DNA of 64,000 bases, taken from IMG/VR virus record IMGVR_UViG_3300021960_000030, positions 32,001 through 96,000 of that record. One strand, 5' to 3'. Of this stretch, positions 1 through 64,000 are shown in pieces. The notes beneath the pieces were generated by a model. That model did not search any database. It was not told the origin of the DNA and saw only the letters and a program-made list of their open reading frames with translations. Source of the DNA: a virus. How positions within the stretch are numbered: the stretch's first letter is position 1; the number at the start of each line of letters is the position of its first letter. The translations under genes were made by a program, and so were the position numbers.

Positions 1-1930
1 GATTGTAGTTTGGACATCAAAGGTAATGTCAGAATAACCATATCCACCAAGTTGAGAATCGGTTACAGTCAGGGTGTTGCCAATCAGATAACCACGACCC
101 GTCTTATTCATGCCAACGGTAACGATACCATTAGCAGCAACGTTAACGTCCAGAGTTGCATTAACACCGTTTCCACCAGCAGCACTGATATTGCTGTATG
201 TGATGTCCTGCAGAGCTGCTACAGCAAAGGTCAGGTTGTTGCCACCAAAGTTGCCCAGTTGAGCATCGGTGATGGTGAAGGTATCTGCAACTTGATATTC
301 TTGACCAGGGTTGTTAACAACGGGGGTTGCAAGACCAGTACCGTCAACAGTGACGTTGAATGTTGCATATTGACCCGTGCCATTCGTGGTTGCCGAGACA
401 TTATTGTAGGTATGACCCTGAATAGATGCCACAGTCATTTGAAGATTGGGTGCACCAGTGTTCCCCAACTGAGAGTCAGGAATGGTGACTACATCATTCA
501 GAACAAAGTTTTGTCCACGGTTGACAGGTGTCAGTGATGTAAAGTTGCCAAGATTGTCAAGAGTGATATTGAAAGTTGCACCAGTACCACCACCAAATCC
601 ATTGTTTGTAGATGTCCAGGTAGAAATACCAGAGTATGTGATGCCATTTGTAGCAGTCACATTGAATGTGAAGTTTGCGGCACCTCTGTTGCCCAGTTCA
701 GAATCGGAGATGGTGACAGTTTCACCAGCAACAAATCCATTACCAGTGTTAGTGATATTGACAAGAATGATTGCACCACTACTATCAACAGTGATGGCAA
801 ACTGTGCTCCAGTACCAGAACCAGTAGAGGTGTAGTTAGATACGTTGTAGATTGCACCACCACCAACAGAAGAAACCTCGGCAGTGATATTAGAAGCACC
901 AGTATTGCCAACGTCAGCATCAGCGATTGTGATTGTATCGCCAACAACATAACCATTACCAGGACTTGTAACGTTCAGGAACGCAACAGAACCATCTGCA
1001 TTGATAGTTACCTGCAGTGTCAATCCAGAACCAAGTCCATTGGTTGTTGTTGCAACGTTGCTATACAGAGGAGGTGCCTTAATCGTAGCAACATCAAATG
1101 TAAGGTCTGCAGCACCACTGTTACCCAGTGAACTATCTGCAATGGTAATGGTGTCACCAACTGCATACGACAGACCAGCAGGGTTGCCAGATACGACAGA
1201 TGCAGCACCAGAAGCATCGATAGTTACATTGAATACTGCTCCAGTACCAATACCAGTTGTAGAAGTTACAGGAACATTGGTATATGTCGAAGGTGCAGTG
1301 ATTGTTGCAACATTAAATGTCAGGTTCGCCGCACCATTGTTACCCAACAGAGTGTCACTAATCGTGACTGTATTACCTGCGGCATAAGCAAGACCACCTT
1401 GATTGACCTGTACAACGGTAGCTGCACCAACACCATCGATGGTGACATTAAATGTTGCATTTACGCCAACCCCATTGTTTGTGCTAGCAACGTTGGTATA
1501 AGTAAATCCACCAACACCAGCAACATCAAATGTTGGGTCGGGAGCACCAGAGGCACCGATATTGCTATCGGAAATCGTCAAGGTCTCTCCGTTGTAGTAA
1601 CCAATACCACCCTGATTAACTGTCAAGGAAACGTCACCAGTCGAGGAGATGCCTACATCGAAAGTGGCACCAGAACCAGTGCTGTTTAGATCGGTGCTAG
1701 TTGCGGGGACGTTAATGTAGTTGAAACCACCAATAGCGTTGACTTGGAACGTCAGTGCAGGTGCACCACCGCCACCCAGTTGGGAGTCCTGAACAGTGAT
1801 TGTTTCATTGATCGCAAACGAAATACCGCCACCAGTAACGGTAATGATACCAGCACCAGATCCATTAACAGTAATGTCGAAGTTTGCACCAGTACCAGAT
1901 CCAGATGTTGTGTAAGATACGTTTGTATAT
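1..1930 (-). repeat. About 9 tandem ~71-aa protein repeats within gp7
   Basis: Repeating unit YxNV..T..GxGxGATFxVTxD..G.....V.N.G.GYxxGDTITIxDSxLGxxGAxNLTFxV, translated by hand. Confidence 0.8.
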
Positions 1931-4900
1931 GTTCCAGCAACTCTGGAAGGATTGGCAGCACTCACGTTACCAACACCGAGGATATTACCACCACGGAGAG
2001 CATTAGCAGCAGAGATGTTTGCCATCAGGGTGACGCGACCACCTCTTGCTTGGTCTGCACCACTGATGCTATTCACGGATGCGATAACACCACCACGTCT
2101 TGCATCTGCAGCAGAGAGGTTATTAACAGCGTTAACTGCACCACCACGTCTTGCCTCAGCACCACTGAAGTTGTCGAGGGCAATAACGGTACCTGCACGA
2201 ACAACATCTGCAGAACTAAATCCACCAACGGTAGAAATCTTACCTGCACGAAGAACATTGACAGCAGTGGAAGTTGTCAGTGTACCAATGTTTGTCGCTC
2301 TAATCTGCTGAGCAGAAGAGATAGATCCAAGACTACCAACACCAGCACCGCGAGTTGCAGTAATGCCAGTAACGTTGTTAATGGCAGAAATAAATCCACC
2401 AGTACCCTCAGAACCATCAAAACGATATGCTGCCACCTGATCGGACTTTTGCTTCTGACCAAAGATGATCAGGTCGCCAGAATCATCAACCGAGTGGGTT
2501 GTTGCCTGTACACCAACAGTGTCAACATCTTCAATCGTGCTTTGCTTAAGAATGGTGCCATCAAACTTGATGTAGTGTGCAGCAACCTTTCTTACATTCT
2601 CAGCATACTTGGTATCTGTAACCAGAGTCACATTGCCAAAAATATCAATCTTGATGTCAGCATTCTTGATAGAAACGAACTGGGTGCTAGGAGCAAGTGT
2701 CTTATACCAAGACCAAACGGGTTCGTTAGCATTGATTTGATCAACACCCAGTCTAGCAATACCAACAGCAGAGTTCTTCTGGAGGGCATTGTTGAAGATA
2801 TCAAAGGTCAGATATACATCATTGTAGCTATCCATGGTGAACCGAGGATTCTGCGGTCTACCACCAGAGATATTGATGTTCTTAGCGTAAGAGAGTTCAA
2901 TGTTGTTACCATCAAAGAAGAACTCACCAATGATGATGTAATAGTCGGACATGTTCATGCCGACAAACAGATATCTAGCGTCACCAAGATGCATGATCTG
3001 GTGCATACGCTCATCATCACCAGAAGAGGAGAACTTACGCTTCTCTCTCATCTCACCGTCTTCATTCATCTGAATGACCCACATGTCATCGGGGTCAGGT
3101 GAGTTAGTATCGGTATAACCGCAGAGGTATACTCTTTCTTCTTCGCCAAGAGTAACACCCATCGCATAATCGCGACGAGTTGTACCAGAGACGCCAGAAA
3201 TCTCTTTCTGATATCTTACTTGCCCTTCAGGTTGGTTTGCATTGTCAAATGCAGACTCATACTTGACAAGGAGAATATCGGGTCTGTTATTAGCATTGTC
3301 ATACTCTGTTTCACCAACAACATAGATGATGTCGTTTTCTGCACGCTCATCAAGGTACATTTGCTTGAAGCGAGCAGTCTTGACGTTACCATCGTTGGTT
3401 TCAAGAGTGCGATCCCAGATCAGATCACCAACATCGCTAAACTTGGCAATCCAGGCACCAGTTGTGCCATCAGGTTTGGTGACAGAACCACAAACGTAGA
3501 CATAGCGGAGGGAACTTGTCAGAGAGTGATTGACGTTGAATACGCCAAGGGTTTCTTCACTCTGAGTGGTTTCTCTGTACTCGCCAGCATAGTAACGAGT
3601 TTTCTTGAAGATTTGGGGGTGAGAAACGCGAACTTGGGGAGGATTCTCAGGATCGTAGCTGTTACCAGAGTTGACGATTTTGATTTGAGTATCAGTGATC
3701 TGACCAGTCTGGGTAACGTTGATATTGAATACAGCGTCCTTACCAGAGGTCGTGATCAGTTCATATGACGGAGGAATCGATTCGTTGTAACCAACACCCT
3801 CCTGATCAATGACAATATCCTCAATACCAGAAACAACCTTTGTATAGTATGTCTTGTTGGTATTATCGGGGATAACTGCAGATCTGACGATTACTTCATC
3901 GCCAACATACAGTTCATGGTTGCCATCGGTGGTAATCTTACCGTATACAATGTCGTTCTCGATGACTTTTTGATATCCGAGGATAGTGAGACCTTCCACG
4001 GCAGAAACCGCAGCAGAAGCACCAAAACCACCAGATCCCTCGTTATTGAAGAAGATAACGTCATCTACCTGATAAGAAACACCAGGGTTCTCGATAACGA
4101 ATCCGTCAATCTGAGCAGACTCGAACTTAGTGATAGTTTCGACTTCAATGTCAACTCTAGACTCGTCAGAAACGGTCGGGAAGTAATCGTAGATTTGCAG
4201 AGTCGATTCTTCGGACAGTTCAATGACTTCCAACTGTTCATTGGAGTCAATGATGCCATCACCATTGGTATCTTGGATTTCCAGAACCAGAGGGTATGCC
4301 TCAAGTTCTGTAGTCAGAATATCTGGTTCTCTGTTGGGTTGACGGTCAACATCGATATCAACTTCAGTGAACGGATCGCGGAAACGGACAACATCGGAAG
4401 GAATATTATCCTGAGTCGCATTCTGACTCATATTCCACTGATCGGGTTGAGAATAGAACTCAGGACCCAGAATGTAGGGGAATACTGCTTGACCAGCGTC
4501 AGACTCGTCAATAGTTACAAAATATGCATAGGTACCATCGGGATACTCTGGTGTCTTACAGAAACGACCGTTGTAGGGGTCCAGATCGCCCAGTTGGAAG
4601 GCATATTCATAGTCATCAATGAATGTACCTGCAGGATACTGACTCAGTGGAGGACCATCACCACGAGTCGGATTCGGATTGGAATCTACCTCATAAACCA
4701 GTGCAGTCTTCTGACGATAGGAAGAACGCAGTCTTCTAAGACCACTATTTTGGTCTGTGGGATCAATATATCCATAAGGACCGTAAATCGGGTTGCCATC
4801 ATACGCCCAACCAAGAATCGGGGAGTGCTCATTGTTAGCAGTCTGTTCTTGGAATGTATTTGTTGCAGGATCCAGGAATACGTTGTCACCAACCACATAA

Positions 4901-7900
4901 CGCAGTTCTTTGGGGTCAACGAGGTGAGCATACTCACCACCAAACTGGTTGTTGTATCCAGTGAAGACATAACCTCTAGCAAAGTCATATTTGTCTGCCA
5001 GATCGTAATGCAAGTTCTTTGTCCACTGGAAAACGTTGGGGGAGAACTGTGCAAACTCACCAACTGCATTCAGACGAATAGTTGTATTGCCTTGAGTGTA
5101 GTTAATACCTTTGTTGAGGATTTGGATGCTAATAACCTTACCCTTATCTTCACCAATGGTGCCAATAACTGCCTTTGCAATAGCACCGAAACCATCACCA
5201 TTGATGACGACGTTGGGTGCAGTTGTATATCCACTACCAGAGTTAATGATAGCGATAGAGACAATGCGACCATTGATAACGATTGGTTGTGCAAGAGCAC
5301 CAGAACCAGAGTTCAACTTAATGGTCGGAAGGTCGGTATAACCAGAACCAGCATTGGTGAGGCTTACTGCAGAGATAGGACCACGAACACTAGCGGTTGC
5401 AGTAGCACCCTGACCGCCACCACCAGTGATGGAGATGATCGGTTGAGAGGTATACCCAGTTCCAGGTTGTTCAACCAGAACACGACTTACTCTTCCACCA
5501 GTGATAACTGCTTGTGCTGTAGCACCGATGCCACCACCACCCACAACAGATACCAGGGGTTGAGTTTGGTAACCAGAACCACCGTTGGTAACTTCAATGC
5601 TAAACAGAGAACCATTAACGGTTACTTCTGCAGTTGCACCAGATCCACCACCACCTGTGATCTCCAGTTGAGGTTTATTGCCTGCATCGTACCCTTTACC
5701 ACCATTAGTGATGTTAATGCCCGTCAGAGGACCATATCGAAGGAACTCAGAGGACTTATAGGACCATACCGAAACACCATTGACCCATGCACCAACGGCA
5801 CTATTCGACTTGATAGTTTCACGCTTAGAAACCGTAGTTACCTTTCTGGGGAAACGCAGCAGTTTACGCTGGTTGCCAGGGATAAGTGCTGTTCCAATGA
5901 AAGGACCAATCTTGTAGTTTGGAAGACCCGTTGCAGCAGCATAAACATACTGTGCATTAAAGAACGAGTTTTGGATGTTGCTGGTAAACGGTGTAATCGC
6001 AGTATTGATCGCAGTAACGTCAGACTTACCACGGTTTAGGTCAACCGACAACAGAATATTGCCCTGAGGAACAATATTTGTAGGAGCAAGCATCTGATAA
6101 GAGAACGTATACTCGTCAAGACGTGCTGTGACTTGGAAGGTGCCGTTATAGACAGTTGGGTTTGCACCATACACTGTCACGTTATCTTCCACCAGAAGAC
6201 CGTGAGGATTAGATGTAACAATGGTTGCGGTCTGATTATTCTGACCACCAGGAGTTACAGTATCAACAGCGATAAGTTTTTTGACGTTATACAACCAAGA
6301 AGACAGTTTTTCGTCCTGATCGGTAGCACCAAGAGATGCAACAGTCAGTTTGTCGCCTTCAAGATAGTAGGAACCAGTATCATCAAGAGTTGTGCTTCCT
6401 GCCTCAGCAATACCCAGAATACGCAGTTTGCACTGCTGAGCAGTGCCATAGTTGACGTAAACGTAGATATCAGAATATACAACGGTGCCAGGATCCCAAT
6501 CCTCTACAACACCGTTCTTGGAACGAGTACATTCGATGAACTGGTTCAGAGAACGCTCTTTGTATTGAACAATCTCTTCGTCGTTGATACGAATGGTACC
6601 GTTTCTTGCTGGCCAACCAATCGTAGAGTCAACTGTAATGATCTGATCGGTTGTGCTCAGGAACTCAACAAGTTTCGTCTTGTATGGGATGATAAACGTG
6701 CCCTGCAGGGTTTCTTCAGAGATAGACAGTTCATAAATGGTGTCAGTACCCTTAATGATCGAAATAACGTTCTCGATCAGTGCAGAGGCGGAAGTTACGT
6801 TGATATCAACCTCATCAGGAATCTGTACCAGCTCACCGTTGATCAGATCGTTGGGATTACCTTCAATAAGGGTTGCACGGAGGATTGTGTCAACAACCCA
6901 AGTAGCAGCAGAGGGAGAAATGACTTCATCGCGAGGATAATAGACATCGATCTCTTCACCAAAGAGAACTTTGAACAAGAACTGGGTTGCAGTCTTGGTA
7001 CCCTTAGATACATAGAAATCTCGAATACGCTTGATAACCTGAACAGGGTTTACCTTTGTGTAATCGAGTTGAATGGTTGGCAGGTATTGACGACGGATCT
7101 TATCGAAGATCTGACGCAGGAATAATGTATCAAGAGACGTAACAGTCGCACCAGCAACGTGATTGCTGAGTCTGAGTTGTCCTTCTGTTGCAAAGATTTG
7201 GTTTCCTACGTTATCATAGGTGATTGTTCCGCTGGTGCCACGCACACAGCCCACCAGAGCAGACGGTTTGTAACCGTTGCCAGATGTGTTGATTTCAAAT
7301 CCAGTAACCTCATCGAAACCAATATCTACCGATGCTCTAGCAGCAGAAGGTTCAGCAATGTAGATTTTTGGAGGGAAGTTGGTATCGTATCCTTCACCAA
7401 AGTTGGTGATACTAATGTCAGTGATCTCACCGTTAAAGATAGTTGCAACTGCAGTTGCACCTCTACCACCGATCGGCAGACCAGCGGCATCTTTGCGGTC
7501 GTCAACAATGTATACAGACGGGGGGTCAACATAACCCTTACCGCCAGTCAAGAGTTGAATATCGGTAACCGAACCAGAAGCAACAGTAACACCCAACACC
7601 TGAGCACCAACAGGTTGGATGATGCGTGCTCTAGGAACGGTTGTATACCCTCTACCACGGTTTGTGATCACCACTTGGACCAAAGTACCCTCAGGGTTCA
7701 ATACAGAGACCGCTTGGGCGTCAATACCGTCCACAGGAGCTTGATCGATATAAACCAAAGGAGGGTTGGAATATCCAAAACCACCAGCAGTTACCTGAAT
7801 GGTATCAGTAATCAAACGACCTTCGCTATCGATCTCGGGATCGGTAATAACTGCACCAGTGGGGTTTTTGAAAGTAACCGCAGGGATAAAATCGTAACCA

Positions 7901-9138
7901 GAACCAGAGTTTGTGATTTTAAGGGAACTTACTTGACCAGTTGCATCGTCAATAACCAGTTCTGCTGTTGCTTGAGTACCAAACGGATCTGTAGGAGGTG
8001 CAATCTCGATCAGCGGGGGGTTGTAAGATGTATAACCCTGTCCACCACCGATGAGGTTGATATTTTTAGCACCACCGATCAAACTACGAGCAGTTGCACC
8101 AACACCACCAAGGTCAGAAGGAGTAATCGTGACTTTTGGAGCAAACTCAAGACGATAACCACTACCACCGTTCTTGACCAGCAGATCGATCAAGTTTCCT
8201 TCTTCATTAACAGCGGAAACAATCTGTGCACCAGAACCAACGTTGGGAGAGATATACTCAATCGAACGAATAGTCAGTCTTTCACTAGAAGACAGTTGCA
8301 GACCACGGAACTCAATATATGTGCCATCATTGGAAGTCTGATAGATCACATAGTCAATGTATGGTCTTTGGAAGATACCATTCCTATTGACGATCAGACC
8401 AACTTCTGATACGGGAGTGTAGAACTGAGTACCAGAACGAAGAGGGTGAGTTTTAGAACCATCTTTAATCGGATTTTCATCCAGAGTGTCGATAATGATG
8501 TCCGCAAAACCAACCATGTAGATGATGGAGGTTGTGTTGGGATCATCTGTACCAAGTCTTGCTCTAGGGGGAGTTGCAAGGCGAATCTTGTCGCCTTCAA
8601 CGTAATAATCCTCACCAGGGATTTGTGCTACGCCATATACACGCACAACAAGGTGATCTGCCGAGACAGGTTGAATCGGTTCACCCAGGAATCTCAGATT
8701 GAAGGTATTTTGAACGCCATCGAAGTATTGGAAAGGAGATTCCAGAAGTTGTTCTTTCTTCTTGAACTCTTCAGTCGAAATACCAGGGGTCAGAATCGCA
8801 TCAGGACCTCTAGTCAGTGATTCGTAGTAGATAACTTCATTATCAATCAGAACACTACCGTTCTGCTCGATAAATCCATCGATGGACTCGACTTCGATCA
8901 GGTCTTCGACAAACCCGATATCTTTTAGTAGAGTAGTGCCAGCAGAGAGGGTTCTCTGTGAATATGAATCAACGTCGAGGTACAGGTTGACGTTATTCAG
9001 GATATCGAATGGCCTACCTGTCTTTTCCTGTGATTTGTAATATTCAAACAGGAAGTTTACGAACTGCTGATCCTCTTCCCTGATAAAATCAGGTACCTGA
9101 TAAGCAACTCTGTCAGATACGTTGATGTTCTTTTGCAT
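1..9138 (-). CDS. gp7: Giant baseplate wedge initiator (gp7-like), 3'-truncated by the window edge, >=3046 aa
   Basis: Absent from the ORF track, probably because no stop falls inside the window. ATG at 9138 gives MQKNINVSDRVAYQVPDFIREEDQQFVNFLFEYYKSQE, directly downstream of gp6. The frame is open wherever I translated it, including position 1. It contains a YHYH-like segment (HSPILGWAYDGNPIYGPYGY near 4770-4830), many GxGY-rich repeats and ~71-aa tandem repeats. The long + strand ORFs are its antisense shadows. Confidence 0.88.
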   Translation of the reverse strand, partial: MQKNINVSDRVAYQVPDFIREEDQQFVNFLFEYYKSQEKTGRPFDILNNVNLYLDVDSYSQRTLSAGTTLLKDIGFVEDLIEVESIDGFIEQNGSVLIDNEVIYYESLTRGPDAILTPGISTEEFKKKEQLLESPFQYFDGVQNTFNLRFLGEPIQPVSADHLVVRVYGVAQIPGEDYYVEGDKIRLATPPRARLGTDDPNTTSIIYMVGFADIIIDTLDENPIKDGSKTHPLRSGTQFYTPVSEVGLIVNRNGIFQRPYIDYVIYQTSNDGTYIEFRGLQLSSSERLTIRSIEYISPNVGSGAQIVSAVNEEGNLIDLLVKNGGSGYRLEFAPKVTITPSDLGGVGATARSLIGGAKNINLIGGGQGYTSYNPPLIEIAPPTDPFGTQATAELVIDDATGQVSSLKITNSGSGYDFIPAVTFKNPTGAVITDPEIDSEGRLITDTIQVTAGGFGYSNPPLVYIDQAPVDGIDAQAVSVLNPEGTLVQVVITNRGRGYTTVPRARIIQPVGAQVLGVTVASGSVTDIQLLTGGKGYVDPPSVYIVDDRKDAAGLPIGGRGATAVATIFNGEITDISITNFGEGYDTNFPPKIYIAEPSAARASVDIGFDEVTGFEINTSGNGYKPSALVGCVRGTSGTITYDNVGNQIFATEGQLRLSNHVAGATVTSLDTLFLRQIFDKIRRQYLPTIQLDYTKVNPVQVIKRIRDFYVSKGTKTATQFLFKVLFGEEIDVYYPRDEVISPSAATWVVDTILRATLIEGNPNDLINGELVQIPDEVDINVTSASALIENVISIIKGTDTIYELSISEETLQGTFIIPYKTKLVEFLSTTDQIITVDSTIGWPARNGTIRINDEEIVQYKERSLNQFIECTRSKNGVVEDWDPGTVVYSDIYVYVNYGTAQQCKLRILGIAEAGSTTLDDTGSYYLEGDKLTVASLGATDQDEKLSSWLYNVKKLIAVDTVTPGGQNNQTATIVTSNPHGLLVEDNVTVYGANPTVYNGTFQVTARLDEYTFSYQMLAPTNIVPQGNILLSVDLNRGKSDVTAINTAITPFTSNIQNSFFNAQYVYAAATGLPNYKIGPFIGTALIPGNQRKLLRFPRKVTTVSKRETIKSNSAVGAWVNGVSVWSYKSSEFLRYGPLTGINITNGGKGYDAGNKPQLEITGGGGSGATAEVTVNGSLFSIEVTNGGSGYQTQPLVSVVGGGGIGATAQAVITGGRVSRVLVEQPGTGYTSQPIISITGGGGQGATATASVRGPISAVSLTNAGSGYTDLPTIKLNSGSGALAQPIVINGRIVSIAIINSGSGYTTAPNVVINGDGFGAIAKAVIGTIGEDKGKVISIQILNKGINYTQGNTTIRLNAVGEFAQFSPNVFQWTKNLHYDLADKYDFARGYVFTGYNNQFGGEYAHLVDPKELRYVVGDNVFLDPATNTFQEQTANNEHSPILGWAYDGNPIYGPYGYIDPTDQNSGLRRLRSSYRQKTALVYEVDSNPNPTRGDGPPLSQYPAGTFIDDYEYAFQLGDLDPYNGRFCKTPEYPDGTYAYFVTIDESDAGQAVFPYILGPEFYSQPDQWNMSQNATQDNIPSDVVRFRDPFTEVDIDVDRQPNREPDILTTELEAYPLVLEIQDTNGDGIIDSNEQLEVIELSEESTLQIYDYFPTVSDESRVDIEVETITKFESAQIDGFVIENPGVSYQVDDVIFFNNEGSGGFGASAAVSAVEGLTILGYQKVIENDIVYGKITTDGNHELYVGDEVIVRSAVIPDNTNKTYYTKVVSGIEDIVIDQEGVGYNESIPPSYELITTSGKDAVFNINVTQTGQITDTQIKIVNSGNSYDPENPPQVRVSHPQIFKKTRYYAGEYRETTQSEETLGVFNVNHSLTSSLRYVYVCGSVTKPDGTTGAWIAKFSDVGDLIWDRTLETNDGNVKTARFKQMYLDERAENDIIYVVGETEYDNANNRPDILLVKYESAFDNANQPEGQVRYQKEISGVSGTTRRDYAMGVTLGEEERVYLCGYTDTNSPDPDDMWVIQMNEDGEMREKRKFSSSGDDERMHQIMHLGDARYLFVGMNMSDYYIIIGEFFFDGNNIELSYAKNINISGGRPQNPRFTMDSYNDVYLTFDIFNNALQKNSAVGIARLGVDQINANEPVWSWYKTLAPSTQFVSIKNADIKIDIFGNVTLVTDTKYAENVRKVAAHYIKFDGTILKQSTIEDVDTVGVQATTHSVDDSGDLIIFGQKQKSDQVAAYRFDGSEGTGGFISAINNVTGITATRGAGVGSLGSISSAQQIRATNIGTLTTSTAVNVLRAGKISTVGGFSSADVVRAGTVIALDNFSGAEARRGGAVNAVNNLSAADARRGGVIASVNSISGADQARGGRVTLMANISAANALRGGNILGVGNVSAANPSRVAGTYTNVSYTTSGSGTGANFDITVNGSGAGIITVTGGGISFAINETITVQDSQLGGGGAPALTFQVNAIGGFNYINVPATSTDLNSTGSGATFDVGISSTGDVSLTVNQGGIGYYNGETLTISDSNIGASGAPDPTFDVAGVGGFTYTNVASTNNGVGVNATFNVTIDGVGAATVVQVNQGGLAYAAGNTVTISDTLLGNNGAANLTFNVATITAPSTYTNVPVTSTTGIGTGAVFNVTIDASGAASVVSGNPAGLSYAVGDTITIADSSLGNSGAADLTFDVATIKAPPLYSNVATTTNGLGSGLTLQVTINADGSVAFLNVTSPGNGYVVGDTITIADADVGNTGASNITAEVSSVGGGAIYNVSNYTSTGSGTGAQFAITVDSSGAIILVNITNTGNGFVAGETVTISDSELGNRGAANFTFNVTATNGITYSGISTWTSTNNGFGGGTGATFNITLDNLGNFTSLTPVNRGQNFVLNDVVTIPDSQLGNTGAPNLQMTVASIQGHTYNNVSATTNGTGQYATFNVTVDGTGLATPVVNNPGQEYQVADTFTITDAQLGNFGGNNLTFAVAALQDITYSNISAAGGNGVNATLDVNVAANGIVTVGMNKTGRGYLIGNTLTVTDSQLGGYGYSDITFDVQTTI

Positions 9139-9143
9139 TTATC

Positions 9144-11213
9144 TTAGAAACAAGACTCGAACTCGGGATACACAAACGTATCCGTGGGATAATCAATGAT
9201 ATTTATGTCGGTCGCTCCATAGTTCCAGGAGTCAAAGTTATTAGGATCGAAGGGCGATGTCACGTTATTATTGGTGTTGTAATCGATGGGAAAAACACCA
9301 GGATTAAAGATCGCAGGATCCACGCCAGGGGGAATGACGATAGATGACGAATAGGGGTTAACCGACACAGGAAGGCGTTCTGTACCGTCTGGTGTACCTG
9401 CAATAGCAATAGGTCCAACACAAACGATACCTGAGGAGTAATCCACAGTGCCAACGTTATTATTAAGAATGAGTTCTTTCTCGTTCCTTGTTGTAACGAG
9501 CATCAGCGACCCTCTACCGTCATCTCTGATGTTTACGGGAACGAGGGTTTCCTGATCAACAGCAACAAGGGTATTCGCTACCTGAGTGGTGCTGATTCCA
9601 CCAGCAATCAGGTCTACAAGGTTTGCTGTGTAACCTGTAGCGTAGAATACACCCGACTTGACCGATGAGAAGACAGGAGCACATCTATTGCCATCACCAT
9701 CGTTGCCTGTCAGGTCATTTGGGTTATGAATCGGGTTGCCAAAATCCAAACACTCGGTAAACACAGTACCGAAAGCAAAGTTTTCTAGATTTTGACCCAG
9801 AGACAGTTGAGTAACACTACCAGAGACGCAAGGATTAGTTGCATCGAGCATCGAACTGTATTTTGAACCTTCGATACGACCACCGAAGCGGTTTGACTGT
9901 CCAGCAGCGTTATATTTGTCAATACTACGAAGAAGGTCTGTCTGAAGTTCTGCAGAACTCTTTGTAGTGCAGTTTCCATCGTAATAAACCCAAGATTTCG
10001 GCACGACAAAGAAAGAAGTCGGGTCAGTGATCACAGGTTCGATGGATGCCATTGCATAAGGCAGCAGATTGTTCCTAATCTGTGCTTTTGTTGTGGCATT
10101 AAGTTTTGTGCCCGATTTTGAACGGATAGCAATGTAGACTTTTCCGTAAATCGGCGGATTCAGCTTCTCTCCACCATATGCAGTGACCGAAGCGGCTTGT
10201 GGGTAGATCGTTTTGGTGATGTACTCGTAGTCCGACTCGGTTACAGCACGATTTTGAGTTGCATACGCTCTAGGAGCGTTGAACTTGATGCTCAGGGGCG
10301 ATTCGCGGACCTCAGCGTCAGTTGCAGCGTCAATAGTCGTGATGATGATGTTCTGGGGAGGAATCGGACGACCCTCAGAGTCAACAATCAGACCAGTGAA
10401 GGAGAAATCTGTACATCCGTTCGCTTCTGGACCTGCAGTGCGGATATACTCAATGTTAATAACCTCACCATTGAGCAGTTTACGCCCCAGGACGCCATCT
10501 CCGAACACAACTTTGTATCTGAGGTCATCAGTCTCCTCAAGGAAGAATGCACGACTGTTTCCGTTGAGGTTAACCGAGTTTCTGACGGGAGTATATTCGT
10601 CAGTTTCTTGGGATTGTACGTTAGGACGCACAAAGACTCTCAGAAGTTCTGTATCGACGTTCTCGGAAGGAACAACGAAGTCTTGATCTCTGGTATCATC
10701 AACGGTATACTCGAAGTTGAGCAAGTTACCTTGATAGAAGATGATTTTGCTAAACTCAGCAAGTCCAGTTTGGGGATCAACCGAAACTTGAACATTGCTT
10801 CTAACAGCAAAGATGAAAGTATCGGTCAGGTTCCTAGAAACAAAAACATCACCCTTACGGAGGGTTACAGTTTCGGGGAAGTTGGAAGAAGAACCAACTG
10901 CAGAGGTCTGTATATTGATGCGTACACAAGCCTTCGCTGCTTTGATCGATCTTGGTGTATAGTTGAGTTGCTTAGCAACACGAACAATGTTATCTCTAAC
11001 AGTTGCCGACTCCAAGAAGGTCTCGTTCAGTGCCATATTGGCGTTGAACGCGGAGTAGTATGTGTTGTATGCTAAAATATCAATCAAGTAAGAGGCAGAC
11101 GAGCCCTCAAAGTCATAATCGCTAAACTCATCCCGAGTTCTGAGATACGACTTGATCGATTCCTTGATCTCAAAGAAATCAAGGGATGTAAGTTGAGAGG
11201 GTACGGCTGGCAT
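9144..11213 (-). CDS. gp6: Baseplate wedge subunit gp6
   Basis: LDFFEIKESIKSYL..FSDYDFEGS..LIDILAYNTYY and QNRAVTESDY are gp6 signatures. Synteny gp25-gp6-gp7. Confidence 0.95.
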   Translation of the reverse strand: MPAVPSQLTSLDFFEIKESIKSYLRTRDEFSDYDFEGSSASYLIDILAYNTYYSAFNANMALNETFLESATVRDNIVRVAKQLNYTPRSIKAAKACVRINIQTSAVGSSSNFPETVTLRKGDVFVSRNLTDTFIFAVRSNVQVSVDPQTGLAEFSKIIFYQGNLLNFEYTVDDTRDQDFVVPSENVDTELLRVFVRPNVQSQETDEYTPVRNSVNLNGNSRAFFLEETDDLRYKVVFGDGVLGRKLLNGEVINIEYIRTAGPEANGCTDFSFTGLIVDSEGRPIPPQNIIITTIDAATDAEVRESPLSIKFNAPRAYATQNRAVTESDYEYITKTIYPQAASVTAYGGEKLNPPIYGKVYIAIRSKSGTKLNATTKAQIRNNLLPYAMASIEPVITDPTSFFVVPKSWVYYDGNCTTKSSAELQTDLLRSIDKYNAAGQSNRFGGRIEGSKYSSMLDATNPCVSGSVTQLSLGQNLENFAFGTVFTECLDFGNPIHNPNDLTGNDGDGNRCAPVFSSVKSGVFYATGYTANLVDLIAGGISTTQVANTLVAVDQETLVPVNIRDDGRGSLMLVTTRNEKELILNNNVGTVDYSSGIVCVGPIAIAGTPDGTERLPVSVNPYSSSIVIPPGVDPAIFNPGVFPIDYNTNNNVTSPFDPNNFDSWNYGATDINIIDYPTDTFVYPEFESCF

Positions 11214-11214
11214 G

Positions 11215-11628
11215 TTATGCGACCTCTAGGAGGAAATCTACAGTTTGAAGTAATGTTTGTCCAATAATCACATACTCAATAGTTACGTTGAGTTCCTGAC
11301 CATCAGGGTTTTCACGAATGAATACGTTTTTCAGTTCAACTCTTGGTTCAAGTCTTTCTACGGTATTTCTAATCTCCGTTTTCATTTCTTCTGCCAAGAA
11401 CACGTCAAACGGTTCAAAGAGAAGGTTTTTGATTCTAGAACCGATGCCTGGTTGAAAAGGACGCTCACCAAACGTAGTGAGCATCAGGTTTCTGATGGAT
11501 TGCTTGATAGCGTTCTCATTTTTAACCACACTAAAATCCTTAGTATTGGGATTTGCCTTGAACGAAACCGCAAGGTCTTTATACCCTCTACTAAGGAACT
11601 TTTCAGATCTAAATCTATATGCGGGCAT
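11215..11628 (-). CDS. gp25: Baseplate wedge subunit gp25
   Basis: AIKQSIRNLMLTTFGERPFQPGIGS...EPRV is the GPW/gp25 motif. Confidence 0.95.
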   Translation of the reverse strand: MPAYRFRSEKFLSRGYKDLAVSFKANPNTKDFSVVKNENAIKQSIRNLMLTTFGERPFQPGIGSRIKNLLFEPFDVFLAEEMKTEIRNTVERLEPRVELKNVFIRENPDGQELNVTIEYVIIGQTLLQTVDFLLEVA

Positions 11629-11843
11629 TAGAAGCGTTCAACGTAATCATCGAACCCATTTTTACCACCACACCATTTTGAAAGACGATCTTGGGGAGGA
11701 TCGTTGTTGTGTGCTAACTTCAGATATTTATCAGCTTTCGGGTCAGTGATTAGAACCGTTGTCCCGAAATCGTGTTGCATCATTTCAGGTACATTATCTG
11801 GGATTGGATTGTTAGCCATCTGTCTCTCTTGCTTAAGGATCAA
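11628..11843 (-). CDS. Conserved cyanophage hypothetical protein (start may be ATG at 11819)
   Basis: ORF abutting gp25, with a late-promoter-like ATAAATA at 11878-11884 upstream. Confidence 0.7.
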   Translation of the reverse strand: MILKQERQMANNPIPDNVPEMMQHDFGTTVLITDPKADKYLKLAHNNDPPQDRLSKWCGGKNGFDDYVERF

Positions 11844-11876
11844 CAGAACTTTTTAAGCGGTTGCTATCGCTTAAAG

Positions 11877-12407
11877 TTATTTATCTCTCCAGTCCCAGTG
11901 GTTATTTGGTCTCTCCCACCAGAAGTGCAAGTCTTGCTCATCATCGTTGTAATATTCGCCAACAAAATCACTCTTGAACTTACTGTGAATATTTTCACAC
12001 ATCGCTACAGTGTAAATCTCTTTCGTAGTGAGTCTACGCATGGCACGGGTGATCCAAGTATAGTTACCACCTCGGATAACACCCGCTTCAATCAATACAA
12101 ACTTGTTAAACCGATCTTTCCATCTATGGAAAGCTTCCAGAAAGTCTAGTTCGTATTCGACTTTCGATTCATCGGGAAATGGCACGTTGACGGATTCGAT
12201 ATGGTAAATCTCACCGTCAACAGTCAACGAGTGTGCCATGTGTTGAGCAATGATTCCTGAATAGTCTGGTGAGACACAAATGAATAGCGTATCACGAGGA
12301 TGCCAGTTTGGTTTACGCACCATGACTTTGTGGATGATCGACTGAATCAGCGACATCTCCTTATCTTGGGAGATAAAATGCAAAGTCTTGTCTAGTGCGC
12401 TATACAT
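11877..12407 (-). CDS. Phosphoribosyltransferase-fold-like protein with a degenerate PRPP loop
   Basis: FVLIEAGVIRGGNY aligns by eye to the PRTase VxIDDxxxTGGT loop. The C-terminal FWWE resembles the Gpt-type PWE/D tail. Confidence 0.5.
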   Translation of the reverse strand: MYSALDKTLHFISQDKEMSLIQSIIHKVMVRKPNWHPRDTLFICVSPDYSGIIAQHMAHSLTVDGEIYHIESVNVPFPDESKVEYELDFLEAFHRWKDRFNKFVLIEAGVIRGGNYTWITRAMRRLTTKEIYTVAMCENIHSKFKSDFVGEYYNDDEQDLHFWWERPNNHWDWRDK

Positions 12408-12409
12408 GG

Positions 12410-12601
12410 TTACAGATTCAGAAACAGTTGTGTGGTGTATTCGTAGTCCACCATATGATATTTAAGGAACTCACGAAATGTCATTTTCATCTCTCTTTGT
12501 GACATACCGCAATGATCAGCGGCAGCAGGTAGATTCATGGTAGCCCGAAAAAGACCCCAGTTGGACTCTTCGACCAACTGGGGCGTAGTTTTAACTTTCA
12601 T
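12410..12601 (-). CDS. Hypothetical protein (possible HTH)
   Basis: ORF in the operon. MNLPAAADHCGMS is HTH-like. Confidence 0.6.
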   Translation of the reverse strand: MKVKTTPQLVEESNWGLFRATMNLPAAADHCGMSQREMKMTFREFLKYHMVDYEYTTQLFLNL

Positions 12602-12747
12602 CGACCTTGACCGCGATAACGCTTCTTGCGACCATTACGAGAGGTTGCAGAGAGTTTGGTGTTAACGCCACGACCCTGCCGAGTCATTTTCGGAGGACCA
12701 GGCTGAAAGACAATACGGGAAGAACCAACTTTCGCTTTAGCAGGCAT
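12598..12747 (-). CDS. Small basic hypothetical protein (MPAKAKVG...KRYRGQGR)
   Basis: ORF track 12598..12786. The internal ATG at 12747 is the more plausible start. Confidence 0.6.
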   Translation of the reverse strand: MPAKAKVGSSRIVFQPGPPKMTRQGRGVNTKLSATSRNGRKKRYRGQGR

Positions 12748-12786
12748 AGTGTGTGTCGTGTGGTGGACGTTGATATTATAGCACAA

Positions 12787-13320
12787 TCAGGCGGACCAGA
12801 CCGTAGCAGATCCCCATGCAACAACAGAACTACACGGATACGACCAACCAGGGAAACCAAGCCCCAGAGGATCCAGCATTCTGCCAACTGGCAGTTTTAA
12901 TGCAAAGACCGTGAGTGTAGTTGTGAACAAAACTCTGGGGTGACCTACACCACCCGCATCTTCAATCGTCAAGATCGAACATGGGATCGGTGTTGGAAAC
13001 GGACAGATGTTAGGACCGCAGGGGCACATGTATATAACAATGTTCGTACATGCACTCCAGTGGGGAGTGAACGTATCCCCTAGCAAATAGATTGGAAGGA
13101 AGTGTACAAGTACAAGTGCCCTCAAAGGGTTGAGAGCAGTCAGTGGTACAAGCGGATATGGTGGCCACCAGCATGTAAGATCTTTTACTTTGATCGTATA
13201 TGGGATTGGCGGACTACTACAACCCTGAACCGAGTGAACGGTAGGTGGCAAGCACAGTCCGTGACCACTACAAGGCAGTGCATTATGCGCTGCAACAGGT
13301 TTTAGAAATCCATATGCCAT
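12787..13320 (-). CDS. gp5.4: PAAR-domain baseplate spike tip (gp5.4-like)
   Basis: SGHGLCLPPT, LLGDTFTPH and H..VLFTTTLTVFALKLPVGRMLDPL..CSSVVAWGSATVW follow the T4 gp5.4 PAAR pattern. Confidence 0.8.
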   Translation of the reverse strand: MAYGFLKPVAAHNALPCSGHGLCLPPTVHSVQGCSSPPIPYTIKVKDLTCWWPPYPLVPLTALNPLRALVLVHFLPIYLLGDTFTPHWSACTNIVIYMCPCGPNICPFPTPIPCSILTIEDAGGVGHPRVLFTTTLTVFALKLPVGRMLDPLGLGFPGWSYPCSSVVAWGSATVWSA

Positions 13321-16300
13321 TAGAACCCATCTCCGATAACGTTTCTGATGTCAACGTCACATTCACTAAAGTAGGGGTTGCTTAAATACTGAACTGCTTT
13401 CGCATAAACAATGGTGGCACCTGTCAAGTAGTTTCGTACTTTCATTTGACCGACATATGGTCCTAAAACCATACTTGGGGTGCCACCCTGCATTCTGCCT
13501 GGTTGCACTGCGATAGAAACGTCGTTGACATTCTCAAGAGCAGCGCAAATACTCATGAGTTCGGGTACCTGATCATATGTAGTACCCGCGATGGGTTGAC
13601 CATTGGCATCCCATCCGCAGAAAACGTCCAATGGACCGTCTGAGGCAGTAACACCGCGAACATAGGTGTCCCAACATTCATTTGGTGGCGCACCGCCCAC
13701 CCAGGGTTCTGCTTCAATCGCAGTAATGTTGGTAGAGTCGCTAAAGTTCTCAGTTGTTGATCCGCCAGTCGGTTGTCCCGTTTGTGGGTCTGTTTCTGGA
13801 GTTGTAAAACTCCAACTCCAAGGTCCAACCAAGAAGTTGGGTGTATAAGTTGCAATATTGTCATGCAACCAGAGTTGGAACTGCTCAAACTCAGAATAAC
13901 TGGATCTGTTGTAGTCAAATGTGTTCTCGTCAAGTCCAATCGGCACAAAAACGTAACCAGGACCGTTAGGATCGCGATAACAACGTCCCTGAATGCCTCC
14001 ACGGAAGCAAGGATGAGTCTTTGCGAGTCCAGAAACCTTTCTTGTGGGTGTCAACCTCGCTGCAGGCATTTTATCCTTCAGGAAGTCCATGAAATCTTGC
14101 CCCTGAGACCCTATTGTATGCCCCTCTAACCGCATTGAAACCTTAAACGTGGCTTCCTCTGCCTCTGAAGCACAATATTTGTGTACAACCCATCCAAATG
14201 CCACTGGTTTGGGGTCTTCCAGAGGACTCAAAGGTTGAGATGTGCCTCTATAGGAGCAAGGCATGTCAAAGAAACGACTTACAGCGTAAGTTTTTGGTTG
14301 AGGAATCTCAATACACGCATTTCCATTGTTCCAACCATAGAGACCAGACAGTCCCGTTGCCCTTGTATCGGCAGTTTCCGCTGCAGAACGGATTTCTGAG
14401 AAGGGTCCGTTCAAATAATCGTTGATTCCATCGGAATACTGACGAACATATTTGAAAGATTCGTCTGTAGGGAGTGAATCCGCGATAACACCAGGCAAAG
14501 TGAGGTCTAAACACTGTGCAGGGAGGTCTTGACAGAGCACAGTCTTGTCAGTTTTGCTCACATCGGTCACTTTCATGTAACCTTGCGGGATTTCTACCGA
14601 CAATCCTTCTTCGATTTTGCTGAATCCTTCGTTAAGTACGCCTTCTAAGTCAAAGCCACCGTCAGTTCCGACAAGATCCTTGACATTTTTGAGTGCACCA
14701 CTCTTCACAGGGTCATAACCTGCGGTAGATTGCCCATCAAATCCGCGAGAAACCTTCTCAGGGATGACAACTGCGACTAAAGGCGGGAAATCTGGCGAAT
14801 ATCCAGACCCAGGATCCGTGATTGCGACTCTAACGATGGTTCCATTGGCGTCCATCTCCTCAACAATGATCTTTGCCTGCTTCTGAATGACAGTTTTGCC
14901 GCGATTATACGCAACTTTGCCTGCAGTTGCCTTATCAGACTGTGCCAAAGTGTTAGAAGTCTTCGAGATTGCGTTATGCATCTGCATATCGTAGTCTTGT
15001 GAAGTCTCCTGAGTGTATCCAGCAGTCTTTGCATTGCCCAAACCGTTGTCTAACGGTGCCTGATTCATCATTTCTGACGCAAAATCGCCAGGAGAGAAGT
15101 CTTCCATGATGCCAGGAGAGGAAACAGAGATGGTTGTGTCCTCAAATCTGTATCCAAAACCACCATTTATGATCTTAACTCGCGCAAGTTCGCCTCTTTC
15201 ATTGATAACTGCCTCAAGTTTTGCCTCATCTAGCGTTCTACTTGCGACTAATGCGTTAGGATCGATCTCAACTTGGAAGTAAGTGATCTTTTTGGGGAAC
15301 TCATATACGCCAAAGAACGCACATTTGTCGCTAATACCGTATCCAGCAAGCACAACTGCGGATGCACCATCAGCAGAAGTGAACTGTTGGTTGTATGTGA
15401 ACTCATTTCCGTTCTCTGCTTCCGCATCTGTCTCGCCCAACTCCATAAATCCGCACTTAGTTTCATCACCAAAGTAACGAATGGACGTGATTGTCCACCC
15501 ATTGATGCTTTCACCACGCCTAAATGCGCCAGTTGTGGTAACATAGCGGAACAAAATGCGTCTAGAGTCGGTACCAACCGTCCAGAAAGACTCATTTACG
15601 CCCTGTGTGGACATATCTGAGAGTTTCAAAGTCGATTTTGTCGTCTCCCAGGAGTCTTCTCGGATCTGATAGAAGTGAGAATGGTAAGAATAGTTGCGAA
15701 TACAGCAAGGATACGACCTACTTTGCTCATCTTGACACGTTGTATTGGGACAACAACCCGCATCAGACAGTGTATACTGGATTCCGAAGATAGGACCGTT
15801 CCATGGATACGACGTATCGTACAAATAATAGACAAACTGAGAGTCGTACATGTCCTCAAATCCCAGATATCTGGGAACAGCACCCTTGATTGCGCCGTTT
15901 AGACCATACGCCCACTCAAAGTTTGCATCTGTAGAGGCAACTTCAACGTAATCTGCGTCTCCCCACCCGTTCATATTGGGTGGACCTTCAAATCTGGAGT
16001 CAGTATCGCCGCGTCTACCCCATCTATACTTGAAATATGACCATGGCTCTGCCCATTGATACCAACCAGACTTGTCTACACACTGTCCAGTGGGTCCAAT
16101 CAGACCCACATCAACAACTTGTTTTGCTTTCTGTGACCCAAAACCACCCGTATATACATAACCGATGATGCCTTGGTATGCATATTCCCCTCTCATGGGG
16201 TCCTTGGGGGGTATAGGACCGCCTGAGAGGTTTACTTCACCTGCAGGAGTGGTGGTATAGAAGTCATCATACTTCGGTGCACCTGCATAATAATGATACA

Positions 16301-16862
16301 GAGGGGTATAATCTGCCCCATGAGCAGCAGCACCCGCCTCTGTGGTGTGAATATAACCTAATGTACCAGTATTCTCGAATCCACTCTCACTTTGATTGGA
16401 CGAGATTTTTGTATTATTGAGGTCGTGGTTGTAATGCCGATAGAACTGTGTTCCACCTGACGATGCAGATTCCAGAACATAGAACACAGGACGATTAGAA
16501 CGCGGTTCTGCGTTATATTTTTTTGCTACCTTTCCTTTACGACGTTCACCGACCATATCATCTTTGCGGATACGGTTCTCAATCGTATAGGTATGATCGA
16601 ATCCACTGCCACCTGTACCACGATAGTGTCGATAAACTTCTCTTCTATCACTATCGCAGTTGGTGCAAACTTCTTCCTCGTCCCCAATATAATGCACATT
16701 ATCTTTGCCTAAGGGTAACGACCCAGGTCCCGCTCCGAGGAACTTGATCTGATACCCATCAGGCACGCCTTCATACTCATCACTATTCCAACGCTTCTCA
16801 AAATCTTTCGTTTCGATTGGATTGCGATAAGATCTTCCCGTCTCTATAATATAGGCAGGCAT
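13320..16862 (-). CDS. Large virion structural protein (1180 aa)
   Basis: Long ORF in the late operon with GxGY repeats (IINGGFGY, ITDPGSGY) like gp7, and N-terminal YRHY/FYTT repeats. Confidence 0.75.
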   Translation of the reverse strand: MPAYIIETGRSYRNPIETKDFEKRWNSDEYEGVPDGYQIKFLGAGPGSLPLGKDNVHYIGDEEEVCTNCDSDRREVYRHYRGTGGSGFDHTYTIENRIRKDDMVGERRKGKVAKKYNAEPRSNRPVFYVLESASSGGTQFYRHYNHDLNNTKISSNQSESGFENTGTLGYIHTTEAGAAAHGADYTPLYHYYAGAPKYDDFYTTTPAGEVNLSGGPIPPKDPMRGEYAYQGIIGYVYTGGFGSQKAKQVVDVGLIGPTGQCVDKSGWYQWAEPWSYFKYRWGRRGDTDSRFEGPPNMNGWGDADYVEVASTDANFEWAYGLNGAIKGAVPRYLGFEDMYDSQFVYYLYDTSYPWNGPIFGIQYTLSDAGCCPNTTCQDEQSRSYPCCIRNYSYHSHFYQIREDSWETTKSTLKLSDMSTQGVNESFWTVGTDSRRILFRYVTTTGAFRRGESINGWTITSIRYFGDETKCGFMELGETDAEAENGNEFTYNQQFTSADGASAVVLAGYGISDKCAFFGVYEFPKKITYFQVEIDPNALVASRTLDEAKLEAVINERGELARVKIINGGFGYRFEDTTISVSSPGIMEDFSPGDFASEMMNQAPLDNGLGNAKTAGYTQETSQDYDMQMHNAISKTSNTLAQSDKATAGKVAYNRGKTVIQKQAKIIVEEMDANGTIVRVAITDPGSGYSPDFPPLVAVVIPEKVSRGFDGQSTAGYDPVKSGALKNVKDLVGTDGGFDLEGVLNEGFSKIEEGLSVEIPQGYMKVTDVSKTDKTVLCQDLPAQCLDLTLPGVIADSLPTDESFKYVRQYSDGINDYLNGPFSEIRSAAETADTRATGLSGLYGWNNGNACIEIPQPKTYAVSRFFDMPCSYRGTSQPLSPLEDPKPVAFGWVVHKYCASEAEEATFKVSMRLEGHTIGSQGQDFMDFLKDKMPAARLTPTRKVSGLAKTHPCFRGGIQGRCYRDPNGPGYVFVPIGLDENTFDYNRSSYSEFEQFQLWLHDNIATYTPNFLVGPWSWSFTTPETDPQTGQPTGGSTTENFSDSTNITAIEAEPWVGGAPPNECWDTYVRGVTASDGPLDVFCGWDANGQPIAGTTYDQVPELMSICAALENVNDVSIAVQPGRMQGGTPSMVLGPYVGQMKVRNYLTGATIVYAKAVQYLSNPYFSECDVDIRNVIGDGF

Positions 16863-17083
16863 TAAATACCAAGAACTGTTTCAATCGTATTTAGTCTCTC
16901 ATAGAGGTCATCGAAAACCTGCTTTAGGTTTTTATACTCATCCGACCCTGGTGGTTTGTATTGAATCATACTTGGACCTGGGGGCGGCATTTTTGAGACC
17001 GCTTCTTCTAGCAACTGTATACGGGCATTCAAGTGTAAGAATGCATCATTGATATTCTTAAAGTTCTCGTTCAGATTGTCCAT
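16862..17083 (-). CDS. Hypothetical protein
   Basis: Coiled-coil-like ORF translationally coupled to the next gene. Confidence 0.7.
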   Translation of the reverse strand: MDNLNENFKNINDAFLHLNARIQLLEEAVSKMPPPGPSMIQYKPPGSDEYKNLKQVFDDLYERLNTIETVLGI

Positions 17084-17127
17084 AATGTTGGGTCAAACGC
17101 GGTTTTTGGTTTCGCGGTTTTTGAGAG

Positions 17128-17313
17128 TTAATCTTCAGTATCGAGATCCTCGTCAGCAACCTTCTTAAGCATTATTGTACCATCGATGTCCTCAGAATAT
17201 TCTAAGTAATCTCCTTCACACCATCCCGCCTCCTGTAGGAGTTCATCGGGGAACTGTACAAATACTTCACCATCGTCCCCTTCCTGGACCTCTAAGACGT
17301 ATCTCTTACTCAT
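17128..17313 (-). CDS. AbrB/MazE/SpoVT-like DNA-binding protein
   Basis: GEVFVQFPDELLQEAGWCEGDYLEY..DGTIMLKK is a swapped-hairpin pattern. Confidence 0.75.
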   Translation of the reverse strand: MSKRYVLEVQEGDDGEVFVQFPDELLQEAGWCEGDYLEYSEDIDGTIMLKKVADEDLDTED

Positions 17314-17412
17314 TTAATACTCCGAGTAACACACAACAGTATATAGATTTTCTCAGTGTTTGTGATACAACCAGACGTACACGTCAGCACGCACAGGTCT
17401 GAGAAACTTTTT

Positions 17413-17552
17413 ACCCCTGGAAAAAATATTTTGTAGAGAGATATTCGCAATCTCTTTTAGGGTGAGGAAGATATACGACCATTCCTCACGGGGGGTCGTA
17501 GCGAGGGTCTGGGGGGTCTCAGAACCCCTGGAAATATTTTTAGAGAGAGATA
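17413..17552. repeat. Imperfect direct repeat ACCCCTGGAAA(AA)TATTTT-TAGAGAGA(GA)TA x2 in the non-coding junction
   Basis: Copies start at 17413 and 17524. Confidence 0.6.
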
Positions 17553-17645
17553 ACACTAGGGCGATCCTATACTTTTGTAGGTTAGGGAAGTGGGGCGTTT
17601 TAATATAGCGAAATGGGGGACACGATTGCATCCCCATTGTATACA

Positions 17646-17828
17646 CTAACTGTAACTCACATCATAACAGAAACCCTCTGCAATCATGTAGTCTGTGAAT
17701 CTTTGATACTGTTGGAGATCTTCACTCAAACCAGTATCAATAAGGAACTGTGCTAACTCTATCTGTTCGTCGGGTGGGAGTGATCCTGCGTCGTACAGAT
17801 CTAGGAGAAGTTGATACTTTTCAGGCAT
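17646..17828 (-). CDS. Hypothetical protein (MPEKYQLL...)
   Basis: ORF track 17646..17855. An internal ATG overlapping the upstream stop is preferred. Confidence 0.65.
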   Translation of the reverse strand: MPEKYQLLLDLYDAGSLPPDEQIELAQFLIDTGLSEDLQQYQRFTDYMIAEGFCYDVSYS

Positions 17829-17994
17829 TGGGTTGTTTACTGTAATCGGATGCATCTTGCAATGCTAGTTGATAACTCTTGAATGGTCCAAACTTAGGAC
17901 AACCTTCGTAATCATATCGCCAGAAGTGTTTACGATGGTTTTCCCAGATCTGTATATCAACTGGGGGATTCGTGTTGAGGGTGATAGTTTTCAA
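17821..17994 (-). CDS. Small hypothetical protein (57 aa, TTG start)
   Basis: Hand translation KTITLNTNPPVDIQIWENHRKHFWRYDYEGCPKFGPFKSY..., with overlapping stop/start on both sides. Confidence 0.55.
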   Translation of the reverse strand: MKTITLNTNPPVDIQIWENHRKHFWRYDYEGCPKFGPFKSYQLALQDASDYSKQPNA

Positions 17995-18122
17995 CTCCAA
18001 TCACCTCGGCAATCATGAGCGAACTCGGGCAGCATAGCATCATCAATGTCGAGGTCTTCGCTCAGTTCGTCATCATCGGAGAGCATGTAATCAATCCAGT
18101 CCTGGGCATTGAAATCATCCAT
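17991..18122 (-). CDS. Small acidic hypothetical protein (43 aa)
   Basis: Hand translation MDDFNAQDWIDYMLSDDDELSEDLDIDD..., coupled to its neighbours. Confidence 0.5.
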   Translation of the reverse strand: MDDFNAQDWIDYMLSDDDELSEDLDIDDAMLPEFAHDCRGDWS

Positions 18123-18301
18123 CAATCTGCCTCCCAATGGTCATCAGTAGCAGTGAATGGTTTCTTATACTTTTCAACAAAAGTGTCTGTGGAATCTGTG
18201 GAAAACTCTCGACGATCTTTGTTTCCCCAGTTACGCTTCTCTCTGATAGATTTGGGACGACGTGAGTTGTGAATGTCGTTCTTCTTGTATGTGCGACCCA
18301 T
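18122..18301 (-). CDS. Small hypothetical protein (59 aa)
   Basis: Hand translation MGRTYKKNDIHNSRRPKSIREKR..., downstream of a sigma70-like promoter. Confidence 0.6.
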   Translation of the reverse strand: MGRTYKKNDIHNSRRPKSIREKRNWGNKDRREFSTDSTDTFVEKYKKPFTATDDHWEAD

Positions 18302-18550
18302 GGGATTCTGAATGACAGTGTTAGTGAAGGACTCTGTTAGTATGTATCAATCAAGGGGGCATTGTCAAGGGGTTTGTGAGGGTTTCTGAAGTGTCCTGGG
18401 GGTGTTGCTAACTCGCTGTCGATGTGTTACAGTCCGAGGTAACAATAACCACACACATTAACACGAACTATCGAACACTAATGTATGTTTATTAGACCAT
18501 TTCTTAAATACACAGTTTTCCACAGACATTGTGGAAAAAGTTGTGGAAAA
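18171..18550. promoter_or_regulatory. Cluster of cyanobacterial-type DnaA boxes (TTTTCCACA)
   Basis: Perfect boxes at 18197-18205, 18516-18524, 18530-18538 and 18542-18550. Near-matches at 18171-18179 and 18188-18196. Confidence 0.6.
18339..18368 (-). promoter_or_regulatory. Sigma70-like promoter TTGACA-N18-CATACT
   Basis: Perfect -35 at 18363-18368 and near-consensus -10 at 18339-18344. Confidence 0.55.
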
Positions 18551-18561
18551 CTGCGCGTTCA

Positions 18562-19206
18562 TTAAGTAATGCCTACAGGGACAACATTGAATGAGATAGT
18601 GATACGATTATCCCCTAGGTTTGATTCATATCCATGAGTCAGATTAGGAGGATAGATTAACACAGTTCCCTCGTTATGAGGTACATAGCACTCGGGTTGA
18701 TTGAATGCGGTTTCTTTACTACATTCGATCTGCAATGCTGGGAAATGAGTAGAAACAACGTGTCGTCTAAACTTCAATGGAGAATGAACTTTCTTGTCTA
18801 GATTGAGAAAATACGTTCCCGAATACAGAGCATTAGAATGTTCATGTGGAGCATAGATTGCACCCTCTGATGCTATCTCTAGGTAGGACTCTTGTATGTC
18901 AAATCTTGATGCATAGCACCAGGCATTTTCGTTGTGTTTGGATACTAGATCAAGCAGGATTGTTTTCAGTTCAGGCAGATCATTTAGCAGTTCATTGTCA
19001 TTCCCTACAGTGACAACATTGTGAGAAATCATTCTCCTACCATGATCAGGATTGAGATCCTTAGTTCTCATCCAGGAGAGGATTTGTTGTTTGACGTTGT
19101 TATGATCGGGAACGTCAAATGCAGAGATGGCAGAAGGGAAACATGCGAAGGTTTGATTCTTATGTAATACCTCTTCAGTGAGATTGTCAGAGAGTTGATC
19201 AGTCAT
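18562..19206 (-). CDS. 2OG-Fe(II) oxygenase, TIGR02466-like
   Basis: PHEHSNALYSGTYFL...IYPPNLTHG...RITISFN. The ORF track start is 19239 and MTDQ at 19206 is likely. Confidence 0.85.
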   Translation of the reverse strand: MTDQLSDNLTEEVLHKNQTFACFPSAISAFDVPDHNNVKQQILSWMRTKDLNPDHGRRMISHNVVTVGNDNELLNDLPELKTILLDLVSKHNENAWCYASRFDIQESYLEIASEGAIYAPHEHSNALYSGTYFLNLDKKVHSPLKFRRHVVSTHFPALQIECSKETAFNQPECYVPHNEGTVLIYPPNLTHGYESNLGDNRITISFNVVPVGIT

Positions 19207-19208
19207 GT

Positions 19209-19622
19209 TTAGCGAAGATAGAGATAATGACCTGCCCAATCTGCTTTACGATAACACTCTTCGCGAGAGTTCTTATCAAACAGATTGAAACGAATGCCTT
19301 TGGCAGGTTTAGAAATGGAGGCGGGTTTATATACGTCACCCGTCACCTTATCTATGAAACAATGAACAGAACGGGATCCGCTCTGATTCATCATCACTTT
19401 AGCATACTTGCGTCCTTCTTCTACATCAAAGGAAATGCGCCAATCAAAACGATCTTCGCGGATTGCATCCAGTTGTGATTGGAAATAACCCGTATCATCA
19501 GCACCTTTACTAACCTGATGACGATAGGACTTTACAGTGTAGAGTCGATAATCTTGCTCCAGTGATTCACACAAACAGGCGATCAAAGTGTTGAGCGGAG
19601 TGTTGTTCAGAGTTTCGAGCAT
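19209..19622 (-). CDS. Conserved phage hypothetical protein
   Basis: GRKYAKV..SVHCFIDKVTGDVYKPASISKPAKGIRFNL is a recurrent phage early-gene family. Confidence 0.8.
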   Translation of the reverse strand: MLETLNNTPLNTLIACLCESLEQDYRLYTVKSYRHQVSKGADDTGYFQSQLDAIREDRFDWRISFDVEEGRKYAKVMMNQSGSRSVHCFIDKVTGDVYKPASISKPAKGIRFNLFDKNSREECYRKADWAGHYLYLR

Positions 19623-19627
19623 TTGAT

Positions 19628-19792
19628 TCAGTTAGCGGTGCGTTGAATGAGATTGCCAGTCAGGTGAAATGCTTCGCCAGTGTGGTAACGAACGCCAGGA
19701 AAAAGAATAAACGAAACGACGAAGATGATGCCAATGAGTTTCACTTTTCTGGGGTCAAGTGGTTTGCAAGTGAGGCGCTTACGGCGTGCCAT
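19628..19792 (-). CDS. Small membrane protein (54 aa)
   Basis: Hand translation MARRKRLTCKPLDPRKVKLIGIIFVVSFILFPG... Confidence 0.55.
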   Translation of the reverse strand: MARRKRLTCKPLDPRKVKLIGIIFVVSFILFPGVRYHTGEAFHLTGNLIQRTAN

Positions 19793-19796
19793 TGTA

Positions 19797-20129
19797 TCAA
19801 CCGAGGCGCATGGAAGAGAAGAAAGGAACGATGGAAATACCTTGGGCAGTGTTCATCGAAACGAACCAATCGAAGTTCTTTTGAAACACACCATCACCCG
19901 ATTCGCCGTGCTCTTTGAGAATAGCATTCAGGCGGGATTTGGTGGTGTTGGATTGCCAACCACCATCGAAAAGACGGATGTAAGTCTCACCCACGTCTGC
20001 AATGTGATTGCCGTGCAGATACACTTTAGACTCACCAGTGTCGGCGTCAAAGGTAACAGAAGTGTTACCAGATTGCCAGTTCACGTTGTTGGTGATGGCG
20101 GCGTTCATTTGGGTTTCGATCTTACGCAT
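19797..20129 (-). CDS. Conserved cyanophage early hypothetical protein
   Basis: MRKIETQM..VYLHGNHIA..DGGWQSNTTKSRLNAIL. First gene after a promoter cassette. Confidence 0.8.
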   Translation of the reverse strand: MRKIETQMNAAITNNVNWQSGNTSVTFDADTGESKVYLHGNHIADVGETYIRLFDGGWQSNTTKSRLNAILKEHGESGDGVFQKNFDWFVSMNTAQGISIVPFFSSMRLG

Positions 20130-20185
20130 GATTGAGAAGAGAGTGGTTTGCGGGGGGCGGTGCTCTGTGCCCCTCCGATGAAACT

Positions 20186-20242
20186 AATATAGGGCATTTG
20201 GGGGGTCTGTGCCAGAATGGTGGACACTCTGCCGACTGGCAC
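20186..20242 (-). promoter_or_regulatory. Early promoter cassette copy 1: GTGCCAGT-N7-GTGTCCAC-N28-TATATT
   Basis: Repeated element read directly from the sequence. Confidence 0.75.
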
Positions 20243-20251
20243 AGGAGTTCT

Positions 20252-20425
20252 TTACTCTTCTAGCAACTCGGGATAGTATTCTCCAACCTCATCAATCAGT
20301 TCCTTTTCACTATATCCATCCAGGTTTTCATCCAGTTGATCATATACCAATGCGATGAGATCTTTGAGGTCCATGCCATCAATGATTTGATTGATGTATG
20401 CTGCTTGGAGTTCTTCGCGGTTCAT
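20252..20425 (-). CDS. Small acidic hypothetical protein (57 aa)
   Basis: Hand translation MNREELQAAYINQIIDGMDLKDLIALVYDQL...YYPELLEE. Confidence 0.7.
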   Translation of the reverse strand: MNREELQAAYINQIIDGMDLKDLIALVYDQLDENLDGYSEKELIDEVGEYYPELLEE

Positions 20426-20464
20426 GATTGTTGAGGTGATTGTGTTAGTCAGCGTTGCGCGTTC

Positions 20465-20626
20465 TTATCGGTAATCAGCGCAAACTTCATCATAGGATGC
20501 GCCAACTGGGATTTGTTTGCAGAATCGTTCTAACTTAGCGTCCTGCAGTTGTGAGACTGCCTCTATAGCACGGAGACCCATGATTCCACCACAAAGTAGA
20601 ACGATTGCAACGAGAATAAGACGCAT
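20465..20626 (-). CDS. Small protein with an N-terminal hydrophobic segment (53 aa)
   Basis: Hand translation MRLILVAIVLLCGGIMGLRAIEAV... Confidence 0.6.
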   Translation of the reverse strand: MRLILVAIVLLCGGIMGLRAIEAVSQLQDAKLERFCKQIPVGASYDEVCADYR

Positions 20627-20634
20627 GATGTTAA

Positions 20635-20814
20635 TCAGAGACCGTTGATAAAGTCAGCGAGTGCCTCATCGTACTCTGCTTTAGTGTTAAAAACACGACC
20701 GTGAATCTCACGGGGATAGGTAGCATCAACACCGACACTTGCTACCATCTGGCAGTCAGCGACATCGTAACCCATTTCAACGAGAGTAGCAACGTAGGGA
20801 TTGGAGATTGTCAT
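20635..20814 (-). CDS. Small hypothetical protein (59 aa)
   Basis: Hand translation MTISNPYVATLVEMGYDVADCQ...EALADFINGL. Confidence 0.7.
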   Translation of the reverse strand: MTISNPYVATLVEMGYDVADCQMVASVGVDATYPREIHGRVFNTKAEYDEALADFINGL

Positions 20815-20846
20815 TTGTTTGTGTTAGTTAGTTGGAAAAGATTGAA

Positions 20847-21119
20847 TCAGTAACGAGAATCACCTGCGATGATTTCATCATCCAGTTCTGCATCAAAAGC
20901 AGCAGATTGCCAGTTAAAGTAGAACAAATCCCATGCAGCATTGTCACAAACAAAGGAGTGACAATCTGCCTGATCACATACCCAATCGTATGCCATATCA
21001 CAATCGGCGTTGTTATCGATGGTGAAAGATTGCAGACCTTCGATTGCACCCAGGAACGCAGGATCCTCAACCAGGGAGACGTGCGCCTTGCCAGTTTCGG
21101 GGTCGTGGATGAGAGTCAT
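20847..21119 (-). CDS. Hypothetical protein
   Basis: ORF track 20847..21155. Start moved to the ATG downstream of the promoter -10. Confidence 0.7.
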   Translation of the reverse strand: MTLIHDPETGKAHVSLVEDPAFLGAIEGLQSFTIDNNADCDMAYDWVCDQADCHSFVCDNAAWDLFYFNWQSAAFDAELDDEIIAGDSRY

Positions 21120-21144
21120 GAGTCGTTTCGTTTGGTGTCCCCTT

Positions 21145-21203
21145 ATTATAGGCATGGGGTTGGGCGGTTTCGGGGGTGGAGTGGACAGTTAACACATTGT
21201 CCC
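21145..21203 (-). promoter_or_regulatory. Early promoter cassette copy 2: GGGACAAT-N7-CTGTCCAC-N30-TATAAT
   Basis: Repeated element. Confidence 0.75.
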
Positions 21204-21225
21204 CCATGTGTTAAGAATGTTGGAT

Positions 21226-21507
21226 TTATTTAACACATGCTGCGGAGAGGTTTGCTACCTTGAAGCGTGCAATCTCATCGGGGGTGTTATCAACCAGCAC
21301 AGGAGTGTCGTTGAAACTGATACGAACGATGGAAGGATTCATTTCCTGCCACTCACGCAAAGTGAGGCGACGAACATCACCCGAATCAGGAAAAGAGGTC
21401 AGTTTCTTGATAGTTTTGAACTCGCTGGCAGTGGTATCATCAGCGAAGAAATACTTCAGTTCCCGACGATACGTTGCAGTCGTGATTGCGTTGGGAAGGA
21501 GTTGCAT
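21226..21507 (-). CDS. Hypothetical protein (MQLLPNAITT...)
   Basis: ORF track 21226..21624. Start moved to the ATG downstream of the promoter. Confidence 0.7.
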   Translation of the reverse strand: MQLLPNAITTATYRRELKYFFADDTTASEFKTIKKLTSFPDSGDVRRLTLREWQEMNPSIVRISFNDTPVLVDNTPDEIARFKVANLSAACVK

Positions 21508-21532
21508 TTGATTGCGTTTCTTTGACTCTCTT

Positions 21533-21590
21533 AGAATACACGCTTTTGGGCGCTTGTGCGGGTTTGGTGGACAGTTTGTGGAACTGTCAC
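21533..21590 (-). promoter_or_regulatory. Early promoter cassette copy 3: GTGACAGT-N8-CTGTCCAC-N28-TATTCT
   Basis: Repeated element. Confidence 0.75.
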
Positions 21591-21832
21591 ACCACTCGCT
21601 CAGTGTAGACAGTTTCCTCCACACAATAGTAGAGGGATTCTGATTTTAAGTTGATAAACTGCAGCACTTTCATTGTCAACAATGCGATGCGTTCTTGTCC
21701 ACCATTGCTATACCAGTTGCGTGCACTTTTTGCAGCGTAGGTAACAACACCAATCCAGAATGCAAGGATGGTAGCAATGTGGAACAGCATGTTGTGAATG
21801 AAAGTGAAGTAGTTGTCAGCGAAAGTTTTCAT
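21587..21832 (-). CDS. Small membrane protein
   Basis: One hydrophobic helix (LFHIATILAFWIGVVTYAA). Confidence 0.65.
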   Translation of the reverse strand: MKTFADNYFTFIHNMLFHIATILAFWIGVVTYAAKSARNWYSNGGQERIALLTMKVLQFINLKSESLYYCVEETVYTERVV

Positions 21833-21901
21833 CGGTTGATTGCTTTGAAGAAGAAGATTAGTCCACCAAGAGTCAACAAACCAGTTGCAATCAGTGAAGC
21901 A

Positions 21902-22120
21902 TTAACTACATCCATAGTTCTCCATGTATTCGGTGAGAGTATAACCCTCGTCGTCAGTATTGGTTTCTGCGATTAACTGTTCGAGAGTGTAGTTGTTGAG
22001 ATCCTCACGATACTCTTCTGTCGTTGGATCTACATCAGGATCGAAATCATCATGGCAGAGATAATCCCACTCTGCACACAATGCATCGATGAGTTGTTCT
22101 CTGGTGTATTCAGTAGTCAT
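21902..22120 (-). CDS. Acidic hypothetical protein
   Basis: ORF track. Typical cyanophage early small ORF. Confidence 0.7.
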   Translation of the reverse strand: MTTEYTREQLIDALCAEWDYLCHDDFDPDVDPTTEEYREDLNNYTLEQLIAETNTDDEGYTLTEYMENYGCS

Positions 22121-22322
22121 ACTGATGGAATGTGCAGTTTTGATCGAGTTTGTTCAGTTGTTCGTAGTATTTGAGGAAGATTGTATCAATCGTGCTGTAG
22201 TAGGGTTCGTTAGCACTTGGATACCCACATTCTCGTGCGTTCTCTATAAAATGCAGCAGGCAACTAACTTCTTCATTATCGAACTGAATAGCATTGAAGA
22301 CTTCAGAAACCGAAACTGTCAT
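22110..22322 (-). CDS. Hypothetical protein
   Basis: ORF track. Coupled to its neighbours. Confidence 0.65.
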   Translation of the reverse strand: MTVSVSEVFNAIQFDNEEVSCLLHFIENARECGYPSANEPYYSTIDTIFLKYYEQLNKLDQNCTFHQYDY

Positions 22323-22444
22323 TTGTTGTAAGGAGAGTTGAAGAAACGACGGAAAGCAGTAACAACAATGATAAACGCCGAAACAACACCAACCAAACCA
22401 AGGTAGGTAACAGCATCGCCAGTGAAAGTGTAAGTGTCAGGCAT
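22319..22444 (-). CDS. Small single-TM protein (41 aa)
   Basis: Hand translation MPDTYTFTGDAVTYLGLVGVVSAFIIVVTAFRRFFNSPYNK. Confidence 0.65.
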   Translation of the reverse strand: MPDTYTFTGDAVTYLGLVGVVSAFIIVVTAFRRFFNSPYNK

Positions 22445-22710
22445 CAATCAAAAACAGGGAGTACAGGTGGACGATTTCGGAAAAAGTCACGTCGAACTTC
22501 TTCCATAATCTTTGGAGGAGTGCCATAGTAACCAAGGTGCATCCAGTAACAGTCAATCAATCGAAGATCTTGCTCTCTTCGATTGTCTTCATCGTAGGGA
22601 TCTAGTTGTGTGAAGTGAGCACAATAGACCACAATCTCATGAGGAATCTTATCAACAGCGAACCCCACAGATGGGGGTTGCTGGATATAAATGGGGACAG
22701 TCATCAGCAC
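22444..22710 (-). CDS. Hypothetical protein
   Basis: ORF track. Confidence 0.65.
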   Translation of the reverse strand: MLMTVPIYIQQPPSVGFAVDKIPHEIVVYCAHFTQLDPYDEDNRREQDLRLIDCYWMHLGYYGTPPKIMEEVRRDFFRNRPPVLPVFD

Positions 22711-22943
22711 ATCACAGGAGAATAGTCAGAACCGTTGTATGCACGGAGGTTGAAGTCAACAACCTGAGCACCGTTAGCAATAAGATTGCGGATGTCGTAG
22801 AGTGCGTCAGTCTTAACAACAGTGGAGAAAGAGGTCATCTCAGACTCAGCACCAGGATGCCAGATCACACGCTTAACAAAACGCTTTGCAGCAGGACTGC
22901 AAGGGTAGAAGTCAACTTGAGTGGCAGAGTTGGTCAGTTGCAT
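22704..22943 (-). CDS. Hypothetical protein
   Basis: ORF track. First gene after a promoter cassette. Confidence 0.75.
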   Translation of the reverse strand: MQLTNSATQVDFYPCSPAAKRFVKRVIWHPGAESEMTSFSTVVKTDALYDIRNLIANGAQVVDFNLRAYNGSDYSPVMC

Positions 22944-22969
22944 GTGGTGGGTGTTCCTTTGACTCTTTT

Positions 22970-23027
22970 AATATACAGGAGATTGGGGGTCTGTGCTGGT
23001 CTAGTGGACGCTTTGACCAAGTGGCAC
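22970..23027 (-). promoter_or_regulatory. Early promoter cassette copy 4: GTGCCACT-N8-GCGTCCAC-N28-TATATT
   Basis: Repeated element. Its spacer shares GCACAGACCCCC with copy 1. Confidence 0.75.
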
Positions 23028-23028
23028 A

Positions 23029-23232
23029 TCAGTCACCTGAGAGGTGCCCCGACTGCTGCAGCATGGCGACCTCACGATCCCAGGCAGCATTGTTCTCTTT
23101 ACATTGGCGAATAAACTCAGGATCATTTGCCATTGCTTCGGCAGCAGATTCGAGATCTTGGATGTTACCATCCCACATGATATTTCTGGATTGATTGTAC
23201 TGGTTGAACCAGTGAGAGTCATACTTAGGCAT
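23029..23232 (-). CDS. Hypothetical protein (MPKYDSHWF...)
   Basis: ORF track 23029..23274. The internal ATG after the promoter is preferred. Confidence 0.65.
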   Translation of the reverse strand: MPKYDSHWFNQYNQSRNIMWDGNIQDLESAAEAMANDPEFIRQCKENNAAWDREVAMLQQSGHLSGD

Positions 23233-23248
23233 TTCCCTCACCTCAGAT

Positions 23249-23306
23249 ACAATACACCCCTGAGACCCTTCCACAAGCGCCTGTAGGACGGTTCAAAGAC
23301 TGTCCT
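23249..23306 (-). promoter_or_regulatory. Early promoter cassette copy 5 (variant): AGGACAGT-N7-CCGTCCTA-N29-TATTGT
   Basis: Variant palindrome with the same geometry. Confidence 0.55.
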
Positions 23307-23342
23307 AGGGGCATAGGGGGTCTAGGGGTCAAATAGACTATT

Positions 23343-23588
23343 CTAACCTGCTGCAATGTCATCTACCTCAAAGAACCTAACTACTTCCTCATAAGGTATA
23401 TCAATGTCACTGGTTTCAGTGATCGATTGATGCATCATCCACTCACGATAAGTGCCAATCCTATCAATCGTGTCCCACACTTCCGTCGTGAGATCATCAT
23501 TGGCGTAACTCTCAGTCTCCAGGTGATATGATGCGAGTGCATCCATGATGATGTTGAGTTGACGGATTGTGAGACGTTTGGGTGTCAT
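23343..23588 (-). CDS. Hypothetical protein
   Basis: ORF track. Confidence 0.65.
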   Translation of the reverse strand: MTPKRLTIRQLNIIMDALASYHLETESYANDDLTTEVWDTIDRIGTYREWMMHQSITETSDIDIPYEEVVRFFEVDDIAAG

Positions 23589-23800
23589 AGTGATTGATTC
23601 TGATAGTGCAAATGTGAGTCATTCACTGAGAGATTAGGATCATGATCACTGAAGATGCAAATGATTGCATCATCATTCTCTACTGTGACACGCTCACGTT
23701 TTTCATGATAGAGATTATATGCGAACTCTCTCGCATAGTCAATATCATCGAAGTCCCATGTTTGTTCTACTGGGCGCTTCTGTCGTACTGTTATTGCCAT
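23585..23800 (-). CDS. Hypothetical protein
   Basis: ORF track. Confidence 0.65.
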   Translation of the reverse strand: MAITVRQKRPVEQTWDFDDIDYAREFAYNLYHEKRERVTVENDDAIICIFSDHDPNLSVNDSHLHYQNQSL

Positions 23801-23945
23801 GGATCTTTGATTACTAACTCGTGTGCTGCTTGTTGTCTAATCTTGGATGCAACGTAACGTTCATCCTCTGAACCCCATTTCCATCCCATAAACACACCAA
23901 CCTTAAATCCAATCGCAAATCCGAGTGCAAATGTGAGTGATGGAA

Positions 23946-24206
23946 TCACAGTTCATCTTCCTCAATGATGTCAGAGTAATCTACACCATGTTCATCTAGA
24001 ACTCTCTTGGCATGAGATGTAATCATGTCGATGAAGTCTTGCTCAGTGAAGTCATTGAAGATAGACCAACGTTCATCATTAGGGTCCCACTCTATTTGTA
24101 GAGTGCCATCCTCATTTTCGCTTACCCTTAGACCGTCGTCCTCGGATGTTAGTGCTGGTGCTAAATCCTCCTTCGGATTCTGGTCTGGGGTCAATGACTT
24201 CGACAT
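23946..24206 (-). CDS. Acidic hypothetical protein
   Basis: ORF track. Confidence 0.65.
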   Translation of the reverse strand: MSKSLTPDQNPKEDLAPALTSEDDGLRVSENEDGTLQIEWDPNDERWSIFNDFTEQDFIDMITSHAKRVLDEHGVDYSDIIEEDEL

Positions 24207-24351
24207 GGCAAATGTACTGTGAAAAGTTCCAATAAACTGTCAGGACTTCATCGTATGAATGAAACACTTTACAGGTGTCATCCTTGCACCATACTTTATA
24301 CCAATGGCGATCATATGGTGCTTCAGATGTGACTGTAAAGTGTTGGGTCAT
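24112..24351 (-). CDS. Hypothetical protein
   Basis: TSEAPYDRHWYKV is a recurrent cyanophage small-ORF motif. Confidence 0.6.
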   Translation of the reverse strand: MTQHFTVTSEAPYDRHWYKVWCKDDTCKVFHSYDEVLTVYWNFSQYICHVEVIDPRPESEGGFSTSTNIRGRRSKGKRK

Positions 24352-24578
24352 TAGTCAAACATTTCGTTGCGTTTCTGACAGAGAAAGTCTAGCACAATCT
24401 CTCGCCATTCCATCAACTCATAGAAACACTCTTGATTGTGTGCACATTGACGGAGTTCATGGTCTGGTTTGAGAACTGACTCATAGAATAAACCCCACCC
24501 ATCACGCATTTTCTGGGTTTTGATAGGATCCATCTCTTCATGCATTTCAAATGTTGCAAACTTGTAGTATTTAAGCAT
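24351..24578 (-). CDS. Hypothetical protein
   Basis: FYESVLKPDHELRQCAHNQECFYELMEWR is a recurrent cyanophage family. Confidence 0.7.
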   Translation of the reverse strand: MLKYYKFATFEMHEEMDPIKTQKMRDGWGLFYESVLKPDHELRQCAHNQECFYELMEWREIVLDFLCQKRNEMFD

Positions 24579-24583
24579 AAAAG

Positions 24584-24617
24584 TGAGGAAATCCTTACGT
24601 CTTTAAGGATTTCCTCA
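24584..24617. terminator. Perfect 14-bp inverted repeat, probable terminator
   Basis: TGAGGAAATCCTTA-cgtctt-TAAGGATTTCCTCA in an intergenic gap. Confidence 0.65.
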
Positions 24618-24628
24618 TATTTACTTAA

Positions 24629-24811
24629 TCAAACTTCTTGAAACTTACCGTTCTTCCATTGTGCAAACTCGGGGTTGACTACATACCGTCCCTCTACAGG
24701 AGACCACAGAATCGGGTTGGGTTGAGCAACATTTTCGGCGTTGCGAATAGCATTACGGGATTGTGCAACCAGTTCCTCGATAGTGTAACGAGCGGGGCGA
24801 ACTCCGTACAT
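24629..24811 (-). CDS. Hypothetical protein (MYGVRPARYTIEELV...)
   Basis: ORF track 24629..24934. Start moved to the ATG downstream of the promoter. Confidence 0.65.
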   Translation of the reverse strand: MYGVRPARYTIEELVAQSRNAIRNAENVAQPNPILWSPVEGRYVVNPEFAQWKNGKFQEV

Positions 24812-24833
24812 TTGGTGTCTTTGTTTGGTACCC

Positions 24834-25403
24834 TCATAGTATAGGCACAGGATTGCGGAGATCCAGGGGATCGTGGACAGCAAGTGGACTGGCACACTTC
24901 CAGACGTACCCGAGACTGTATCGAATAGGTTCACTCACAGGAGGGCAACCTTGATGCCATATTGTACTGTCAAACAGCACTAATCGCCCTGGTTTGCACT
25001 CAACATGCATAGTTTCACCCTGTTCAGTATAAAACAGAGTGTCACCATCGCCTCTGATGTAATACAGACCACTGATTCTGTCGCTTCCCTTTAGAACATC
25101 CCAATCCGTGTGACTTTGGGCGTTCTGCCCAGGCGTCTGCACGTTCAGCAGGCAGCGATCAAGTTTTTGGATTCTATAATCCAACAGGATGTCATTGCAC
25201 ACTACCATATGCAAATAGTCCACAAACCAATGAGGAGCAATGGGTGCAATCCATCGCTCCTCATCGATAAGCAACTGACCAAAGAACCGACTCACTTCAT
25301 ACTGACCGTAGGGTGAGTTGGTATAGGTTACAGGTATAAGTTGAAACTCTTCTGCATTCTTATTCACCATCCATTGTGGGAAATAGTTATCAACTATCAA
25401 CAT
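24834..25403 (-). CDS. 2OG-Fe(II) oxygenase
   Basis: SHTD...GDTLFY...KPGRLVLFDSTIWHQG..P...RYSL. Confidence 0.85.
   Translation of the reverse strand: MLIVDNYFPQWMVNKNAEEFQLIPVTYTNSPYGQYEVSRFFGQLLIDEERWIAPIAPHWFVDYLHMVVCNDILLDYRIQKLDRCLLNVQTPGQNAQSHTDWDVLKGSDRISGLYYIRGDGDTLFYTEQGETMHVECKPGRLVLFDSTIWHQGCPPVSEPIRYSLGYVWKCASPLAVHDPLDLRNPVPIL
24838..24895 (-). promoter_or_regulatory. Early promoter cassette copy 6: GTGCCAGT-N7-CTGTCCAC-N29-TATACT
   Basis: Repeated element embedded in the 3' end of the oxygenase gene. Confidence 0.75.
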
Positions 25404-25905
25404 GTTGAATACGTTCAGAAATAACCTTAATCATGATAGCACGGATCTCTTCAGGGGCAAAACCTTGAGTGTTAAAGAAGCACGAGTTGCTACCAGCATT
25501 ATATGTATCAAACCCATCAAGGTGTGCAACGTTGAGTGCCTTACCGATCACACCATCAGAGTATGCACCCTCACCGATTGCAAAGGTGACGTATGACACA
25601 TCAGGGTTAATCTTGCGGCAGATGTAGTTGTTCTTGAACCAGCGTTCGATAGCATTACCAGCATCTTGCTGCTTCTTACCTTCAAACACTGCGATCAGTT
25701 TGCCCTTGTAGAACCATGCACCACCATCAGGTTCGCAGGCACCTTTACCACCAGGGATCTGATTCTTCTTCAACTTCTTCTGCAATGTCACACCAGTATA
25801 TTGCAGAACGTCTGCAATCTCTTCCTTGATGACTTTACATTGGTTGTCAAGTTTGCGAGCATGTGCATCAGTAGCAACCATGCCTTTCTGAATGCCGCCT
25901 GCCAT
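25390..25905 (-). CDS. EcoRI-family type II restriction-like endonuclease (orphan, ~171 aa)
   Basis: Catalytic PDGG...EGK (PD-(D/E)xK), followed by AGNAIERWFKN and YVTF..GEG, matches EcoRI PDGG/EAK/AGNAIERSHKN/YVLFLEG. The ORF track start is 25968. ATG 25905 lies downstream of the -10. Confidence 0.8.
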   Translation of the reverse strand: MAGGIQKGMVATDAHARKLDNQCKVIKEEIADVLQYTGVTLQKKLKKNQIPGGKGACEPDGGAWFYKGKLIAVFEGKKQQDAGNAIERWFKNNYICRKINPDVSYVTFAIGEGAYSDGVIGKALNVAHLDGFDTYNAGSNSCFFNTQGFAPEEIRAIMIKVISERIQHVDS

Positions 25906-25930
25906 TGTCTTGTGTCGTTTGGACTTCTTC

Positions 25931-25990
25931 ATTATACACACAGAAAAGGGGCGGTGGTGCCGCCCCATGTGGAGGTTGATGGACTGTCAC
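25931..25990 (-). promoter_or_regulatory. Early promoter cassette copy 7 (GTGACAGT-N7-CCTCCACA ... TATAAT) driving the nuclease
   Basis: Left half-site at 25983-25990 and perfect TATAAT at 25931-25936. Confidence 0.7.
25943..25966 (-). terminator. Rho-independent terminator inside the promoter spacer
   Basis: GGGGCGG-CACCA-CCGCCCC followed by TTT(C)T on the minus strand, just after the lysozyme stop. Confidence 0.65.
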
Positions 25991-26478
25991 ATTGTATATT
26001 TCAGTTTCATCTTTCGATGGTATTGATATGCAAAGTGGGTTCGATTGCCATGGATACCCCAACCCAACCAGGGATAAGAATCACGCACATATTGTGGGAT
26101 TGTTTTCCCTGGGGTTTTCATCCTAGGCAGAATGCCTTGGAACTGCTGCTCATTGTAGAGATAACGGAGTTGTCCTTCCAACGAGTCAACATTGCAGGTA
26201 TGCTTATAGCAAAACTTTGCTAGTCCGTTATACCTGTGTATTGTGGTCCATTGAATCAAACCAAATCCACCAGACTTGCATCCATAATATCCTGTGAGTG
26301 CACCACCTTCGCAAACGAGATGATTAAAGTTGCTTTCTTGCTTGATGTTACCCATCAGTGCAGCGAGAGCATTCTTATCCTTGATCCCTTTTTCTTGAAA
26401 GAACGAGAGTGTTCTTTGTTCGGCAGGGGTACAAGTTTCACATTGATATATGGGTGCAGGAGGTTGATCGTAAAGCAT
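25987..26478 (-). CDS. Phage tail-tip-type lysozyme (Phage_lysozyme2-like)
   Basis: AALMGNIKQESNF...GFGLIQWT..R...QLRYL. Confidence 0.8.
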   Translation of the reverse strand: MLYDQPPAPIYQCETCTPAEQRTLSFFQEKGIKDKNALAALMGNIKQESNFNHLVCEGGALTGYYGCKSGGFGLIQWTTIHRYNGLAKFCYKHTCNVDSLEGQLRYLYNEQQFQGILPRMKTPGKTIPQYVRDSYPWLGWGIHGNRTHFAYQYHRKMKLKYTM

Positions 26479-26483
26479 TAGAT

Positions 26484-27722
26484 TTAGACGAGGGACAGAG
26501 GAGGAATGCCTTTCACGAAGATAGCATCAACTACGTTCTGCAGTCGTTTGGTCACTTGCTTACCGTATGTGCGGTGCACAGGGACAGTTACATAACCGAA
26601 AGGTTTCCTGTAAAAGTCAAACTTACCAGGGGTAAGTTCACCGCTGCGAATGCGAGCGGCGTCATCCTTATGTAGACGGATAACACGCCCGATGGTCTGT
26701 GCCATCTCAACAACGTTGAGATTGCGGAGCAGGATGCAGTGAGTCAGTCCAGGAACGTTGATACCTTCAGACAGAATACTGTAGTGGAAGATAACAAACT
26801 TCTTGGTAGGATCGGCACCCCAAGATGTCAGGGTGTTGAAGAACTGCTCACGATTGACTTTCTTATCGTCTACATAGGCACCGAACTTAGAGGTAACGTG
26901 GAGAACATTGTAACCACGATCCTTAAGTTGTTGGAGAAGATCGGTCTGACCGATCATGTTACCTAGCACACGACTAGACGGCACTGCAACAAGAACCTTG
27001 GCAGCATGAGTATCATCGAGATTGTCAATGATGTCCTGCACGGTGTTGCTGTCAACGACATGTGCGTTGACCTTGTTACGAGTATTGTCTGTGGTGAATG
27101 GCACAATCTGGGGAGGGATGATGCTACCGTTGTTGATCAGTTCCGAAGCAGGAACGTTCTCAATGACGGCACCATAGACCTCACGATTGTGCATTCCACG
27201 CTCATGCTTGTGCGAGATGCGAGGAGTAGCAGTGAAGAAGTAGCAACGCTCTGCAACATCAGAGATGGCAAAGGTGCTGGTGAAGAAAGACTTAGCAACA
27301 CTATTGTGTGCCTCGTCAAAGTACACTGCACTGATATTGATGCCTGCATCAACTACACGACCCAGCGAATGATAGGTGGTGAAGATGATGCAGGACTCAC
27401 CTGCTGCACGAGCGGTGTTGTTGAAGAGAGCAATCTTGCTGCTCTTGGTAGAGTGAAAGTAATGGGTTTCACCACTGTGAGCGTGACACACATGCACAGA
27501 CTTGCTGTCAATGAACTGCATGAACTCATCACACAGTTGAGTAGCAAGCAGGATGCGAGGAGCAACAACAACAATCGTAGAAGATTGCTGCAGTTGACAC
27601 AGTGCATCCTGAATCATGATGAAAGTCTTGCCACCGCCAGTAGGGACAATGATTTGACCCTTATCGTTGACTTGCATTGCTGCAAGGGCACGATCTTGGT
27701 GAGGACGAAGAACAACAGTCAT
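26484..27722 (-). CDS. SF2 DEAH-box helicase (ResIII-like)
   Basis: LRPHQ, PTGGGKT, DEAH, TATP, ILSEGINVP and QTIGRVIR motifs. Confidence 0.92.
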   Translation of the reverse strand: MTVVLRPHQDRALAAMQVNDKGQIIVPTGGGKTFIMIQDALCQLQQSSTIVVVAPRILLATQLCDEFMQFIDSKSVHVCHAHSGETHYFHSTKSSKIALFNNTARAAGESCIIFTTYHSLGRVVDAGINISAVYFDEAHNSVAKSFFTSTFAISDVAERCYFFTATPRISHKHERGMHNREVYGAVIENVPASELINNGSIIPPQIVPFTTDNTRNKVNAHVVDSNTVQDIIDNLDDTHAAKVLVAVPSSRVLGNMIGQTDLLQQLKDRGYNVLHVTSKFGAYVDDKKVNREQFFNTLTSWGADPTKKFVIFHYSILSEGINVPGLTHCILLRNLNVVEMAQTIGRVIRLHKDDAARIRSGELTPGKFDFYRKPFGYVTVPVHRTYGKQVTKRLQNVVDAIFVKGIPPLSLV

Positions 27723-27746
27723 GTATGTGGATCGCTCAACAGAAAT

Positions 27747-27804
27747 AATATACTACCACACCTCACCAGTCGGTGAAAACAGGGTGCACTTCGCAAACTG
27801 TCAC
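27747..27804 (-). promoter_or_regulatory. Early promoter cassette copy 8: GTGACAGT-N7-GTGCACCC-N29-TATATT
   Basis: Repeated element upstream of the helicase. Confidence 0.65.
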
Positions 27805-27939
27805 ACCACCCCTCTTGAGGTGCTTTTCCCATTCAATCGCATCAACTAGCGTCAGAAACGTCGCTGTAACTTGCGAAGTATGCCCTTTCTTCTTCTGTCT
27901 CTTCCAAATAACGTTGTATTTCTTCGCGTTTGATGTCAT
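27763..27939 (-). CDS. Small hypothetical protein (58 aa)
   Basis: Hand translation MTSNAKKYNVIWKRQKKKGHTSQVTATFLTLVDAIEWEKHLK... Confidence 0.55.
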   Translation of the reverse strand: MTSNAKKYNVIWKRQKKKGHTSQVTATFLTLVDAIEWEKHLKRGGVTVCEVHPVFTDW

Positions 27940-27990
27940 AAACAGAGGGAAGTTGCTTAGCGTTTGAATGTTGCGGATCTTGTTGGGGAC

Positions 27991-28326
27991 TCATTGGGGG
28001 CGCTCTCCTTCAGGTAGCATATCGTTGCCAGGATGTTCAGGAATGTAACCATGGTATGCTTTGTGATTGTAGAAGTGTGAATCTTCTATTTCAATCTCAT
28101 CCCAATCATGTTGATAGATTAGCAAACAACATTGTGTTGTTGGTTGTCTAGCAGATGGGTCACCGTGTTCATATTCATGAAAACACATTGAGATGTAATC
28201 ATTACAGGTAAAGCAGATGTAACCCTCTAAACCTTTGTACCGAATGGGTGATCCGATCTCAAGTGATTTCAAGATGTTCCTGATCTCCAGGGCAACTGAC
28301 TCTGAGATTAGCAGGGGTGTGGTCAT
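27991..28326 (-). CDS. Hypothetical protein
   Basis: ORF track. Coupled to the oxygenase. Confidence 0.7.
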   Translation of the reverse strand: MTTPLLISESVALEIRNILKSLEIGSPIRYKGLEGYICFTCNDYISMCFHEYEHGDPSARQPTTQCCLLIYQHDWDEIEIEDSHFYNHKAYHGYIPEHPGNDMLPEGERPQ

Positions 28327-28955
28327 ATTGTCAACCTATTGGTACAGTCTCCGTACTGTCCATGCAACCAATAGTTGAACGCAACACTATACCGATCCGA
28401 CAGACTTCGGTTAGGTTCAACACTATGCTCTACAGTTGATGGGAACAGCAATATCAATGCTTCCTCAGCAGGTATAGACCAGCACGATGAGTTGTAGACA
28501 TTGTGCTCAACAATATCAGGTCTCATTGCTGGTGTTGTATATGTGTCACGATTGGAATCTGCGTGAAACAATATATCCCCACAGTTGGGTGGCGTCTTTA
28601 TGTATATGACACCACTATACATTGAGTTGCAATGTGTATGTTTGTGTGCAGAATGACCTATTTTGTGTCTAGTTGCCCACGAACAATGATGCCGTGCTAC
28701 ATATCTCTTATCGAAGCACAGTATGTTATACAAATAGTGATTCAGATGTCTCTCAACCAGTGCCTTTAACTCTGGGCACCCATCTAATAGTCTTTGGTTG
28801 GAAGTATTCTCACCATTCTTCTCTTGTGGGTCAGAATAATACTCCTGATTAACAACATACTCCACTATCTCTGTAGACAGTGGAGCATTGCGAGACACAT
28901 ATAATGGATTGTTGAACAGTGGAAAGACTGATCTATCGTAATCACCTAAGTTCAT
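28323..28955 (-). CDS. 2OG-Fe(II) oxygenase, TIGR02466-like
   Basis: HTHCNSMYSGVIY...LFPSTVEHSV...RYSVAFN. Confidence 0.9.
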   Translation of the reverse strand: MNLGDYDRSVFPLFNNPLYVSRNAPLSTEIVEYVVNQEYYSDPQEKNGENTSNQRLLDGCPELKALVERHLNHYLYNILCFDKRYVARHHCSWATRHKIGHSAHKHTHCNSMYSGVIYIKTPPNCGDILFHADSNRDTYTTPAMRPDIVEHNVYNSSCWSIPAEEALILLFPSTVEHSVEPNRSLSDRYSVAFNYWLHGQYGDCTNRLTI

Positions 28956-29560
28956 AGCACCAAATCTCGTGTGGGTGCACTGAAGTCACCCTTCATGATT
29001 ACATTAAATCCTAATGAATATCTATCTTGTATAGACTCATTGTATCCTGTGTAGTGGTCTACATGTGCAGGGAAGCATACAATCATGCCACGCTCAGGTA
29101 CAATCTGCCAGATGCGTGAGTTGAATATATTATTCTCCCATGTTCGTGGTTCCAATGTACCTGTGTTCCATGTGGCATGATTATATGATGCCTCAAAGAT
29201 AATGTTGCCACTATCATCAGGCACGTCAAGATACAGGCAACCTGTGAACATACTATTGGTATGTCCATGCCTGTCTGCTCTTTCACCTGGGCGATGTTTA
29301 TTCACCCATGAGCATACAATCTCACACGTCACTCGATCATCAATAGCGAGGACATTGTGAGCATAGTGGGCAATATGTCCAAGACAAATGTGATGCAGTT
29401 GTGGATACCTTCGTAAAATCTGAGTATCAACAGTCTGCATCCCATCTGCCCGCTTGGGGTAATCCTTATATTCTTCCTGTTTGATTAAATCTATCTCATC
29501 TTGTGGAATGTCATAGGTGTCAACAAATACAGGTGTGGAGAATATAGGAAAGACAGTCAT
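28952..29560 (-). CDS. 2OG-Fe(II) oxygenase, TIGR02466-like
   Basis: SWVN..HGHTNSMFTGCLY...FPAHVDH...RYSLGFN. Confidence 0.9.
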   Translation of the reverse strand: MTVFPIFSTPVFVDTYDIPQDEIDLIKQEEYKDYPKRADGMQTVDTQILRRYPQLHHICLGHIAHYAHNVLAIDDRVTCEIVCSWVNKHRPGERADRHGHTNSMFTGCLYLDVPDDSGNIIFEASYNHATWNTGTLEPRTWENNIFNSRIWQIVPERGMIVCFPAHVDHYTGYNESIQDRYSLGFNVIMKGDFSAPTRDLVL

Positions 29561-29727
29561 TTTTCAGTGGGTTCAAGATGTAATGTAGTAACGATCTCAT
29601 GAATCGTAGCACGTTGTTTAGGACTGATGTCTCCCTGCCTTTTATAGAGGTCAGAGAGTAATAGTAACATTGCCCTCTTAAGTAATCCTTTTGCCTCGTG
29701 ACTAAGTTGTGCTGACTTGAGGAACAT
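29557..29727 (-). CDS. Small hypothetical protein (MFLKSAQLS...)
   Basis: ORF track 29557..29796. The internal ATG is preferred. Confidence 0.55.
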   Translation of the reverse strand: MFLKSAQLSHEAKGLLKRAMLLLLSDLYKRQGDISPKQRATIHEIVTTLHLEPTEK

Positions 29728-30211
29728 CGGTCTCGTTCTCCTTACGAGTTTCGTAGTATTGTCCGACGATAGTGACACGGTTGCCCTTGAAACCAATCGT
29801 CTGTCGTAATCTTACCGTGTCATTATGTAAAAGTCGAATCTCTTCACGAAATCTTTGTTTTCCATATTCTGTATCAAAGAGGATAGTATCCTCATCAATC
29901 ATAGTTACATCAGTCATGGTGGGACTGGAGGTCATATATCCCTGAGAGCGATACATCTTCCCATCCTTACTATTGATTCCGACAAGCATCTCACCAGATG
30001 AAGCAGGTTCACCTGAACTATATTTAACAGTTTCCCATCCAAACTTTACATAATAGTCACTGTGGACATCTTCTGGGATGACTGCTTTCTCAGCATCATT
30101 TAGTTCACCAACGAGGAGTTCACTGGTCATGAGTTCTGCACTCTCACCATACAAATATCTACGGTGGGAATGCCATTCACCTTTCGATCTATCGAACCAT
30201 TGTGTAATCAT
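29702..30211 (-). CDS. CpcS/CpeS/CpcV-type phycobiliprotein lyase
   Basis: WFDRSKGEWHSHRRY, RSQGY, TEY...FREEIRL...RLRQT and YYETR fit the S-type lyase barrel. Confidence 0.75.
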   Translation of the reverse strand: MITQWFDRSKGEWHSHRRYLYGESAELMTSELLVGELNDAEKAVIPEDVHSDYYVKFGWETVKYSSGEPASSGEMLVGINSKDGKMYRSQGYMTSSPTMTDVTMIDEDTILFDTEYGKQRFREEIRLLHNDTVRLRQTIGFKGNRVTIVGQYYETRKENETDVPQVSTT

Positions 30212-30744
30212 ACTGACCTCTTCAGATTTACATTTAGAACGACACGAATGCCTTCCTTGGGTGGTGTTGATGCATGTAGAATATGTCCAGGGAAATGTAC
30301 TACACGACCCTGCCTACAGTCTACACTATCAGTGAGTTCTAGTCTGTCATTGAAGAACAACGTGGGTGCTTTTTCGTTTTCAGTTATATACCACAACACC
30401 ACGTCATGTTCCTCACTGAAGTCTACATGTGGTTTGTTATGTTTCTTCTTGGTAGGATACAACAAACCCAATCGTGCACGATATATATCCTCATGACTAT
30501 ATCCATACAGACTTGCAAACTGACACAACTCTAGATGAAATAGATCATAGTATGGTGATCGTACCTCATAGTCCATCTTTAATAGATGCATGAATGCACC
30601 ACCACCAGAGGGCACAAGGTCTGTGGCATCAGGTATATAATGCCATGGAAACTCAGGCGAGGTAACTATACGTTCAATCTCTTTTGTTGCTACATCAGAG
30701 ATTAAGTGCGTATTGATTTCTGTCTGGTTTGTTCTCAGGATCAT
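30208..30744 (-). CDS. 2OG-Fe(II) oxygenase-like protein
   Basis: FPWHY, PHVD, FPGHILHASTPP..RVVLNVN. Confidence 0.8.
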   Translation of the reverse strand: MILRTNQTEINTHLISDVATKEIERIVTSPEFPWHYIPDATDLVPSGGGAFMHLLKMDYEVRSPYYDLFHLELCQFASLYGYSHEDIYRARLGLLYPTKKKHNKPHVDFSEEHDVVLWYITENEKAPTLFFNDRLELTDSVDCRQGRVVHFPGHILHASTPPKEGIRVVLNVNLKRSV

Positions 30745-31387
30745 GCCAACATGGAATACTTAGGGACAGTCGTTCTTGATCAGGACGAGCACAATGATAG
30801 CAGCGTGATGGTATATACAACATGTCTCCAGGTTGTAGTACCGTATCGATTGCAGGTGTTACTTCATCCTTACTAGGATTATAGGGGAATCCAGTATATT
30901 TGACAAGTGTACTCACTCTCTCATTATATACTGTCCAGTGTGTCTCACCATGTATTTGCATGATGAAGTTTGCTGGTTGATCCCAATGAATCTTGAATGA
31001 ACTTGCACCACCTAATGCACCATAAATGTGTGCATCACATGCTACATCGAATGTACCCTCAATCCTACGCAGCAATGCATTAACACGAGCATTGTGATGA
31101 CCATACTTAGCGATCACAAATGTGTTGTTCCTATTGACAAGTTCAAAGATAACTTTCTTGTCTGGATGCCAGTTACCATGCCACGGGTGAGGCACAGTGG
31201 GCATAGGAACTTTGGTGTTGTTGTTATCTAAAATCTCAACATTATACACCCAGGGATTGTTTAGGCAATGCTCAACATCTGCCCAGTGCACATACTCTGT
31301 GGGTGTGTCACATACACCCTTGAATAACATCGGGGTGTCACCACATGTGTAGTGGTTAGGATTCAGAAATGGATACGAAATGGACAT
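30695..31387 (-). CDS. JmjC/cupin-4 oxygenase
   Basis: SFKIHWD...QIHGETHW...LQPGDMLYIPSRCYH..R..RLSLSI. The Lys of the usual GxKxW motif is replaced. Confidence 0.85.
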   Translation of the reverse strand: MSISYPFLNPNHYTCGDTPMLFKGVCDTPTEYVHWADVEHCLNNPWVYNVEILDNNNTKVPMPTVPHPWHGNWHPDKKVIFELVNRNNTFVIAKYGHHNARVNALLRRIEGTFDVACDAHIYGALGGASSFKIHWDQPANFIMQIHGETHWTVYNERVSTLVKYTGFPYNPSKDEVTPAIDTVLQPGDMLYIPSRCYHCARPDQERLSLSIPCWHDPENKPDRNQYALNL

Positions 31388-32055
31388 TTAGATTCCCTCT
31401 TCATGATTAAATCCCAGGACTTATATGGTGCCCAGTGTTTGAGTTGCTGATCCTGTTTGATCCTTTCTAGTTTATCAGGAGATGGTGTCTTTCTACTCAG
31501 TTTGAATGTATCTTTACCACGCACAAACTTAGCATGAAAGATAGGTGTGCCACGTTTGATTACTATATCGTCATCAATACGATGAGGAACAATACCAATG
31601 GGCAACGATCTCATCCATGATGAGACAGGAAATGTGCCAGGGACAACACTAAACCCATGTTGTGCAACTGTGGGGTGTCCAGTATATTCTACCCACACAT
31701 TCTTGGCATCAGTCCAGAACAATGTATTGTATCTGATTTGTATCTCAGGCAGTTCATCATTCCACCAGTTAGGACTAATCATGAACAGATCTTGGAGTTT
31801 ATCTCCATGCGTATCAGATCCGATCATGCGATGCTCATTGCTACACCTGAAGTGTAGATCAAATGGGAAATAGAATGTCCACCTATTCTTACACCACTCT
31901 TTGTGTGCTGGGCAATACATATGGTCGTGAGACTTTATCCCATCATTGTATGCAATGGTGGGTGTAATCTCCCAATCTTCAGCAAAGGTAGGAATCTGGT
32001 AGTCCTCATCAGGACCAGAAGGAATCACTGATGTGTGATATACATTTACTGCCAT
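31363..32055 (-). CDS. Hypothetical protein (DUF6065-like, CPA motif)
   Basis: YCPA...FYFPFD...VVPG...IKRGTPI and a C-terminal KCPF. Similar to 33709..34431. Confidence 0.6.
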   Translation of the reverse strand: MAVNVYHTSVIPSGPDEDYQIPTFAEDWEITPTIAYNDGIKSHDHMYCPAHKEWCKNRWTFYFPFDLHFRCSNEHRMIGSDTHGDKLQDLFMISPNWWNDELPEIQIRYNTLFWTDAKNVWVEYTGHPTVAQHGFSVVPGTFPVSSWMRSLPIGIVPHRIDDDIVIKRGTPIFHAKFVRGKDTFKLSRKTPSPDKLERIKQDQQLKHWAPYKSWDLIMKRESKCPFRIHF

Positions 32056-32681
32056 GATCTTGTTGTGTCTGGATATACACCTTCCTTAACACGGAAGTTA
32101 AATGATACAGAGATACGATCCATGTCTGATCTATTCTCTGTCACAGAATGTGGTTGCCATGCAGGGAACAGAATCATCTTGTTCTCTACAGCACGATAAG
32201 TTACAGAGTCCCAGGTGATCTGATTGTCACCACGATTGCAGGAGGTATATGCACCCAAGGAATGATACATGTGTGCGGTTGCTGCATCTCTACGGATACT
32301 AATAGCACCAGCATCAGCAGGCAATGGTGCCACCTGCAGATATACAACACCAGACAACACAGCACCAGGATGTGTATGTAATGCCATACGATCTCCTGGT
32401 GGGACACTAATGAACCAGAAGCGATCCATCTCAGCATATGTATTCAAAGGTCCGAAGTCTTGGAATGCTTCGTTTGCCTTTGCTTCTACTTGTCTGACAA
32501 AACTACCAACAACACACTTGCTATCACGATACTGTGATGCCAGGAGATTGCAGGATTCATAACTACCCCCATTCATCTTGTTGGGGTTCATGTAGTCAAC
32601 ACTGAATGCCAGTAGGGCATCAGTATTCAGATCGACATCATCATGCCAGACTGGTGTGGGGAAAAGGAACTCAACATTCAT
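32046..32681 (-). CDS. 2OG-Fe(II) oxygenase, TIGR02466-like
   Basis: LFPTPVW, HTHPGAVLSGVVY, FPAWQPHSV, RISVSFN. Confidence 0.9.
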   Translation of the reverse strand: MNVEFLFPTPVWHDDVDLNTDALLAFSVDYMNPNKMNGGSYESCNLLASQYRDSKCVVGSFVRQVEAKANEAFQDFGPLNTYAEMDRFWFISVPPGDRMALHTHPGAVLSGVVYLQVAPLPADAGAISIRRDAATAHMYHSLGAYTSCNRGDNQITWDSVTYRAVENKMILFPAWQPHSVTENRSDMDRISVSFNFRVKEGVYPDTTRSWQ

Positions 32682-33330
32682 TGATCTTCTTTACGATGCC
32701 GTACGATATTCTATCATGAGTTTGCACAGGAACAAGGTTGAAGGAGATCGAGATGCGTTCTTCTTGAGTCTCACTCCTCTCTACCTTGTGTGGCAACCAT
32801 GCTGGGAACATTATACACCTATTCACCATCGGTGGGTAACTAAACTGATTCCATAACCAAGGTTCACCCTCACCCAATGCAAAGTCCTGCATTGTACCTA
32901 CTGAAGAGAAGTTAAATGCACTTGAATGATCTCTACAAAATACAATCTTGCCTGCATCTTCGGGTGCAGTGACATAGTATGCACCAGAGATTACAGAACC
33001 AGGATGTGTATGCGTGACATTGTAATCACTGCCGTTGTTTATATTGATCCACAGATTTGCTAACTCCACATGTGTACCCTGTGGTTCAAATCGTGCATAG
33101 ATTTCTGATGCCATCTCTGTGAGACGATTGGCAAGTTTGCCCAACTCATCATCAACAGTTAATAGATGTGCACCATTAAAATCATTTGACTGATACCCAC
33201 CAACATTTGATCTAATCTGACCACCATACTCATCACGAACATGGTGGCAGATAGTCGTCAGTTCATTGGTATCGAGTTCAAAGTCCTGCCACCATACTGG
33301 TGTAGGAAATAACAACTCTTGCGTAATCAT
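32671..33330 (-). CDS. 2OG-Fe(II) oxygenase, TIGR02466-like
   Basis: LFPTPVW, SNVGGYQS, WININ, HTHPGSVISGAYY, FPAWLPH, RISISFN. Confidence 0.92.
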   Translation of the reverse strand: MITQELLFPTPVWWQDFELDTNELTTICHHVRDEYGGQIRSNVGGYQSNDFNGAHLLTVDDELGKLANRLTEMASEIYARFEPQGTHVELANLWININNGSDYNVTHTHPGSVISGAYYVTAPEDAGKIVFCRDHSSAFNFSSVGTMQDFALGEGEPWLWNQFSYPPMVNRCIMFPAWLPHKVERSETQEERISISFNLVPVQTHDRISYGIVKKINEC

Positions 33331-33728
33331 TACAAACCGATATTAACTTTCGGTGCGTCGTAATCGGGATGCCATTCTTCCAGTTCTTTATACTTCTCAC
33401 CCGATTTACCCTTTGTTCTCACCTTAGGTGCGGGACGCTCAGGTTCAATAACGTATGTGCGTTCTTCTTTACCTTCGATCTGAGTGAAGATGATATTCAG
33501 AGCATCAAGTGCACCCTCAATCTTTACAAGTTCATCACGCTTTCCTTGGAGATCTCTAAGATCGAATGTGGTACCACTTGTTTGTGAGGTGGGATTATTC
33601 GCGACACCATCGACTTGACCTTTGAGCACAAGATATTCTTCCATCTTGACTGCATGTTGCAGTGCAAGATTATCCCACAGTTCATCGATGGACGATACTT
33701 TAAGTTCTTCAGACATGACGGTTCTCAA
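33330..33728 (-). CDS. Hypothetical coiled-coil protein
   Basis: ORF track. Confidence 0.7.
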   Translation of the reverse strand: MRTVMSEELKVSSIDELWDNLALQHAVKMEEYLVLKGQVDGVANNPTSQTSGTTFDLRDLQGKRDELVKIEGALDALNIIFTQIEGKEERTYVIEPERPAPKVRTKGKSGEKYKELEEWHPDYDAPKVNIGL

Positions 33729-34431
33729 TAATCTTTTGGTTGTTTTTAAGGACGCTATGTGTATCTATGTTAAACTTAGATGTCATATTATATGAGATCG
33801 CTGCTTCAAACATGCGATCAGATTCATTAGCATCCTCGACTACATAGTCCCACTGTCTAAGCGATTTGCGAAGAATAGGTGTGACTTGAAATAGTGGCGT
33901 TCCTGCTTCAATGAGTGTCTCACCCTCTAACACATGCCAATAAAGTTGTGCATTGAGTTGTGGAACTCTTGTGGGATCAAAGATACCACTTGCAGCAGTA
34001 AAACGCTTCTCACCATTATATAGCACTGGGGATTGGATAAGCACAATATCCTTCGGTGCCCACACTCTCCAGGTTGTACCCACCTTGATCACAGAATCCA
34101 TACTGTGAGGTGGTGCAGATTCCTTTGCTTGCTTATCATCATGGATCGTAATGAATCCATTGTCAGTATCAAGCAACGTAGGAGACTTCCAATCTACAGT
34201 AACCCCATCACCATTGGTGATGATGTAGAAGTCACACGGAGCAGGAATAATAAACCCCGTATTGCTCCATTGTTTCAGTGCAGGACACTTGCTGGCATGT
34301 TGTTGTATAGCAGCAAATGGGCACTTTGACATACTGCGTTCCAGTTTGTGTGCTGGATATACAGGATGGCAATCTTTTACACCTGGGACTGTAGACCAAA
34401 ACCTGATAGGTTTTCTCTTACGAAACAGCAT
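33709..34431 (-). CDS. Hypothetical protein (DUF6065-like, CPA motif)
   Basis: KCPA...GFIIPAPCD...SGIFD...IEAGTPLFQVTP. Confidence 0.65.
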   Translation of the reverse strand: MLFRKRKPIRFWSTVPGVKDCHPVYPAHKLERSMSKCPFAAIQQHASKCPALKQWSNTGFIIPAPCDFYIITNGDGVTVDWKSPTLLDTDNGFITIHDDKQAKESAPPHSMDSVIKVGTTWRVWAPKDIVLIQSPVLYNGEKRFTAASGIFDPTRVPQLNAQLYWHVLEGETLIEAGTPLFQVTPILRKSLRQWDYVVEDANESDRMFEAAISYNMTSKFNIDTHSVLKNNQKIIENRHV

Positions 34432-35971
34432 AGATGGTGTCCCTCAAATACTCATAAGATGTAGGTAGTTGCTTGATATATTCTAGCGCACAGTACATAT
34501 GACTGTCAACCTGAGCATCCCACTGTGCAACAGGTGGAGTGCCAAATCGTTTCTCAGTGATAATCTGTCCCTGTCCTCTAAGTGTAGCGAAGTCATTACC
34601 AGCGAGAACATACAAATCACCAGTAAACTCCTCAGGAAACTCATGCTTGACATACTTACAATCTGTCAGCAGTCGGAATGGATTATCCTCAGGATGATTC
34701 ATGGCAAAGTGATTCTTTGCGTAGTCAATCTCTTCGGTCACATACCTCCAGTATGCTGTATCTCTACGCATCGAGAAGGCATAATGCCATGCAATGAAAT
34801 CAGCAAATCCATCAATCTCACGATCAGCAGCATTATTGAACATTGCCTTTTCAATACTACTAACCACACCACCTCTAGTCTGTAGTGTTTCAATCAGACG
34901 ACGAATCTGTTCATGTACCGTCAACAATCCAGTGGACTCTAGTGGTTCTAAGAATCCATAGGAAAGACCAACACCAACAACATTCTTCACCCATGCTTTC
35001 TCATGCTTGCCACTGCGAAGATCAATGACACGGAAATCATCAGGTACATTTGTATGATGTTTGGCAAGATGCTCTCTGAACTCTTGTTCTGCACCTGATT
35101 CATTCTGAAACTTATCACACCAGACATATCCTGTGCCTGATCTAGTCCACAGAGGTACCTTCCATACCCATCCATTGCCTAGTGCAGTACAGTTTGTATA
35201 GTTGACAATCTGAGTTGATGCATCATGATGCGGAATACGACAGACCGTTGCCTTATTGTTGGGGAGAATGTCATTGAATGGGATATGCTTAGACCCCATC
35301 AATCCTTCCAGCAACACAGACTTAAATCCTGTGCAGTCAACAAATAGATCTGCCTTTAGGAATACATTGGTGTCAAGGTGCAGACGTTCGATGTTACCTT
35401 GCTCATCAAAGTCTGCATCCATAACATGTCCTTGAACGTATTTCACGTTCTTGCACACATTATTCTTCAACCATTGACCAAACTTGACTGCATCCATGTG
35501 ATAGGAATAGTCCGTCCCCATGTCACCCCACTTACCAGAATCATCGATTCTGTTTTCTTCCATCAACAATGTGTTCCCATTTATCATTCTGGCGAATGAG
35601 TTAGGGTGTGAGTATTTCTCAGGATAAGCATTACGAAGCGCCCAGAAAGATACAAGTCCCCCAGGCAAAGCAGCGTTAGAAGGATCCACAAAAGGATAAT
35701 CCCAGTGCGTACCGTCTTTCTTGTAGAAGTCTGTGAATCTGATTCCAACTTTATGTGTTGCTTCACAATCTGCCATCCACTCTTCATCTTTCAACCCGAG
35801 CAAACACATATACATGTTGATATGCCCTAAAGTAGATTCCCCGACGCCAGTAATAGGCACATCGGGGGACTCTACAAGGGTTACGTTATATTCAGGGAGG
35901 AGTCTTTCAAAGGCGGCAGCGGTCATCCAACCAGCAGATCCACCGCCTACAATAACAACATTACGAATCAT
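34418..35971 (-). CDS. Flavin-dependent (tryptophan-halogenase family) halogenase
   Basis: GGGSAG, GVGEST, catalytic Lys in ATHKVGIRF, DCTGF, WVWKVP and FLEPLESTG. Confidence 0.93.
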   Translation of the reverse strand: MIRNVVIVGGGSAGWMTAAAFERLLPEYNVTLVESPDVPITGVGESTLGHINMYMCLLGLKDEEWMADCEATHKVGIRFTDFYKKDGTHWDYPFVDPSNAALPGGLVSFWALRNAYPEKYSHPNSFARMINGNTLLMEENRIDDSGKWGDMGTDYSYHMDAVKFGQWLKNNVCKNVKYVQGHVMDADFDEQGNIERLHLDTNVFLKADLFVDCTGFKSVLLEGLMGSKHIPFNDILPNNKATVCRIPHHDASTQIVNYTNCTALGNGWVWKVPLWTRSGTGYVWCDKFQNESGAEQEFREHLAKHHTNVPDDFRVIDLRSGKHEKAWVKNVVGVGLSYGFLEPLESTGLLTVHEQIRRLIETLQTRGGVVSSIEKAMFNNAADREIDGFADFIAWHYAFSMRRDTAYWRYVTEEIDYAKNHFAMNHPEDNPFRLLTDCKYVKHEFPEEFTGDLYVLAGNDFATLRGQGQIITEKRFGTPPVAQWDAQVDSHMYCALEYIKQLPTSYEYLRDTIYAVS

Positions 35972-35974
35972 ACT

Positions 35975-36547
35975 TTAGTTCCACTCAGGCATTGCATCTC
36001 TAGGAAGTACGGGATCCTGATTAGGATCAAATGGGCAACCGTCACCCTCAACCATATGGGTGACATACAGTTTATAGTCGGGATCATTCACCAGATCGGG
36101 GAATGCTTCCTCTGCCTCTGCACGAGTCATCCATGCAGGGATGTCCTCATTATGAGACCATGGTTTATACTTATCGATCGGTTGTCCGTTCTCATCATAC
36201 TCCAACTCACCGTACTTGGCAAGAGTTTCATCCTTGACAGATTGAACTGCCTTGAAAAACTTACCTTCTTTTGCTGCTTCACCAAACACTCCTGCCTTGA
36301 TGTCATCAAACAGTCTAGCAAACTGTGCACCAGATGCACCATAACCAACGATTCTTGCTGCGAAAGGATCAACATGACCATGATCAGGAATCCACTCGTT
36401 AAACTCAAGTTTCCAATCGAGTGTTATCTCATCGGGTGCATCTACCCAGCGAAGTTTAGCGCCAGGACCAGTGTAGATCTCAAACTCTGCGCCTGGGTCT
36501 ACAATGTCGGTTGGAAATCCTGTTGCGGAAATAAGTGCTCTTTTCAT
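35975..36547 (-). CDS. Probable tail-fibre assembly chaperone-like protein
   Basis: Follows the Gly-rich fibre gene. R..GYG..GAQF..LFDDI..G....F..AV..VK resembles phage fibre-associated chaperone families. Confidence 0.5.
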   Translation of the reverse strand: MKRALISATGFPTDIVDPGAEFEIYTGPGAKLRWVDAPDEITLDWKLEFNEWIPDHGHVDPFAARIVGYGASGAQFARLFDDIKAGVFGEAAKEGKFFKAVQSVKDETLAKYGELEYDENGQPIDKYKPWSHNEDIPAWMTRAEAEEAFPDLVNDPDYKLYVTHMVEGDGCPFDPNQDPVLPRDAMPEWN

Positions 36548-36554
36548 TTGATTA

Positions 36555-37358
36555 TCAGTTGAAGTTGTAGACTACCACATAACCTTGGCGACCATCGCCA
36601 CCACGCTCAGAGTTACGACCAGCGGTACCGCCAGCACCCCATGCAGCGTGTCCACGGTGGTTCTGAGACCATTGTTGTTGGTGGTGAGAAGTACCAGAGG
36701 CACCACCCCAGAAAGAGGATCCACCGAATCCAATGCCAGGTTGACCGTTTTCGTGACCGTTACCAGATCCACCATAGACCTGAATAGCACCCTGAGAAGG
36801 CGAACCACCAAGACCACCAACGTGTTGACGCTGACGGTTAGCACCCTGACCACCGCCAGAAGAACAATAGTTACCAAAAGAAGAGGAACCACCGTTACCA
36901 GAACGACCCGAGTAACCGTCGCCACCACCACCACCGCCAACAGTCACGCCGATGGAGTTGATGTTAGCAACGTCAACGATCTGTTCTGTGTGTGCACCAG
37001 CACCACCAGATTCACCGTAACCAGATCCACCACCGCCACCAGCAGTACACTTCACCCAGATACGCTTAACACCGCTGGGTTTGTTCCAAGTGCTGTTGTT
37101 ATTATATACGTTGATGGAAATCGGACCACCACCTGCCTCAATAGTGCCCCACGACAATGTACTGCCGTTAGTTGTCAGGTACTTACCAGATTGACCACTC
37201 TGAGAGGGGATAATCTGACCAGAAGAACCAGAGATAGTTCCGTTAATCTGGATGTTAGAAACAGTGAGAGTTCCGTTTGCAGTGATAGAACCACTGGAGA
37301 AGGAAAAACCACCTTGACCAGCGAGGTCTTTTACAGATGCAACTTTTAGGGTACTCAT
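36555..37358 (-). CDS. Glycine-rich tail-fibre tip/adhesin (polyglycine-sandwich type)
   Basis: GKYLTTNGSTLSW fibre motif, WNKPSGVKRIWVKCTAGGGGG, GGGGGG runs and C-terminal GYVVVY. Confidence 0.75.
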   Translation of the reverse strand: MSTLKVASVKDLAGQGGFSFSSGSITANGTLTVSNIQINGTISGSSGQIIPSQSGQSGKYLTTNGSTLSWGTIEAGGGPISINVYNNNSTWNKPSGVKRIWVKCTAGGGGGSGYGESGGAGAHTEQIVDVANINSIGVTVGGGGGGDGYSGRSGNGGSSSFGNYCSSGGGQGANRQRQHVGGLGGSPSQGAIQVYGGSGNGHENGQPGIGFGGSSFWGGASGTSHHQQQWSQNHRGHAAWGAGGTAGRNSERGGDGRQGYVVVYNFN

Positions 37359-37381
37359 TCTTTTGAAACCTCTTTACAACT

Positions 37382-37389
37382 TATTTATA
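37382..37389 (-). promoter_or_regulatory. T4-type late promoter TATAAATA
   Basis: Exact consensus about 25 nt upstream of the adhesin gene. Confidence 0.75.
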
Positions 37390-37393
37390 CAGA

Positions 37394-38269
37394 TCAATAA
37401 CCAATACGGCGACCAATCATACGCCAACCTGCAGCGGATGCATCGTACCAAAGTTCACATTCGATTCTATCATATGTAGATGGGTTACCATTGTTAGAAA
37501 TACTCCACCAAGGAATACCGCTACCATTTACCCTAACACCTGTAATATATCCAGAGGGGGAACCGAAACCACCACGGATAATGAATACAAAGTGGAAGAC
37601 AGATGTCATAATCGATTCACCAGATGTAGGTACATTGGTGAAATCAATAGTGTAGTTAGATCCGCTACCTGAGTCGGAATACCAATATGAAGATCTTCTA
37701 ATATCGATGGGAACTACGCCACCACGATAGAAGTATTCTCTGTGACTTCTTCTTGCCGCTACTTCAAACCCTGCACCAGGGTCCATACGGAAGTGACCAT
37801 CAGAGGAGATAGCGAGGTATCTCTTATACTCATAGGTATCAGTCTGCTTATCTGAGAACACAGTCCATGATGCACCGTTCTCAACAGTTACGGTGTATCC
37901 GTTCTGAATCTCAACCTCACCAAAGGTGAAACCGTTGGTGTACTCATCTCCACCGTTAGCAACAGAACCAACAGTGATATTCTCTTGGATGACTGTACCA
38001 TTCGTACGAATGATTGAACCTTCACCAAGACTAGGACCACCGCCACCTACTGATGCCCAACCAGGCAAACCTTGACGAGCATCTTGCTTATAGATCTGTG
38101 CCTCATCTTCAGTTGTGTTATACACAACAGTACCAAACGCAGGAGTGCCAAGGGCATCAACTTGCGTTTGGTTAAGATCAGGAAGATTGATTTGTTCAGT
38201 AACGTCCCACGATGTCACGATGCCTCGTGTCGTCGCGTTTATCTGGTTACCGATAATCTTTGTCGTCAT
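37394..38269 (-). CDS. Tail fibre-related structural protein
   Basis: GTVVYNTT..Q.Y...W.SVGGG and IIRTNG..I.ENITV..NG.TVTV..GASW fibre modules. Confidence 0.7.
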   Translation of the reverse strand: MTTKIIGNQINATTRGIVTSWDVTEQINLPDLNQTQVDALGTPAFGTVVYNTTEDEAQIYKQDARQGLPGWASVGGGGPSLGEGSIIRTNGTVIQENITVGSVANGGDEYTNGFTFGEVEIQNGYTVTVENGASWTVFSDKQTDTYEYKRYLAISSDGHFRMDPGAGFEVAARRSHREYFYRGGVVPIDIRRSSYWYSDSGSGSNYTIDFTNVPTSGESIMTSVFHFVFIIRGGFGSPSGYITGVRVNGSGIPWWSISNNGNPSTYDRIECELWYDASAAGWRMIGRRIGY

Positions 38270-38290
38270 GTTATCCCTTCGGAGTGGTTA

Positions 38291-41200
38291 TTAGATTACG
38301 AGTTCACGGATCTGCAGCGTGTCTCCTGTTGCAGGAGGAGTGCCAACACTAAAGTCAACAGCATTACCAGTGACGGTGTAATCAACGCCAGGAACCTGGC
38401 AAACACCATTCAAGAATACAAGGACAGAATATGCATTGTGACCAGCAGTAATAGCGAAGGAAGTGGTAGTACCATCGCCTGCATATGTCACACCTGCGTT
38501 ACCATTAGCAACACCAGTTGCTAAAGAGTATTTATCAGCACAACCATATGTACCTGTAACATCGAAGTTACCTGTAATCTTGGCGTTGCCATTTACTTTC
38601 AATCTCCAAGATGCATCTGCTGCTTCACCCAGACCGAAGTGAGTGTTACCATTGAATCTACCTGTGAAGATCTGACCAGAATCAGAAATGCCGAACTTAT
38701 ACCAGACAGCATTATCATAGATCCAACCCAGAGGTGTGCCAGGTGTCCAGTCAATGTTATAGCAGATGTCACCATTGTTGAATGCAGTACCAACAGCAAC
38801 ATCAGGTTCACCGTTGGGGAGTTCTTCAGCGAGGAAGAACTGCTTCAACACAGTACCATCATCGTTGGAGAATGTTTGCTTGAGAGTTTGAATGTTCTCT
38901 TGAGATGTAATCTTCTTCTGGAAGGTTACAGGACCAGAGAATACAGATTCCAACTGGTTAGATGCACCACCGATAACAGTCAGTTTGTCGGTAAGCACAA
39001 TCTCAGAGAAGGTTTCAATCTCACCCTCTTCACCAACAACGTTCAGTTGTGCAATATCTTCGGATGTAATCGCACCCGTAACTGGGTTGATAACTTGGTT
39101 ACCAATGTAGAGTTCACCGTCAGAGTTAACACCAGTGAAGTATGCAACGCCTGCTTCTTCTTTCAACTGCTGAGACAATCTCACTTCATCTTCACTCAGA
39201 ACTTGTACCTGAGTAGAGGGGAATGCAGTTGAGTAGTTACCAGGACCGAAACCAAGGTATTCAAACGTGTGACCAGATGCACGGAGAATCGAATAACGAC
39301 GCAGTTCAATCAGCAGAGGTGCGACTGACTGGTCAGCATTCAGTTTGAGTGCAATCTTACGATCTTCTTCGTCACCCAGACGTGCAGTAACAGAAACACT
39401 ATTCAGTGTGTTAGATGTAGTGTTGTATCCCAGGTTGTTCTCACCTTCAAGCAAGAAGAACTGTGCTGCTTCTCTAGTAATAGAACGCAGAGTATCAACT
39501 TTGGGTGTAGGTGTTGCACCATCGGTGGTCTTAACCAGACCGATAGTTTCGTTATCAGCAACAGACACAGCGGCAGCAGGGTCAGCAGAAGGGTTATCTC
39601 TGTCGAATGCAGGATAAACATCCTGTGTTCTCTGAGAGAATGCCATGTCGTTGAAGTTATCCGTGGAAGGAGTAACCGACGCAGACAGAAGTGTCAGATA
39701 GTAGATACCATCTGCTTCACCACGAACAAACTCTTGGAATGTTTCTACAGCATAGATGTAGTACACCTTGCTATATGAAGGTGAGTTAGTTTCAGACGAT
39801 CTAGGTTGCAGAACGAAACCAGTGATGGGTTGACGAGGAACGGGGAATGCATCCTTGTCCAGTACATAACGGAAGCGATATGTTCTGTCAACAAGGTTAC
39901 GGGGGTCGGGAACACGACGGATGAAACTCGGCGGAGAGAATGCCAAGTTCTGATACAACGAGTTCGCCAGAAGTGTGGTATAGATCGTGTTGTTGTTAGG
40001 ATCAACTTGGATATACCAGTTATTCTGTGCAGGGTCCCACTTGATCGGGTTCAGACCTTCAATATCATTAGGTCTTGTGCCTGTTACTTGAGGACCAGCG
40101 GGATTGATATATGCATAGTGAGTTGTAGGATCCGCAGCACCCGATGCTTTCAGAAGCACAAATACTTGGTCGGGAAGTGATGCCGAGTCTCTACGTGCAC
40201 CGATTGTGTAACCCTGAACCTTAGACGGCGGGGGTGCTGTCTCTACACTATAACCATACAGATACAGTCTAGAACTATTAGCAGCAGCACGAGTCTTTGC
40301 AATGTCCAGAGACACCCAGTTTACTGGGACCTCAATAACATCCGACAGAGATTTCGGTGGAATGATGTGGGTGATTGCACCTGCTTTATCTTTAGTAAAT
40401 GCGGCGCTTGAGAAACCCTTTGAACGCAGCGAAGTGTTTCCAAAGTTCGAGTTTGAGTTAGTAATGGATAGGTCACCACCAGACTCACTAAAGAAATGGT
40501 CACCAAATCCCACAGCGAACACAGACACAACCTGAATGAAACTGCCGTTGGATGCGTGAATATGGCAGTGCCGCCATCCTTTACGGTATTTCGCCAGACC
40601 GTTAATGTGTGCGCCCGATCCTTGTGCTTGTGCTTCATATGCACCAGTTGACTGGTTATAGAGAACAAATGCACGGTCATCTTTCTGCAGAGAGATACCC
40701 GTGAACTGTGCAACCACCATCGATTTGAAACCAGTTGCACGGGAACCATCTGCGTGCATTCCATTGATGCCCCAGACAGATCTCAATGAACAGTTAAACA
40801 CATATGGCGATGCAGAGTCAACTGTATCGATCTCAACTTTAACCAGAATGTTAGAACCAAGAGCATTACCTGATGGTTCTGCTGCCATCTGATAAGTGAA
40901 CTGGTTACCTTGTGCAGATGTAATCAGGAACGAACCATTGTAAAGCAGTTGATCCTGCTCAGTTGGTCCAGTAACACCTGAGATATTAACAGCAACGCCC
41001 ACTGAGAATCCATGATTCTTAGGATTACCCTGTTCGTCAACTGTGAATGCAGTAGCAGTCTGACCATTTCGTACAATCTGAGAAACAGCAAACTCGTCAG
41101 AAATCGGACCAACGATTCTGTTTTCTTCGACTCGTGCCTGAATCTGGTCCTGAGCAACAATACCAGAGGAATCGGGAATAGTTGCGTAACCTTTGGAGAT

Positions 41201-41869
41201 CTTCTGGTAGTACAGATCAAGATCGGAAGACTTCGCAAACTCAAAACAAGTTATCTTGTGGTGGGAATAGTTAGGAGCGATAGTTGCAATATCGTCACCA
41301 CGATAATAAACACCATTGTTGTCACCATCGAAGAATGACATCTGCCAGAAGTACGATGCACCTGTCAGCAAGAAGATAGCAGACTTAACAGGTTCGTTGG
41401 CAGCAGTGATACCTAGGGTACCTGATGTTGTTGGGTACGGAACATACTTAGGTACGATCTTAGTGCGACGGAGGTCACTACCAACAACAGAACAACCTCT
41501 CGGTACGATAACCCCACCATCAGTTGAGTTGTACCTATAAAGGACATTCGCAGAACTTGTAATATCGAAGTTAGTGTTGGCATCAAAAGGTTGAATAGCG
41601 TTGAAATCTGATACACCAGGGCGGTTGTCAATGACGTATTCTGATGGATACAGATAGATCGAGAATGCGTCGAACTCGTCATTACTTAGACCGACACGAT
41701 ACGAGAAACGTGCCACCTCAAGGAAGGCACGTTGCAACGTCTTAAACGGACGCAGTGCTGAGTTTCCTCTGTTATCATATGCATCCGATGCATCGAAGTC
41801 GTCGGGGTTGACGTAGATAATACGTCCCGTCCTCGACGTGATGATATTCTTAAGACGAGTAAGTGCCAT
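38291..41869 (-). CDS. Large virion structural/fibre protein (1192 aa)
   Basis: IYVNP..RPFKTLQRA N-terminal motif and C-terminal GDGTTTSF..VLVFLNGV.Q.PGVDY. Confidence 0.8.
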   Translation of the reverse strand: MALTRLKNIITSRTGRIIYVNPDDFDASDAYDNRGNSALRPFKTLQRAFLEVARFSYRVGLSNDEFDAFSIYLYPSEYVIDNRPGVSDFNAIQPFDANTNFDITSSANVLYRYNSTDGGVIVPRGCSVVGSDLRRTKIVPKYVPYPTTSGTLGITAANEPVKSAIFLLTGASYFWQMSFFDGDNNGVYYRGDDIATIAPNYSHHKITCFEFAKSSDLDLYYQKISKGYATIPDSSGIVAQDQIQARVEENRIVGPISDEFAVSQIVRNGQTATAFTVDEQGNPKNHGFSVGVAVNISGVTGPTEQDQLLYNGSFLITSAQGNQFTYQMAAEPSGNALGSNILVKVEIDTVDSASPYVFNCSLRSVWGINGMHADGSRATGFKSMVVAQFTGISLQKDDRAFVLYNQSTGAYEAQAQGSGAHINGLAKYRKGWRHCHIHASNGSFIQVVSVFAVGFGDHFFSESGGDLSITNSNSNFGNTSLRSKGFSSAAFTKDKAGAITHIIPPKSLSDVIEVPVNWVSLDIAKTRAAANSSRLYLYGYSVETAPPPSKVQGYTIGARRDSASLPDQVFVLLKASGAADPTTHYAYINPAGPQVTGTRPNDIEGLNPIKWDPAQNNWYIQVDPNNNTIYTTLLANSLYQNLAFSPPSFIRRVPDPRNLVDRTYRFRYVLDKDAFPVPRQPITGFVLQPRSSETNSPSYSKVYYIYAVETFQEFVRGEADGIYYLTLLSASVTPSTDNFNDMAFSQRTQDVYPAFDRDNPSADPAAAVSVADNETIGLVKTTDGATPTPKVDTLRSITREAAQFFLLEGENNLGYNTTSNTLNSVSVTARLGDEEDRKIALKLNADQSVAPLLIELRRYSILRASGHTFEYLGFGPGNYSTAFPSTQVQVLSEDEVRLSQQLKEEAGVAYFTGVNSDGELYIGNQVINPVTGAITSEDIAQLNVVGEEGEIETFSEIVLTDKLTVIGGASNQLESVFSGPVTFQKKITSQENIQTLKQTFSNDDGTVLKQFFLAEELPNGEPDVAVGTAFNNGDICYNIDWTPGTPLGWIYDNAVWYKFGISDSGQIFTGRFNGNTHFGLGEAADASWRLKVNGNAKITGNFDVTGTYGCADKYSLATGVANGNAGVTYAGDGTTTSFAITAGHNAYSVLVFLNGVCQVPGVDYTVTGNAVDFSVGTPPATGDTLQIRELVI

Positions 41870-41904
41870 TTATTCGGATTCCAACGGTGCCGTTTGACTA
41901 TTTA

Positions 41905-44142
41905 TTAGGGTACTACTGGAGCACCATCATCACCAGCATCCTTCGGAAGGTGAACAACTTCATAGTCCGAAGATGCAGTTTCAAATCCTTGCACTGCAAC
42001 TGCAATCTGTGCAGAAGCATATGCAAGCAAGTTCTGACCAGGACCAACTACGATTGCAGTATCGCGTTGCTGATCGTTGTTAGCAATAGACTTATCATAG
42101 AGCAGATAATCTTGACTCTCTGCCTCGTCCACATCTACATGCACAGCATCAGAGACAGTTGCAACAGTAAATGTTACGTTTGCTGCACCACCTGCACCCA
42201 ATACAGAGTCATTGATTGTGACAGTATCGGCGGCAATGAAGTCTGAACCACCATCAACAATGGTGAGAGTCACACCACCACCAGCAGCAACAACTACATT
42301 GAAGACTGCACTTACACCAGCAGCACTTGTAGACCATGCAACTGCATTGTATGTGCCAGGAACGCGAGAAGCGTCAGCACCACTCAGACCAGAAATGGTC
42401 AGGATCTTACCATCAACTGCTTGAACAAGTGTTCTGTTTGCGTTGTTCTGTGTAGGTGTAGTGTAGAACTCGTCGTTGTCTGCAAATGCTGCAGATCCGA
42501 TGTCCAGAGATACCTTCAGCAGTGCTGTATCTGCATCGTATGCATGAACATAACCATAAGCACCAGGAGTGATGCCACCCTGCTGAATGGTTTGAGTTGT
42601 AGTACCAACGGTGAATGTATCAGCAGCAGTGAAAGGTTCGCCTGCTACTTTGTAGACATAGATCTCTTCATAGAGAGGTGCAAGTACGGGTTCAAATGTG
42701 AAACCACCACCAGCATCGTTAGCGTTGCCATCACCATCAACACCAGCATCAGAGAATGCATACAGTGTGGTGGGAATGTTGTCATCAATGGTGATCTGAG
42801 AGTATGCACCACCAGATCCAGCAGTACCAACCTTGATAACACCTGCAGTGTATTCTGTACCCGTCGAAGAGTTTGAACCTTCTTCGTTATCACCCGAGAA
42901 CTTCAATGGGTGACCAGCATTGGAAGCATCCGACTGATCGAAACGATAAACTCTTTCGTTGTTTGCTGTGATCGGTTCAATAATCTCATGATCAGTTGCA
43001 ACAGCACTGGTCTGAGAGAGAATGAAACTAGGAGTGATTTCAACATCCTGAGCAACAGTGAATCCCAGAGTTGCAGTTGCATTACTTGTACCGAAGGTAA
43101 CGTTCTCGTCCTCGGTGAAGTAGTTAAGGAGATATTGACCAGAGTCGGTCAGAGCGGTGACAGTAGAACCATCGTTATGGTCAACGTCAGCAGTGCCATA
43201 TGCACCACGACTAACAGTCAAATCGTTACCATTAACGTCGGTGACTTCCATCACTTCGTTATCAATGGTGATAAACTGACCAGTAAGGAAACCAGTGGAA
43301 TCAGTCAGTGTGAGAGTTACGTCACCAGCAGCAAATGTTGCACCTTCGTTAACTGTGGTTTGAGTTGCAGACAGAGTGAATGCAGTTACATACTCACCAG
43401 ACTTGATTGCACGAGCAACAGTGCCATATGCACCACGAGTGATAGTCAGTGTGTTGTTGGTCAGGTTAATACCACCAACGTCAATGGTGACCAGTTCAGT
43501 AGTCGATGCTCCACCACCAGGGGGGAAAGAAGGACCAATGGTCAAAATCTGACTATCAGCAAGACCAGTATTTCTGGAAACTTTTACTTGATTGGTACCA
43601 GAAGCAACATCAGGAATGTTGACGTGAGCAAGGTTGTCTTGTGCCAGGAAACCACGGTTTGTAGCAACCAAACCAGAAGTTGCACCAGTGATTGTCTCAC
43701 CACCAACAGGTTGACCGACAACAGTTTCAGGAGCAAAAGGAAGATCAGAGATCTCTTCAAACTTCACATAGTACAGAATAGTATCGATCGGTTTGTACAC
43801 GTCCAGCAGTTTGGCAGTAGAACCAAGTGCACTGCTAATAGTTGTACCAGGGACCGCCTGGGCATATGTAAAACCAGGAGCAACCTTGAGTTTATATCCA
43901 GTAACGGGATTACCCTTTACAAACTGGTGCGTCGATGCTGCACCACCATTTGCATTGATTTGAGGACCAGAAACCCTGAGGATTTGATCATAATCTCTAA
44001 GTGCCAAGCGGTATGCTGCTGCACCACCAGACCAGTTGGCGGCAGTCACCATCACACTTGCGGTGCTATCAATGTCTGCACCATACACTACAGTGTTTGT
44101 AGTTGCAGACAGATATTTTGCTGCGAGTCTTCCTGCTGTCAT
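41905..44142 (-). CDS. Virion structural protein (745 aa)
   Basis: Repeated LTVxRGAYGT modules, YRFDQSDASNAGHPL, and one gp7-type repeat unit. Confidence 0.8.
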   Translation of the reverse strand: MTAGRLAAKYLSATTNTVVYGADIDSTASVMVTAANWSGGAAAYRLALRDYDQILRVSGPQINANGGAASTHQFVKGNPVTGYKLKVAPGFTYAQAVPGTTISSALGSTAKLLDVYKPIDTILYYVKFEEISDLPFAPETVVGQPVGGETITGATSGLVATNRGFLAQDNLAHVNIPDVASGTNQVKVSRNTGLADSQILTIGPSFPPGGGASTTELVTIDVGGINLTNNTLTITRGAYGTVARAIKSGEYVTAFTLSATQTTVNEGATFAAGDVTLTLTDSTGFLTGQFITIDNEVMEVTDVNGNDLTVSRGAYGTADVDHNDGSTVTALTDSGQYLLNYFTEDENVTFGTSNATATLGFTVAQDVEITPSFILSQTSAVATDHEIIEPITANNERVYRFDQSDASNAGHPLKFSGDNEEGSNSSTGTEYTAGVIKVGTAGSGGAYSQITIDDNIPTTLYAFSDAGVDGDGNANDAGGGFTFEPVLAPLYEEIYVYKVAGEPFTAADTFTVGTTTQTIQQGGITPGAYGYVHAYDADTALLKVSLDIGSAAFADNDEFYTTPTQNNANRTLVQAVDGKILTISGLSGADASRVPGTYNAVAWSTSAAGVSAVFNVVVAAGGGVTLTIVDGGSDFIAADTVTINDSVLGAGGAANVTFTVATVSDAVHVDVDEAESQDYLLYDKSIANNDQQRDTAIVVGPGQNLLAYASAQIAVAVQGFETASSDYEVVHLPKDAGDDGAPVVP

Positions 44143-44148
44143 GTTTGA

Positions 44149-45483
44149 TTACCAACCTGCTTGGAAATAAGATTGAAGTCTAATAGAACCACCTAATGTC
44201 GGTGCCGAGAGAGGACCACCGAAGGTAATAGCAACATCACTAATGTTGTTTGTGGACAGCAATGTAGCGTTCGCGTTAGGGAACTGAATGGTCACTGTCT
44301 CTGTGATGTTAGAGGCATCGATAATAACTCTACCGTTCAGTTCTACAGGGTTATCGAAACTTGCGTTCTGAAAGATTTTGTTATTAACGATCTGAGTTGC
44401 TTGCTCAGCAACCAGTACATTACTGTTACCGCCATTATTTAGCGGGAATGCAATACTGCCCTCTGGGAAGGTGAAGTCCAGAGTGCTGTTTGAGTTGAGG
44501 TTTGTGAGGTTGAAGAAGACCTTCTTCGTTTCATCAGCGATGTCCTCAAGCACCGCACCTTTGTATGATTTGTTGCTCAGTGTTTGGGATGCTGCTTCAC
44601 CAACAACGATGACGTTCAAGTCAGGGAACGTAACTGTTCTATCTTGTGTCAGTCTAGACTGATCGAAGATGACGAAACGTGTGGGGTTGTTAGGATCGGT
44701 GGAAGGTGTGTTGGAGAACGTGGGGTTAACCATGTTCTTGTTATACACATCCTGATCAGTTACATCATCAAGAAGTGTAGATGTAACAACAGCAGCACCA
44801 AAGTCAGGCAGTTTGTATGTGTGAGTACCAGGAGATTCCCAGGTGTCAACTTCAAACTTGGCAACCTTTGATGCATTGGAAGAACCAATGACGCTGAGTT
44901 CAGAGTCCTTGATAATGATTGTCTTGTTAGAGACAGTCTGGACAGTGTTATCAGCAAGAAGAACTGAAGATGTCAGTGTACCCAAGTCGGGCATATCCAG
45001 GCGGCGAGTACCAGTCTGGAGAGACACAGTATCGACGTTGAAATATACTTTCTTGCCAGGGTTTTGTGCACCGATGAAGATCGTATTTTGGTCAGTAAAC
45101 TGCGAAATACCATTAACAGTAAAATAACCAGAACCCTGGGGAGAGATCTGGTAGTTAGAGTTAGACGCCGCAGTGTCAATGACTCTGGTATTTACTGTGC
45201 TAGAACCATCAGTGTTGGCGATTCTAGAATGATATACAGAGGAGGTACCAAACGTTAGACCCAGTTCGTTAACCGCTGATTGATACAGACCTGTATCTCG
45301 GTCAAGGTCAAACGCCAGACCAGGCGCAGACTGTGATCCCGCAGCAACACCACGGAAGAGTTGGTTAACTTTTGCTTTCCTGTTAGGAATAAGAGGGTCG
45401 GAGATAACGATGGGCAGGACTGCCTCACCCGTCACCAATCCGTCCGCAATCGTATCTAACTGGGATATTCTTTTGGTTGCCAC
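44149..45483 (-). CDS. Virion structural protein (444 aa)
   Basis: KRISQL start, APGLAFD.DTGLY and repeated QTxxNK fibre motifs. Confidence 0.75.
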   Translation of the reverse strand: MATKRISQLDTIADGLVTGEAVLPIVISDPLIPNRKAKVNQLFRGVAAGSQSAPGLAFDLDRDTGLYQSAVNELGLTFGTSSVYHSRIANTDGSSTVNTRVIDTAASNSNYQISPQGSGYFTVNGISQFTDQNTIFIGAQNPGKKVYFNVDTVSLQTGTRRLDMPDLGTLTSSVLLADNTVQTVSNKTIIIKDSELSVIGSSNASKVAKFEVDTWESPGTHTYKLPDFGAAVVTSTLLDDVTDQDVYNKNMVNPTFSNTPSTDPNNPTRFVIFDQSRLTQDRTVTFPDLNVIVVGEAASQTLSNKSYKGAVLEDIADETKKVFFNLTNLNSNSTLDFTFPEGSIAFPLNNGGNSNVLVAEQATQIVNNKIFQNASFDNPVELNGRVIIDASNITETVTIQFPNANATLLSTNNISDVAITFGGPLSAPTLGGSIRLQSYFQAGW

Positions 45484-45508
45484 TACGAAACAGTACGATT
45501 CTTCTGGT

Positions 45509-46087
45509 CTATTTATACAGACTTATTATAGGACTTTCCTGGGCATTTTTAGGCAACTTAGGCAACTTGCTCGATCGAGTATTTGCCTTACGAAGATGGT
45601 GGTTGTCTGTGTAGTTAGATTCCTCTAGATTTCCGCCAGAGTTATTCATCTTGTTGTCGTCTTTGTGATCAACAACAGGTGTTCTTGGCCAACGTTTATT
45701 ATAGAGGAAGAATGCAAGTGTGTGGTATTGAAACTTGAATGATTGCAACTCACCATGAATGTTCTTGCATGTCACTGCAACAACACGATAGTTTTTGTAA
45801 CCATCCCATCCACCTAGGATTAGTTTACCATTACTCTTGCGGTAGATGTTACCTCTACACTGAACCAGTGTTCTTCTCTCTGGATCTGTCTTCCACTTAT
45901 AGTGGTCGATTACAGTATCCTTGAGTTCATACTTGTTTAGCAAATCTTGATCATCGATCTGCCACCTGACGTTGTTTGGTGTGATAACACCCCTACGCTC
46001 CAGTAGATCGCGGATGTCAACATCATGTTTGTCTTTCAGCAGTTGTGCTGCCTCGACAAACTTATCAAGCATCAAGTCCAAACTCAT
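45509..46087 (-). CDS. HNH (homing-type) endonuclease
   Basis: YHTLAF...VVDHKDDNKMNN..NLE.....N follows the HNH_3 pattern. Confidence 0.8.
   Translation of the reverse strand: MSLDLMLDKFVEAAQLLKDKHDVDIRDLLERRGVITPNNVRWQIDDQDLLNKYELKDTVIDHYKWKTDPERRTLVQCRGNIYRKSNGKLILGGWDGYKNYRVVAVTCKNIHGELQSFKFQYHTLAFFLYNKRWPRTPVVDHKDDNKMNNSGGNLEESNYTDNHHLRKANTRSSKLPKLPKNAQESPIISLYK
45510..45517 (-). promoter_or_regulatory. Late promoter TATAAATA overlapping the HNH stop codon
   Basis: Exact consensus upstream of 45483. Confidence 0.7.
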
Positions 46088-46469
46088 AACTATTCTCCAG
46101 GGTCATTGCAGAAATCTCATCATCCGTGTAGTTGGGAGCGTCAGGATTCAATACCCGAGAAAGTTTTGCTTTGAGATCAGCATTCTCGTACTTAAGATCA
46201 ACGTAGTCCTCATTCTTGCAGAGTTCATACTCAGTCAATACTTTCTGCACAAGACAATCATCGTTGTCTTCAAAGAGAGCAATGTGCATACCCGCATCCA
46301 TAATCTCATAATCAGAGAATCCCATGCTCCTCATGAAAGAAGCAAACAACCGAATCATTTGGTATGGAAGGAGTTCTTCTGAAGGCACCTCCATCGTGAT
46401 GGTTTGTTCAGGCAGCGTCATGTTGTCGAAATAGTTATCCTGACGATGATACTTCAGCGTGATCGACAT
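46065..46469 (-). CDS. Hypothetical protein
   Basis: ORF track. Confidence 0.7.
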   Translation of the reverse strand: MSITLKYHRQDNYFDNMTLPEQTITMEVPSEELLPYQMIRLFASFMRSMGFSDYEIMDAGMHIALFEDNDDCLVQKVLTEYELCKNEDYVDLKYENADLKAKLSRVLNPDAPNYTDDEISAMTLENSYEFGLDA

Positions 46470-46825
46470 GTGATGTTCGTAACTGAGACTATCTTACCAG
46501 CACAGAAGGTCATTTGGCAAGTGGGCCAGTCTTCCCACTGTCCCTTCCAGTTGGCAGGATATGCTTCAATAACACCGTAGTATTCTGAGGCACGAACCTT
46601 ACCGTGATTTCCATTGGGAACCCATGTTATACCCTTCCAGAAGGGGGTATCATCCTGCTCGTTCACAGCAAAATCTTGGGTACCACTGTAATCAATCTCA
46701 TAGAGTTGACCTGCAGGAGAAATCCAATACTCTGCCATCAAACAATCCAACGATTTAGTTTGAAGTTCTCCGTCCATACCTTTGCCTAGGTTATAGGAAG
46801 ATCGGATAGTGTCGAACATGCCCAT
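46454..46825 (-). CDS. Conserved phage hypothetical protein (MGMFD..QTK.L)
   Basis: Recurrent phage family N-terminus MGMFDTI...LQTKSLDC. Confidence 0.75.
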   Translation of the reverse strand: MGMFDTIRSSYNLGKGMDGELQTKSLDCLMAEYWISPAGQLYEIDYSGTQDFAVNEQDDTPFWKGITWVPNGNHGKVRASEYYGVIEAYPANWKGQWEDWPTCQMTFCAGKIVSVTNITCRSR

Positions 46826-46837
46826 GTGAAATACCCA

Positions 46838-47350
46838 TTAAAAATAGTTTAGGTTAAGAACAAAACGGCGGGTGTATCCAGTTGCGGATGCTGCTGTGTG
46901 TTCGTATTTTCCATCAAACACTAGCATCCTGTTACGGACACTTTTAATGATACCAATACTTTCATCGGATGGTTCTAGGATTCTAGTATATCCGTTGTTA
47001 GTGTTCATGTAAAAGATGGCAGTCTTAGACTGCCAGTCTTTAGGAACATCAGTATGACTTCCCCACTCTATACAGGATGGGGTTGAATGCGTCATATTTA
47101 GTTTGATTCTGATCCAACTCTTAACATTCAGACGTTCGGCAAAGGTTTCTTCAATCACATTATAGTATGGTGATTGAGGTTGGTCCTTGTCGTAAAACTT
47201 ATGAACGTACTGATAGTTATATGTTGGATCAACCGAAGAAGTTTCCAGTTTTACATCGTAGAACCATGGAAACTCTCGGTTGTACACAGTGGCATTGCAT
47301 AATGAAGTGAAAACATCCTCTGGGAGGAAATCATCGATCACACTGCACAT
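46838..47350 (-). CDS. 2OG-Fe(II) oxygenase-like protein
   Basis: IDDFL, RIKLN, HTD, TAIFYMNTNNGYT, NRMLVFDG..H and R.VLNLNY. Confidence 0.85.
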   Translation of the reverse strand: MCSVIDDFLPEDVFTSLCNATVYNREFPWFYDVKLETSSVDPTYNYQYVHKFYDKDQPQSPYYNVIEETFAERLNVKSWIRIKLNMTHSTPSCIEWGSHTDVPKDWQSKTAIFYMNTNNGYTRILEPSDESIGIIKSVRNRMLVFDGKYEHTAASATGYTRRFVLNLNYF

Positions 47351-47368
47351 ACACTTCCTTCACACGGA

Positions 47369-47441
47369 CTCCTCCACCTGGGCTCGAACCAGGGACATTT
47401 TGATTAACAGTCAAACGCTCTACCGACTGAGCTATAGAGGA
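47369..47441 (-). tRNA. trnN: tRNA-Asn(GTT)
   Basis: Cloverleaf with TAGCTCAG, anticodon loop CTGTTAA and GGTTCGAGCCC. Confidence 0.92.
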
Positions 47442-47466
47442 ATATTCGCTATTCGCAAATAGCGAA

Positions 47467-47539
47467 TGGAGAATAGCGGACTCGAACCGCTGACATCCTG
47501 CTTGCAAAGCAGGCGCTCTACCAACTGAGCTAATCCCCC
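47467..47539 (-). tRNA. trnA: tRNA-Ala(TGC)
   Basis: GGGGGATTAGCTCAG...TTGCAAG...GGTTCGAGTCCGCTATTCTCCA, with the G3:U70 identity pair. Confidence 0.93.
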
Positions 47540-47870
47540 TGGCGACCCTTTTATTGACGAGGTAGAGTCGAACCCCGTGGTGAATATAAGGTATGGACCC
47601 CCATATTCTTTTTCACTATGAAGAATGAAACATCATAGCGCCAGATGAGGGCAAGGGTATCTGCCTACGATAATCTACGATGCAGTATAGGGGACCCTTT
47701 ATTTAATACAACGTTCCTTGTTGTACCCAAAGATGGAGTAAGCGTAATATACCTCATAAGGATATAACAGAGGCTTACCCTCTATGTTGCCGTGTGTTTG
47801 TGAGACTAAATCAGACTGATTTGATAGACGCCCCACAGGATTCTATCATAAAATCTGAACCACGGTATCA
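47540..47870 (-). ncRNA. Putative structured non-coding RNA(s) inside the tRNA cluster
   Basis: About 330 nt with no credible ORF and several hairpins. Ends in CGCCA directly abutting tRNA-Ala. Confidence 0.4.
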
Positions 47871-47929
47871 TATTTATGTGCAATCATCAACGAATATTAA
47901 CGTTTTTGAGCACAAAAACATGTTTTTTG

Positions 47930-48001
47930 TCATCTGTCTGGGAATCGAACCCAGTTTCCAACTCCCTTGTCGGGGTGTCCTTACCAATAGACTACCAGAT
48001 A
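47930..48001 (-). tRNA. tRNA-like element with a non-canonical anticodon arm
   Basis: Good acceptor stem, D arm and T arm (CTGGG-TTCGATT-CCCAG). The anticodon arm CCCC-GACAA-GGGA is aberrant. Confidence 0.55.
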
Positions 48002-48005
48002 CCAA

Positions 48006-48079
48006 AGCCCACGGTCGGACTTGAACCGACGACCTACGGTTTACAAAACCGTTGCTCTATCCAGCTGAGCTACACAGGC
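48006..48079 (-). tRNA. trnT: tRNA-Thr(TGT)
   Basis: Cloverleaf with anticodon loop TTTGTAA. Confidence 0.92.
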
Positions 48080-48082
48080 ATA

Positions 48083-48169
48083 CGGAGAGTTAGGGATTTG
48101 AACCCTAGAAGAGGTAACCCCCTTACAGCATTTCCAGTGCTGCTCCTTCAACCACTCGGACAACTCTCC
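48083..48169 (-). tRNA. trnS: tRNA-Ser(GGA)
   Basis: Long variable arm and anticodon loop CTGGAAA. Confidence 0.92.
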
Positions 48170-48369
48170 TCTTCTTTTTTGAGTTTGAAGTAGAGTTTGT
48201 AATACCTCTTCTTCATCTCGTCAAGGGTATCCATGTCTTCTTGGAAACCCATGTACTTAAGGAGCGAATATGACCCCTCAAGTTCACTTAGCAATCTTAG
48301 TATATTGACTGCTGATTTGTCAAACCCCCCAAATCGATATGCGTAGAAGTCGTCAGCCTGCTTCTTCAC
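48148..48369 (-). CDS. Hypothetical protein
   Basis: ORF track. The last 22 nt overlap the 5' end of tRNA-Ser. Confidence 0.7.
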   Translation of the reverse strand: MKKQADDFYAYRFGGFDKSAVNILRLLSELEGSYSLLKYMGFQEDMDTLDEMKKRYYKLYFKLKKEEESCPSG

Positions 48370-48638
48370 AATGGGATGTCCTGATAGTTCTCGATCATAT
48401 CATCGATACAGAACAGAATAGGATGGCAACCTTCCTCAATAAGGTATGAGGAATGCCTATACATGTCATCCATGTTATAGGTTATGTTTGCTTGCTGCTC
48501 CTCTGGGATGTCATCCACGGTGAGATTGATATCTTCCAGTTCATCAAAGGTGAATGGTACTCCATTGATGAACCAAAACTTGACGATACCAACGTTCTCT
48601 AAAAGACCGAACCCACTATGGATCTTGTATTTTACCAT
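48366..48638 (-). CDS. Hypothetical protein
   Basis: ORF track. ATAAATA upstream at about 48660. Confidence 0.7.
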   Translation of the reverse strand: MVKYKIHSGFGLLENVGIVKFWFINGVPFTFDELEDINLTVDDIPEEQQANITYNMDDMYRHSSYLIEEGCHPILFCIDDMIENYQDIPL

Positions 48639-48830
48639 AGTCCTGCACCTGTACAGTATTATTTATTACTGACACGCACAGTTTCCTCATGCATGATAAT
48701 GTCAGTCTTCAGTTCAATGTCGTATAAACATTGAGCAACAGTGGAACATTTGCCCACATAAAAGTGCTGTTCATGTGTGATTAGTGTCCAATGGAATAGA
48801 CAATCAATCTCACTATACCAGATCTTGATA

Positions 48831-49112
48831 TCAAGATTCAAGTTCTGTCTGCATTTCTTGGAGTTGTTCGCGTACATAATCACGGGTTCCAATCGGATCA
48901 ACAAATGATTCAGGATCAATAGGCAATCCCAAATCTCCCCCAATGGGAGGATTGAAGGAGGTTGCTTCTTTGTAAGTTGGTAGAGGTACCATCATCACCC
49001 GTGTGCCGTCTTCTCGGATGATCTTGACGGAACTACCACGACAGACGAGGTTAAACAGGAAATCAAAGTTGTCTTGTGCTTCCTGTTCGGTTACTTCGAT
49101 AATGTTGTTCAT
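48831..49112 (-). CDS. Hypothetical protein (Phd/YefM-like N-terminus)
   Basis: VTEQEAQDNFDFLFNLVCRGSSVKIIR.DG resembles the Phd/YefM DNA-binding fold. Confidence 0.55.
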   Translation of the reverse strand: MNNIIEVTEQEAQDNFDFLFNLVCRGSSVKIIREDGTRVMMVPLPTYKEATSFNPPIGGDLGLPIDPESFVDPIGTRDYVREQLQEMQTELES

Positions 49113-49297
49113 AGGACAAAACAGAAATCTTCTTCAGGAACCATTGCCCTGATGTGTTGAATAGTGTCGGAGAATCCTTCGGTACCGTCCTCATCAAACT
49201 TCCACTGGATCTCCTCTTGATACCCTTCGGAATCAAGCATGACGACCTTGCGGGAAGAGATGTGAACCCAGCAGTGCTCAAGAGTGGTGTCAGACAT
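49109..49297 (-). CDS. Hypothetical protein
   Basis: ORF track. Follows a sigma70-like promoter. Confidence 0.7.
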   Translation of the reverse strand: MSDTTLEHCWVHISSRKVVMLDSEGYQEEIQWKFDEDGTEGFSDTIQHIRAMVPEEDFCFVL

Positions 49298-49322
49298 AGG
49301 GGGGTGTGTCGCTTACCCCCGT

Positions 49323-49365
49323 ATCATAGCAAGTCTGTGTGGGTCCCGCAACCCCCCTGTGACAC
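49323..49365 (-). promoter_or_regulatory. Sigma70-like promoter TTGCGG-N17-TATGAT with an upstream GTGTCACA half-site
   Basis: Read directly. Lies just after the gp5 stop and probably drives the tRNA operon. Confidence 0.6.
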
Positions 49366-52188
49366 TTAGTTAAGTAGCAGGGGCAGACCGTAGACCTGAT
49401 GGGGTCCGACTGCACAACCAGTTGCCATGAAACCAGTGCCCACACCGTAGGATGCCAGACCCGTGGTCACTTGGTTCACGATAGCACCATTGCTGGATGC
49501 CACGATCTCACCGATGCCACCAGTGGGAGATGCCACGAAGGTGAAGTGAATCGCAGGTTGAGAACCAGTGATAATGTCTGCCATGGTAGTGGGCATTGAT
49601 TGTGCCACCGACATACGGACATGTGCAGGAGGTGTAGCACCAGGGAAGGGAAGGTCAGTCGTCAAATCGATAATAGCACCCTTAACGATATTGAACTGAC
49701 CAGAGATAGCAGCAAGAGGGTTAAACAGTGCCACAAACTCAAATCGTCCACAGTTCAGGAACGATGTAATCCAGTTTGCTTCCTGTGTAATCTCACCATC
49801 TGCACTGATGCCGATGTTGTTGCCTTCAATCTTGATCTGGTTACCGTTGAGTTTCAGGTTAGAGATAGCGTTGATGCTAACTTGGTTACCCTGAATACGA
49901 ACGTCACCAGAGTATGCAATGTTGTGGTCACCAGACTTACGCTCTGCAGACTTCTGCTCGTTGTCATCGTCAACAGATGTTGCAAGATTGGTGTACTTCA
50001 TCGGAGGTGTAACTACACCAACACCACTGGGAGGATTGATAGGTTTCAGATTAGAGTAGAACTCCTCATCTTCCCTGCGGAGACGTTCTTCCAGAGACTC
50101 AACCCGATCTCTCAGAGTGATCATCTCACCAAAAGAGATTGTGTTCTTAGAAACAACATCGGTTTGTAAGTCCTTAGAAAGGAATGCCGTATTGTTCCTA
50201 CGCTGAAGGTTTGTTGCTCCAGATGAAGTCTGGACAGTGGTAGTGGTGGTAGTGCCACCAGATGTGGAAGCACCAGAGTCACCAACCTTTGCTGTTGGTT
50301 TGCTGCTACCAGAGGCAGATGCCTGGGGACCGTTACCTTGAGAGTTGTTGATCGCACCTTCAACTTCAATGTGCCAGTTACCATGCACCTTCAGATAGTA
50401 GTCACCTTCAATAGTGTCAATGCGGTTTGCTTTGACTGTGGTGCACTTGTCCCTTGCAATGATCTTAGTCTCGTTGTTAGGAACATTGGTGTGCTGGTTG
50501 CCTTGGTTATCTTGGAAGTTAGATACACCACCAGGACCCTGAGTTGCTGCCCACTCCTTACCCTTGGTTGCGTTGTGAATGACACGAGAACCATCAAGGA
50601 ATGACTGAACTTCCATCACACGAATGTTGATTCCCTTGAATAGGTTATCAACGTATCCAGCAGATGATGTGGCATCCGTCCACTCTTTCAGAGATGTTGG
50701 CAAACTGGTTGAACCAAACCCAGACATGCCAGTGACAAACTCCGACACGTCATTACAAGTGGTACTACCTAATAGTGGGAACCATTGTTTAGTCTTTGGT
50801 TTCTTGATCTTTCGTCCGCAGTCCTTCTGGAATAGCAGACCGAGAAGTGCTTTCAGGATAGCAATCAGAGAACCCCAGTTCAGTTTGGTGAAGTCCACTT
50901 TGAACAGCATGTCCAGAACAGACTTTGCTTGACCAATGAACTCAACACCAGACTTCAGAGCATTGACTGCAGACACCACAACTTTTGCAATGTCTCGTAC
51001 CTTCTGAATCGTCTGGTTGATATTGGACAGGATTCTGTCGGTAATACCCTGTACCTTAGAAACGATTGTAGATACAACATTGCTGACCTGAGATACCACC
51101 ATGCCAACGATCTGGTCGGCAAATCCAGTTATGTCCGTTAGTGCTGACTGGACTATACTTAACCACTGTGGGTGAGGCACACAGAATAGGTCAAGGATGA
51201 AACTGATTAGATCCAGGATCCCCAAGAAGATAGACAGAGGGATGAACGAGGAAATAATCTTAACGATTGTGTTGATGATCTTGACCGTAATCTCTGCCAA
51301 GAACTCTTTGAGAGGTGCAAGGATTGCAGAGATACCAGAAGAGATATAGTTTGCTAGTTTACCTAGGTGCTCAAGAACTTTGTCACCGTTGATTCTCTTA
51401 CCAGTGATCAGTGAAATGAACTGACCATCACTACCACTGGCGATTGATGCTGCCATTGTGCCCAACTCAGTGAGCATACGGGTCAGACCTTTTTCAAAAC
51501 CTTCACCAGCGGGACCGTTTGCACCGTCTGCCACTTCCTGAGACTCGGTAGGTGGTTTGAGTGGGTTAGTAACGGCGTTACCAGGGGTACATGCCTCAGC
51601 AGTGCTCAGACCGCCGCCTCGTGCCTCCTCAACCTGCCCTGCAGGTCCAGCAACCGCCTGCTGCTGGTCTTTTGCTAGTGGTGCACCACCATGGTTCTTC
51701 TCCCCTGCCAGCGTCGCCTGTTGGGGGGTGTTAGTTTCGTTCTCTTTAGCGACTGTAATGTCGGCAATAGTTGTTGCCTTGGTTGTCTCCTGTGCACCCT
51801 TACCTTTACCAGCAGCAGACTTCTGATCATCTGCTTGCTTGAAACCACGGAATGCACCCATGACCACAGGCAGTTGTGCCTCATCTCCGTCAAGGAAGAA
51901 TCCCATGACGAATGCACCAACCTGCAACTCAGTTGTGGTACCTGTACCCTTGATCTGAGGTTTATCTGTAGGCAGAAGGACAGTTGCCCACGGAAGGTTT
52001 TCAGTAGGAAGTGTTTTGGTATAAGAATCAGCACCTTTGTTTGACTTGTTACCAGTGTACCAACCAACAATACGGACCTTTACACGACCAAGTTGAGACG
52101 GGTCTTTGTTATCCTCAACTTCACCAACCCACCATACAAATCCGTCGCGACCTGCAAAATCTGTCTTGTAACCTTGAAGTCCTTCCAT
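49366..52188 (-). CDS. gp5: Baseplate hub/central spike protein gp5 (no lysozyme domain seen)
   Basis: FVWWVGEVED..DP..LGRVKVRI.G..LPWA..GFFLDG..QLPVVMG is the gp5 OB-fold. C-terminal beta-helix-like repeats. Confidence 0.9.
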   Translation of the reverse strand: MEGLQGYKTDFAGRDGFVWWVGEVEDNKDPSQLGRVKVRIVGWYTGNKSNKGADSYTKTLPTENLPWATVLLPTDKPQIKGTGTTTELQVGAFVMGFFLDGDEAQLPVVMGAFRGFKQADDQKSAAGKGKGAQETTKATTIADITVAKENETNTPQQATLAGEKNHGGAPLAKDQQQAVAGPAGQVEEARGGGLSTAEACTPGNAVTNPLKPPTESQEVADGANGPAGEGFEKGLTRMLTELGTMAASIASGSDGQFISLITGKRINGDKVLEHLGKLANYISSGISAILAPLKEFLAEITVKIINTIVKIISSFIPLSIFLGILDLISFILDLFCVPHPQWLSIVQSALTDITGFADQIVGMVVSQVSNVVSTIVSKVQGITDRILSNINQTIQKVRDIAKVVVSAVNALKSGVEFIGQAKSVLDMLFKVDFTKLNWGSLIAILKALLGLLFQKDCGRKIKKPKTKQWFPLLGSTTCNDVSEFVTGMSGFGSTSLPTSLKEWTDATSSAGYVDNLFKGINIRVMEVQSFLDGSRVIHNATKGKEWAATQGPGGVSNFQDNQGNQHTNVPNNETKIIARDKCTTVKANRIDTIEGDYYLKVHGNWHIEVEGAINNSQGNGPQASASGSSKPTAKVGDSGASTSGGTTTTTTVQTSSGATNLQRRNNTAFLSKDLQTDVVSKNTISFGEMITLRDRVESLEERLRREDEEFYSNLKPINPPSGVGVVTPPMKYTNLATSVDDDNEQKSAERKSGDHNIAYSGDVRIQGNQVSINAISNLKLNGNQIKIEGNNIGISADGEITQEANWITSFLNCGRFEFVALFNPLAAISGQFNIVKGAIIDLTTDLPFPGATPPAHVRMSVAQSMPTTMADIITGSQPAIHFTFVASPTGGIGEIVASSNGAIVNQVTTGLASYGVGTGFMATGCAVGPHQVYGLPLLLN

Positions 52189-52202
52189 GAACGAATGTCT
52201 TT

Positions 52203-52676
52203 TTACGGATTATTTATCTTGACAAATCTAAACTCTTTCATGGGATCATCGCTGATGTCCAAACCCCAACGAAACTCTCCTGTCTTCGGATCTACACCCG
52301 TATCTCTAGATCTGTACTCTTCACCATTGAATCGTACATGAGAAATGACTTTCGTATCCCGTAGGATACAGTCTCCCTGTGGTTCACCCCACCACCAACC
52401 ATCAAAGAATCCCCATTGAAAAGGACATGATGCTTCGTCAGTCTTTAGATTGACCGATGTAGTGAAACAGTTGAAATGCCTATCATATCTATACTCTACA
52501 CGAAAGTGTCGATACGGTTCATTCTCACCCTGATACTTATACCAGGACTTAAAGTCTAACGTACCGTCTTCGTTCTCAGTATATTTTACATGAATATGGG
52601 GCCATGCAGAGGGATTACTCTGCGCCTGGCGTTTGTTGCTGTAGTGTCCCAGCACCATCTTGTGCCACATAATCAT
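52203..52676 (-). CDS. cpeT: Phage CpeT phycobiliprotein lyase
   Basis: GHYSNKRQAQSNP..WPHI, PYRH and SRDTGVDPKTGEFRWG. Adjacent to gp5 as in cyanomyoviruses. Confidence 0.88.
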   Translation of the reverse strand: MIMWHKMVLGHYSNKRQAQSNPSAWPHIHVKYTENEDGTLDFKSWYKYQGENEPYRHFRVEYRYDRHFNCFTTSVNLKTDEASCPFQWGFFDGWWWGEPQGDCILRDTKVISHVRFNGEEYRSRDTGVDPKTGEFRWGLDISDDPMKEFRFVKINNP

Positions 52677-53247
52677 ACCAACCAGTCACAATCATTTTCG
52701 TTTCATTTGGTGCAACCTTTCCCTGATGGAAATGTGTCCAATCAGCAGGCCATAGTAATGTCAATCCCTTCACAGGTTTGATCATTGCTTCCTGCAGTGG
52801 GAAATATGTATGCCCACCTTCTTCAACGGTATTTAGATAGGTCATCCATGCCATAACACGATGCTGAGATGGAGTCTCGTTAGTCATCTTCTCAGTATGC
52901 ATGGCAAAGTAACCCCCACCAGGAGGATACTGTTGAATGTTGAACGCTGAAACAAGGTCCCAAGAGATCTTACCGAATCCTGGGTATCTTGCGATGTATG
53001 TAATCGTTGCCTGTGCTAACTCTTCAATATATGCCTCTATTCTTGGGTCCTTAAGATGTACTGGGACCGTCATGTCAATGGAATCTTTGACGCTTGGGTT
53101 AACTCCGCTACCCGTATGTCCAGGTTCCTTAGACAGGTATTCGCATTCATTGAAGAACTCTATAACTCCATCACACACAAGAGGATCAATCTTCGCTCCA
53201 GCGATGAAACTCTTAGGGTGGTTAATCTCAATAAGCTCTAAAGCCAT
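52615..53247 (-). CDS. 2OG-Fe(II) oxygenase (prolyl-hydroxylase-like)
   Basis: NIQQYPPGGGYFAMHTE..RVMAWMTYLN..GG.T.F...LWPADWTHFH.G..K..VTGW. Confidence 0.9.
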   Translation of the reverse strand: MALELIEINHPKSFIAGAKIDPLVCDGVIEFFNECEYLSKEPGHTGSGVNPSVKDSIDMTVPVHLKDPRIEAYIEELAQATITYIARYPGFGKISWDLVSAFNIQQYPPGGGYFAMHTEKMTNETPSQHRVMAWMTYLNTVEEGGHTYFPLQEAMIKPVKGLTLLWPADWTHFHQGKVAPNETKMIVTGWYDYVAQDGAGTLQQQTPGAE

Positions 53248-53300
53248 TCCTTTGAACCCTCACAGTGTTAATCATAATCATTTATTGGAGTCTTGTCAAG

Positions 53301-53519
53301 TCAGTCGTCGTAAACTCTACACTCAAGAGCACTCGGGTTGTTGTCGCAATACAGTTCAAGAGATGTAGGATCGTGATGATCTTCGGGATGACGCTCAGCG
53401 TATGCCTCCAGTTCCTTAAGTTCGCCTTCAATGTGACGACGACGTTGAGCAGAGATCTGAGGATCCATCAACTCAGCACGATCTACTTCGATGTGCTTTT
53501 CGATGTTTTCCATGGTCAA
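53301..53519 (-). CDS. cp12: CP12 Calvin-cycle regulator
   Basis: C-terminal DPTSLELYCDNNPSALECRVYDD. Confidence 0.95.
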   Translation of the reverse strand: MTMENIEKHIEVDRAELMDPQISAQRRRHIEGELKELEAYAERHPEDHHDPTSLELYCDNNPSALECRVYDD

Positions 53520-53540
53520 ATGCGTATTAGTACGTACTAT

Positions 53541-53657
53541 TTAGTTGTTGTCCGTAAATACGTTTGTGATTGCGGTGAAGATTGAATGAAAAAACACATA
53601 CAGGAAGAAAGTCTCGGTCGCCTCTTTCTTTGCCTGCTTCTTATAAGATTGAGCCAT
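53541..53657 (-). CDS. Small protein (38 aa) with a hydrophobic segment
   Basis: Hand translation MAQSYKKQAKKEATETFFLYVFFHSIFTAITNVFTDNN, with ATAAATA at about 53678-53684 upstream. Confidence 0.55.
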   Translation of the reverse strand: MAQSYKKQAKKEATETFFLYVFFHSIFTAITNVFTDNN

Positions 53658-53682
53658 AAATCACTTGTCGCTGCCCTATTTA

Positions 53683-55080
53683 TCATTTAACACTGTCTCT
53701 GATGAGTTCTAGCGTTGTTGAGACACCTTCTTTGGTCCAAACGTGGGCAATGCCAGCAATCAAATACTTACCAGAATAGACCTTATCTTCCTCAACTTTG
53801 TTAGCAGAAGAACGACCGAGAGGAATCAACACCTTGATCACGTCACCCGCTGCCAGAGCAGTGTTTCCAGGTACCTCAACCCTCAAACAGATCGCCCTGA
53901 TTGCCTCGTAACGTGCCATAGCATAGGTTCCAACCTCCAGAGTATCCCCGTCAGCGGTGGGTGCACCTGCTGTTGGATCACCTGCAGGTCTACCTTGCTG
54001 CTCCTTCTGATCCTTCAATCCAGGGAGGATTCTTAACTTGGCACGAGAAGGGAAATACTCTTCGTATTCCTTCATAAATGCCATCGGATTACCCTTTTCT
54101 AGGGTTGACATCTTGCCAAACATGGCACTATACTTGGATTCTCTAGGTCCAGTGATAGTTCCACCACCACCGCCAGATGTATCTTGAGCGACAGCAGAAC
54201 GAGTCATCACAGGCAACATAATACCCGATGTGACGTTGTAGATTGTTCCCGTTCTTAACTTCTCCAGGATGTGTGTGCGGTCAGGGAAAGCGATGTTGTT
54301 GATGAGATAGTAGTTACGTTCGGTGTCACTTTCCTGCACGTTGCTTTGCTCATACACATACTCAAAGTCGAGCGGTGGTTGCTCACACATGTAGTCGATG
54401 CTTTGGAAGTTGAAACCTCTACGATTCTCATAGAACAGAAATCCTGATTGTGTTTCGCTACCCTTTCCTTTGTTGGATCGAGTAACCTTATCACACATAT
54501 AGTTGAGAAGGTCTACGGGTCTCCAGTTAGGAGACACGAAGTTAATCTTGGAGTGTGGTTCAATAGCACCAGCATGTTTGAGTTTCTTTTGACCCTGCAG
54601 GTGTTCCTTAACGATATATTGAACGATGTCTTGCTTTCCTGAACCTGCCTTAGTTGCAGGTCCAAAAGAACCGAAGACGCGGTTCACCTCATTGTTCAGT
54701 GCTTCTGTGCTGACACAGTGAAGAATATAAGAACATGTTCTTTCAGTCTTGATCACACTTGCAATCTTGAAGATCTGCCCTTCCCACTTCAAACTCTTTC
54801 CTTTAGAAGCATCAGTCACGATCTCCAAGTGCACAACCTCACCACCCCTCAATAGGTTGATGAAGTCAACAGATTCAATAATGGCGATATCTAGTCTGCA
54901 GAATGGCGAATCGATCGATTCATACCATGTAAACTCAGCAGCGACTGACTTCAGATCAAAAGAGTTCTTAGAGTCCTTCTTGAATCTAGATGCGAGATCC
55001 TTACTAACCTGTCGGTTGCCACCCGTTTTAGGAATCGTAATGGTTAGATCTTTAAGTTCGTAACCTCTTGCTTCTGCCAT
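53683..55080 (-). CDS. Baseplate hub protein (gp27-like)
   Basis: WYESIDSPF, FLFYENRRGFNFQSID, VPGN..L.AGD.I and YSGKYLI..I.H are hub-family motifs. Confidence 0.7.
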   Translation of the reverse strand: MAEARGYELKDLTITIPKTGGNRQVSKDLASRFKKDSKNSFDLKSVAAEFTWYESIDSPFCRLDIAIIESVDFINLLRGGEVVHLEIVTDASKGKSLKWEGQIFKIASVIKTERTCSYILHCVSTEALNNEVNRVFGSFGPATKAGSGKQDIVQYIVKEHLQGQKKLKHAGAIEPHSKINFVSPNWRPVDLLNYMCDKVTRSNKGKGSETQSGFLFYENRRGFNFQSIDYMCEQPPLDFEYVYEQSNVQESDTERNYYLINNIAFPDRTHILEKLRTGTIYNVTSGIMLPVMTRSAVAQDTSGGGGGTITGPRESKYSAMFGKMSTLEKGNPMAFMKEYEEYFPSRAKLRILPGLKDQKEQQGRPAGDPTAGAPTADGDTLEVGTYAMARYEAIRAICLRVEVPGNTALAAGDVIKVLIPLGRSSANKVEEDKVYSGKYLIAGIAHVWTKEGVSTTLELIRDSVK

Positions 55081-55081
55081 A

Positions 55082-57634
55082 TTACGTTAACATCGTGGGT
55101 GGTGTGTTGATCTCGTTCATCAGACCAAACCTAGGTATCATGTATTTAGCGGCAGCCTGGGCACGTTGAGGCAGACCAACGATTGCAGGTCTACTGGTAG
55201 ACTGACCACCGCTACTTCCCTGACCCTTCTGGGTGACTGTAGGTGCCTGTGCAACTTTTGTTTGACTTCTTTCTGATGCAGCAGACTCAATACGTTGTTC
55301 TTGTCCCTGTTGCAGAGACGACAGTTGATCACCACCTGTACCAGTGTTGGTGGGTGGTTTCAGACTCCTGAGGTAAGAAGCACCACCAGTGCCCTTACCC
55401 TTGATCAGACTGATGATCGGCTCTGCTCTGCGTCCTACCTCAGAGTACCATGCACTATCCCTGAGTTCTTCACCTGCCTTATTATAGTTACCTGCTTTCA
55501 ATGCTGCAGTGAACTTAGGGAAACCCTTCCAGAATGAACCACCCATGTTGAAGGTGAGGTCAATCAGTGCTGCCTTTGCCTGTGGGTGTGCTTTCTTGTA
55601 TCCAGGGATCTTCTGTGCCATCGCAAGGTGATGGTTGAAGTCCTTATTAAACAGTTTATCTGCCTCAGACTGAGAGATGACAGATCCCATGCCGTATCCG
55701 TCGCCTGGTTTGATCAGGTGACCATAACCAATCGTCGGGTATCCCTTGCTATCCTTATATGCTCTGTGTCTACCGCCAACGATGTTAGATCCCTCGTGGA
55801 TCTTGATCATCTTCTTGGCAAAGTCAAACACACCACCTTCGGCAAAACCAGGCAACTGGTAACCACCACGCATTGCCTCACCCCAACGTTGGTTGGTGAG
55901 ACCTGGGTTTGCTTTGGTTGCAGGGGTGTCGAATGGAACAACAAACGCAGATCCACCGCTGGCATATCCCTTCATGCCAACCCATTCGGTACCGTGACCG
56001 ATGAAGTCTACACCTTGACCAGTAAGAGAGACAGGATATCCCGATTGTGGACCGCTGATCCATCCACCCTTTGCTTTCTGTGGCAGAGGACCACCTCTTG
56101 CCATCTCTTTCTTCTTATCTTCGTCTTCTTTCTTCTTGAAGATATCCAGAACTTTCTGGACTGCCGTGAACATAGTAACATAAGGCAGCAGCAAGTTCTT
56201 AAGAAGACCGCCACCTAATCTCTTGAGTTTATCAACATACGGAGAGATGAACTCTTTGACTGTACCAAATAGTTCACCGAAGAATCCAATGGTGTCATCG
56301 AGTTCCGACTTGAAGAACCCAACAACCTTCACAAACATATCCTTCACACCATTGAACAAGTCAATGATGGGTTGGAAGATGGGTTTCAGTGCACTCCAGA
56401 AGTTGCCACCTTTCTTCTTCTGAGATTCGGCAGACTTCTTAGAATCCTCTTCTGTTTGTGCCTTGATCTCATCTGCAGAGTACATCAACTTCTCTGCAAC
56501 TTGCTGCTTAGCAAGTTCTTCGAGCGCCTTCGGATCCATACCCTCCGTAAGGTCGGGCATTTCGATGTCCTCGAAGTTTACGTCTGGCATTGCCAGCATA
56601 GACATCGGGTCACCAGTCATGCCACCATAGGCATTCGTCTCTTCTGCTTGAGACTTACCGCCCTCTACCCCAGTGTTAGGTTGATTGGCGTCGTACGCCA
56701 TCTTACCAAGTGCTGCAACACCTGCAACGGCGGCAACACCTAGGGCAACTTTAGGATTCTTGACTAAAAACTTACCTGCTTTGAAGATGCCTTTGGCGGC
56801 AACCTTCGTCATGTTGAATAGTAGTTTTCCAACCCCTTTCAACAGTGAGAACAGGGGTTTCAGAATGAGTTTGTAACCACCCTTCAAGAGTAGTTTCAGA
56901 CCCAGTTTAGCAAGTGTTGGTCCTGCAAAGATAGCTGCAAGAACCAAGAAGAACTTACCAATACCCAACAATCCCTTGAGGGAGATTGGGTTCTCCATAA
57001 AGTCGGTGATGCCGTCTAAAGCAACACCCGTTAACCAAGAGGCAACTTGATATACAAACTTTCCAGCAGTGACCATGAAGTCCACGATCTTCTGCACCTT
57101 CTCTGGATTCCTTGATATCCAGTCAAGTGAAGCAAAACCAACCAGACTCATGAAGAATGAACCTAGGTTTGCCAGCAGATTCATCATACCGTTGGCTACC
57201 TTACCAGCAACCATGCCTGCAGCAAAACCTACTTTGCCTGCAAACTTACTGAATCTACCCTCTTGCTTTGCTTCAGCAAGATCATCTGCTGCTCTACCCT
57301 CTTCCTTTCTCTTTGCTCTAATATCTTTCTCTTCACGGACTGCTGTATCCTTAGCAGCATCATCCTGAGCGTCAGCAATCTTCTCTTGAGAGCGAATCTG
57401 TGCTTGCACAGAGTCCCTGAAAGACGCATTCATGTTCTCCAACATGATTGCGATGCTATTAACAGACGCACCAATACTATTGAGTGCCTTACCCATCTGG
57501 CGGAAACCAGTGTCCTGCACAGTGATCATTGTACCGAAATCGGTATTAGTCACCGACCTCTTAGAGATCCCCTTGGTAGAGATCATCTTAAAGAGTTTGG
57601 CTCTTGGTACTCCTGAAGGTGCGTTAGCTGCCAT
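55082..57634 (-). CDS. Tape-measure/hub-like virion protein with a GH24 lysozyme domain
   Basis: Helical/TM N-terminal half. HEG...AYKDSKGYPTIGYGH...ALIDLTFNMG...DSAWY.EVGRRA. Confidence 0.8.
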   Translation of the reverse strand: MAANAPSGVPRAKLFKMISTKGISKRSVTNTDFGTMITVQDTGFRQMGKALNSIGASVNSIAIMLENMNASFRDSVQAQIRSQEKIADAQDDAAKDTAVREEKDIRAKRKEEGRAADDLAEAKQEGRFSKFAGKVGFAAGMVAGKVANGMMNLLANLGSFFMSLVGFASLDWISRNPEKVQKIVDFMVTAGKFVYQVASWLTGVALDGITDFMENPISLKGLLGIGKFFLVLAAIFAGPTLAKLGLKLLLKGGYKLILKPLFSLLKGVGKLLFNMTKVAAKGIFKAGKFLVKNPKVALGVAAVAGVAALGKMAYDANQPNTGVEGGKSQAEETNAYGGMTGDPMSMLAMPDVNFEDIEMPDLTEGMDPKALEELAKQQVAEKLMYSADEIKAQTEEDSKKSAESQKKKGGNFWSALKPIFQPIIDLFNGVKDMFVKVVGFFKSELDDTIGFFGELFGTVKEFISPYVDKLKRLGGGLLKNLLLPYVTMFTAVQKVLDIFKKKEDEDKKKEMARGGPLPQKAKGGWISGPQSGYPVSLTGQGVDFIGHGTEWVGMKGYASGGSAFVVPFDTPATKANPGLTNQRWGEAMRGGYQLPGFAEGGVFDFAKKMIKIHEGSNIVGGRHRAYKDSKGYPTIGYGHLIKPGDGYGMGSVISQSEADKLFNKDFNHHLAMAQKIPGYKKAHPQAKAALIDLTFNMGGSFWKGFPKFTAALKAGNYNKAGEELRDSAWYSEVGRRAEPIISLIKGKGTGGASYLRSLKPPTNTGTGGDQLSSLQQGQEQRIESAASERSQTKVAQAPTVTQKGQGSSGGQSTSRPAIVGLPQRAQAAAKYMIPRFGLMNEINTPPTMLT

Positions 57635-57637
57635 TTA

Positions 57638-60232
57638 TTAACACTTATTGATGAGCGGTGATGGGTTCGGTTGTGATACAATCACGGATTGCGTCTCACC
57701 GTTTGCAGCAGAACGGATCTGCTGAATCATAATAGTGCTTCCACCAGGGGCAAGTGCCCTATTCATTGCTTGCTGACTGCTGAATGCAGAGAGCGACCCA
57801 ACTTTATTTATGGACTGATTATCAGTGCCCTTGATTGCACCAACTGCTGCTTGCAGACTACCAAAGTATTCTTCCTCAGCACCAGCAGACATCGGATCAT
57901 TGCCGATGATTCCACCTTGGAAGATATCGCTGAGGGAGTATTGAGGTGCCGCTGCAACTTCCGCTCCATCTACACTCTGGGATTCTGATCCATCCTCTTC
58001 CTGGGAAGGAGTATTGCCAGTGCTACCACTGACAGGTTTACCCATAGAGACATAGTTTGAGAATACCTCATGCAATCTCTTAGGTGCGTTCATGTGCAGG
58101 TGCCAAGATCCAGGTGTGCCTGTGTCACCCTGACCACCAACAATCGTACCCGCTGGGATTTTACTTCCAGGTCTAAAGTTACCAAAAGAATGCAGGTGAG
58201 AATACTGCATGAAACCCTGCTTCGTCTTGAGGACCACGGTGTTACCGTAACCACCAGAACGAGATGTGGGGTCTTTGTAAACAACCTCAGCAGGCAATGG
58301 AGTTGGGATGCCTACGTCTCTACCAGAAGAGGGCCAAGGATCACCACTCTTCGTATTACTGAAGTTGTAGTCCTTGGGATAACCAATCTTGTGTGAACCG
58401 TACGATCTAAACGTCGTAGGTTGACTGTGGTGCTGATAAAGCATTCCATAGGTAATCTCTTTACCCATGGGTAACTTCTTAGATGCACCACCAGAACCAG
58501 TGGTGTACCAAGCTTGAATCTTACCACCCGATGCCTTCTTGGGCATCTTCTTAGGTTCGGTTCTCTTTCTTTGGTGAACCTCTCTCTGTACTTGGTTCTT
58601 ATTGCTAACAGGACCACCTTCGGCACGGAAGAGACCCGTAACAAAGTTCCAGACTGCTCCTGCCTTCTCTGCTAAGAACTCTGCACCATTGATGATGTTC
58701 CTGATGGTGTCAATCACACCGTCAAGAACTGAGTTTAGAATAAACTCGTTGAACTTGTTGATACCATCAACAACATCTGCCAGGAGATCAATCCAAGTAA
58801 ATGTAAAGTCCAGGAAGGGTTTAATAAACTTGAGTTGAATATTCAACACCTTCTTGATGGTGTCTTTGATAAACCTCTTCGCCTTCTTGAGGAACTCAAA
58901 TACTTTCTTAAATGCCTTCTCTACCAGAGGTGCAAGTTTCTCACCTGCCCACTTACCCAACCAGTCACCGATCAAACCACCGATGATGGGAGCAAAGGGA
59001 CCAAGAAAAGGACCCAGTAGAGCGGTACCAATAACGGCACCAAGCATACCACCTGCTGCAGCACCAACACCGCGGCCAACTGCTTCGGTATTTGTCTTGC
59101 CTTCTGCGAGTGCATCCTGATAGGCATTCACACCGCTCAGGACTGCCATAGCAGGTCCAGCAATCCTGGTCAGACCTTTAGTCAGACCTTTCATTCTACC
59201 GAGTTTGCCACTCAGTTTCTTAAGACCATTACTAAGGTTCTTGGCACCTCGATTGATTTTGTTTGCGGTTGCCCTGACCTTATTAAATGGTCCTCTACCC
59301 TTTACGTTCCCTTGGAATCTTCTACGAGCAGCATCACCACCATAGCGGCGAGCATATCTCTGTCTCGCTGCCTTAGATGAGTTGGCAGTTCTCTGTCTCC
59401 TGCTAGGACGTTGGTTGCCTCCTCTTTGTTGATCCTGTTGATCCTCACTTTCACCGTTGAAGATGTCCCAGAGTTGCACAAAACGTCTGGTGTCGTTGAT
59501 CAACTTCCAAGGCATGAACACCCTAGAAGCAACCCAGAGACCACCCAGACCTAAAACCAGTTGACCGATTCCCTTGACGCCATCGAACACACGTTCCATG
59601 ACGCTCTTATTTGGATCAGTGGTGCCAGTCAGTGTGGCAACACCATCCATGAACTTATCAATACCGAATGATAAGATCTTATATCCGAACTTACCCCATC
59701 CTACAAGAAAGTCCAGTACGGTCTGGACCTTATCGGGGTTCTTTGATACCCAGTCAAGTGCTGCTAAAGCACCCAACTGAGCGATAAACGGTGCTAGAAG
59801 ATTACCAATAGACTTAAAGAATCCGAGGATGCCTTTGAGTGCACCCCCCTTTTCCTTTTTGACCTTCTCCTTCAGTTTGGATTCATCAACGACATTTTCA
59901 TCGTCAACATCCTTCTCTTGCAGATCTTCTGCTTCTTGATCTTGCTTCTTGTTCTTTAGTTTTTCATCTACCCGTCTACCTTCCAACCAACGCTTGTGTG
60001 ATTGTTTGTTCTGGTGACGAATCTTTCTAGTACGGCGTTCTCCCGTACTATCCAACCACTCTTCCGAAAACTCATGCAGACCGTGGATTTGACCAATGCT
60101 CCTGCCGATGCCCGTGAGAGTGGTGCCAAGACGGTTAATCTGTCTAATGGAATCAGTAAAGCCCACAGAAAGTCCAGTGCTATCCCTTGCAGGGCGCACT
60201 GGTACATATTCTCTGACTTTTATTTTTGCCAT
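57638..60232 (-). CDS. Tape-measure/hub-like virion protein with an M23 peptidase domain
   Basis: GGYGNTVV..YSHL...G..GDTG...HLH. Paralogous N-terminus to 55082..57634 (LDW.S.NP.KVQ). Confidence 0.8.
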   Translation of the reverse strand: MAKIKVREYVPVRPARDSTGLSVGFTDSIRQINRLGTTLTGIGRSIGQIHGLHEFSEEWLDSTGERRTRKIRHQNKQSHKRWLEGRRVDEKLKNKKQDQEAEDLQEKDVDDENVVDESKLKEKVKKEKGGALKGILGFFKSIGNLLAPFIAQLGALAALDWVSKNPDKVQTVLDFLVGWGKFGYKILSFGIDKFMDGVATLTGTTDPNKSVMERVFDGVKGIGQLVLGLGGLWVASRVFMPWKLINDTRRFVQLWDIFNGESEDQQDQQRGGNQRPSRRQRTANSSKAARQRYARRYGGDAARRRFQGNVKGRGPFNKVRATANKINRGAKNLSNGLKKLSGKLGRMKGLTKGLTRIAGPAMAVLSGVNAYQDALAEGKTNTEAVGRGVGAAAGGMLGAVIGTALLGPFLGPFAPIIGGLIGDWLGKWAGEKLAPLVEKAFKKVFEFLKKAKRFIKDTIKKVLNIQLKFIKPFLDFTFTWIDLLADVVDGINKFNEFILNSVLDGVIDTIRNIINGAEFLAEKAGAVWNFVTGLFRAEGGPVSNKNQVQREVHQRKRTEPKKMPKKASGGKIQAWYTTGSGGASKKLPMGKEITYGMLYQHHSQPTTFRSYGSHKIGYPKDYNFSNTKSGDPWPSSGRDVGIPTPLPAEVVYKDPTSRSGGYGNTVVLKTKQGFMQYSHLHSFGNFRPGSKIPAGTIVGGQGDTGTPGSWHLHMNAPKRLHEVFSNYVSMGKPVSGSTGNTPSQEEDGSESQSVDGAEVAAAPQYSLSDIFQGGIIGNDPMSAGAEEEYFGSLQAAVGAIKGTDNQSINKVGSLSAFSSQQAMNRALAPGGSTIMIQQIRSAANGETQSVIVSQPNPSPLINKC

Positions 60233-60414
60233 TAGAGTGACTGTCTATTTTGTGCCTTTTGCCTACGCTCTTCCTCTTGGAGGTGGGCGATAAGTAAGTT
60301 CACATATACATCACGTTCCCACGGAATCATGTCTTCAAGTTCAGTTAGACTGTACTTGTGATGCTGCATCAGAGCAAAGTTAACCTTATACATGTTCATA
60401 AGGTTGTCATGCAT
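60232..60414 (-). CDS. gp51: Baseplate hub assembly catalyst gp51
   Basis: NFALMQHHKYSLTELEDMIPWERDVYV. Confidence 0.9.
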   Translation of the reverse strand: MHDNLMNMYKVNFALMQHHKYSLTELEDMIPWERDVYVNLLIAHLQEEERRQKAQNRQSL

Positions 60415-60419
60415 GAGTG

Positions 60420-61124
60420 CTATCCGAAAAAAGCAGCAAGACCTTCTAATACAACTGTGCTCTTGACGCCAGTCTTGGGGTTTTCTACCGCAAGATCATG
60501 CTTCAGTTTGGGGATCGTATCAAAGAACTTCTGAACTTGTTGGAACTGCTCAGAGTTCAACTCTCCCAAGAAATCAAGTGCTTCTTTCTGAGTGAAAGAC
60601 TCGTAGATTTCTTCAGCGTCATACACCTTATCGATACATGATGCTGCAAGTTTGAACATATCCTCGATGTCGGGATTGTCCTTCATATTCTGATCAATGA
60701 ACACATCCAGGGACGGATACTTCATTTCCATTTTAATGTTCCCACCCAGATCAATCATGTTGGTATGATCTGGATCAACAACAACATCAATCTGCTCCAG
60801 GGGAAGACGAACTTCCACAGTAGTCTCATTATCATCTGGGCAGGTGATGACAAACTCACTCACCTCACCAACTGCCTTTGCACGAATGCGAAGGAAGATG
60901 TATTCAATCTCGAATGTGGGGAGTTTGTCGATATCCTTCTTGATATCGGTACAGTTTTTAATAATCGTCTTCACCGCATTCACCATCTCGGATTCCTTTT
61001 GGGATTCCATGGCAAGATACAGGAGTTTTTCTTCTTTGACTAGAAAAGGTCTATACTTAACCTTTCTACCTGATATAGGAAGTGTACATGTATACTCAGG
61101 TACAACAAGTTTAGGTAAGGGCAT
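60420..61124 (-). CDS. gp26: Baseplate hub subunit gp26
   Basis: MPLPKL..Y...LP..G..VKYRPFLVKEEK...LEGLAAFF. Confidence 0.92.
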   Translation of the reverse strand: MPLPKLVVPEYTCTLPISGRKVKYRPFLVKEEKLLYLAMESQKESEMVNAVKTIIKNCTDIKKDIDKLPTFEIEYIFLRIRAKAVGEVSEFVITCPDDNETTVEVRLPLEQIDVVVDPDHTNMIDLGGNIKMEMKYPSLDVFIDQNMKDNPDIEDMFKLAASCIDKVYDAEEIYESFTQKEALDFLGELNSEQFQQVQKFFDTIPKLKHDLAVENPKTGVKSTVVLEGLAAFFG

Positions 61125-61161
61125 AATGTGGCATTACGACTTCAGTATAGGTATTTAGCGG

Positions 61162-61911
61162 TTAAATACCATAGTCATTTACCTCTGTTTGCCCGTAGTC
61201 TCCGCTGATTCCAATATCGTTAAGAACGCCGAGACTGATACCTGCCTGAGTGAAAAGATCAATATAGCGATCAGGCATATTTGCCCAACCAACGTTTTCA
61301 AGAACCTGATCGAACCTGTATCTTTCATATGCAAACTCAATATCCATTTTCATGAGTGTGGTGCTTTCGTTGTTCAGGTTCATCACACTGATGTTAGTCG
61401 GGAATGCACCAATCATTTGCCAGGCACCAGTGCAACGATTGAGTCTTTGTTTGATACGGGGATCTCTATGATCCTTATACACTACGTTACTGCCCAGTTC
61501 CCACTTCTGAATAATGATATTCGTGGTGTACTGGTCGTAGAATGCTGTGCGGTTCTCTTGATCGCCTGCAGCACTATTCATCCACAGTTCAAACACCTGT
61601 CTCATCAGCAGGTCTTTTGTGACTAAGAATGAGATAGTAATAGGACTGTTGACCTGACCCGTAGCGTAGTTACGCTGCATACCAAAGTCTTTGACCTGTG
61701 AGGTCGTGATTTGTCTGCTAGGTACGGTTACATCATCAGCAGCAAAGTTCACATACTCGGTCCAGGTACGAAACTCACTGAACCCAGCGGCACGAACACA
61801 AGGGGGCAGACCCACAAACACAGAATATAGGTTGGAACGGGCGGGTTCTGCTCCACCAGTACGAATCCAATCTCTAAACTCTGTAAATGAGTTTGGTGCT
61901 GAGTATGGCAC
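61162..61911 (-). CDS. Baseplate tail-tube initiator / tube-fold protein (gp54-like)
   Basis: ARSNLY.V, V.VP.R.I, FE.WM, AFPTNIS...L...F.Y. Located between gp2 and gp26. Confidence 0.7.
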   Translation of the reverse strand: MPYSAPNSFTEFRDWIRTGGAEPARSNLYSVFVGLPPCVRAAGFSEFRTWTEYVNFAADDVTVPSRQITTSQVKDFGMQRNYATGQVNSPITISFLVTKDLLMRQVFELWMNSAAGDQENRTAFYDQYTTNIIIQKWELGSNVVYKDHRDPRIKQRLNRCTGAWQMIGAFPTNISVMNLNNESTTLMKMDIEFAYERYRFDQVLENVGWANMPDRYIDLFTQAGISLGVLNDIGISGDYGQTEVNDYGI

Positions 61912-62384
61912 TATAATCTACTCCAAACGTGAGAACTAGGTATGTCGATTTGCCGACCCATAACAGTAGTTGTGAACTGTTCTAGTGGCAACTTGCCAAT
62001 ACTGTCCAGTTCTTCTTTGGGGACTAAATACATAGAACCCGCTGCACTTAAGAAGTATTTATGATGGCAGCGGCGAGGATATGACATTCCTCCTGCCTTG
62101 ATTGACGCTCCTACACTAATCTGTACTGTAGGTCTGAGGTAATGTAGGTTACCACCCTCAAACATGTTCTCAGCAAGATTGACATCTGTAATAAGTGTCA
62201 TTGGAAACTTATCCCAGAACTTTAGTTTTTCTGCTGTCTGTGCGCTGTAGTTGTAGAAAACAACGTCGCCAATAGCAGGCAAACGGTCCAAAGGTGTAAG
62301 TAGAGAACGGACTTGATCGCGATACCAAGGGCGTGATTTTCTCCTGAATCCTGCTCCATCCATTACATCCGAGTAAATGCTCAT
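61911..62384 (-). CDS. gp2: DNA end protector gp2
   Basis: FYNYSA...L.FWDKFP...GGNLHYL.P...HKYF...LPLEQF. Confidence 0.85.
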   Translation of the reverse strand: MSIYSDVMDGAGFRRKSRPWYRDQVRSLLTPLDRLPAIGDVVFYNYSAQTAEKLKFWDKFPMTLITDVNLAENMFEGGNLHYLRPTVQISVGASIKAGGMSYPRRCHHKYFLSAAGSMYLVPKEELDSIGKLPLEQFTTTVMGRQIDIPSSHVWSRL

Positions 62385-62815
62385 ACCTTGAGTTCCTTTT
62401 CGGTGAGTATCAGAAAACTCATTTTACGGTCAGCACAATAATCTCTTGCTGCCTTCCACTTCGCCTCATTGACAGCATATGTTTTGACCTCAGTCAAATA
62501 TTTTTTGGTCTTCCTTGTCTGCTTCTTGGGGGGAGCAGTCTGCGACTTTGGTTTAACTTCAATAATGAACTTCTCAATCCCTCCACCCCTGGTCCTTGCT
62601 CGGACATAGAAGTCTGGATAATAGCGATGAACCCTACCGTCAACAGGAGAGATGTAAGGAATAACGATTTCTTCACTGCCCCACTCTAAAACGTTATCGT
62701 TTTTATCGCACCACACCATGAACTTTCTTTCCCACAAACTGCGATAAATAATGTTTGTAGGATCCCCCTTATATTTTTGAGTATGTGATGGTCTAAACCT
62801 TCCAGAGTAACTCAT
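62381..62815 (-). CDS. gp4: Head completion protein gp4
   Basis: YSGRF.P..KYKGDPTNIIYRSLWE..WGSEE..YYPDF..EVKP..N.AKW. The true start is MSYSG at 62815. Confidence 0.93.
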   Translation of the reverse strand: MSYSGRFRPSHTQKYKGDPTNIIYRSLWERKFMVWCDKNDNVLEWGSEEIVIPYISPVDGRVHRYYPDFYVRARTRGGGIEKFIIEVKPKSQTAPPKKQTRKTKKYLTEVKTYAVNEAKWKAARDYCADRKMSFLILTEKELKV

Positions 62816-63791
62816 GGCATTAGTATTTCCGAGAGTAAAACCGCTCGGTACAAGTTCGGTTAGTAGCAGAAAAGCGATTGGAAACACCGCATCGTTTCCA
62901 ACTGAGGCAATGGACTACCTGAAAATCGATATCTTCGATTCCAGGAAAACTAGCCCGTATAACTATGTAGGCAGCGGTCAGGGAACTGGCAGATCTAAAG
63001 GACGATCTAAAGAATCGATCTTCTTGTACCTTCCAGCCAACTTATCCGAACAGTATACCACAAAGTATAACCAAGTGGGTCTAGGGGCGTTTGGTAAGGC
63101 TGGAATGGATGCAATGTCCCAAGGTAACGTCCAAGGTATTGGGCAAACGATCTCTCAGGGGGCAGAACAAGGAAAATCCCAACTTTCGGGTCAAATGGCG
63201 GCGAGTGCCATGAACATCGCGAACATGGGTAATACTAATATCACAGTTAATGATCTTGCTGCTCTTTCAAAGAGAGCGATTCTCAACCCATACGAAGAAA
63301 CCACATTCCAAGGGGTTGACTATAGAACTCATTCATTCCAGTTCAAACTGGTCCCCAGAGGTCCACAAGACGTTGTAGCAATCACCAAGATTATCCAATC
63401 TTTGCGTGTGTCTATGCTGCCTGGCACATCAGGTGGTGGTGATAATGCTGGATCAACAGATGTCTTCTCTCAGATTGACTCTGGTACAGGTAGAGGAGAT
63501 CGTTGGTTGACTATTCCCGACTTCTTCCAGTTAAGCATCGTAAGATACAAAGGTGCGAATGAAACTCTGGATGACGACATGTCTCCCCCAGAAACGCTCT
63601 CGTTCCTGATGCAGTTCCCAACAAAGTGTGTTCTGACCAACATGACAGTGAATATCACTCCAGATGGTCACCTGAATACCCTCAAGAATGGGGATAATAA
63701 GAACGATACCTATGATTATGGTCCGACCGCATATGAACTGGGTCTTCAGTTCAGCGAAACTGCATTCATTACACGAGAAATGTTAAGATGA
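62814..63791 (+). CDS. gp48: Baseplate tail tube cap gp48
   Basis: IFLYLP..L..Y...Y, NPY.E..FQG..YR.HSFQFKL.P, P..F.L and L.F.E. Confidence 0.88.
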   Translation: MALVFPRVKPLGTSSVSSRKAIGNTASFPTEAMDYLKIDIFDSRKTSPYNYVGSGQGTGRSKGRSKESIFLYLPANLSEQYTTKYNQVGLGAFGKAGMDAMSQGNVQGIGQTISQGAEQGKSQLSGQMAASAMNIANMGNTNITVNDLAALSKRAILNPYEETTFQGVDYRTHSFQFKLVPRGPQDVVAITKIIQSLRVSMLPGTSGGGDNAGSTDVFSQIDSGTGRGDRWLTIPDFFQLSIVRYKGANETLDDDMSPPETLSFLMQFPTKCVLTNMTVNITPDGHLNTLKNGDNKNDTYDYGPTAYELGLQFSETAFITREMLR

Positions 63792-64000
63792 GTACATATT
63801 TTTCATACCTTCCTAACGTATACGTTCGCCTTGATAGTTTTTACAAGCAAGGCGTAGATCCGTATATCCAAGCAAAGAACATTTTTCGTCGTATTAAGAT
63901 ACGAGACGATATTACTGGTGCAGTTCTTGGTTTCCAGCAGTATTCTATTGGTTCTAACGAAAGACCTGATGAAACTGCTAACAAGGCATACGGTGACCCT
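63788..64000 (+). CDS. gp53: Baseplate wedge subunit gp53 (5' part)
   Basis: Hand translation MSTYFSYLPNV...KNIFRRIKIRDD...QYSI..NERPDETA.KAYGDP. Runs off the window. Confidence 0.88.
   Translation, partial: MSTYFSYLPNVYVRLDSFYKQGVDPYIQAKNIFRRIKIRDDITGAVLGFQQYSIGSNERPDETANKAYGDP

Follow-up and report, generated by a model that had tools for sequence, protein, structure and literature searches.

How can a phage keep a restriction-type nuclease when its own DNA carries no methylase to protect it? This question is raised by a marine Synechococcus phage whose EcoRI-like nuclease gene is without the methylase that nearly always accompanies the nuclease in its relatives. The window analyzed here is a stretch of 64,000 nucleotides (positions 32,001 to 96,000 of IMG/VR record IMGVR_UViG_3300021960_000030), set within a contig of 111,864 bp. 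An initial annotation, made from the window alone, had described a methylase-free restriction system: a minimal AATT cutter, expressed early, that shreds host and co-infecting phage DNA while the phage protects itself by having purged the site. Our analysis partly supports that interpretation as a whole. On balance we favor an orphan AATT-cutting restriction enzyme, tolerated because the genome holds no sites. We infer AATT cutting, early expression and the shredding of host DNA from features of the sequence.

The nuclease gene and its surroundings

The longest frame at the nuclease locus spans 25390–25968 on the minus strand (192 aa). Because its first 21 codons overlie a terminator hairpin and a TATAAT box, and because all relatives begin with the pattern M(A/x)GGIQ, the true coding sequence is 25390–25905(-). 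This frame, assigned from the ORF list, the family alignment of the start and the upstream signals, encodes a short EcoRI-like PD-(D/E)XK endonuclease of PHROG 2400 (E 4.6e-80). With the start corrected the protein is exactly 171 aa long, where the initial annotation had given about 171. Residue numbers used here (P80, D81, E96, K98, G104 etc.) nevertheless follow the numbering of the 192-aa frame.

A terminator-like hairpin of seven G:C pairs followed by a T-run (25948–25966(-), identified by hairpin scan and sequence reading) closes the upstream helicase/lysozyme-like unit. Sequence reading also located a perfect TATAAT, a possible -10 box, 25 nt before the nuclease ATG (25931–25936(-)). The early promoter cassette proposed initially stands as far as these two elements go, but no -35 element was seen upstream of the TATAAT by sequence reading, the promoter scan called no site there, and TGNTATAAT had no match in the nuclease upstream region.

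Gene order at the locus runs from a helicase (ResIII/DEAD by Pfam; 26484–27722(-)), which also served as the anchor for control loci, through a 163-aa Phage_lysozyme2-like ORF (25987–26478(-); PF18013, E 2.4e-12) to the nuclease and then a 2OG-Fe(II) oxygenase ORF (24834–25403(-); ORF list and Pfam). The start of the oxygenase ORF overlaps the nuclease stop by 14 nt, and the two genes are probably co-transcribed. In phages S-BM1 and S-RIM2 the order is instead nuclease, methyltransferase (MTase), helicase. The nuclease gene is situated in a hypervariable region of small ORFs.

Relationship of the nuclease to EcoRI

Searches of Pfam and NCBIfam assigned the nuclease to no family (Pfam returned nothing at E <= 1). 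The EcoRI HMM, PF02963, did not reach its threshold with this protein and gave weak matches in only 4 of 74 relatives (best E 2e-4). Searches of the PDB by phmmer with the single protein, and with a 28-member profile, returned noise only; EcoRI surfaced only with a profile of 74 family members, which matched it at E 1.4e-11 over two blocks, with EcoRI residues 117–136 left out between them.

In the resulting alignment, P80-D81-G82-G83 (25720–25731(-)), containing the predicted first catalytic acid, corresponds to EcoRI P90-D91-G92-G93; it is shared by 28 relatives without exception and conserved to at least 90% among 74. E96-G-K98 (25675–25683(-)), the predicted second acid and lysine, aligns with E111-A-K113, and G104-N-A-I-E-R109 (25642–25659(-)) is identical to EcoRI G140-N141-A142-I-E144-R145. 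Across the family, D81, E96 and K98 do not vary among 28 close relatives and reach at least 90% conservation over 74 relatives down to 27% identity, a range in which all 74 share G104, N105 and R109. In EcoRI, D91, E111 and K113 are catalytic, and N141, A142 and R145 contact the inner A:T pairs (PMC4081073). The residue before GNAIER is A in this protein and R in most relatives, some of which carry the GNAHER variant of MunI. Just five residues (KQQDA) lead from K98 to G104, so that EcoRI residues 117–136, the inner arm, are without a counterpart. The motifs recognized in the initial annotation (PDGG...EGK and AGNAIER), the missing long insert and a length about 100 aa below that of EcoRI (171 versus 277 aa) are all upheld by this alignment. 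The label "minimal" fits less well, as 171 aa is not extreme next to MunI, whose solved chain has 200 residues.

The predicted structure agrees with the profile. For the AF2 model (pLDDT 82.7), the top five Foldseek matches were all EcoRI (E 4.4e-5 to 1.1e-4), and VIA gave EcoRI at Z 14.1 (rmsd 2.7 Å over 151 residues), the next match at Z 8.9 and MunI at Z 7.2; the comparison with EcoRI and MunI that had been suggested beforehand thus returned EcoRI as the top fold match. By profile and predicted fold, we regard the nuclease as a true EcoRI homolog. A homodimer was also predicted, with its interface on the GNAIER helix and a score of 0.69 against 0.01 for the best control, although this pass may reflect the model's memory of solved EcoRI dimers. 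Three runs shared at least 86% of contacts, with a partner pLDDT of at least 84. Of proteins with solved structures, 20 of 30 same-chain pairs and 1 of 23 single chains reach the mark applied.

Absence of AATT and other palindromes

AATT occurs nowhere in the 64-kb window (1–64000), where 363 copies are expected from base composition and 221 from a second-order Markov model; the count bears out what the initial annotation had read by eye. The base after AAT is A 506 times, C 647 times, G 569 times and T never. The AATT-free state continues over the whole 111,864-bp contig (0 versus 339 expected), and all sixteen NAATTN flanks are missing from this genome. TTAA, ATAT, TATA and GATC (673 copies) are common, also as stated initially.

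AATT is not the sole tetramer to stand out, as had been supposed. CCGG is likewise absent (154 expected), these two being the only absent tetramers, and AGCC, AGCT, GGCC and GGCT lie at 0.13–0.26 of expectation, a 4–8-fold depletion of RGCY. Zero-copy hexamers comprise 13 of the 46 palindromic ones with an expectation of at least 5, versus none of 3,664 non-palindromic ones. Five of the purged hexamers (ACTAGT, ATTAAT, TTTAAA, TTATAA and AGTACT) are specific to this lineage and unlinked to the nuclease, and most palindrome purges of this genome are also found in nuclease-free cyanomyoviruses. AATT is one among many palindrome purges here, most of them unrelated to the nuclease gene, and the lineage-specific purges of those five hexamers, unlinked to it, indicate that complete purges happen in this lineage for other reasons.

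A library or assembly artifact was ruled out as the source of the AATT absence, since ORFs are unbroken across 112 kb and a relative on an independent contig (L004, 86% nucleotide identity) is AATT-free as well (0 versus 77 expected). Between such lineages the absence has been maintained. With nucleotide divergence at 13% and 6,469 words that a single mutation would turn into AATT, approximately 140 new AATT per lineage would be expected under neutrality, and none is present. Ongoing selection that keeps AATT out of this lineage is the best explanation, and shares the modest confidence that we place in the favored reading as a whole.

A restriction-modification cassette in related phages

A Dam-like D12 m6A methylase lies just downstream of the nuclease in 43 of 47 IMG/VR loci, as well as in phages S-RIM2, S-BM1 and S-CREM2, whose nucleases are orthologous to the one described here (56–69% identity). 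The two genes are often spaced by 3–20 bp or overlap, and the pairing extends to metagenome loci and to nuclease homologs only 27–58% identical.

GATC specificity of the cassette, hinted at by the similarity of the partner methylase to DpnM and Dam, was ruled out: the 673 GATC copies in this genome stand without a methylase, and both G-contact residues are lost in the partner methylases. Of the 46 partner methylases extracted, 45 have I, M or V where EcoDam has K9, the residue that acts at the first base pair (S-CREM2 keeps K); two further loci from the distant-homolog set have T there. Where EcoDam has R124, the residue that recognizes the G in the fourth pair, all 46 have Q. In EcoDam, the R124A substitution abolishes C:G discrimination (PMC4417163). 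Solitary Dam genes of other cyanophages keep both K and R, and those phages are GATC-depleted. On these residues, the specificity of the partner methylase appears to have shifted from GATC to a site whose outer pairs are A:T.

A Type II enzyme that is active and unprotected can be tolerated only if its site is missing from the genome that encodes it, which leaves AATT and CCGG as candidates. Because the partner is an adenine methylase, the site of the cassette must contain an A; CCGG has none and is thereby excluded for the paired forms. Methylase-less clades aside, we grade CCGG as an unlikely target for the same reason, and no more severely than that. The S-CREM2 paper mentions the methylase only generically, and searches of the literature turned up no account of an AATT system, or of AATT avoidance, in cyanophages.

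No DNA methyltransferase was found in the 111,864 bp of the contig, estimated to be 63% complete, with six Pfam families (PF02086, PF01555, PF00145, PF13651, PF02384 and PF05869) or by tblastn of the relatives' MTases. PF02086 also had no match in the 74-kb sister contig, and no methylase was found in the relative L004 either. The absence of a methyltransferase noted initially for the window therefore extends to the whole contig. To call the system methylase-free is apt for this genome but not for the family, which is normally an R-M pair and in which the orphan state is derived; judged by this distribution, the methylase was evidently lost secondarily in this lineage.

AATT depletion across cyanophage loci

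About 100 cyanophage loci were compared in all, with 80 related loci retrieved using the helicase as anchor serving as controls. In an unbiased test, AATT was the best of 136 strand-collapsed tetramers at separating nuclease+methylase loci from nuclease-free loci. The median observed/expected ratio was 0.36 in the former (n = 34) versus 0.84 in the latter (n = 70), with a p-value of 5.6e-15 that overstates the case because the carrier and control sets were sampled differently and are phylogenetically non-independent. Pooled observed/expected counts were 1110/2751 in carriers versus 6645/7895 in nuclease-free loci, and no nuclease-free locus of at least 8 kb fell below 0.50. Among cultured phages, the ratio is approximately 0.26 in S-RIM2 and S-BM1 and 0.64 in S-CREM2. 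The co-occurrence of AATT loss with the gene, which the initial annotation had raised, is seen in these medians but does not hold throughout, as phages with the methylase only are also depleted and one clade with the nuclease has normal AATT (both described below).

Proposed function and alternative explanations

We propose that 25390–25905(-) encodes an active, homodimeric Type IIP restriction endonuclease, belonging to a short phage-borne branch of the EcoRI family, with a recognition core that is most likely AATT. In most marine cyanomyoviruses the nuclease would be one half of a conventional R-M cassette, with the D12 (Dam-like) N6-adenine methylase as the other half. In this lineage the methylase would have been lost, leaving the nuclease by itself downstream of a terminator and -10 box of its own. 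With every AATT purged and new copies continually selected against, the genome would tolerate the enzyme. Acting without a methylase, the nuclease would cleave whatever DNA in the infected cell contains AATT, including the host chromosome and co-infecting phages, but would find no target in the phage's own DNA. With 112 kb free of AATT, the likely target, and no methylase, the phage appears to be self-protected by lacking the target. A fuller version of this proposal falls a little short of being probable: that the phage wields an offensive restriction enzyme without a modification partner, having recoded its genome AATT-free, dropped the methylase of an ancestral AATT R-M system and kept the bare nuclease against host DNA and rival phages, and that, more widely, a phage-borne AATT R-M module, present as R+M, M-only and R-only forms, shapes the tetranucleotide composition of marine cyanophages as a phage-against-phage weapon.

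The alternative that survives best, although we think it unlikely, is that the AATT purge was imposed from outside by AATT restriction in a host or competitor, and that the nuclease is a passenger of unrelated specificity, for example CCGG, or a mobile-element or repair nuclease. Strong purges can arise without a phage nuclease, given that 73 nuclease-free loci have CCGG at 0.02 of expectation and AGCT/GGCC at 0.13–0.16, and the lineage-specific zero counts of ACTAGT, ATTAAT and TTTAAA point in the same direction. Phages carrying only the partner-type methylase, without a nuclease nearby, are AATT-depleted as well (median 0.48; 1/80 in one locus), so an outside AATT restriction could have driven the purge. 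Further, in a sister clade represented by P0072 (loci L027, L032 and L133–L138), purifying selection (dN/dS ~0.10) acts on a nuclease that is intact and retains all motifs, and AATT stands at 0.7–1.0 of expectation. No D12 methylase was found in this clade within 6 kb upstream or 10 kb downstream of the nuclease, nor in a 23-kb contig. It follows that the AATT assignment is wrong or that this clade has some other form of protection; the one palindrome that this clade and the genome studied here both lack is CCGG.

Several observations speak against a purge from outside. No tetramer sets nuclease carriers apart better than AATT, there is no variation at the GNAIER residues with which EcoRI reads AATT, and with an adenine methylase as partner the paired forms cannot have CCGG as their site. 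Nor is a homologous system encoded by a host apparent: no cellular relative was matched with the pattern GNAIERW[FY] in 185,579 species-representative cellular genomes (other motif variants lie outside this pattern), and the Atlas clusters nearest to the nuclease family are viral. One near neighbor carries PF11407.

It is doubtful, and less likely again, that the nuclease recognizes a longer or degenerate site around AATT, such as an EcoRI- or MunI-like hexamer or a subset of NAATTN, in which case the total purge would exceed what the enzyme needs. EcoRI and MunI, its nearest relatives with solved structures, cut 6-bp sites, and the R that precedes GNAIER in most relatives is replaced by A in this protein. 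Depletion in carriers is also uneven among flanks, with GAATTC and TAATTA at 0.24–0.27 of the non-carrier density and AAATTT and CAATTG at 0.80. Nonetheless, all ten NAATTN flank classes are lowered in carriers and sixteen of sixteen flanks are missing here. The nuclease is also without approximately 100 EcoRI residues, the inner arm among them, and MluCI, an AATT cutter, is cited as a relative of EcoRI and MunI (PMC4081073).

An ordinary but split R-M system, with a cognate methylase or another DNA modification encoded in the remaining ~37% of the genome, is very improbable. The contig is incomplete, the nuclease has shifted from where it lies in S-BM1, so that the methylase could have been displaced as well, and, going by the P0072 clade, protection may also act from a distance. 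Set against this, an AATT methylase would be almost without substrate in 112 kb holding no AATT, the searches of the contig with six MTase families and of the 74-kb sister contig with PF02086 found nothing, and the methylase is adjacent to the nuclease in 43 of 47 relatives.

That the gene no longer has a function and is the decaying remnant of an R-M cassette since lost, as the loss of its partner and its place among small hypervariable ORFs might suggest, is scarcely credible given its intact catalytic and recognition residues, its own terminator and -10 arrangement, and a dN/dS of 0.09 at dS 0.30 (27 synonymous versus 11 non-synonymous changes between this contig and L004, 92% aa identity). 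The gene is under purifying selection in this methylase-less lineage, and the dN/dS value rules out a pseudogene.

Comparison with known systems

EcoRI (G^AATTC; PF02963; PDB 1ERI/1CKQ/2OXV) is the closest counterpart, with a fold match of Z 14.1 over 151 residues, D91/E111/K113 aligned to the predicted triad, GNAIER identical to residues 140–145 and a symmetric dimer predicted via the same helix. It differs in its length of 277 aa, with the inner arm (117–136) and other peripheral parts absent from the 171-aa phage protein; in the methylase, which in the nuclease relatives is D12/Dam-like and not of the EcoRI_methylase family; and in its site, that of the phage enzyme probably being 4 bp. MunI (C^AATTG, PDB 1D02) and MluCI/Tsp509I (^AATT) are likewise small EcoRI-group enzymes that read an AATT core, although MunI matches the nuclease structurally at just Z 7.2 and has no sequence match with the family profile. 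A possible link from the nuclease to known AATT cutters comes from a review that names EcoRI, MunI and MluCI as possibly mosaic relatives (PMC4081073).

The cassettes of S-RIM2, S-BM1 and S-CREM2 belong to the same virus family and share an orthologous nuclease and a similar neighborhood beside the helicase. Those phages keep the methylase, which overlaps the nuclease stop in S-BM1, and retain some AATT, whereas the genome described here has neither and a different gene order.

Host DNA is destroyed by viral enzymes, and the viral genome chemically protected, in phage T4 (endonucleases II and IV; hydroxymethyl-C in the phage DNA) and in chlorella viruses (R-M enzymes; methylated virus DNA). 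As in our proposal, a virus-encoded endonuclease attacks all DNA but its own; base modification protects there, and absence of the site would protect here. Staphylococcus phage K, with a GATC-free genome, is an example of restriction-site avoidance and resembles the present case in that a phage genome exceeding 100 kb has been wholly rid of a 4-bp palindrome. In the known cases of site avoidance, to our knowledge, the restricting enzyme is always the host's, whereas here the phage itself encodes a candidate enzyme for the missing site.

Protection by site elimination alone is usually thought too fragile to persist. If the nuclease cuts AATT, this lineage would provide a natural instance of self-protection from its own restriction enzyme by that means alone, maintained over substantial divergence. 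Marine cyanomyoviruses would then carry an abundant, so far unannotated R-M module, with a Dam-like methylase apparently re-specified away from GATC, which would help explain the oligonucleotide biases of these ecologically important phages. If AATT is not cut, the finding shrinks to strong multi-site restriction avoidance together with an unexplained conserved nuclease. Should AATT be the site, the 171-aa enzyme and the matching methylase in cultured S-RIM2 and S-BM1 would form a compact model of EcoRI-type reading of the inner tetramer, and possibly a reagent.

The nuclease family has hundreds of metagenomic members, labeled "hypothetical". In S-RIM2, S-BM1 and S-CREM2 the gene is annotated as "hypothetical protein" or "restriction endonuclease EcoRI". 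One relative of the nuclease, P0276, is situated on a contig of bacterial size.

An EcoRI-related phage nuclease

The nuclease studied here, a short EcoRI-like protein of 171 aa, has no family match in Pfam or NCBIfam and matches PHROG 2400 ("unknown function") at 4.6e-80. A search of a 5.8-billion-protein set returned 324 close relatives, and the family comprises 277 clusters at 50% identity, nearly all of 160–210 aa. The nearest language-model clusters are viral, and the pattern GNAIERW[FY] found no cellular relatives in 185,579 species-representative cellular genomes. When a profile built from 74 diverse members was searched against the PDB, EcoRI matched (E 1.4e-11) over two stretches, 26-116 and 137-175, leaving out 117-136; within them PDGG, E-x-K and GNAIER are in register with EcoRI. 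Among solved structures, only EcoRI strongly resembles the AlphaFold model (pLDDT 82.7; Foldseek E 4.4e-5); VIA comparison with EcoRI gave Z 14.1 and an rmsd of 2.7 Å over 151 residues, with the next match at Z 8.9 and MunI at Z 7.2. The EcoRI-like structure proposed in the initial annotation is thus correct. In size the protein is close to MunI, whose solved chain has 200 residues.

All 28 close relatives keep D81, E96 and K98, whose conservation across the 74 is still at least 90%; G104, N105 and R109 do not vary even among relatives down to 27% identity. The EcoRI equivalents of the GNAIER residues (N141, A142 and R145) touch the inner A:T pairs (PMC4081073). When the protein was modelled as a homodimer, the result cleared its controls (score 0.69 vs 0.01 for the best control). 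The mark it attained was matched by 20 of 30 proteins with a solved homo-pair structure and by 1 of 23 with a solved single-chain structure; the runs have at least 86% of contacts in common, with partner pLDDT of at least 84. The predicted interface lies on the GNAIER helix, like that of EcoRI, which may be model memory. In the family at large, G, N and R of GNAxER never change but the fourth residue does (I, H, C, E, G, A, N, Y, Q), and this variation may mark sub-families of altered specificity.

Missing words in the contig

By direct count, AATT is absent from the 64,000-bp window (expected 363 by base composition, 221 by a second-order Markov model), as the initial annotation had reported, and also from the whole 111,864-bp contig (339 expected), which is 63% complete by CheckV estimate. 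Throughout the contig the base after AAT is A in 506 cases, C in 647, G in 569 and T in none, an absence far beyond chance. The other words described as common are indeed so, with contig counts of 277 (TTAA), 461 (ATAT), 307 (TATA) and 673 (GATC).

Several further losses had been missed. CCGG also has 0 copies (154 expected), and AATT and CCGG are the only absent tetramers in the contig; the RGCY words AGCC, AGCT, GGCC and GGCT stand at 0.13–0.26 of expectation; and 13 of 46 palindromic hexamers with an expectation of at least 5 have zero copies, vs 0 of 3,664 non-palindromic hexamers. These losses are the signature of many Type II restriction enzymes pressing, not one. Complete purges specific to this lineage comprise ACTAGT, ATTAAT, TTTAAA and AGTACT, and TTATAA is nearly gone (2/13); these five words stand at 0.3–0.8 of expectation in related phages, and their purges have no link to the nuclease gene.

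For comparison, 80 control loci from related phages were fetched with the neighbouring helicase as anchor. In the 73 loci carrying neither nuclease nor methylase, observed/expected ratios were 0.02 for CCGG (14/772), 0.13 for AGCT and 0.16 for GGCC. As CCGG and the RGCY words are purged in nuclease-free loci too, those purges are unrelated to the nuclease. ACGCGT, CTCGAG, GACGTC, GCATGC, GGCGCC and GTCGAC occur at 0.01–0.08 of expectation in controls, and strong, shared multi-site restriction avoidance seems general to these cyanomyoviruses.

Pairing with a Dam-like methylase

The studied phage is a T4-like Synechococcus cyanomyovirus (Kyanoviridae), kin of S-RIM2 and S-BM1. The initial view of a methylase-free system does not extend to the family, which is normally a restriction–modification pair: a D12 methylase lies directly downstream in 43 of 47 nuclease-bearing IMG/VR loci, typically 3–20 bp away. 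Metagenome loci show the same pairing, which is kept where nuclease homologues are just 27–58% identical. In S-BM1 the gene order is nuclease orthologue, "DNA adenine methylase", helicase, with the stop of the first overlapping the start of the second; in S-RIM2 one ORF is inserted between the two genes; and in S-CREM2, whose nuclease is annotated EcoRI-like, they are three genes apart. Directly upstream of the S-CREM2 nuclease (L003, OR473000.1), 17383-19992 is annotated "CRISPR-associated endonuclease Cas9/Csn1 (virion protein)", which looks like an over-annotation.

The partner methylase is Dam-like (DpnM match E 1.6e-22). It was compared with EcoDam at K9 and R124, the two residues through which that enzyme recognises the G:C pairs of GATC. 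At the position of EcoDam K9 (first pair), 45 of 46 extracted partners have I, M or V and that of S-CREM2 has K; two further loci, from the set with 27–58% identical nucleases, have T. Q occupies the R124 position (G of the fourth pair) in all 46; in EcoDam, an R124A change reportedly abolishes C:G discrimination (PMC4417163). From these two altered positions, the partner would most likely methylate N-A-T-N sites whose outer pairs are not G:C, in keeping with A-A-T-T. As the partner methylates adenine, CCGG is not possible as the cassette's target.

The solitary Dam genes of S-RIM8-like cyanophages retain K9 and R124, and GATC is depleted in these phages (0.07–0.15). It is at 0.0–0.5 of expectation (pooled 0.15) in five such phages, with a solitary canonical Dam adjoining the helicase (L095, L098, L107, L114, L121). 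GATC is depleted as well in three loci with no methylase detected within the locus (L069, L077, L128). The S-RIM8-like phages combine methylation and site avoidance on the same word, parallel to the AATT case.

A probable orphan nuclease lineage

No methylase was found in the studied contig by six MTase Pfam families and tblastn over 112 kb, which upholds and extends the earlier statement for the window. A sister contig (L004/L051; nuclease 92%, helicase 96% and overall nucleotide identity ~86%) has the same order of helicase, lysozyme-like ORF and nuclease, and was negative for PF02086 over 74 kb. AATT is at 0/77 in the sister locus, alongside 0/339 in the studied contig. Between the two the nuclease differs by 27 synonymous and 11 non-synonymous changes and is under purifying selection (dN/dS 0.09, dS 0.30). 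With 6,469 words one mutation from AATT, ~140 new AATT per lineage are expected neutrally at 13% divergence; none is seen, and the absence is therefore actively maintained. The present state is a nuclease without a detected methylase in a genome sequence lacking AATT, and an active Type II enzyme that is left unprotected can only persist in a genome free of its own site.

AATT and the nuclease across cyanomyovirus loci

Pooled AATT is 1110/2751 = 0.40 in nuclease plus methylase loci vs 0.84 in nuclease-free loci. Among all 136 strand-collapsed tetramers, AATT is the best discriminator in an unbiased test (median 0.36 vs 0.84, p 5.6e-15, p-values being indicative only because the two sets are sampled differently and phylogenetically non-independent). 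All 10 AATT flank classes are reduced in nuclease plus methylase loci; the loss is strongest for GAATTC and TAATTA and weakest for AAATTT and CAATTG. The initial annotation held that equally AATT-free relatives lacking the gene would point to a host system; AATT stands at 0.85 in the 73 loci with neither gene. It is also depleted in loci with a Q-type methylase (Q at the R124 position) and no nuclease nearby (median 0.48). The 14-kb phage contig L210 (IMGVR_UViG_3300025695_000225), with a solitary Q-type D12 methylase, has 1 AATT against 80 expected, a second, independent near-total purge.

The anticipated co-occurrence of nuclease and AATT loss holds for these medians but fails in one clade (P0072; loci L027, L032, L133-L138), where AATT is at 0.7–1.0 of expectation; this is the main problem for the AATT reading. 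The clade's nuclease, ~66% identical to the studied one, is intact with all motifs kept (dN/dS ~0.10). It is preceded by a Kyano_Gp96 gene and followed by one for a DUF6267 protein (KxDG motif), and the baseplate module lies downstream. No D12/N6_N4 methylase occurs within 6 kb upstream or 10 kb downstream, or in a 23-kb contig. As these contigs span 5–11% of a genome, protection by a distant methylase or other modification is possible. CCGG is the only palindrome missing from both this clade and the studied genome.

The lineage-specific hexamer purges and the avoidance of AATT by methylase-only phages weaken the inference that the nuclease drove the purge, and AATT restriction may come from beyond the phage itself, exerted by hosts or by competing phages that bear this very nuclease. 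That the AATT purge is one more such externally driven avoidance, with the nuclease targeting something else, we consider unlikely. We lean, with some reserve, towards a restriction endonuclease that recognises an AATT core, belongs to a short EcoRI branch carried by phages and has secondarily lost its partner, a Dam-derived methylase. The ancestral cassette would have paired the two, the methylase would then have been lost in this lineage, and the unguarded nuclease would be tolerated because the genome is kept AATT-free. The enzyme's specificity and activity are inferred, as are its timing and its deployment against the DNA of hosts or rivals. The searchable literature yielded no description of the module or of cyanophage AATT avoidance; the case combines known kinds (Type II restriction–modification, restriction-site avoidance and virus nucleases sparing their own DNA) and forms no new category.

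Gene boundaries and neighbourhood

The longest nuclease frame (25390-25968, minus strand) encodes 192 aa. Its first 21 codons span a G+C hairpin with a T-run (25966-25948, minus strand) and a perfect TATAAT (25936-25931, minus strand), and the family alignment places the start of all relatives at the position of Met22. This sets the CDS at 25390-25905 (minus strand), matching the ~171 aa first proposed. Of the early promoter cassette proposed with it, the hairpin and TATAAT stand, but the upstream region has no -35 element and a promoter scan called no site, so separate early transcription is plausible at most. At its 3' end the gene shares an overlap with a 2OG-Fe(II) oxygenase ORF, and a lysozyme-like ORF and the helicase lie upstream. 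The former, a Phage_lysozyme2-like ORF of 163 aa (25987-26478, minus strand; PF18013, E 2.4e-12) between helicase and nuclease, sits among early-type small genes, an unusual place for a tail-lysozyme-like domain.

Follow-up and report, generated by a model that had tools for sequence, protein, structure and literature searches.

The classical explanation for palindromes missing from phage genomes is avoidance of restriction sites imposed by the host. GATC is totally absent from Staphylococcus phage K, and host restriction sites have been lost from Bacillus phage and coliphage genomes. Viruses also carry endonucleases of their own. In the restriction-modification (R-M) systems of chloroviruses, and in T4 with its hydroxymethylcytosine DNA and cytosine-specific nucleases, host DNA is destroyed while viral DNA is immune by modification. 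The recognition core of EcoRI is AATT, and the sites of EcoRI and MunI share this central AATT. In prokaryotic chromosomes that carry orthodox type II R-M systems, in which the restriction (R) and modification (M) enzymes act independently, the genome is depleted of its own cognate site, and the more so the longer the system has been resident (Rusinov et al. 2015, PMC4687349). In the literature that we searched, neither avoidance of AATT by cyanophages nor a change in a tRNA through avoidance of a restriction site was described.

We analyzed a stretch of 64,000 nucleotides (the window; positions 32,001 to 96,000 of IMG/VR virus record IMGVR_UViG_3300021960_000030) from a contig of 111,864 bp that is ~63% complete. 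The nearest named phages are the T4-like Synechococcus phages S-SZBM1 and S-WAM1 (~75-80% identity over 10-17% of the query). The window sequence was also found in metagenome runs from estuarine and marine samples. The source is an estuarine or marine T4-like cyanophage, Kyanoviridae-like. A sequence-only reading of this DNA had drawn attention to a tRNA-Ala gene whose acceptor stem has a wobble pair where the Watson-Crick pair would create AATT, and had taken the wobble as independent support for lethal selection against AATT. We found that AATT purging is very probably the reason for this base, and that the strength of the selection can hardly be judged from the wobble alone.

The tRNA-Ala gene and its cyanophage homologues

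ARAGORN predicted five tRNA genes on the minus strand of the window at 47366-48169, four of which were confirmed by Rfam. The tRNA-Ala(UGC) gene (47467..47539, minus strand) is 73 nt long, has no encoded CCA, and scored 71 bits with Rfam RF00005, for which the gathering score is 29. Its anticodon was called as tgc by ARAGORN, and both alanine identity elements, the G3.U70 pair and A73, could be read from the sequence. On its own strand, the acceptor stem consists of G1-C72, G2-C71, G3.U70, G4-C69, G5.U68, A6-U67, and U7-A66, with A73 as discriminator; positions 1-10 of the tRNA correspond to window 47530-47539. The second wobble beside G3.U70 is therefore real on the minus-strand reading, as had been claimed: position 5 is G (47535, minus strand) and its partner at position 68 is U (47472, minus strand), with no compensation to C. 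An A at position 5, the base that the relatives have, would make positions 5-8 AATT; the G of the window turns AATT into GATT. The U at position 8 is the conserved U8 of tRNAs. In the minimum-energy fold (ViennaRNA), the acceptor, D, and T arms were kept and the anticodon stem was extended by two pairs.

The tRNA-Ala genes of syn9, S-RIM2, S-RIM8, and Sf-FS3 read GGGGAATTAGC and are identical to that of the window at 72 of 73 positions, the sole difference being the A at position 5. We scanned IMG/VR using a query with N at position 5, which returned 122 homologues. The reading GGGGAATTAGC (A5) was shared by 118 of them; the other four had G5 in some form, two of these as G5.U68. A5 was also the state in several Kyanoviridae genera. 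The expectation of the sequence-only reading that cyanophages containing AATT would have the Watson-Crick base was thus borne out by the alignment, in which position 5 alone sets the window apart; G5.U68 was far from being the norm in AATT-rich phages.

The difference also stands alone in a longer alignment. A 175-bp block consisting of tRNA-Asn(GUU), a 24-nt spacer, and tRNA-Ala (47368..47542, minus strand) was identical by blastn at 174 of 175 positions to S-RIM8 (L003) and to an S-RIM8-like IMG/VR contig (L058). The one mismatch, at 47535 (A to G relative to S-RIM8), removes the sole AATT of the block. The chance that one random substitution lands in this AATT is 4/175, or 2.3%; among the 525 possible single substitutions in the block, two remove AATT and keep the pairing, a chance of 0.4%. 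Because the nearest relative of the block has A5, a derived A-to-G transition in the window lineage would be the simplest history, with the direction taken from parsimony rather than from a rooted tree. The case consists of one substitution in one lineage. We looked for a further AATT-free phage with this tRNA among the other nuclease-bearing or AATT-poor genomes (G001-G009 and S-CREM2) and found none, as no tRNA-Ala gene was present in any of them. Logan contigs from four estuary or marine runs matched the tRNA flanks exactly but ended inside the tRNAs, which co-occurring phages have in common. Since the 112 kb contain no AATT at all, a sequencing error at 47535 is not a serious alternative.

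The cluster also contains tRNA-Thr(UGU) and tRNA-Ser(GGA) (48006..48169, minus strand; ARAGORN and Rfam). No AATT-linked differences from the nearest relatives were found in tRNA-Asn, tRNA-Thr, or tRNA-Ser, and Rfam detected no structured RNAs in the window beyond the four tRNAs. Four of the 37 AGCT sites of the contig survive in the tRNAs, in 0.34% of its bases (window 47430, 47528, 48063, and 48068). The tRNA-Asn and tRNA-Ala genes have one each, tRNA-Thr has two, and tRNA-Ser has none. Three of the four are in D-arms, where AGCT survives because G10-C11-U12 is fixed. The depleted AGCT thus persists where RNA structure fixes the site, in contrast to the AATT of tRNA-Ala, which was removable. 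Between tRNA-Ala and tRNA-Thr lies a conserved non-coding block (window 47540-48005, minus strand). At 47929-48001, ARAGORN called a "tRNA-???" with a 2-nt anticodon that had no Rfam match. Window 47647-47731 is 97.6% identical to L108, in which ARAGORN predicted a permuted (two-piece) tmRNA between tRNA-Thr and tRNA-Ala.

AATT depletion and an EcoRI-fold nuclease

AATT does not occur in the 64-kb window, where 319 +/- 14 occurrences were expected, or in the whole contig, where about 340 were expected. Among the whole contigs examined, zero AATT was otherwise found only in G001, a sister contig of 73.9 kb that came from a different sample (233 expected). The two are about 86% identical in nucleotide sequence over 65 kb (~14% diverged), and G001 terminates at window position 36052, short of the tRNA cluster. 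Between them, 57-67% of the occurrences of TTAA, ATAT, TATA, GATT, and AATC, and 44-46% of those of AGTT and AACT, are lineage-specific. Tetramer turnover is thus high, yet neither contig has gained an AATT, from which it follows that selection against the site still acts and is, in effect, absolute. Of the 94 positions at which AATT is found in one relative or another, most differ in the window by a single transition, to AGTT or AACT in 34 cases and to GATT or AATC in 22. The change in tRNA-Ala, from AATT to GATT, belongs to the GATT/AATC type of this spectrum.

Other short palindromes were also found to be avoided. CCGG is absent from the window contig, and RGCY occurs at 0.16-0.19 of expectation. 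Across the T4-like cyanophage loci that we fetched (L005-L123, L154, and L155), CCGG was missing in nearly every one (0 against 3-40 expected), and RGCY (AGCT, GGCC, AGCC/GGCT) reached about 0.1-0.3 of the expected counts. Avoidance of CCGG and RGCY runs through the whole clade, unlike the loss of AATT, which is lineage-specific; AATT is at expectation in those loci. Observed counts were also well below the expected ones for TGCA in L132/G004 (5/55) and for GTAC in syn9 (L155; 38/137) and L126 (14/57).

A candidate for the agent of AATT loss lies in the window itself, at 25390..25968 on the minus strand (P0001; the real start is probably a Met at about 25905). Searches with the P0001 sequence gave no Pfam match and no PDB match by phmmer or profile, so its identity was drawn from fold comparison only. 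We built an AlphaFold model on 29 homologues (pLDDT 78). In Foldseek, the top five matches of the model were EcoRI (E = 5e-6), with the next hit at 1.6e-2. VIA-align against EcoRI (1ERI) gave Z 13.8 and an rmsd of 2.3 A over 150 residues, followed by Z 9.6 for the next match and Z 7.7 for MunI. Across the 29 homologues, D81, E96, and K98 (PD...E-x-K) and G104-N105-A106-x-E108-R109 (GNAIER) are invariant. The Pfam EcoRI family (PF02963) matched five of the 29 homologues weakly (best E = 0.011), and there is a precomputed PF02963 match on P0102. P0001 is thus a predicted EcoRI-fold nuclease with an EcoRI-like PD-(D/E)xK fold, and the depletion of the genomes suggests that its specificity would be the 4-bp AATT. 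A 6-bp specificity (a subset of NAATTN) was considered as the cause of partial depletion and rejected, as no subset was spared in S-RIM2 or other loci. In both the window contig and G001, the nuclease gene lies between a tail-lysozyme gene and a 2OG-Fe(II) oxygenase gene, a neighbourhood that differs from that in the other loci. For the homologue in S-CREM2, GenBank gives the annotation EcoRI-like, while the paper on this phage makes no mention of the nuclease. Its immediate upstream neighbour (L201:17383-19992) carries an annotation as a CRISPR-associated Cas9-like endonuclease and virion protein.

AATT depletion was found to accompany this nuclease gene. All 26 IMG/VR loci that encode a P0001 homologue are depleted, with a median observed/expected ratio of 0.37 (range 0-0.81), compared with 0.94 in 117 tRNA-matched cyanophage loci without the nuclease (Mann-Whitney p = 8e-15). 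S-RIM2, which has the nuclease, contains 78 AATT against 236 expected in 50 kb, whereas syn9, which lacks it, contains 358 against 368. A gene for a D12-class N6-adenine methyltransferase (PF02086) was located beside the nuclease or within ~1.5 kb downstream in 23 of 27 loci, and this layout in the relatives is that of an orthodox type II R-M pair. Phage-borne pairs of this kind (L124-L149, L154:39820-42370, L201:20073-22451) are widespread in marine phage contigs, S-RIM2, S-BM1, and S-CREM2.

In phage loci with both R and M, the depletion is graded, at about 0.07-0.65 of expected. In whole contigs the ratio was 0.08-0.16, with observed and expected counts of 42/337 in G002, 26/162 in G003, and 17/209 in G004. 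AATT is retained in tRNAs of such phages, namely in the tRNA-Ala of S-RIM2 and the tRNA-Met of G004. In the latter (tRNA-Met(CAT), L151:316-390), A37-A38-U39-U40 is one of the 17 remaining AATT of an R+M phage that is at 8% of expectation, and it is kept in all four relatives. No D12 or N6_N4 methyltransferase was detected in the window contig (~63% complete) or in G001, itself an incomplete genome, so that one may lie in the part not covered. In L137, L142, and L143, where the nuclease likewise has no methyltransferase nearby, the depletion is only mild (0.6-0.8), which fits poorly with a simple rule by which R without M means zero sites.

Origin and cost of the wobble pair

Our preferred reading, to which we give a probability of roughly 70%, is that the AATT purge drove the A-to-G change at position 5 of tRNA-Ala and that the EcoRI-fold nuclease of the phage itself was the most likely agent. 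The tRNA-Ala would have descended from the common cyanophage allele with AATT at positions 5-8. One A5-to-G transition would have removed the site and, with U68 unchanged, converted A5-U68 into the G5.U68 wobble. This would be the cheapest escape: U8 cannot change, U7 needs a double change, and only A5 to G or A6 to G keeps the stem paired. With the identity elements G3.U70 and A73 untouched and a cost of ~0.5 kcal/mol, the tRNA is presumably still functional. The nuclease would then be an enzyme that cuts AATT and would, rather than a host enzyme, be the agent, as the genomic depletion and the modelled fold suggest.

In most of the relatives, the nuclease and D12 methyltransferase would form an R-M pair under which AATT is depleted to varying degrees yet tolerated, tRNA genes not excepted. 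The window phage and its sister have the nuclease without an adjoining methyltransferase, so that any AATT of their own would be a cut site and none would persist. The order of events may have been the gain of an R-M pair, at which depletion starts, with tRNA sites among the last to be lost, and then the absence of the methylase, with which the tRNA site would go too. A broader proposal is that the phage carries an AATT-specific endonuclease without its partner methylase, is self-protected by having no sites, and leaves the enzyme free to destroy the DNA of the host or of competitors. Selection would then have removed each AATT from its genome, the one in the acceptor stem of a tRNA among them, and the R+M relatives, with AATT at 0.07-0.8 of expected and sites left in their tRNAs, would be earlier stages of the same path. 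We hold this tentatively, at a little under even odds.

The substitution was found to be cheap and to occur elsewhere. In the nearest-neighbour model, the cloverleaf has an energy of -26.9 kcal/mol with A5 and of -26.4 kcal/mol with G5, a cost of 0.5, and A6 to G carries no cost. The G5-C68 form gains 2.4 kcal/mol over the A5 form and is 2.9 kcal/mol more stable than G5.U68, which is expected to be a natural intermediate between G5-C68 and A5-U68. The identical G5.U68 allele was found in at least 10 AATT-normal contigs, two from IMG/VR (L071 and L112) and eight from metagenomes. In their flanks, the AATT-rich carriers either show no relation to the window or are further from it than S-RIM8: L164 is 91.7% identical, and L071 and L112 have just the tRNA in common with the window. 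G5.U68 is rare, then, but has arisen more than once and can be borne without AATT pressure, and its recurrence in other phages suggests that the allele is functional. Given these carriers, it may be standing variation and not a new escape mutation. A separate rare variant of the tRNA-Ala acceptor, with G5-C68 and G4.U69 (3' strand ATCTTCC), occurs in L042, L043, L152, L153, and L170; it has two adjacent G.U pairs (3:70 and 4:69) and is found in AATT-normal phages.

We considered the tRNA-Ile(GAT) of the AATT-depleted G004, which has G5.U68 before AUU, as an independent replicate. This was rejected, since all 29 IMG/VR homologues have G5.U68 regardless of their AATT content, and a G.U pair beside ATT is therefore not diagnostic by itself. 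Of the claim that AATT avoidance had remodelled a structural RNA, the part that stands is a base change in tRNA-Ala that removes AATT; a costly remodelling does not, given the small energy difference and the AATT-normal carriers. Nor does the wobble give independent support for lethal selection, being cheap, tolerated without AATT pressure, and of a kind that the tRNA-Ile control shows not to be diagnostic by itself. It is best described as a near-neutral escape, which alone would say little about selection strength. The evidence on that strength is in the AATT counts of the genome and its sister, not in the tRNA.

A change this cheap could have been a coincidence, in which G5.U68 is a neutral polymorphism of the window lineage unrelated to AATT avoidance. 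The AATT-normal contigs with the same allele (two from IMG/VR and eight from metagenomes), the small energy difference of 0.5 kcal/mol, and the tRNA-Ile control, in which G5.U68 before AUU can be normal, are what such a polymorphism would predict. We nevertheless consider it improbable: G5.U68 is rare among AATT-containing phages (2/122, or 4/122 for any G5 form), the sole difference in 175 bp had a 2.3% chance of falling in AATT, and an A5 allele could not persist in a genome with none of about 340 expected AATT. Even less probable, to the point that we give it very little weight, is that G5.U68 is ancestral, on a path from G5-C68 through G5.U68 to A5-U68, so that the tRNA never held AATT. 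G.U is a standard intermediate in stem evolution, and G5-C68 forms of a near-identical tRNA-Ala occur in the high-GC, bacteria-like contigs L156, L161, and L171. However, the window matches the A5-bearing block of S-RIM8 throughout tRNA-Asn, the spacer, and every other position of tRNA-Ala, which points to recent common ancestry with an A5 allele, and A5 is found in several Kyanoviridae genera.

The tRNA reading is unchanged if the agent was instead an AATT-cutting enzyme of the host (Tsp509I/MluCI-like) that drove the purge, the phage nuclease being incidental. We regard a host agent as unlikely, though less so than coincidence. It is the classical explanation for missing phage palindromes, CCGG is absent and RGCY depleted in nearly all T4-like cyanophage loci without an obvious phage nuclease, and the AATT specificity of P0001 is a deduction from depletion. 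What argues against it is that AATT depletion tracks the nuclease gene in 26 loci of varied phage backgrounds (p = 8e-15), and that P0001 has the EcoRI fold and the GNAIER element. In addition, the syn9 and S-RIM8 relatives, which have the same host genus according to phage records, show no AATT depletion.

Comparison with known systems

The tRNA-Ala of this phage offers a clean single-base natural experiment, which shows that selection on a DNA word can override Watson-Crick pairing in a structural RNA and that it takes the cheapest route, a wobble-preserving transition. A synonymous change can always rid coding sequence of an AATT, so purging can carry a cost in RNA genes only. These genes set a limit on purging, and they are also where AATT persists in methylase-carrying relatives, as in the tRNA genes of S-RIM2 and G004 described above. 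The larger context is a phage-borne family of EcoRI-like nucleases associated with graded to complete loss of AATT, in which the methylase-less window phage and its sister are at zero. Should the nuclease prove to cut AATT, a virus would here be immune through having no target sites, and the family would be a ready source of small AATT-specific nucleases.

The change resembles the compensatory-substitution model in that A-U became G.U by one transition with little stability lost. It differs in that no U68-to-C change followed and in that it is best explained by removal of a DNA site, not by drift towards G-C. The predicted nuclease is like the EcoRI/MunI family (PF02963; PDB 1ERI and 1D02) in having EcoRI as its best fold match and in the invariant PD...E-x-K and GNAIER elements. 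Unlike EcoRI, it has about 170 residues, against 261 in the solved EcoRI chain, has no Pfam match, and has a 4-bp AATT specificity that is deduced from depletion.

As in the chromosomes analyzed by Rusinov et al. 2015 (PMC4687349), the R+M phage contigs show graded self-depletion of the site. Here, unlike in those chromosomes, the carriers are phages, and the window phage and G001 lost or never had M and have zero sites. What the window phage shares with known cases of restriction-site avoidance in phages is that a short palindrome is lacking or scarce across the genome, in coding and non-coding DNA alike. Unlike in avoidance of the phage K type, the purge can be traced to one base of a tRNA acceptor stem across more than 100 homologues, and the suspected nuclease is encoded by the phage, not by the host. 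The tRNA-Ala case is a new, well-documented example of known restriction-site avoidance, reaching an RNA gene.

The more unusual part is that a phage encodes an EcoRI-like nuclease, lacks a methylase to go with it, and has a genome without AATT. Like the chloroviruses and T4, this virus carries an endonuclease able to attack DNA, from which its own DNA must be exempt. In those viruses the exemption comes from DNA modification, whereas in the window phage it appears to come from absence of the site, and an RNA gene therefore had to change.
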